A stretch of DNA of 15,287 nucleotides. It comes from a virus. The notes beneath the pieces are model-generated. The model saw only the letters and a list, made by a program, of their open reading frames with translations. It searched no databases and was not told the DNA's origin. Each line of letters starts with the position of its first letter. Position 1 is the first letter of the stretch. Where the stretch lies: the IMG/VR virus record IMGVR_UViG_3300045988_093774, one strand, 5' to 3'. A program made the translations under genes and the position numbers. Shown here in pieces: positions 1 through 15,287 of the stretch.

Positions 1-137
1 CGGTATTTCGTTTTCCCCGCAAAATGCACGATTCCCCTTGTGCTTATAATGCACGATAAGATACAACACAATTAAACGATTGCTTAATTGAATATTGTAT
101 ACAATGTACAGCATACAATTAAACGATTGCTTAATTG
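1..137. repeat. Left inverted terminal repeat (ITR), 137 bp perfect
   Basis: Checked base by base: 1-137 equals the reverse complement of 15151-15287. The next 10 nt match 8/10, then similarity is lost. Confidence 0.97.
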
Positions 138-161
138 AATATTGTATACAATGTACAGCAT
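68..161 (+). repeat. 47-bp direct tandem repeat x2 (68-114 and 115-161), identical copies
   Basis: The unit is acaattaaacgattgcttaattgaatattgtatacaatgtacagcat. Each unit holds an inverted repeat CAATTAA-N8-TTAATTG (69-90) and a 12-bp perfect palindrome ATTGTATACAAT (94-105). The ITR boundary at 137 falls inside copy 2. Confidence 0.95.
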
Positions 162-169
162 ATGAACCT

Positions 170-199
170 ATAAAAAGGATGCCACACAATGTGACACCC
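170..199 (-). terminator. Rho-independent terminator ending the minus-strand transcription unit
   Basis: Minus-strand RNA reads GGGUGUCAC(199-191) AUUGU GUGGCAUCC(185-177), followed by UUUUUAUAGG. All 9 pairs form on the minus strand (two are G.U). The plus-strand version would have two A.C/C.A mismatches. It lies about 40 nt after the stop of the last gene. Confidence 0.75.
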
Positions 200-239
200 T
201 TATAGTCTTTCTTTATTTAAACATTAACACACGGTATAA

Positions 240-974
240 TCATAAATTCCATGTTGAAGTGTTAAGTGTAAGCTGAGTATTCATATATGTTACATTGTTT
301 AATGTATATGGCATATAGACCTTTCCTGTCTGGTCGATTGTGAGATTCTGAACTTCCAGTGAGCCATCCGCTCTTGTCACAAATACAGAACTCCAAATTT
401 TTCGTTCCCCGGATGGGTTAATCAATTTCAGAATATCACTAGGAATCGTCGCAATTCTTGATTCACTAGCAATAGTTGAACCCTGAGAAAGTTCAATCTG
501 TCCACTAATGTTTAACAACCCTGAGAACCTGTTATATGAACAGTCCCATGAACCTTTCGTGTAGTTAGGAAGTCCAGTATTATGAATGTTAGTTCCCTGA
601 ATCCACTGATTACGTGTGTTAATGTCTGTAATATTATGCTCATTCTGATTTGCTTTGTTCAGTGCTGAGCTTGCCGAGTTTGTCGCATTCTGAATAGATA
701 CGTCCTGCTGCGAGTTTTTTGTCTTTAAACTGGCGATATCTTCACTGTTAGCTGTCACAGAGTCATTTAAAGCCTGTACATCTTTCGACGCTTTATCTGC
801 TACAGCCTGAGCCGAACTCGCGGCACTAGCGGCGTTGGACGCTGAATCCGCGTTCGCTTTCATCTGATTGTCGATTTTCAACATATCTCCGTTATAGTCA
901 CCAAGGTAAGTAGGTTTGTCCGTTCCGATATACTGTGACAATTTATAGTTTGTTGTTTTGTTTGTGCTACTCAT
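240..974 (-). CDS. Putative tail fibre / receptor-binding protein (244 aa)
   Basis: SD AAGGAGAG lies 7-8 nt before ATG 974. The N-terminus NYKLSQYIGTDKPTYLGDYNGDMLKID resembles the conserved N-terminal anchor of tail-fibre proteins from phages of Gram-positive hosts. An Ala/Ser/Asn-rich stalk and a C-terminal globular part follow. It is the last structural gene. Confidence 0.6.
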   Translation of the reverse strand: MSSTNKTTNYKLSQYIGTDKPTYLGDYNGDMLKIDNQMKANADSASNAASAASSAQAVADKASKDVQALNDSVTANSEDIASLKTKNSQQDVSIQNATNSASSALNKANQNEHNITDINTRNQWIQGTNIHNTGLPNYTKGSWDCSYNRFSGLLNISGQIELSQGSTIASESRIATIPSDILKLINPSGERKIWSSVFVTRADGSLEVQNLTIDQTGKVYMPYTLNNVTYMNTQLTLNTSTWNL

Positions 975-986
975 AATAATCTCTCC

Positions 987-1853
987 TTACATTAATATAT
1001 CTTTTGCTGTGTTATCAAACGTGTACGCCGTCATGTTGTAACCTACAAAGGAATTACACGTTAGTGATTTTAGGGCATCAAACTCGCTAACTGTAATTGG
1101 TGCGTTGCTGTGCAATTCAGCCAACTGATAAATCACATCTTGGTAGAATACGTATTCACCTGTTAATGGTGAGAACATGTATAACTGACTTGACGGAATT
1201 AATTTGCATCCGGCGTATAAATCAAAATCGTGTGCCATCATGCTTAGCGCTTCAAAACCATTACAGCTCAGCTTCAAACCGTCAAATTCATCGCAAGTTA
1301 TTCCACAATATCTCGCCGAGTCATAAATGTCACCAAGGATTTTACATATACTGTCATATTGACCTGTGACCGGATTGTAACACTGTATATTGTTACAAAC
1401 ATACTTGTCAATATAATCAATTAATCTATCAATTTGCTGATTGATGTATGAATACGTTTCAGCGTTTAGACGGTACATGGTTTTTGTCAATTCTGTCAAT
1501 GAATTCGAAATATCATTTATTTTCTTGTTTATTGATACTTCAAGTTTTGTTATTTTTTCGTTGTAATCAGATTCAACAATAGTAATTTTTCCGTCAACAT
1601 ATTCTTTAAAGTCAGCAACTTGTGTGTTCACATACTCTTCAAGAGAATGTATCTCACTTTCAAGTGTTGCTTTTAATTGAGCGATTTGCGTGTCCGTGTA
1701 ATTTTTGTATGCATCCGTATAGTCATTGATAGCTGAAATGCATTCATTTATCTTTTTTTCAAGATAACACAGAACCTCATAGTATGACTGTTTGTCGTTA
1801 TACACTGACGGTAGATTACAACAATTCAATTTAATTAATGGTGTTATTTCCAT
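987..1853 (-). CDS. Putative neck appendage / tail fibre protein, coiled-coil, Cys-rich (288 aa)
   Basis: SD GTGAGGTGAT precedes ATG 1853. It occupies the gp12 position, after the lower collar. It has a long heptad-like central segment and a C-terminal internal duplication (ITCDEFDGLKLSCNGFEALSMMAHDFD / ITVSEFDALKSLTCNSFVGYNMTAYTFD). Confidence 0.5.
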   Translation of the reverse strand: MEITPLIKLNCCNLPSVYNDKQSYYEVLCYLEKKINECISAINDYTDAYKNYTDTQIAQLKATLESEIHSLEEYVNTQVADFKEYVDGKITIVESDYNEKITKLEVSINKKINDISNSLTELTKTMYRLNAETYSYINQQIDRLIDYIDKYVCNNIQCYNPVTGQYDSICKILGDIYDSARYCGITCDEFDGLKLSCNGFEALSMMAHDFDLYAGCKLIPSSQLYMFSPLTGEYVFYQDVIYQLAELHSNAPITVSEFDALKSLTCNSFVGYNMTAYTFDNTAKDILM

Positions 1854-1868
1854 ATTATCACCTCACTT

Positions 1869-2573
1869 TTACCACACTTGCATAAACAATCTTCTACAGC
1901 GTTTTAACAGTATTGTGTTGATTAAATACGTACCCTCAGAAATTGCTTTAAAATATTTTTCACTATTGCGTGTGTCTGTTTCATTTTCAGAGAGTGTCCT
2001 GATTGTGTTTCCTACACGGTTACTGTTATTTTTCCCTGATGAGTTACTTGTTGTGTTTGTTGTGTTGTTTGTGGTCGCTTCGCCTCTATCCATTTCAGAT
2101 GCATAGTCATTTGTACTAATTGTGACCTGTGGGTTGTCTGAATGAATAGACTGCGAGTTTTGTTTCTGATTTGAAGTATCTGTAGATACTGCATCTTGCT
2201 TCACATCTGTGTTACTTGTCTCTGTGTCGTTTATGTTTTCATTGTGTTTCACCAACCTTTCTCCCGCAACGTTAGGCATACCACCAAGCAATCTATATTT
2301 TTGACTCATTTCTTCCATGCTTTCACACATCAAACCTTTAAAAAATTGTTTGTGCATTCCTAACGTTTCTTGCCCTATTTCATTATTCAAATACCTTGTT
2401 AAGTATGCGGACATAAACTCAGATTTTCCATCACCTGTGTTGTTATACCAAGGAAATGAGAAGTCGAAAAAAGCGTTTACACCATTCTCAACCAGTTCAT
2501 CCGGGGTCAGACTTTCAGAGTTTGGTACAATGTTTTGAAGTATATTATATATAGTTGTGGTATACTTACTCAA
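1869..2573 (-). CDS. Putative lower collar protein (gp11 position)
   Basis: Assigned by synteny, directly after the portal. The ORF is open to 2594 (TTG). The SD AGAAAGGGTGAT is best spaced (8 nt) for TTG 2573, and ATG 2579 is also possible. An Asn/Thr/Ser-rich low-complexity region spans aa 118-210 of the long ORF. Confidence 0.5.
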   Translation of the reverse strand: MSKYTTTIYNILQNIVPNSESLTPDELVENGVNAFFDFSFPWYNNTGDGKSEFMSAYLTRYLNNEIGQETLGMHKQFFKGLMCESMEEMSQKYRLLGGMPNVAGERLVKHNENINDTETSNTDVKQDAVSTDTSNQKQNSQSIHSDNPQVTISTNDYASEMDRGEATTNNTTNTTSNSSGKNNSNRVGNTIRTLSENETDTRNSEKYFKAISEGTYLINTILLKRCRRLFMQVW

Positions 2574-3471
2574 TATCATCACCCTTTCTGTCAATGTTTG
2601 GCATAAACTGTGTTGGTGCGTTCAGTGGTGTTGGTAGGTTCGATCTAAATTCCACTTTCGCATCCCATCCGAACAATTTATTGCAAGCGTCAATTGCACG
2701 TTCTCTTAGTGCTAGAGCTATATTTCGATTACCCTCTGTGTGACCGTTGTTCCCGGCAACTTCATCAGATATCAGTCTTTCTCTTTTTTCTGATGGGTTC
2801 GATTCATAGCCAAGATCAGTTAGTACACGCGCCCACAATACGGTGAGTTCATCTTCCAACTTGTCAATAACATAAGGCGCACCTAATGTGACAGCTTGTA
2901 AATTCTTAATATTAATTGTGTCGCTAATTTTAATCACAGGGACATAGTTGGAGTATTCTTCACCAAGTATTTGATAACTCAATTTCTCGTCATCTGAGGA
3001 TACAATCGCAACAGGTGTACGTTGACTAAACATATTAATGTCACGCGTACGCCACACATTCGCCATAGTTTTTGCGTACAGACAAGCCGTATAATAATAT
3101 GGAAATGCGGTCGCTGAATCCCACATGATAACGGAGTTCTCTTTTCCGTATTCTTTCATGTAGCCATTGTTAGCATATGCCCATCTATCCTCAGGTACGT
3201 TGTATATATCATACATGCCGGAAAGGTTCACTTTCATGAACGCGAAAGCGTCTACAACATCGTCATGAATGAATGACCCTAAACCATGAAAAAACATGAC
3301 TCGTTCAATAAAGAATGGCTCAATTGATTCAGGTAATCCTGTGTATTTGAACCGATTAATGAACAAGTTCATGATACTGTTAAAAAAGTAGAATTCAGTG
3401 ATGTCTCGCTCGTTACACGGTTGATTTATGTTCTTTTCGTATACCCGGTAAGGGTTTTTCACTGTACCCAT
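2566..3471 (-). CDS. Portal / upper collar connector protein (phi29 gp10-like, 301 aa)
   Basis: The segments QRTPVAIVSSDDEKLSYQ, GAPYVIDKLEDE, EKRERLISDEV and KVEFR match phi29 gp10 as I recall it (QKTPVLIRANDNNQLSLKQ, DAPYVVDKLN, EKKERMVTDEV, KVKFR). SD AGAGGTGAT precedes ATG 3471. Confidence 0.88.
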   Translation of the reverse strand: MGTVKNPYRVYEKNINQPCNERDITEFYFFNSIMNLFINRFKYTGLPESIEPFFIERVMFFHGLGSFIHDDVVDAFAFMKVNLSGMYDIYNVPEDRWAYANNGYMKEYGKENSVIMWDSATAFPYYYTACLYAKTMANVWRTRDINMFSQRTPVAIVSSDDEKLSYQILGEEYSNYVPVIKISDTINIKNLQAVTLGAPYVIDKLEDELTVLWARVLTDLGYESNPSEKRERLISDEVAGNNGHTEGNRNIALALRERAIDACNKLFGWDAKVEFRSNLPTPLNAPTQFMPNIDRKGDDIE

Positions 3472-3486
3472 AATATCACCTCTTTT

Positions 3487-5088
3487 CTAATTGTTTGGCA
3501 GTGAATAGTTTCCGATATCATCTGTATGCCACAGTGTAACACCACGGTTGAAAATAGATCTAATCTGTTGTAACTGCGCCAAGTCAACCGCACCTGTGAA
3601 ACCACACCCGGCTGTTTTTACGTAATTCCATGTTGATCGAGTGTGTATGTTTGGCATTGCGACTCTATTGATTGGATACCCGTAGACATCAAAGAACGAG
3701 TCAATCACACGTGCAAATTCTTCCTGACATGACATAACGTAGAAAGTGAATCCCGTTAGAGCACAAGCAACATTGACATTTTCAGAAAGTGCTTTCCCGT
3801 GAACGGATGCCGGAACAACAGACTTGTCTCTTAATTGTGCCAATAACGACATAGTGCCCTGGATTGCACTGACTGAGGATGATGTGGCTTGCATCCCACC
3901 TAACACAGCACTTGCTCCACCTGTAGCTACAGCTGTCACAGCACCAACAGGTGCTTGCAACGAGTCAGCTACAATAGATGTAGCTTGAACAGCCAGTGCG
4001 CCCTTATTCTGAGCAACCCAAGCTTTGAACGTGTCAGACTGGAAAGCGCATTGTGGAAACCCTGATATCACTAACGACTCAGAAAATAAACGGTTCACAC
4101 CTTTATAGTTTGACGGAGACACTAACACCTGCGGTAAGGTACACATTGCACCAACTATTTCAAAGTCAATACTGTGGTCGGCGTTGTTCGATAATTCAAA
4201 CTTATAGATATTTGCCTGACCCTCGTTATTGTCCACCATAGCGTAACAAAATGGGTAGCTATATAACTTGTTGTTGCGTGGAATATAACCACCGAAAATA
4301 TCACCTTTGTTTAACGGTAACTTGAACTCTGCCCGATTTGAGTCATCACCCTTTATCGCGTTAATGCATATTTGAGGAGCCATGAATATAGCCATAATAT
4401 CGTCAACAATACCCTCTTCCGTGTATTGTTTGATTAGGTTGTTTACGGTTTCCACGTCTTTGACACTGTAATGACCCAACGATCCTGTTCGATATATTCC
4501 ATTAACTACTGAACCGTCAAAAGGTTCACCTGTTGTCCCCTCTGAAACATAGACACATATGTCCATATTGTACAACGGATATAGATAGGAATTTGCCACT
4601 ACCGACTCTCCTGTTTCAAGATTTACGGGGATCTGATTTGCCCCGATTCTGTCCTGACTTTTTGGAATGTGATGATATTCAATGAAGCACGGCTTCACTT
4701 TCAACTTATACCAGTTACATTGAAAAACATCCAGTTCAAATATGATTCTAGTTGTACGCTCTGATTTCCACTCTATTGATGTAATGAAGCAGAATACCCA
4801 TTCATCATGTAACCCATAGTTGTTGAACGCTAAGTAGTTGAGATCAAGCGCAGACATTTCAGTGAATGGCACTTTCACGTCAAGTGACCCAACTCTGATT
4901 GGTGACATTTCATCCAATCCACTGGAGAGATTAACCCTCCAGTTCTCAAGATGATTTAGCAAGTCCTGTGTTGAGTTGTATAATCTAACATGGTTATAGG
5001 AATTATCCCACGGAACACCTCTATACAGTCTTAATTGTGTTTGTGGTGCACGTGGCACAACAGTCGCCTGTGTAGGCATTGGAATCAT
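3487..5088 (-). CDS. Tail knob / tail tube protein (phi29 gp9-like, 533 aa)
   Basis: WVFCFITSIEWKSERTTRIIFELDVFQCNW parallels phi29 gp9 [29 protein letters not shown] (from memory). It has a long Ala/Gly/Ser/Val-rich loop at aa 363-418. SD GGGGGT precedes ATG 5088. Confidence 0.8.
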   Translation of the reverse strand: MIPMPTQATVVPRAPQTQLRLYRGVPWDNSYNHVRLYNSTQDLLNHLENWRVNLSSGLDEMSPIRVGSLDVKVPFTEMSALDLNYLAFNNYGLHDEWVFCFITSIEWKSERTTRIIFELDVFQCNWYKLKVKPCFIEYHHIPKSQDRIGANQIPVNLETGESVVANSYLYPLYNMDICVYVSEGTTGEPFDGSVVNGIYRTGSLGHYSVKDVETVNNLIKQYTEEGIVDDIMAIFMAPQICINAIKGDDSNRAEFKLPLNKGDIFGGYIPRNNKLYSYPFCYAMVDNNEGQANIYKFELSNNADHSIDFEIVGAMCTLPQVLVSPSNYKGVNRLFSESLVISGFPQCAFQSDTFKAWVAQNKGALAVQATSIVADSLQAPVGAVTAVATGGASAVLGGMQATSSSVSAIQGTMSLLAQLRDKSVVPASVHGKALSENVNVACALTGFTFYVMSCQEEFARVIDSFFDVYGYPINRVAMPNIHTRSTWNYVKTAGCGFTGAVDLAQLQQIRSIFNRGVTLWHTDDIGNYSLPNN

Positions 5089-5162
5089 GTTATTACCCCC
5101 TATAAATTTCTTACCTTTTTTCTGACCTTTTTGTAACGCCGTTTCTATTTGTTAACACTACA

Positions 5163-6440
5163 TCAAGGTTTGCCCGTTTTGGTAAAATTTACCGTTGTTT
5201 TTACAGTTTCATCCGGTCTGTAAACAATTTCAATCGCAAGAGTTGGAGCTGTTTCATCCGAGCCGACATACAACTGATCTGTTCCCGGTAGAATGTATGT
5301 GTCTTTTGACGTTGCACCCGATACACTGTAGGTAAGAAGTTTCTGACGGTATGCACCTGTTCCACCTGTCACGGTTGCCGGAATATTGGTCACTGTACCC
5401 GGTGTGTATGTACCAGCTTTCGCGGAAATAGTTAACGACTCTGTAGCTACCTGATCTGTGGTGAACACTCTGATCGGGTAGAACGGTGACGCACTAATCA
5501 TTTCCACCATAGTGTAGAAATAATTCCACGCCAACACGTTCGCAAGTCTCTGGTCGCTCATTTCACGGAACTGATCTCTTACATTGAAAAATCTAATATC
5601 CATCAATACACCCTGAATCGCTGAGTTCGCGAACTTGTCAACAATTACGGTTCTAACATCCACCTGTGTTTTGTCAAGATGGAACGCATAAGCCAGTGCG
5701 TCAACACTAATCTGAGCGTTAACTTTCGGTGTTGTAATGAAGATGAGACTGTACGGTTCAGATGTGGAAGTCGCACCCGCGATGTTATTCGCCGGGTTAG
5801 GGAATTTAAATTCATCTACCGCGGATTTCACCTCTGCAAGCATTCTCTTAGCTGACGCTTCATCCACAACAGCCGGAACAGTGACAGCCGGTAAAATCTG
5901 TTGTGTATATCCAGTGTCAATCATACCTTTCATAGCGTTGTATTCATCCCAGTTCGCGCCGGACACGGCTGACTGCATTTTCATCCCCATCATGTCGCGG
6001 ATTCCGTATTCTGACAAAAATGCTGACCGCAAGTTATCGAATGTTACTGTAACTGGGTACTGCATATTTAGATTGACCTTGTGGAACACGGTCATAATAT
6101 ACGACTGATACTGCTGAAATGCAGACTCGTAGGATTCACGTGGGTCGTACAATTTCCCTTTGCACATATTGACGAATGTTTCTTCATGCGTCATACCATA
6201 ACGCATAGGGTCTTTTTTGTACATAGCAAGAGGATTTTTCCAAGCTGTTGAGTCCACAGTCTGTAGACCGATTCTCTCAAGTAGAGATGGAATAATCTGA
6301 TTTTTACCCTGTGAATAACTCATCATTGTTGTGAAAATCTCAGACAGATTAGTAAGAGTTGCCTCGGGTATTCTGTTTTCAAGTTCATACTCTGACCTCA
6401 TTGCATTTAAAATTGCTGTGTTAGTTGCTTTCGTTGCCAT
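5163..6440 (-). CDS. Major capsid protein (phi29 gp8-like) with C-terminal Ig-like extension (425 aa)
   Basis: ILNAMRSE, SLLERIGLQ...NPLAMYKK and LAWNYFY parallel phi29 gp8 IVNAIRNS, SLVDRIGLV...NPLKKFKK and YWNYYY (from memory). The last 90 aa or so look like a Big_2/Ig-like domain. The start was moved from the track value 6491 to ATG 6440, because SD AAAGGAGAG lies 8 nt upstream and the extra 17 codons are just the palindromic element. Confidence 0.9.
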   Translation of the reverse strand: MATKATNTAILNAMRSEYELENRIPEATLTNLSEIFTTMMSYSQGKNQIIPSLLERIGLQTVDSTAWKNPLAMYKKDPMRYGMTHEETFVNMCKGKLYDPRESYESAFQQYQSYIMTVFHKVNLNMQYPVTVTFDNLRSAFLSEYGIRDMMGMKMQSAVSGANWDEYNAMKGMIDTGYTQQILPAVTVPAVVDEASAKRMLAEVKSAVDEFKFPNPANNIAGATSTSEPYSLIFITTPKVNAQISVDALAYAFHLDKTQVDVRTVIVDKFANSAIQGVLMDIRFFNVRDQFREMSDQRLANVLAWNYFYTMVEMISASPFYPIRVFTTDQVATESLTISAKAGTYTPGTVTNIPATVTGGTGAYRQKLLTYSVSGATSKDTYILPGTDQLYVGSDETAPTLAIEIVYRPDETVKTTVNFTKTGKP

Positions 6441-6463
6441 GTGTGATCTCTCCTTTCTCTGTG

Positions 6464-6481
6464 ATGTTTCACGTGAAACAT
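6464..6481. promoter_or_regulatory. 18-bp perfect palindrome ATGTTTCACGTGAAACAT in the scaffold-capsid intergenic region
   Basis: Self-complementary over all 18 nt and 23 nt upstream of capsid ATG 6440. The block 6451-6481 (palindrome plus SD region) matches 9270-9300 with one mismatch. Confidence 0.7.
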
Positions 6482-6491
6482 CTCTCATCAA

Positions 6492-6764
6492 TTACTCTGT
6501 TTCTGCTGAAAAGTCCAAGTCTTCCAGTTTCGGGGCAGGTTCAGGCGTGATTGGTTCTTCGATCGGTTTTTCCAATGCTCCACTATTCTGTGTCATGATT
6601 TCCTCTTTGAACCGTGTTTTATACTTTTCAGCAAGATCATTATATTTTGCTTTCCAAGTGGTTTCATCTTCCGTAGGTGTCCTTAAAGTTGTGAGAGCTT
6701 CGTCAAACTCCTCAACATTTTCAAGAGCATCAATAATCTGTGTTAACGCTTCTTCTCTTGTCAT
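6492..6764 (-). CDS. Putative scaffolding protein (90 aa, acidic, helical)
   Basis: Small Glu/Asp-rich ORF immediately upstream of the capsid gene (gp7 position). SD GAAAGGAG is present. Its ATG overlaps the stop of the upstream gene (ATGA). Confidence 0.5.
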   Translation of the reverse strand: MTREEALTQIIDALENVEEFDEALTTLRTPTEDETTWKAKYNDLAEKYKTRFKEEIMTQNSGALEKPIEEPITPEPAPKLEDLDFSAETE

Positions 6765-7792
6765 ACTCTATTAGCTCCTTTCCATAGTGGCATACTGTAT
6801 AACCACAATTTTGATTTCTTTTTCTTTTTCGGGTGTGGGTTGTTTGGGTTAAATTTTTTTAAATATTCATACCACTTTCTTGCAGCTTTTCGCCGTTCTT
6901 CCTCAACCTCGACTCCTGCACGTTCGAAATTTTTTAGGAACGCACTCGCAAGATACTCAGGTTCATCTGTAGCTTTTTTAAATTCCAACCAAGACATTTT
7001 ATATTGTGGGGTTGGAATCCACTGACCGGATGGGTCAGTCTGCGTATCTAGCCACAAACACTGCCCGTCACCGTCATCAATTTCGAACCCCTGACTTTTC
7101 GCCCAGTTTGTATAGTTTGTTGCGGGTGTCCACTGAGCGAGTCCGAAACCTAGACTATAATTTCCCTGATCTAAGTTTTGCCACAATCCCGGGTTGATAT
7201 TGGATTCTCGCTCAAAGTTGCCAAGCATACCCGCAACAGCGTTTAAAGTAAAACCATAACCCCACATGATAGAATAAAATACATAAGCATTGTTCTGCAT
7301 TTCTTCCTCTGTGAGATAGTTATTTTTTGCAATCCATTTAAGCTTTGTGGCTTTTCCTAATCTATAGAGGTCGGTGTAGTAATCAACCCCGGTCACAAAG
7401 TTATTTATGGAAACCTGTTGCGCAAGCGGAACATTCGCTGTGTGCGCACCCATTGTAATGCCACCATTGTCCGCGGGTTCATAACACATTTCTGTATGTT
7501 GACGTGTTGTGTTGCGAACAACTAGAATGTCACCCGCTTGCCACGGAACAGCATCTGTTTTGTAATGCTGTGCACCAAGGTCTAGCAAATACTGACCCAT
7601 GGTGGCTGTTGTGAACCAAGGATTTTCTTGAAAATACCCGGCTTGCGTTAATGCCTGTGATATTAATGAAGAGCAATCATAATACGTGATCCCGTTTACA
7701 TTCTGTCCACGCCGATATTTTTGAGAATAACCAATGTTGGGCGCGTTGCACGCGTTAATCATCCATGTGTAAGCTGTGTTAATAGATGGCAT
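6761..7792 (-). CDS. Tail-associated peptidoglycan hydrolase (gp13-like): N-terminal NlpC/P60- or CHAP-type peptidase + C-terminal phage tail lysozyme-type domain (343 aa)
   Basis: The catalytic-Cys context is ITYYDCSSLISQAL, with a downstream His in RQHTEMCY. The C-terminal motif is AGMLGNFERESNINPG...GFGLAQWT, typical of phage tail lysozyme domains. Its start is coupled to the lysin stop (TGAtATG). Confidence 0.7.
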   Translation of the reverse strand: MPSINTAYTWMINACNAPNIGYSQKYRRGQNVNGITYYDCSSLISQALTQAGYFQENPWFTTATMGQYLLDLGAQHYKTDAVPWQAGDILVVRNTTRQHTEMCYEPADNGGITMGAHTANVPLAQQVSINNFVTGVDYYTDLYRLGKATKLKWIAKNNYLTEEEMQNNAYVFYSIMWGYGFTLNAVAGMLGNFERESNINPGLWQNLDQGNYSLGFGLAQWTPATNYTNWAKSQGFEIDDGDGQCLWLDTQTDPSGQWIPTPQYKMSWLEFKKATDEPEYLASAFLKNFERAGVEVEEERRKAARKWYEYLKKFNPNNPHPKKKKKSKLWLYSMPLWKGANRV

Positions 7793-7793
7793 A

Positions 7794-9029
7794 TCACCAC
7801 AACCTTATACTTTGACCCGGATAGATTCGATTCGGGTTCTTGATTCCGTTCAGTTTAGCAAGCGTCTGATAACTCGTATTATGCCGTGATGCAATGCCAG
7901 ACAATGTATCACCTGACCGCACTGTGTAATACTGTGAAACATTTGATGATTGTGAACTTGACGCAACTGTAAGTACCTGACCCGGAAAAATAGTATAGGG
8001 CGAATGAATACCGTTTCTATTTGCAATATCAATCCACGAAACACCAAGTCTTTTTCCAATGGAAGTTAGACAGTCACCGCTTTTTACTGTGTACGTTGTG
8101 ACACTTTCCGTGTTCGTGTTTGATGAATACGCGCCGGAAATTGTGAGAACCTGTCCCGGGTAAATCAAGTTCGGGTTCGCGATACCGTTCAGTTCAGCAA
8201 GATATTTGTATGTTGTGTTGTATCGTTGTGCAATACGTGACAACGTATCACCTAACTGTACAGTGTAATACACAACACGATCTTCTGCTTTGTGATTTGG
8301 CTCAGACGGTTTATAGTTATCTGACGCAACATAACCCGCTAATTTATCCCAATCTGCGCTATCACCGTAAAACACATCTAAGTCCAAGTTACCTGTCCAA
8401 CCATTCAACCTACCGGATGATGTATACTGGAATAGTGGTGTCTTGCCTGAGAACTCACCAAGGTCATAATGTAATGGTGGGTTGTCTATGAAGCCATAAA
8501 TTGTGTTATAACCCGCATAATACCCCGCATTCCATAGAGAATAATTCTTTGCCACTTCCGACCAGTCATATCTATGAATTACGCTGTTTGACATATAGAT
8601 CACGGGTTTCACACCTGTCATGTTATAGACAGCGTCTAGCCAGTCTTTCGCCCAACCGACACCTTGATCGACCGCGGATGATTCATAATCCAACACCAAC
8701 ACAGAATGCCCGATATAGCCGGAAATGTGATTAACGAAATATTTCGCCTGTGCGATCGCATCACCTTTCCTAGCGAAATGATATACACCTGTCTTTTTTC
8801 CGCTTTCTTTTGCATCTTGATATACTCTGTCGCAATCCGGGTTAACATAGCCTGTACCCTCTGTTGCTTTTGCGATTACGAACTCAACATCATGCATCTG
8901 TGTTACGTCAATTCCACGTTGCCAGTTAGACACGTCTATACCGTTCATATTTGCACTAGCTGTGACTGGTAGTGAAACAACAAGCATAACAGAGAGGAAT
9001 AATGCAATCAGATGCTTACTTTTTTTCAT
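7794..9029 (-). CDS. GH25 muramidase with three C-terminal LysM repeats and an N-terminal Sec-type signal peptide (endolysin, 411 aa)
   Basis: N-terminus [26 protein letters not shown]|N shows n/h/c regions and an ASA cleavage motif. The GH25 signature is [14 protein letters not shown]...[16 protein letters not shown]...GVYHFAR. The three LysM repeats are [13 protein letters not shown]..., [13 protein letters not shown]... and [13 protein letters not shown].... SD GAGGTGA is present. Confidence 0.88.
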
Positions 9030-9261
9030 TCACATTCACCTCACTGTCTAGCTTATCGCACAGTTTCTGTAACACAATGGTGTTATTATTGAGCGCGTCT
9101 GCCATTGTCTTGATCTCTTCTGCGTGAGATTCTGACAACTGTTTGAGCTGTTCGGAGTCCTTGTCGCGTGTGTATTTCTGATAATACATGAGTACACCGC
9201 AACACACAACCGGAAATCCGACCATTGAAACAGCGTTAATAACTGTGTTAATAGTGTCCAT
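9016..9261 (-). CDS. Putative holin, BhlA/UviB-like architecture (81 aa)
   Basis: It has a single N-terminal TM segment ([18 protein letters not shown]) followed by a charged coiled-coil tail, and it overlaps the lysin start by 14 nt. The start was moved from track value 9300 to ATG 9261 (SD GGAGTGGAGG). The extra codons are the palindromic element. Confidence 0.65.
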
Positions 9262-9282
9262 ACCTCCACTCCTTTCTCTGTG

Positions 9283-9336
9283 ACGTTTCACGTGAAACAT
9301 GAATCAAAATGTTTCACGTGAAACATGAATCAAAAT
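9283..9336. promoter_or_regulatory. Two tandem copies of the CACGTG-centred palindrome inside a 26-bp direct repeat x2 (9285-9310, 9311-9336)
   Basis: 9309-9326 is the perfect 18-mer ATGTTTCACGTGAAACAT. 9283-9300 matches it 17/18. Both lie between the consensus promoter (9378-9406) and holin ATG 9261. Confidence 0.75.
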
Positions 9337-9337
9337 G

Positions 9338-9371
9338 AACGATTAAACGAATAAGCAATGCCTTAATCGTT
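9338..9371 (-). promoter_or_regulatory. Predicted 5'-terminal stem-loop of the late transcript
   Basis: Arms of 9 bp: AACGATTAA (minus strand, 9371-9363) and TTAATCGTT (9346-9338), with a 16-nt loop. It begins 7-8 nt after the -10 box, at the expected transcription start. Confidence 0.4.
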
Positions 9372-9377
9372 AAACAC

Positions 9378-9406
9378 ATTATAGCAAATTAAAATAGCGG
9401 TGTCAA
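9378..9406 (-). promoter_or_regulatory. Perfect-consensus sigma-A/sigma-70 promoter for the lysis + structural operon
   Basis: Minus strand: TTGACA (9406-9401), a 17-nt spacer, then TATAAT (9383-9378), with TGc immediately upstream of the -10 (extended -10). Confidence 0.8.
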
Positions 9407-9428
9407 CCGTAAATTAGTTGAAACCGCT
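9388..9428 (-). terminator. Intrinsic terminator hairpin ending the ORF-free RNA unit; overlaps the -35 of the next promoter
   Basis: Minus-strand RNA pairs AGCGGU(9428-9423)/ACCGCU(9401-9396) and UCAAC(9421-9417)/GUUGA(9407-9403), with one U.C mismatch and a 9-nt loop, followed by AUUUUAAUUU. An A7 run lies upstream, so the element also looks like a terminator on the plus strand. Confidence 0.6.
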
Positions 9429-9548
9429 TTTTTTCTGCCCGTGACCTCTAAGATAAATCAAAGGGTGCGTTACTCCACCCACCCCGGTTGGCTACTTGCC
9501 CCTTAACGCGTCCGGGCGTGGTCAGTGATTCTACTCAAAGAGGGGAGC
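9390..9548 (-). ncRNA. Candidate structured non-coding RNA (~155-160 nt), possible prohead/packaging RNA analogue
   Basis: It is ORF-free, with no ATG and no SD. It is bounded by its own near-consensus promoter (9555-9583) and a terminator (9388-9428). It is locally GC-rich: 39/60 G+C in 9461-9520 by my count, in an otherwise AT-rich genome. A hand fold gives a 5'/3' end-pairing helix and a three-way junction. It sits directly after the packaging ATPase gene. Confidence 0.45.
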
Positions 9549-9554
9549 AATATT

Positions 9555-9583
9555 ATAATACCATGAATTATTGCCTTTGTCAA
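9555..9583 (-). promoter_or_regulatory. Near-consensus sigma-A promoter driving the ORF-free RNA unit
   Basis: Minus strand: TTGACA (9583-9578), a 17-nt spacer, then TATTAT (9560-9555) preceded by TGg (extended -10). The -35 abuts the ATPase stop codon (9585-9587). The predicted start is near G 9548. Confidence 0.75.
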
Positions 9584-9584
9584 C

Positions 9585-10628
9585 CTATAAAAAAGATAAC
9601 ATGTCTAGCATCATATTTTTACAAGTAAGGTTTTGGAAGCGCATCAAGCCTCGGTGAAAATAATTTCGTAACGCTATGATAATATAGTTACTACTGTTTA
9701 CCATCACTGCGCGATCGTCGACCACGTCTGTGTAGTTGAAACAGACCCGGCGTGGGAATGTTTCGTCTGCCCCCTCTGACACGTAAATGCAACTGTTGTA
9801 TTTCCTGACATTGTACCACATTTCATTGTAACGTACCGAAAGCATATACTCAGACACGCCGTTAGGTCTAGCTATTAAAGCGTCATTGTCATTCAAATAA
9901 ACGTTCTGTGACGCGTGGGAAAAGTATTTTGATCCTGAAAATGCGCGGTTAAAAGCTGAACTCTCAAAAGCTTTACTGGCGTTCTCGTTATATGTTCGCT
10001 CGTACACCCAACCGTCACCACGCAATATTTTTGTGTCACGCTTTAGCATTTTATTAATTCCCAATGCCTGATAATATGGATTAAGAATTGATACGGTATT
10101 ACTAGCCATGTATAAAGGAACGCGCCGACTCTGCTTTCCATCACCACGCGCAATAGATGTGTGTATCGACATTAACTTATCTATTTCGTTTGGTAGATAA
10201 TTGTTAGACTCGTCTTGGTATTCGTCAAAAAACCCGTGAGCAACTTGCACAAAAATAGAAGACATTCGTTTTATTTTGCCTGACAATGACAGTGGCAAGC
10301 ACCAACCACATGGTTTGTCATCTAACAACAACTGCACCACTGCCCCGTCAAACAATTTCTTCTCAGTCATAGTATGACCGTTATAAAACAAGCGTCTTAT
10401 ATCGGTAAAAAACGAATCAGACATAGATTGCATATCTGTTTTGTAACGATAGATAAGATAGAACTGGTTAACGTCTGTTTTTTCTTTCAAAAACGTGTCT
10501 ATTAGCCTACGCTTAAACGAGACCGTTTTTCCCGCTGTTCGGTTTCCGTCTGCAATGTATATATCGGGGTTTTTTCCGTTACGATCTTTTAATGTCAACA
10601 AATAATCACAGTTATAATATTTTCCCAC
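9585..10628 (-). CDS. DNA encapsidation (packaging) ATPase, phi29 gp16-like
   Basis: Walker A is GNRTAGKT and Walker B is GFFDEY. CGWCLPLS, NYLPNEIDKL and NTVSILNPYY parallel phi29 gp16 AGWAIPLS, NYIPNEVSAL and NAVSVVNPYF (from memory). The ORF is open to GTG 10655 (the track start), but GTG 10628 has SD AAGGTG 7 nt upstream and gives an N-terminus (M)GKYYNCDYLL that aligns with the gp16 N-terminus. Confidence 0.9.
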   Translation of the reverse strand: MGKYYNCDYLLTLKDRNGKNPDIYIADGNRTAGKTVSFKRRLIDTFLKEKTDVNQFYLIYRYKTDMQSMSDSFFTDIRRLFYNGHTMTEKKLFDGAVVQLLLDDKPCGWCLPLSLSGKIKRMSSIFVQVAHGFFDEYQDESNNYLPNEIDKLMSIHTSIARGDGKQSRRVPLYMASNTVSILNPYYQALGINKMLKRDTKILRGDGWVYERTYNENASKAFESSAFNRAFSGSKYFSHASQNVYLNDNDALIARPNGVSEYMLSVRYNEMWYNVRKYNSCIYVSEGADETFPRRVCFNYTDVVDDRAVMVNSSNYIIIALRNYFHRGLMRFQNLTCKNMMLDMLSFL

Positions 10629-10794
10629 GTGTAAACACCTTATACCTTTCTCCACTCACTGTCACTATGTTATAACATTGTAATCCCTTTCTGTCTGTGT
10701 ACGGTGTCACAGATTGTACATATGGGTCATTGATGATGCGCATTAATGTGTCAGATGTTACAATAGACATATTCAATTTTTCTAAGTTAATCAT
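10612..10794 (-). CDS. Hypothetical protein (60 aa)
   Basis: The start was moved from track value 10830 to ATG 10794, which has SD AAGGTGGTGG 5 nt upstream. The 3' end overlaps the ATPase start region. No recognisable motif. Confidence 0.5.
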   Translation of the reverse strand: MINLEKLNMSIVTSDTLMRIINDPYVQSVTPYTDRKGLQCYNIVTVSGERYKVFTRGKIL

Positions 10795-10811
10795 ATTCCA
10801 CCACCTTATAA

Positions 10812-10837
10812 AGAAAGGGCGGTTTCCCACCCTTTCT
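10812..10837 (-). terminator. Strong GNRA-capped hairpin 2 nt after a stop codon (partial terminator, attenuator or RNA stabiliser)
   Basis: Minus-strand RNA reads AGAAAGGGUGG GAAA CCGCCCUUUCU: an 11-bp stem (one G.U) with a GAAA loop. The plus-strand version has a C.A mismatch, so it is strand-specific. The downstream U tract is poor (UUAUAA). Confidence 0.35.
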
Positions 10838-10839
10838 GA

Positions 10840-11163
10840 TTACTCTTCATATCTAGTGACAATAAGGTTTGTGCCGTTACCCTTTGCCAACTTAATGCTT
10901 TCAAATTTTACGCTGATCTTCTTTTCTTCAACATCGTTACTGTCTCCAACGATTGCGGCCAGGTTTCTTAATCTACCCTCAACAACTTTTGACGCACCAC
11001 TAAAAACCTGTCCATTCACTTTTACAACGGATATCGGAATTTCTTCAGTATCCACGATTCCAAAACCCTCAAGCACACCCTCTACTTTCTGTTCAACTGC
11101 GTCAACAAATCCAAGTCCTGAACCTACGTTCGCCATATCCATTTTTGTGATATTATATAACAT
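10840..11163 (-). CDS. Hypothetical early protein (107 aa)
   Basis: SD AGAGAGGT lies 8 nt before ATG 11163. It sits in the replication module, and its size class fits the small DNA-binding proteins of phi29-like phages, but no motif was recognised. Confidence 0.6.
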   Translation of the reverse strand: MLYNITKMDMANVGSGLGFVDAVEQKVEGVLEGFGIVDTEEIPISVVKVNGQVFSGASKVVEGRLRNLAAIVGDSNDVEEKKISVKFESIKLAKGNGTNLIVTRYEE

Positions 11164-11165
11164 GC

Positions 11166-11426
11166 TTATTTACCTCTCTTTCTTGAAACGTTAATTTTTG
11201 CAACATCTTCCTCTGTGAGAATCAGATGTTCTTTCACTGTTGAGTGTTCAGCAAAATCAGAATCGCTCATCACACGCTTATCCGCATAGAACACACATTC
11301 TAAAACATTCACAATTGCATTTTTGAACATTTTACCCAACGCAATTTCTGCCTTTTCTTTTGAGGTACACTTCTCAACATTTACCTCTACTTCTCTTGAC
11401 TGGATTCCCTTATCTGTTTTTTTCAA
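11166..11426 (-). CDS. Hypothetical early protein; probably the body of a longer (~101 aa) product whose N-terminus is in another frame
   Basis: The track ORF begins at a TTG whose SD (GAGG) is only 3 nt away. The strongly signalled start is ATG 11472, which is in the -1 frame relative to this ORF. The two frames meet at the A7 run (11417-11423). Confidence 0.55.
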   Translation of the reverse strand: MKKTDKGIQSREVEVNVEKCTSKEKAEIALGKMFKNAIVNVLECVFYADKRVMSDSDFAEHSTVKEHLILTEEDVAKINVSRKRGK

Positions 11427-11472
11427 CGACCTCAGCTTTAACTTTTGCTATAATAATTGTTCTTGTAATCAT
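11410..11472 (-). CDS. 20-codon ORF with strong SD (MITRTIIIAKVKAEVVEKNR*), likely the true N-terminus of the downstream ORF
   Basis: AGAAAGGAGA lies 8 nt before ATG 11472, directly after the polymerase stop. The ORF ends at TAA 11410-11412, just after the A7 tract. Removing one A fuses it in frame to 11166-11426. Confidence 0.4.
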   Translation of the reverse strand: MITRTIIIAKVKAEVVEKNR

Positions 11473-11494
11473 ATCCTAAATCTCCTTTCTTTTT

Positions 11495-13414
11495 TTAACA
11501 TTCACCTTGATTACAATAATGATTGTACACTGGATTCACTTTTTTGTCAAGACTTTTTTGTATTTTAAATGTTTTATTTTTCAACAATATACCGCCTCTG
11601 ATTCTTACGCCCTTTAAGTTGGCATCCTCTAGTTGCAAATTTTCATGCAACGCAGACACAGGTAATCTGCGGGCAATAAACTCCTGTTTCGCCTGTTTCG
11701 TCATGCCGGACGCTTTCAAGTTCAGATAAGGTTCACACTCCTCACCATCCTCTGCTATAACGTGTTCTGCATATGTTTTCTGACGCTCGTAATATGCGAA
11801 ATCAAAATCACACTCATTCTTCCAACAACAAAACTCAACAGGGTCAACAACAACCTTTTCAGCGGGTTCTAAACCTTGTAAATGTATAGAGTCTGTGTCC
11901 GCATAACAAAATCGTTCATAGTTAGCTATTGCGTGTCTGATCGTAAAATTGCGTGCGTATGAAGTTATAGCTGAACCTACAGGAATATAGCCAACAGTTT
12001 TTTCATGCTCCTCATGCAATATGAAACGGACGATTCCATCCTCAGACATATATGGTTCTTTCCATGAACTATCATCTGACATTGCGAACTTGCCATACAA
12101 GTTGTTTAGAAAAAGTTTAGCCAGTGTCCGTTTAAAACCTTTACTTTTCTTTTTCATTTCCGCATACGTGTCAATGTATTCATCAAACATCCCCGGACGA
12201 GCGTAAAACCACACATGATCAATGATCTGTAGATCATATAAGTCATAGGTTTCTTGTAATAATAACCAATCTGTTTTAGTTAACACAAACTCATGTACTG
12301 TGTCGCATATATTTCCGTCATTATCATAATAATATCTATAATATACACCTTTATGTCGTATATCTGAGGTGTACAGATTTTCATTACCTTTATAGTGCGC
12401 GTTACCTCGGATATGCAACCACGGAAATGCCCCCGGTTTTAGCCGAAACCGAAACTTACAACGAACAAAATAATAAAAATCATTCTTATTATTCATATGT
12501 TCAGGTGGTGCACCTAAGCAATACTGACCACGTCCGTAAGGATAGTAATTCCCGGAAACACTGTGCATCATAGACGGGTACAATGAATTTACATCATATA
12601 CTTTCCCTAATGTTATAGTTCTGTGTGCGTATATAGGATTCACGTAGCACCATCCACCGGAATATGAACTGTGTACATATTCCCACACGTTATTATATTC
12701 GCAAAAATCATAATGCATGGGGTCATCACGTAAATCAGGAAACAATCTATCAAAATCCTTTTTCGTGTATTCAGATTTGAATTCCGATAGACAACATGAA
12801 CCTATTGTTAATTTGTCATGACCCTCATTGAACATCATTTCTAGAGCCTCTTTTAACACCAACACATCATTTTTTATGTATTCCTCTTCTTCCGGCGTTA
12901 TATCACAATAGGCTTGCCTGTTGCCTGTGTACTCCATTTCTAACTTTTGGTGCTTTGTGTGAAATGATTCGCCGATTGCTCGTAGTGATGACGGCATGAG
13001 CTTTAAACTATTTCTTATTTCTAGTAGTGTGTGTGACCATTTAACTTTAATGTAATACCATTGACCCATAGCTGAGATAGATGTTTTAAATTGCCTACTC
13101 CTCATTTCACTGTCTTTCACACTTGTGTGTGTGTATCCCTCACGGAGCAAAAAATCCACAATGAATGAACCATCAAAAGACAAGTTGTGGAAAAATAAAA
13201 CGTTATTTCCCGGCATACGTAAAAATCTAGTTAGAAAATCACGTATACTATGCGTGATTGTTACCGTCTCTGCTTTGTCGTACAATGCAACATCAGCACC
13301 CGCCCACACCTCAGTATAATCTTGCTCATGTCCTGCTTGTTTTATCATGTCATCTGACCAAACAGTTGTTTCAAAATCACACGCCCAGTATGTTATTTCT
13401 TTCTTTCTTGCCAT
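11495..13414 (-). CDS. Protein-primed family-B DNA polymerase (phi29 gp2-like, 639 aa)
   Basis: Motifs: Exo I CDFETT, Exo II FHNLSFDGSF, Exo III YIKNDVLVLKEAL, motif A DVNSLYPS, motif B KLFLNNLYGKF, motif C YADTDSI, and KxY RQKTYAE. All closely parallel the phi29 polymerase motifs. Confidence 0.97.
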   Translation of the reverse strand: MARKKEITYWACDFETTVWSDDMIKQAGHEQDYTEVWAGADVALYDKAETVTITHSIRDFLTRFLRMPGNNVLFFHNLSFDGSFIVDFLLREGYTHTSVKDSEMRSRQFKTSISAMGQWYYIKVKWSHTLLEIRNSLKLMPSSLRAIGESFHTKHQKLEMEYTGNRQAYCDITPEEEEYIKNDVLVLKEALEMMFNEGHDKLTIGSCCLSEFKSEYTKKDFDRLFPDLRDDPMHYDFCEYNNVWEYVHSSYSGGWCYVNPIYAHRTITLGKVYDVNSLYPSMMHSVSGNYYPYGRGQYCLGAPPEHMNNKNDFYYFVRCKFRFRLKPGAFPWLHIRGNAHYKGNENLYTSDIRHKGVYYRYYYDNDGNICDTVHEFVLTKTDWLLLQETYDLYDLQIIDHVWFYARPGMFDEYIDTYAEMKKKSKGFKRTLAKLFLNNLYGKFAMSDDSSWKEPYMSEDGIVRFILHEEHEKTVGYIPVGSAITSYARNFTIRHAIANYERFCYADTDSIHLQGLEPAEKVVVDPVEFCCWKNECDFDFAYYERQKTYAEHVIAEDGEECEPYLNLKASGMTKQAKQEFIARRLPVSALHENLQLEDANLKGVRIRGGILLKNKTFKIQKSLDKKVNPVYNHYCNQGEC

Positions 13415-13441
13415 AACGTCTTCACCATCACATTCACGTGT

Positions 13442-14104
13442 CTAGTCCTCAATTTCTACACCGTCATACATAGACAGAAAATCTTGATATGCTTCACTAT
13501 CCGGCGCTAATTCCATCATGCGCGCTATTTCAGTAAAACTATTTAAAATTGCCTCTCTTGTTTCATATGGTGGCTCAGGAAATATGTCAGGGTGTTGAGA
13601 TAACACGTAAGCAAACCGTCTACGTGTTTCTTCTGATTTACCGTATATTAATTTGTTAGTCTGCCACTCAATAAACTGTGCAATATACCAATAGAATGAC
13701 TCTCTAACTTGTTGATACCAATTATCTATAATTTGTTCATAACTCTCTGTTGGTGGTAGAATACCGCCATACATGCCTAAATCTTGTGGAATAGGTGAAT
13801 TGTCATTAATCACTATATCAATAGTTGGTAAATCTGCTTTTAATATCTTTACGTTTTTTCTCTGTTGTGCAAGACGTTTCTTTTTGTTCTTAATAGGTTT
13901 TAAAATTACACCTGTCTCAACATCGACAATCTCTGATTTTGTTCTAATCTTTTCACCTGTCTGCTGTTTTAATCGGTTGATAGACGCTCTTGTAGGTTTT
14001 TTGACACGTCCAACAACGTCAACTACATATCCCTGTTTTACCGCTCTATTTACACGCCGAAGATAGTTTCGGTACTCGCGCTTATATTGCTCTTTAACCG
14101 TCAA
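13442..14104 (-). CDS. Putative terminal protein (220 aa)
   Basis: It lies immediately upstream of the protein-primed polymerase (gene 3 position). The N-terminal half is strongly basic (KREYRNYLRRVNR..., KNKKKRLAQQRKNVK) and the C-terminus is acidic. The TTG start overlaps the upstream stop (TTGA) and has SD GGTTGGTGA 6 nt upstream. There is no sequence-level proof. Confidence 0.5.
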   Translation of the reverse strand: MTVKEQYKREYRNYLRRVNRAVKQGYVVDVVGRVKKPTRASINRLKQQTGEKIRTKSEIVDVETGVILKPIKNKKKRLAQQRKNVKILKADLPTIDIVINDNSPIPQDLGMYGGILPPTESYEQIIDNWYQQVRESFYWYIAQFIEWQTNKLIYGKSEETRRRFAYVLSQHPDIFPEPPYETREAILNSFTEIARMMELAPDSEAYQDFLSMYDGVEIED

Positions 14105-14286
14105 CTGTTATCACCAACCTTTTTTAATAATAACCCGTCAACCGTTCTTGTCCACTGTATTTTATCACCCTCAGTTATTCCCAAATCAGATACAGCACTT
14201 GCCGGAATTACTACACGCGCTGTGTAACTACACCCCGACTTCACAAACATTACTTTATAGATTGCATCTACATTTTCTCTTTTCAT
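14101..14286 (-). CDS. AbrB/SpoVT/MazE-type (swapped-hairpin) DNA-binding protein (61 aa)
   Basis: ARVVIPASAVSDLGITEGDKIQWTRTVDGLLLKKV parallels the AbrB N-domain GRVVIPIELRRTLGIAEKDALEIYVDDEKIILKKY (from memory). SD AGTGAGGT is present. A copy of the palindrome lies 22 nt upstream of its ATG. Confidence 0.6.
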   Translation of the reverse strand: MKRENVDAIYKVMFVKSGCSYTARVVIPASAVSDLGITEGDKIQWTRTVDGLLLKKVGDNS

Positions 14287-14308
14287 TATTATACCTCACT
14301 TTTTGATA

Positions 14309-14326
14309 GATTTTCACGTGAAACAT
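14309..14326. promoter_or_regulatory. Third locus of the CACGTG-centred palindrome (15/18 match, 14312-14326 identical)
   Basis: gattttcacgtgaaacat compared with atgtttcacgtgaaacat. It lies 22 nt upstream of the AbrB-like ATG 14286. Confidence 0.6.
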
Positions 14327-14336
14327 TTGTATTAAT

Positions 14337-14417
14337 TTACGGTAACGGAACGAAGTAGTTCACTAGTTCTGCTATTCCGTAAAAGATGCCGTAAACAATC
14401 ATTGCTAACACTAACAT
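14337..14417 (-). CDS. Possible 26-aa hydrophobic micro-protein (MLVLAMIVYGIFYGIAELVNYFVPLP)
   Basis: It fills the gap between two genes and is predicted to form a single TM-like helix. No SD is visible, so it is weakly supported. Confidence 0.2.
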   Translation of the reverse strand: MLVLAMIVYGIFYGIAELVNYFVPLP

Positions 14418-14452
14418 AATTAAAGTTTGTAAAAATAACGCTATAAGGTTCT

Positions 14453-14800
14453 TTACTGCACTTTTAATTTTTCTTCTAACCACGAATATGTCTCCTTTAT
14501 TAAACTTTTACTGATCGGCACGTTAATCCGCTGATCGTTTGTTATATATGCAACATAATATCTACCATTATCATATGTTTTTTCTTTCGTAATGTATAAA
14601 AATGCATAATGTAAATTGGTGCGATATGTTGTGTTACACAATGAAAGTGCTGTACCATTTTCTTCTTCCATTATATCTTTCATTTTTTCGTATTCAACAA
14701 CCGTGTCAGGTGTTACAAGTTCAGGATGATCGTATAAAGACTCACAAAAATGATCTTGAAACCTCTTGCGCACTTGTGCGTGTGTTATCCATTCTGCCAT
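14453..14800 (-). CDS. Hypothetical early protein (115 aa)
   Basis: SD GGTGA lies 8 nt before ATG 14800. No motif was recognised. Confidence 0.65.
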   Translation of the reverse strand: MAEWITHAQVRKRFQDHFCESLYDHPELVTPDTVVEYEKMKDIMEEENGTALSLCNTTYRTNLHYAFLYITKEKTYDNGRYYVAYITNDQRINVPISKSLIKETYSWLEEKLKVQ

Positions 14801-14818
14801 AGGTTATTCACCAACTTT

Positions 14819-14905
14819 CTAGCTATATATTTTATTAAATGCTATTATGTCACTTTTAACATACGTTTCTACAGCTTCATCATTATCAATTTTACTCTCT
14901 TTCAT
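14819..14905 (-). CDS. Possible 28-aa micro-ORF (MKESKIDNDEAVETYVKSDIIAFNKIYS)
   Basis: Its ATG overlaps the stop of the upstream 49-aa ORF (TAATG), and it exactly fills the inter-ORF gap. It has no SD of its own, so it would depend on translational coupling. Confidence 0.3.
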   Translation of the reverse strand: MKESKIDNDEAVETYVKSDIIAFNKIYS

Positions 14906-15054
14906 TAAAAATAGAAAACATCGTCCTCAACTGCAATATAACAATCACCGAAACACATTTCAATGCCATATTTCCTTGCAATCTCTTCTGCCTCTTTAAT
15001 TTTATCAAGTTCCACCAAACTCCAAACCTTTTTAATTGCTTCTGTCCTATTCAT
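14905..15054 (-). CDS. First early gene, 49-aa acidic protein (MNRTEAIKKVWSLVELDKIKEAEEIARKYGIEMCFGDCYIAVEDDVFYF), not in the ORF track
   Basis: SD AAAGGAGA lies 9 nt before ATG 15054. It is about 25 nt downstream of the predicted start of the early promoter. Confidence 0.55.
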   Translation of the reverse strand: MNRTEAIKKVWSLVELDKIKEAEEIARKYGIEMCFGDCYIAVEDDVFYF

Positions 15055-15086
15055 AATTTTTTATCTCCTTTCTTTTTACTAATTAT

Positions 15087-15115
15087 ATTATATCATCATA
15101 ACGTGCATTAATCAA
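15087..15115 (-). promoter_or_regulatory. Early promoter at the right end, just inside the ITR
   Basis: Minus strand: TTGATT (15115-15110), a 17-nt spacer, then TATAAT (15092-15087) with TGa as an extended -10. A second overlapping TATAAT lies at 15082-15087. The spacer contains the AATGCACGT motif. Confidence 0.65.
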
Positions 15116-15150
15116 GTACAACGTGCATTGTTTTTTATAAATACAATAAA

Positions 15151-15287
15151 CAATTAAGCAATCGTTTAATTGTATGCTGTACATTGTATACAATATTCAA
15201 TTAAGCAATCGTTTAATTGTGTTGTATCTTATCGTGCATTATAAGCACAAGGGGAATCGTGCATTTTGCGGGGAAAACGAAATACCG
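15151..15287. repeat. Right inverted terminal repeat (ITR), 137 bp perfect
   Basis: Reverse complement of 1-137. It contains one full copy (15174-15220) and one 23-nt partial copy (15151-15173) of the 47-bp unit that is fully duplicated at the left end. Confidence 0.97.

What the first reader, a model, noticed from the sequence alone, without database searches (positions are those of the whole stretch)
9388..9583. Autonomous, GC-rich structured RNA unit directly after the packaging ATPase: candidate prohead (packaging) RNA
**Transcription unit.** The 323-nt gap between the ATPase stop (9585) and the holin ATG (9261) has no ORF. On the gene strand it carries TTGACA-17 nt-TATTAT (9583-9555, extended TG). 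About 110 nt of conspicuously GC-rich sequence follows (39/60 G+C in 9461-9520). Then comes a hairpin with a U-rich tail (9428-9388). The predicted RNA is about 155-160 nt.

**Hand fold.**
- The 5' and 3' ends pair: CCUCU 9543-9539 with AGAGG 9449-9445, and GAAUCA 9531-9526 with UGAUUU 9460-9455.
- This helix leads into a three-way junction.
- Arm 1 pairs 9521-9512 with 9487-9479 (9 bp, one bulged G). It encloses an internal loop and a small GGC/GCC hairpin.
- Arm 2 is a hairpin (9478-9475 with 9469-9465).
- CGUUA in the arm-1 internal loop (9508-9504) is complementary to UAACG in and around the arm-2 loop (9472-9468).

**Comparison.** An end-pairing helix, a three-way junction and complementary loops are the design principles of phi29 pRNA, whose loop-loop pairing builds the ring on the connector. 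To my knowledge pRNAs are established only for Bacillus phi29 relatives, where the gene lies at a genome end rather than next to gene 16.

**Alternative.** The region could be a long regulatory leader or attenuator for the late operon.
Basis: partly seen in the sequence, partly recalled or inferred. Interest (0 to 1): 0.85.

Follow-up and report, generated by a model that had tools for sequence, protein, structure and literature searches.

The report
Packaging-RNA-like gene beside phage ATPase
A small phi29-like phage genome carries, right after its DNA-packaging ATPase gene, a 112-nt RNA gene built like the phi29 prohead (packaging) RNA, which suggests that this RNA motor part is not confined to Bacillus phages.

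Summary

**What is there**
- The window is a complete 15.3-kb phi29-like genome. It has 147-nt terminal inverted repeats, a gp16 ATPase, a gp10 connector and a protein-primed polymerase.
- Two nt after the ATPase stop lies a near-consensus promoter. Its predicted start, G9548, is the first base of a 112-nt RNA (9548-9437, minus strand).
- An A-rich linker and a terminator follow the RNA.
- A second, perfect promoter then drives the late genes.

**Structure**
- Homologous RNAs sit at the same place in about 80 related contigs of five lineages.
- 97% of pair cells are paired, against 70% when shuffled. 32 of 37 pairs change on both sides.
- The fold has an end-pairing helix and a three-way junction.
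- One arm is a 9-bp helix with one bulge, an internal loop and a small hairpin. The other arm is a hairpin.
- The internal loop and the hairpin loop stay complementary while their sequences are replaced (GCGUUA/UAACGC, GAAUCAA/UUGAUUC, GGAUA/UAUCC, ACGCA/UGCGU, CCCA/UGGG). This is the phi29 pRNA layout.

**Wider spread**
- A second phage clade shows the same design. It includes cultured Clostridium symbiosum phages.
- Single-sequence folds suggest the same design in phage HM2 and in C. perfringens phages.

**Limits**
- The Rfam pRNA model does not match, but it also misses the accepted GA-1 pRNA.
- Packaging function and ring formation are inferred, not shown.

The parts
9585..10655 (-). DNA-packaging ATPase gene (gp16 type); stop codon TAG at 9587-9585
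   Evidence: Pfam PF05894 Podovirus_Gp16, E 1e-27. Closest phage records are 37-41% identical.
9555..9583 (-). Promoter of the RNA gene. -35 TTGACA 9583-9578, TG 9563-9562, -10 TATTAT 9560-9555. The predicted +1 is G9548.
   Evidence: Consensus scan, 11 of 12 matches with TG; sequence. A promoter with the same 6-7 nt spacing to the first paired G is present in all five lineages (read).
9437..9548 (-). RNA domain I, 112 nt. End-pairing helix plus three-way junction, the pRNA-like core.
   Evidence: Models R1 and R2 hit only here in the window (140 and 117 bits). Covariation: 97.2% of cells paired, 32 of 37 pairs with double changes.
9437..9460 (-). 3' strand of the end helix. P1c 9460-9455, conserved AUCUU 9454-9450, P1b 9449-9445, conserved 4-nt loop UCAC 9444-9441, P1a 9440-9437.
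   Evidence: Pairs with 9548-9545, 9543-9539 and 9531-9526. Helices 1-3 are 96-100% paired. The UNAC loop and the single bulged C9544 are conserved in all lineages.
9479..9521 (-). Arm 1 (like the C helix, CE loop and E hairpin of pRNA). Helix 9521-9518 and 9516-9512 with 9487-9479 (9 bp, G9517 bulged). Internal loop 9511-9501. Hairpin 9500-9490 (GGC-AAGUA-GCC).
   Evidence: Helix 4: nine pairs, all with double changes, 99.4% paired. Helix 6: 100% paired.
9504..9509 (-). Loop-loop pairing, internal-loop side: GCGUUA
   Evidence: Complementary to 9472-9467. Five of six pairs covary and 88.8% of cells are paired, on an alignment whose model did not include this helix. A 6-bp Watson-Crick run occurs in 0.2% of loop shuffles.
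9464..9476 (-). Arm 2 (like the D hairpin of pRNA). Invariant GG/CC stem (9476-9475 with 9465-9464), 9-nt loop 9474-9466, pairing residues UAACGC 9472-9467.
   Evidence: GG-N9-CC-CUU is conserved in all lineages. Loop covariation.
9386..9436 (-). A-rich linker (9436-9428) and intrinsic terminator (hairpin 9427-9397, U tract 9396-9386); the 3' domain of the transcript.
   Evidence: Sequence and MFE fold. Relatives keep a hairpin here through compensatory changes, for example GCGAU..AUCGC (read).
9378..9406 (-). Second promoter, for the late operon. TTGACA 9406-9401, 17 nt, TATAAT 9383-9378. Its -35 lies in the 3' arm of the terminator hairpin.
   Evidence: 12 of 12 matches with TG.
9283..9336 (-). 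Two tandem 26-nt repeats, each carrying the palindrome ATGTTTCACGTGAAACAT, in the late leader just before the holin ribosome-binding site and ATG 9261. A neighbouring feature, not part of the RNA.
   Evidence: Repeat families D4, D5, I9, I10 and I18. Conserved in relatives and in other Clostridium phages.

Best explanation
**What it is.** The segment 9548-9437 (minus strand) is a gene for a stable non-coding RNA. Its full transcript is about 160 nt. I read it as the counterpart, in this phage lineage, of the phi29 prohead/packaging RNA (pRNA).

**Shown here**
- It is a separate unit with its own promoter and terminator, directly after the gp16-type ATPase gene.
- The RNA folds into a long helix formed by its two ends, with a conserved C bulge opposite a UNAC loop.
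- That helix opens into a three-way junction. One arm is a 9-bp helix with one bulge, a roughly 11-nt internal loop and a small hairpin. The other arm is a short hairpin with a 9-nt loop.
- Five to seven bases of the internal loop stay Watson-Crick complementary to the hairpin loop in every lineage, although the sequences differ.

**Inferred by analogy with phi29**
- The loop-loop pairing joins neighbouring RNA molecules into a ring on the connector (gp10) of the empty prohead.
- The end helices project from the ring and dock the ATPase. The RNA thus forms the bridge between portal and motor during packaging of the protein-capped genome.
- The RNA is lost from the finished virion.
- Keeping the RNA gene next to the ATPase gene keeps the two interacting motor parts together.
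For: **Context**
- The window is a phi29-like genome: gp16 ATPase, connector, Phi29 capsid protein, gp9 knob and protein-primed polymerase, with 147-nt terminal repeats.

**Separate gene**
- Promoter with +1 on the first paired base, a terminator, then a perfect second promoter.
- No ORF in the gap, and the core is the GC maximum of the genome.

**Conservation**
- The same RNA lies at the same place in 79 of the 80 related contigs; the 80th sequence (L073) diverges after about 113 nt.
- A model built from one lineage plus L027 finds the other lineages full-length at the expected coordinates (E 1e-3 to 1e-13).

**Covariation**
- 97.2% of cells are paired, against 70.0% when shuffled and 32-45% when slid. 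32 of 37 pairs have changes on both sides.
- The loop-loop helix was not in the model, yet 88.8% of its cells are paired and five of six pairs covary.
- The register is the same in five of six lineage representatives.

**Match to phi29 pRNA**
- The Rfam consensus structure of RF00044 has the same order of elements and near-identical sizes.
- Domain I is 110-112 nt here and 118 nt in phi29.

**Replication in other phages**
- In a second clade (79 of 80 contigs, including cultured C. symbiosum phages CS229P1-3), a plain MAFFT alignment gives 91.3% paired against 72.5% shuffled. All five loop-loop pairs covary.
- Phage HM2 has 7-bp loop complementarity, and C. perfringens phages have GCCA/UGGC.

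**Energetics**
- The comparative fold (-30.2 kcal/mol) plus the loop duplex (-7.9) is comparable to the MFE of -36.8.
Against: - There is no experimental evidence of any kind: no expression data, no prohead binding, no packaging assay.
- No sequence or model similarity to Bacillus pRNAs was found. RF00044 gives no hit even at E<=10 on the 123-nt stretch. Model R2 finds nothing in phi29, B103, GA-1 or Cp-1.
- Details differ from phi29:
  - the gene sits next to gene 16, not near a genome end;
  - the end helix has a C bulge and UNAC loop instead of the CCA bulge;
  - the D stem has only 2 conserved pairs but a 9-nt loop;
  - there are 3-4 unpaired bases on both sides of the junction.
- Covariation cannot tell pairing between molecules from an internal pseudoknot.
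- The first clade has only five independent lineages, so the cell counts overstate the number of events.
- The single-sequence MFE differs from the comparative fold in arm 1, and the core z-score is -0.43.
- The connector N-terminus lacks the RKR motif that, from my memory of the phi29 literature, contacts pRNA.
Confidence: 0.72

Rival explanations
1. It is a stable structured non-coding RNA whose two loops pair within one molecule (an internal pseudoknot). Its job is unrelated to packaging, for example titrating a host factor, countering a defence system, or regulating in trans. The resemblance to pRNA would then be convergent.
For: - Covariation supports the fold but not the function, and not pairing between molecules.
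- No detectable similarity to Bacillus pRNAs.
- In C. perfringens phages the look-alike RNA is not next to the ATPase gene.
Against: - The RNA is linked to the gp16 gene in two clades whose surrounding gene order differs.
- It occurs in phages whose motor type is the one known to need an RNA.
- The element-by-element match of sizes and order to pRNA would be a striking coincidence.
- No other pRNA candidate was found in the window.
Confidence: 0.18
2. It is a cis-acting leader of the late operon, a riboswitch or attenuator. The structured domain would sense a signal and control the terminator at 9427-9386, so that read-through from the first promoter expresses the late genes.
For: - A structured domain followed by a terminator upstream of an operon is the classical riboswitch layout.
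- The palindromes further downstream indicate that this region is regulated.
Against: - A 12-of-12 consensus promoter lies after, and overlapping, the terminator, so the late genes do not need read-through.
- I saw no alternative antiterminator pairing between the 3' strand of the end helix and the terminator.
- In the CS229P2 clade the same kind of RNA follows the ATPase stop by 3-10 nt in most contigs. In CS229P2 itself it lies about 25 nt after the stop, behind a copy of the palindrome, and ends at a terminator facing a convergent gene, with nothing downstream to regulate.
- No Rfam riboswitch matches.
Confidence: 0.05
3. It is a 3'-UTR element of the ATPase mRNA that stabilises or processes the message, with no role as a free RNA.
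For: In the second clade the RNA starts 3-10 nt after the ATPase stop in most contigs, with no recognisable promoter in the 75 nt upstream.
Against: - In the window and all its close lineages the RNA has its own near-consensus promoter after the stop codon, with +1 on the first paired base.
- A three-way junction with covarying loop-loop pairing is far more elaborate than a protective 3' hairpin. A separate terminator hairpin already follows it.
Confidence: 0.04

Closest known systems
Prohead/packaging RNA (pRNA) of Bacillus phages phi29, PZA, M2/Nf, B103, SF5 and GA-1 (Rfam RF00044 models the phi29 3WJ core)
   Same: - It is encoded by a phi29-like phage with a gp16 ATPase and a gp10 connector.
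- It has its own promoter and terminator, as in GA-1.
- Domain I is about 110-120 nt, followed by a 3' domain.
- The 5' and 3' ends pair in a long bulged helix that opens into a three-way junction.
- One arm is a 9-bp helix with one bulged base on the 5' strand, an internal loop of about 10 nt and a small hairpin.
- The linker to the second hairpin is U-rich in lineage E and clade II (GU in the window, AAC in L029 and L032).
- The internal loop and the hairpin loop are complementary over 4-7 bp and covary between phages.
   Different: - No sequence or covariance-model similarity.
- The gene lies next to gene 16, not in the left early region.
- The end helix carries a single C bulge opposite a UNAC loop, not the CCA bulge.
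- The D stem is only 2-4 bp, with a 9-nt loop.
- There are extra unpaired bases at the junction (CUGA and CUU).
- The loop duplexes are longer and more stable than in phi29 (-4.2 to -7.9 against -2.9 kcal/mol).
- The hosts are Clostridia-type gut bacteria where known.
- The function is untested.
Putative pRNA of Streptococcus phage Cp-1 (cited as reference 61 in PMC6266182)
   Same: It is a proposed pRNA outside the Bacillus phages that sequence-based models do not find. [quoted passage not shown]
   Different: - It is not annotated in the Cp-1 record, and model R2 does not match Cp-1.
- I could not read the original description, so no structural comparison was made.
Riboswitch or attenuator leaders (structured aptamer followed by an intrinsic terminator)
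   Same: A structured domain is followed by a terminator upstream of an operon.
   Different: - The RNA has its own promoter with +1 on the first paired base, and an independent consensus promoter serves the operon.
- Relatives have no downstream gene on the same strand.
- No Rfam match.

Membership tests
phi29-type pRNA | Encoded by a phi29-like phage: protein-primed linear genome, gp16-type ATPase without a small terminase, gp10-type connector | tested here: met
   PF05894, PF05352, PF03175, PF25622 and PF20934. 147-nt terminal inverted repeats.
phi29-type pRNA | Independent small RNA gene with its own promoter and terminator, of about 120 nt (domain I) up to about 170 nt | tested here: met
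   Predicted from sequence only. The promoter is at 9583-9555, +1 at G9548 and the terminator at 9427-9386. The core is 112 nt and the transcript about 161 nt. Expression was not tested.
phi29-type pRNA | 5' and 3' ends pair in a long bulged helix (the A helix) | tested here: met
   Helices 1-3 comprise 17 pairs; 15 show changes on both sides and 96-100% of cells are paired. The kind of bulge differs: C with UNAC here, CCA in phi29.
phi29-type pRNA | Three-way junction with a C/E arm (helix, internal CE loop, E hairpin) and a D hairpin | tested here: met
   Helices 4, 6 and 7. The order and sizes of the elements match the RF00044 structure line.
phi29-type pRNA | CE loop and D loop are Watson-Crick complementary, and the complementarity is kept by covariation among phages | tested here: met
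   Helix 5 and helix 5. There are six different loop pairs in clade I and at least seven in clade II. HM2 and phiCPV4 add one each.
phi29-type pRNA | The loop pairing joins separate molecules, giving a ring (pentamer or hexamer) on the prohead | not testable with these tools
   Covariation cannot separate pairing between molecules from pairing within one. It needs native gels with pairs of loop mutants, or cryo-EM.
phi29-type pRNA | Binds the connector or prohead, docks the ATPase, is required for DNA packaging and is absent from mature virions | not testable with these tools
   No experimental data. The connector N-terminus lacks the RKR motif recalled from the phi29 literature, which is weak negative evidence.
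phi29-type pRNA | Match to the Rfam family model RF00044 | tested here: inconclusive
   There is no hit at the gathering threshold or at E<=10. The model scores phi29 at 145 bits and B103 at only 50 bits, below its threshold of 100. It gives no hit at all on the annotated GA-1 pRNA. Failure therefore does not exclude membership.
phi29-type pRNA | Gene located in the left early region, away from gene 16 | tested here: not met
   Here the gene begins 2 nt after the gene-16-type stop codon. In GA-1 it lies at 1719-1879, with gene 16 at 16590-17600. Location is a habit of the Bacillus phages rather than part of the mechanism.
Riboswitch or attenuator leader | Expression of the downstream gene depends on read-through of the terminator that follows the structured domain | tested here: not met
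   Tested by sequence only. A 12-of-12 promoter overlaps the terminator. In CS229P2 the gene after the RNA is convergent.

The most novel reading that the evidence does not exclude
**Main reading.** The RNA component of the packaging motor is not a peculiarity of Bacillus phages. It would be an old and widespread part of phi29-like phages of Firmicutes, evolving so fast in sequence that only its architecture survives. Carriers would include abundant uncultured phages whose nearest named relatives come from human faecal viromes, the cultured C. symbiosum phages CS229P1-3, phage HM2 and the C. perfringens phages.

**Bolder sub-reading.** In most contigs of the CS229P clade the RNA starts 3-10 nt after the ATPase stop codon with no promoter of its own. 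It might be made as the 3' end of the ATPase mRNA, which would couple production, and perhaps assembly, of the ATPase and its RNA dock.
Probability: 0.6. Interest if true: 0.85.

Novelty: new variant of a known kind. Interest (0 to 1): 0.8.

Why it matters
- **Current view.** pRNA is the only known RNA that forms part of a viral DNA-packaging motor. A 2016 review and a 2024 review still call it unique to phi29 and related Bacillus phages.
- **Origin of the RNA.** A divergent family with the same architecture, in at least two large clades of non-Bacillus phi29-like phages, bears on whether the RNA is ancestral to this motor type. It would show which features are truly required: the end helix, the 9-bp arm and the loop-loop pairing. 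The CCA bulge and the exact sequence would not be.
- **Material for RNA engineering.** The family supplies dozens of natural loop-pair variants for work that now relies on phi29 pRNA.
- **Testability.** CS229P1-3, HM2 and the C. perfringens phages are cultured, so the idea can be tested directly.
- **Annotation.** The region is unannotated in the CS229P2 and phiCPV4 records read here and in most of the C. perfringens phage records; two records place a hypothetical protein there.

Tried and rejected
- **Rfam scans** of the whole window and of small sub-regions gave no pRNA match. I rejected this as evidence against after controls showed that the model misses GA-1 and scores B103 below its threshold.
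- **MFE z-score** as a test of structure was uninformative. The core scores -0.43 and the true GA-1 pRNA -1.10. The MFE also mispairs arm 1.
- **Plain MAFFT alignment across all lineages** (A1, A2) shifts the 5' end and arm 1 of distant lineages. I replaced it with a model-based alignment (A4). L031 is still misaligned in arm 1 there.
- **Models R1 and R2 on more distant phages**:
  - With default filters there were no hits.
  - With filters off there were only weak hits. MT835814 scored 13.3 bits exactly after its ATPase stop. phiCPV4 scored 10.5 bits in a GC-rich gap. Nothing credible appeared in phi29, B103, GA-1 or Cp-1.
  - Homology of the clades with each other and with Bacillus pRNA therefore rests on architecture, not on scores.
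- **Promoter upstream of the clade-II RNAs**: none recognised.
- **Covariation in the C. perfringens phage RNA**: only near-identical relatives are available, with two or three compensatory changes against CPS2 and one broken pair.
- **Connector N-terminus** as a marker of RNA binding: not informative.
- **MT835904 and MT836152**: the regions downstream of the ATPase were read but I could not resolve a loop-loop pairing by eye.
- **Literature searches** for pRNA outside Bacillus phages found only the mention of Cp-1.
Full report
**1. What the window is**

The 15,287-bp window is a complete linear genome. Its ends are 147-nt inverted repeats, 99% complementary. All genes lie on the minus strand.

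Pfam identifies these proteins:
- a gp16-type packaging ATPase (9585-10655);
- a protein-primed family-B DNA polymerase;
- a Phi29-type major capsid protein;
- a gp9 tail knob;
- a gp10 connector;
- an endolysin.

PHROGs adds a holin and a lower collar protein. This is a phi29-like podophage.

Its closest named relatives are only 37-41% identical in the ATPase. They are faecal virome contigs, the Clostridium symbiosum phages CS229P1-3, and Clostridium phage HM2.

**2.

- The 323-nt gap between the ATPase stop (TAG, 9587-9585) and the holin ATG (9261) has no ORF.
- On the gene strand a promoter starts two bases after the stop codon. It reads TTGACA 9583-9578, a 17-nt spacer with TG, and TATTAT 9560-9555.
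- Seven bases after the -10 lies G9548. This is exactly the first base of the helix formed by the two ends of the RNA.
- The 112 nt from 9548 to 9437 are the most GC-rich 112-nt stretch of the genome (57.1% against 39.1%).
- An A-rich linker follows, then a terminator hairpin (9427-9397) with a U tract (9396-9386).
- A second promoter, a 12-of-12 consensus match, spans 9406-9378. Its -35 sits inside the 3' arm of the terminator. The late operon therefore has its own promoter.

**3. Relatives and the fold**

The ATPase retrieved 80 related viral contigs. Every one with intact downstream sequence has a homologous RNA of 110-117 nt at the same place, behind a promoter with the same spacing to the first paired G.

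The RNAs fall into five lineages:
- the window's own group, whose RNA and flanking region is 82-98% identical to the window;
- L027, about 70% identical;
- L029-L031;
- L032;
- a large AT-rich group, L033-L083.

I built a covariance model from the first two lineages only. It found all the others full-length at the expected coordinates (E about 1e-3 to 1e-13).

Pair counts on the resulting alignment:

| Measure | Result |
|---|---|
| Cells paired | 97.2% |
| Cells paired after shuffling | 70.0% |
| Cells paired with partners slid 1-3 columns | 32-45% |
| Pairs with changes on both sides | 32 of 37 |

The supported structure, in RNA positions (window coordinate = 9549 minus position):

| Element | Positions |
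|---|---|
| P1a | 1-4 with 109-112 |
| Bulged C | 5 |
| Conserved UNAC loop | 105-108 |
| P1b | 6-10 with 100-104 |
| P1c | 18-23 with 89-94 |
| Arm 1 helix (9 bp, G32 bulged) | 28-31 and 33-37 with 62-70 |
| Internal loop | 38-48 |
| Small hairpin | 49-51 with 57-59 |
| Arm 2 stem (9-nt loop) | 73-74 with 84-85 |

**4. The loop-loop pairing**

This helix was not part of the model, so the alignment could not be fitted to it. It still has 88.8% of cells paired, and five of six pairs change on both sides.

| Lineage | Internal loop / hairpin loop |
|---|---|
| Window group | GCGUUA / UAACGC |
| L027 | GAAUCAA / UUGAUUC |
| L029 | CCCA / UGGG |
| L031 | UCCA / UGGA |
| L032 | GGAUA / UAUCC |
| AT-rich group | ACGCA / UGCGU |

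- The register relative to the flanking helices is the same in five of six representatives.
- For the window, a 6-bp Watson-Crick run arises in 0.2% of loop shuffles.
- The comparative fold (-30.2 kcal/mol) plus the loop duplex (-7.9) roughly equals the MFE of -36.8.

**5. Comparison with phi29 pRNA**

The Rfam consensus structure printed for phi29 compares as follows.

| Element | phi29 | This RNA |
|---|---|---|
| End helix | bulged | bulged |
| Arm helix | 5 bp, one bulged base, 4 bp | 4 bp, one bulged base, 5 bp |
| Internal loop | 9 nt | 10-11 nt |
| Small hairpin | 4 bp | 3-4 bp |
| Junction linker | UUU | 2-7 nt; U-rich in lineage E and clade II (GU in the window, AAC in L029 and L032) |
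| Second hairpin | pairs with the internal loop | pairs with the internal loop |
| Core length | 118 nt | 110-112 nt |

The differences are these:
- the kind of bulge in the end helix;
- a shorter D stem with a larger loop;
- extra unpaired junction bases;
- the position of the gene.

**6. Why the Rfam failure is not informative**

RF00044 scores phi29 at 145 bits. B103 reaches only 50 bits, below the threshold of 100. The annotated GA-1 pRNA gives no hit at all at E<=10. pRNA sequences diverge beyond the reach of this model even among accepted members. In the same way, model R2 does not see the Bacillus or Cp-1 genomes.

**7. Replication in other phages**

*Second clade.* The ATPase of CS229P2 retrieved 80 more contigs.
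- 79 of them carry an RNA of 109-114 nt. In most it starts 3-10 nt after the ATPase stop and ends just before a strong terminator.
- On a plain MAFFT alignment 91.3% of cells are paired, against 72.5% when shuffled and 29-46% when slid. All five loop-loop pairs covary.
- The arm-1 helix covaries widely when indexed from its anchors.
- Loop pairs include AAGCA/UGCUU, UAGCA/UGCUA, UUGCA/UGCAG, GCGC/GCGU and, in CS229P, CUGUA/UACAG.
- In CS229P2 the ATPase-plus-RNA unit is inverted between the early and late operons and faces a convergent gene. The RNA there cannot be a leader.
- Model R2 gave a weak hit (13.3 bits) on MT835814, exactly after its ATPase stop.

*HM2.* It has the same layout, with its own promoter and a 7-bp loop pair, GUAGUCU/AGACUAC.

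*C. perfringens phages.* In the phiCPV4 group a 57%-GC intergenic segment upstream of the head genes folds the same way, with GCCA/UGGC. Its covariation data are thin.

**8. Mechanism and rivals**

*Shown.* This is a conserved, separately promoted, structured RNA gene linked to the packaging ATPase gene, with pRNA architecture.

*Inferred.* It assembles on the connector through loop pairing between molecules and docks the ATPase, as phi29 pRNA does.

*Rivals*, as scored in the rival list:
- an RNA with an internal pseudoknot and another function, about 0.18;
- a late-operon attenuator, about 0.05;
- a 3'-UTR element, about 0.04.

The attenuator reading is disfavoured by the second promoter and by the synteny of clade II.

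**9. Novelty**

- Two reviews (2016 and 2024) describe pRNA as unique to phi29 and related Bacillus phages. A 2026 review still discusses pRNA only for phi29.
- One paper mentions a reported Cp-1 pRNA that its model could not reliably find.
- My literature searches found no report of such RNAs in Clostridium or gut phages.
- The RNA has no Rfam family.
- I file it as a new variant of a known kind. It works like a pRNA on every test that sequence allows. Membership by descent is unproven, and function is untested.

Noticed in passing
window 6464-6481, 9283-9300, 9309-9326, 14311-14326: The 18-bp palindrome ATGTTTCACGTGAAACAT occurs four times. On the gene strand each copy lies about 15 nt upstream of a ribosome-binding site. 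A 32-nt palindrome-plus-RBS module precedes both the holin gene and the capsid gene. The same palindrome occurs at several places per genome in relatives, overlapping the -35 of the RNA promoter in the AT-rich lineage. It also occurs in CS229P2 and MT835854, and at 92% identity over 41 nt in C. perfringens phages. It is probably an operator for a dimeric regulator, or an RNA hairpin. No regulator was identified.
   Followed up: partly
L094 (phiCPV4) 16180-16290, minus strand; the same region in 17 C. perfringens phage records: A 57%-GC intergenic segment between the SpoVG-like gene and the head genes. It has a terminator and a promoter upstream. It folds into an end helix, an arm with internal loop CGCCA plus a hairpin, and a second hairpin with loop UGGC (GCCA/UGGC complementary). 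It is a possible pRNA-like gene that is not adjacent to the ATPase. Most records leave it unannotated or call it a hypothetical protein.
   Followed up: partly
L090 (Clostridium phage HM2), about 6080-6250, plus strand: Directly after the ATPase gene lies a promoter (TTGACC, 17 nt, TAAGAT) and an RNA of about 87 nt with the same layout. Its loop pair is 7 bp, GUAGUCU/AGACUAC, at -9.7 kcal/mol.
   Followed up: partly
L095-L174 (CS229P2-like contigs), just after the ATPase stop: In this clade the RNA begins 3-10 nt after the stop codon in most contigs, and no promoter is recognisable in the 75 nt upstream. It may be made as the 3' end of the ATPase mRNA and then processed. One contig (L131) lacks the RNA and has different sequence there.
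   Followed up: partly
window 1-147 and 15141-15287: 147-nt inverted terminal repeats, 99% complementary, with internal 47-nt tandem repeats. The window is a whole protein-primed genome.
   Followed up: no
window 9338-9370: The late leader, between the second promoter and the palindromes, holds a hairpin-forming motif (AACGATTAA..TTAATCGTT). It is related to the motif repeated in the terminal repeats (family D1, 70-73% identity). It may be a shared protein-binding site.
   Followed up: no
window 9397-9406: The -35 hexamer of the late promoter lies inside the 3' arm of the RNA gene's terminator hairpin. Termination of the RNA and initiation of late transcription therefore share the same DNA.
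   Followed up: no
window 6440-6491: The ORF list starts the capsid gene at a TTG at 6491. The conserved palindrome-plus-RBS module at 6450-6481 suggests that the real start is about 16 codons downstream. The Pfam match, which begins at residue 28, agrees.
   Followed up: no
L033-L083, junction between arm 1 and arm 2 of the RNA: The U run linking the two arms varies from 4 to 7 U among otherwise near-identical RNAs. This suggests a flexible linker at the position of the UUU bulge of phi29 pRNA.
   Followed up: no
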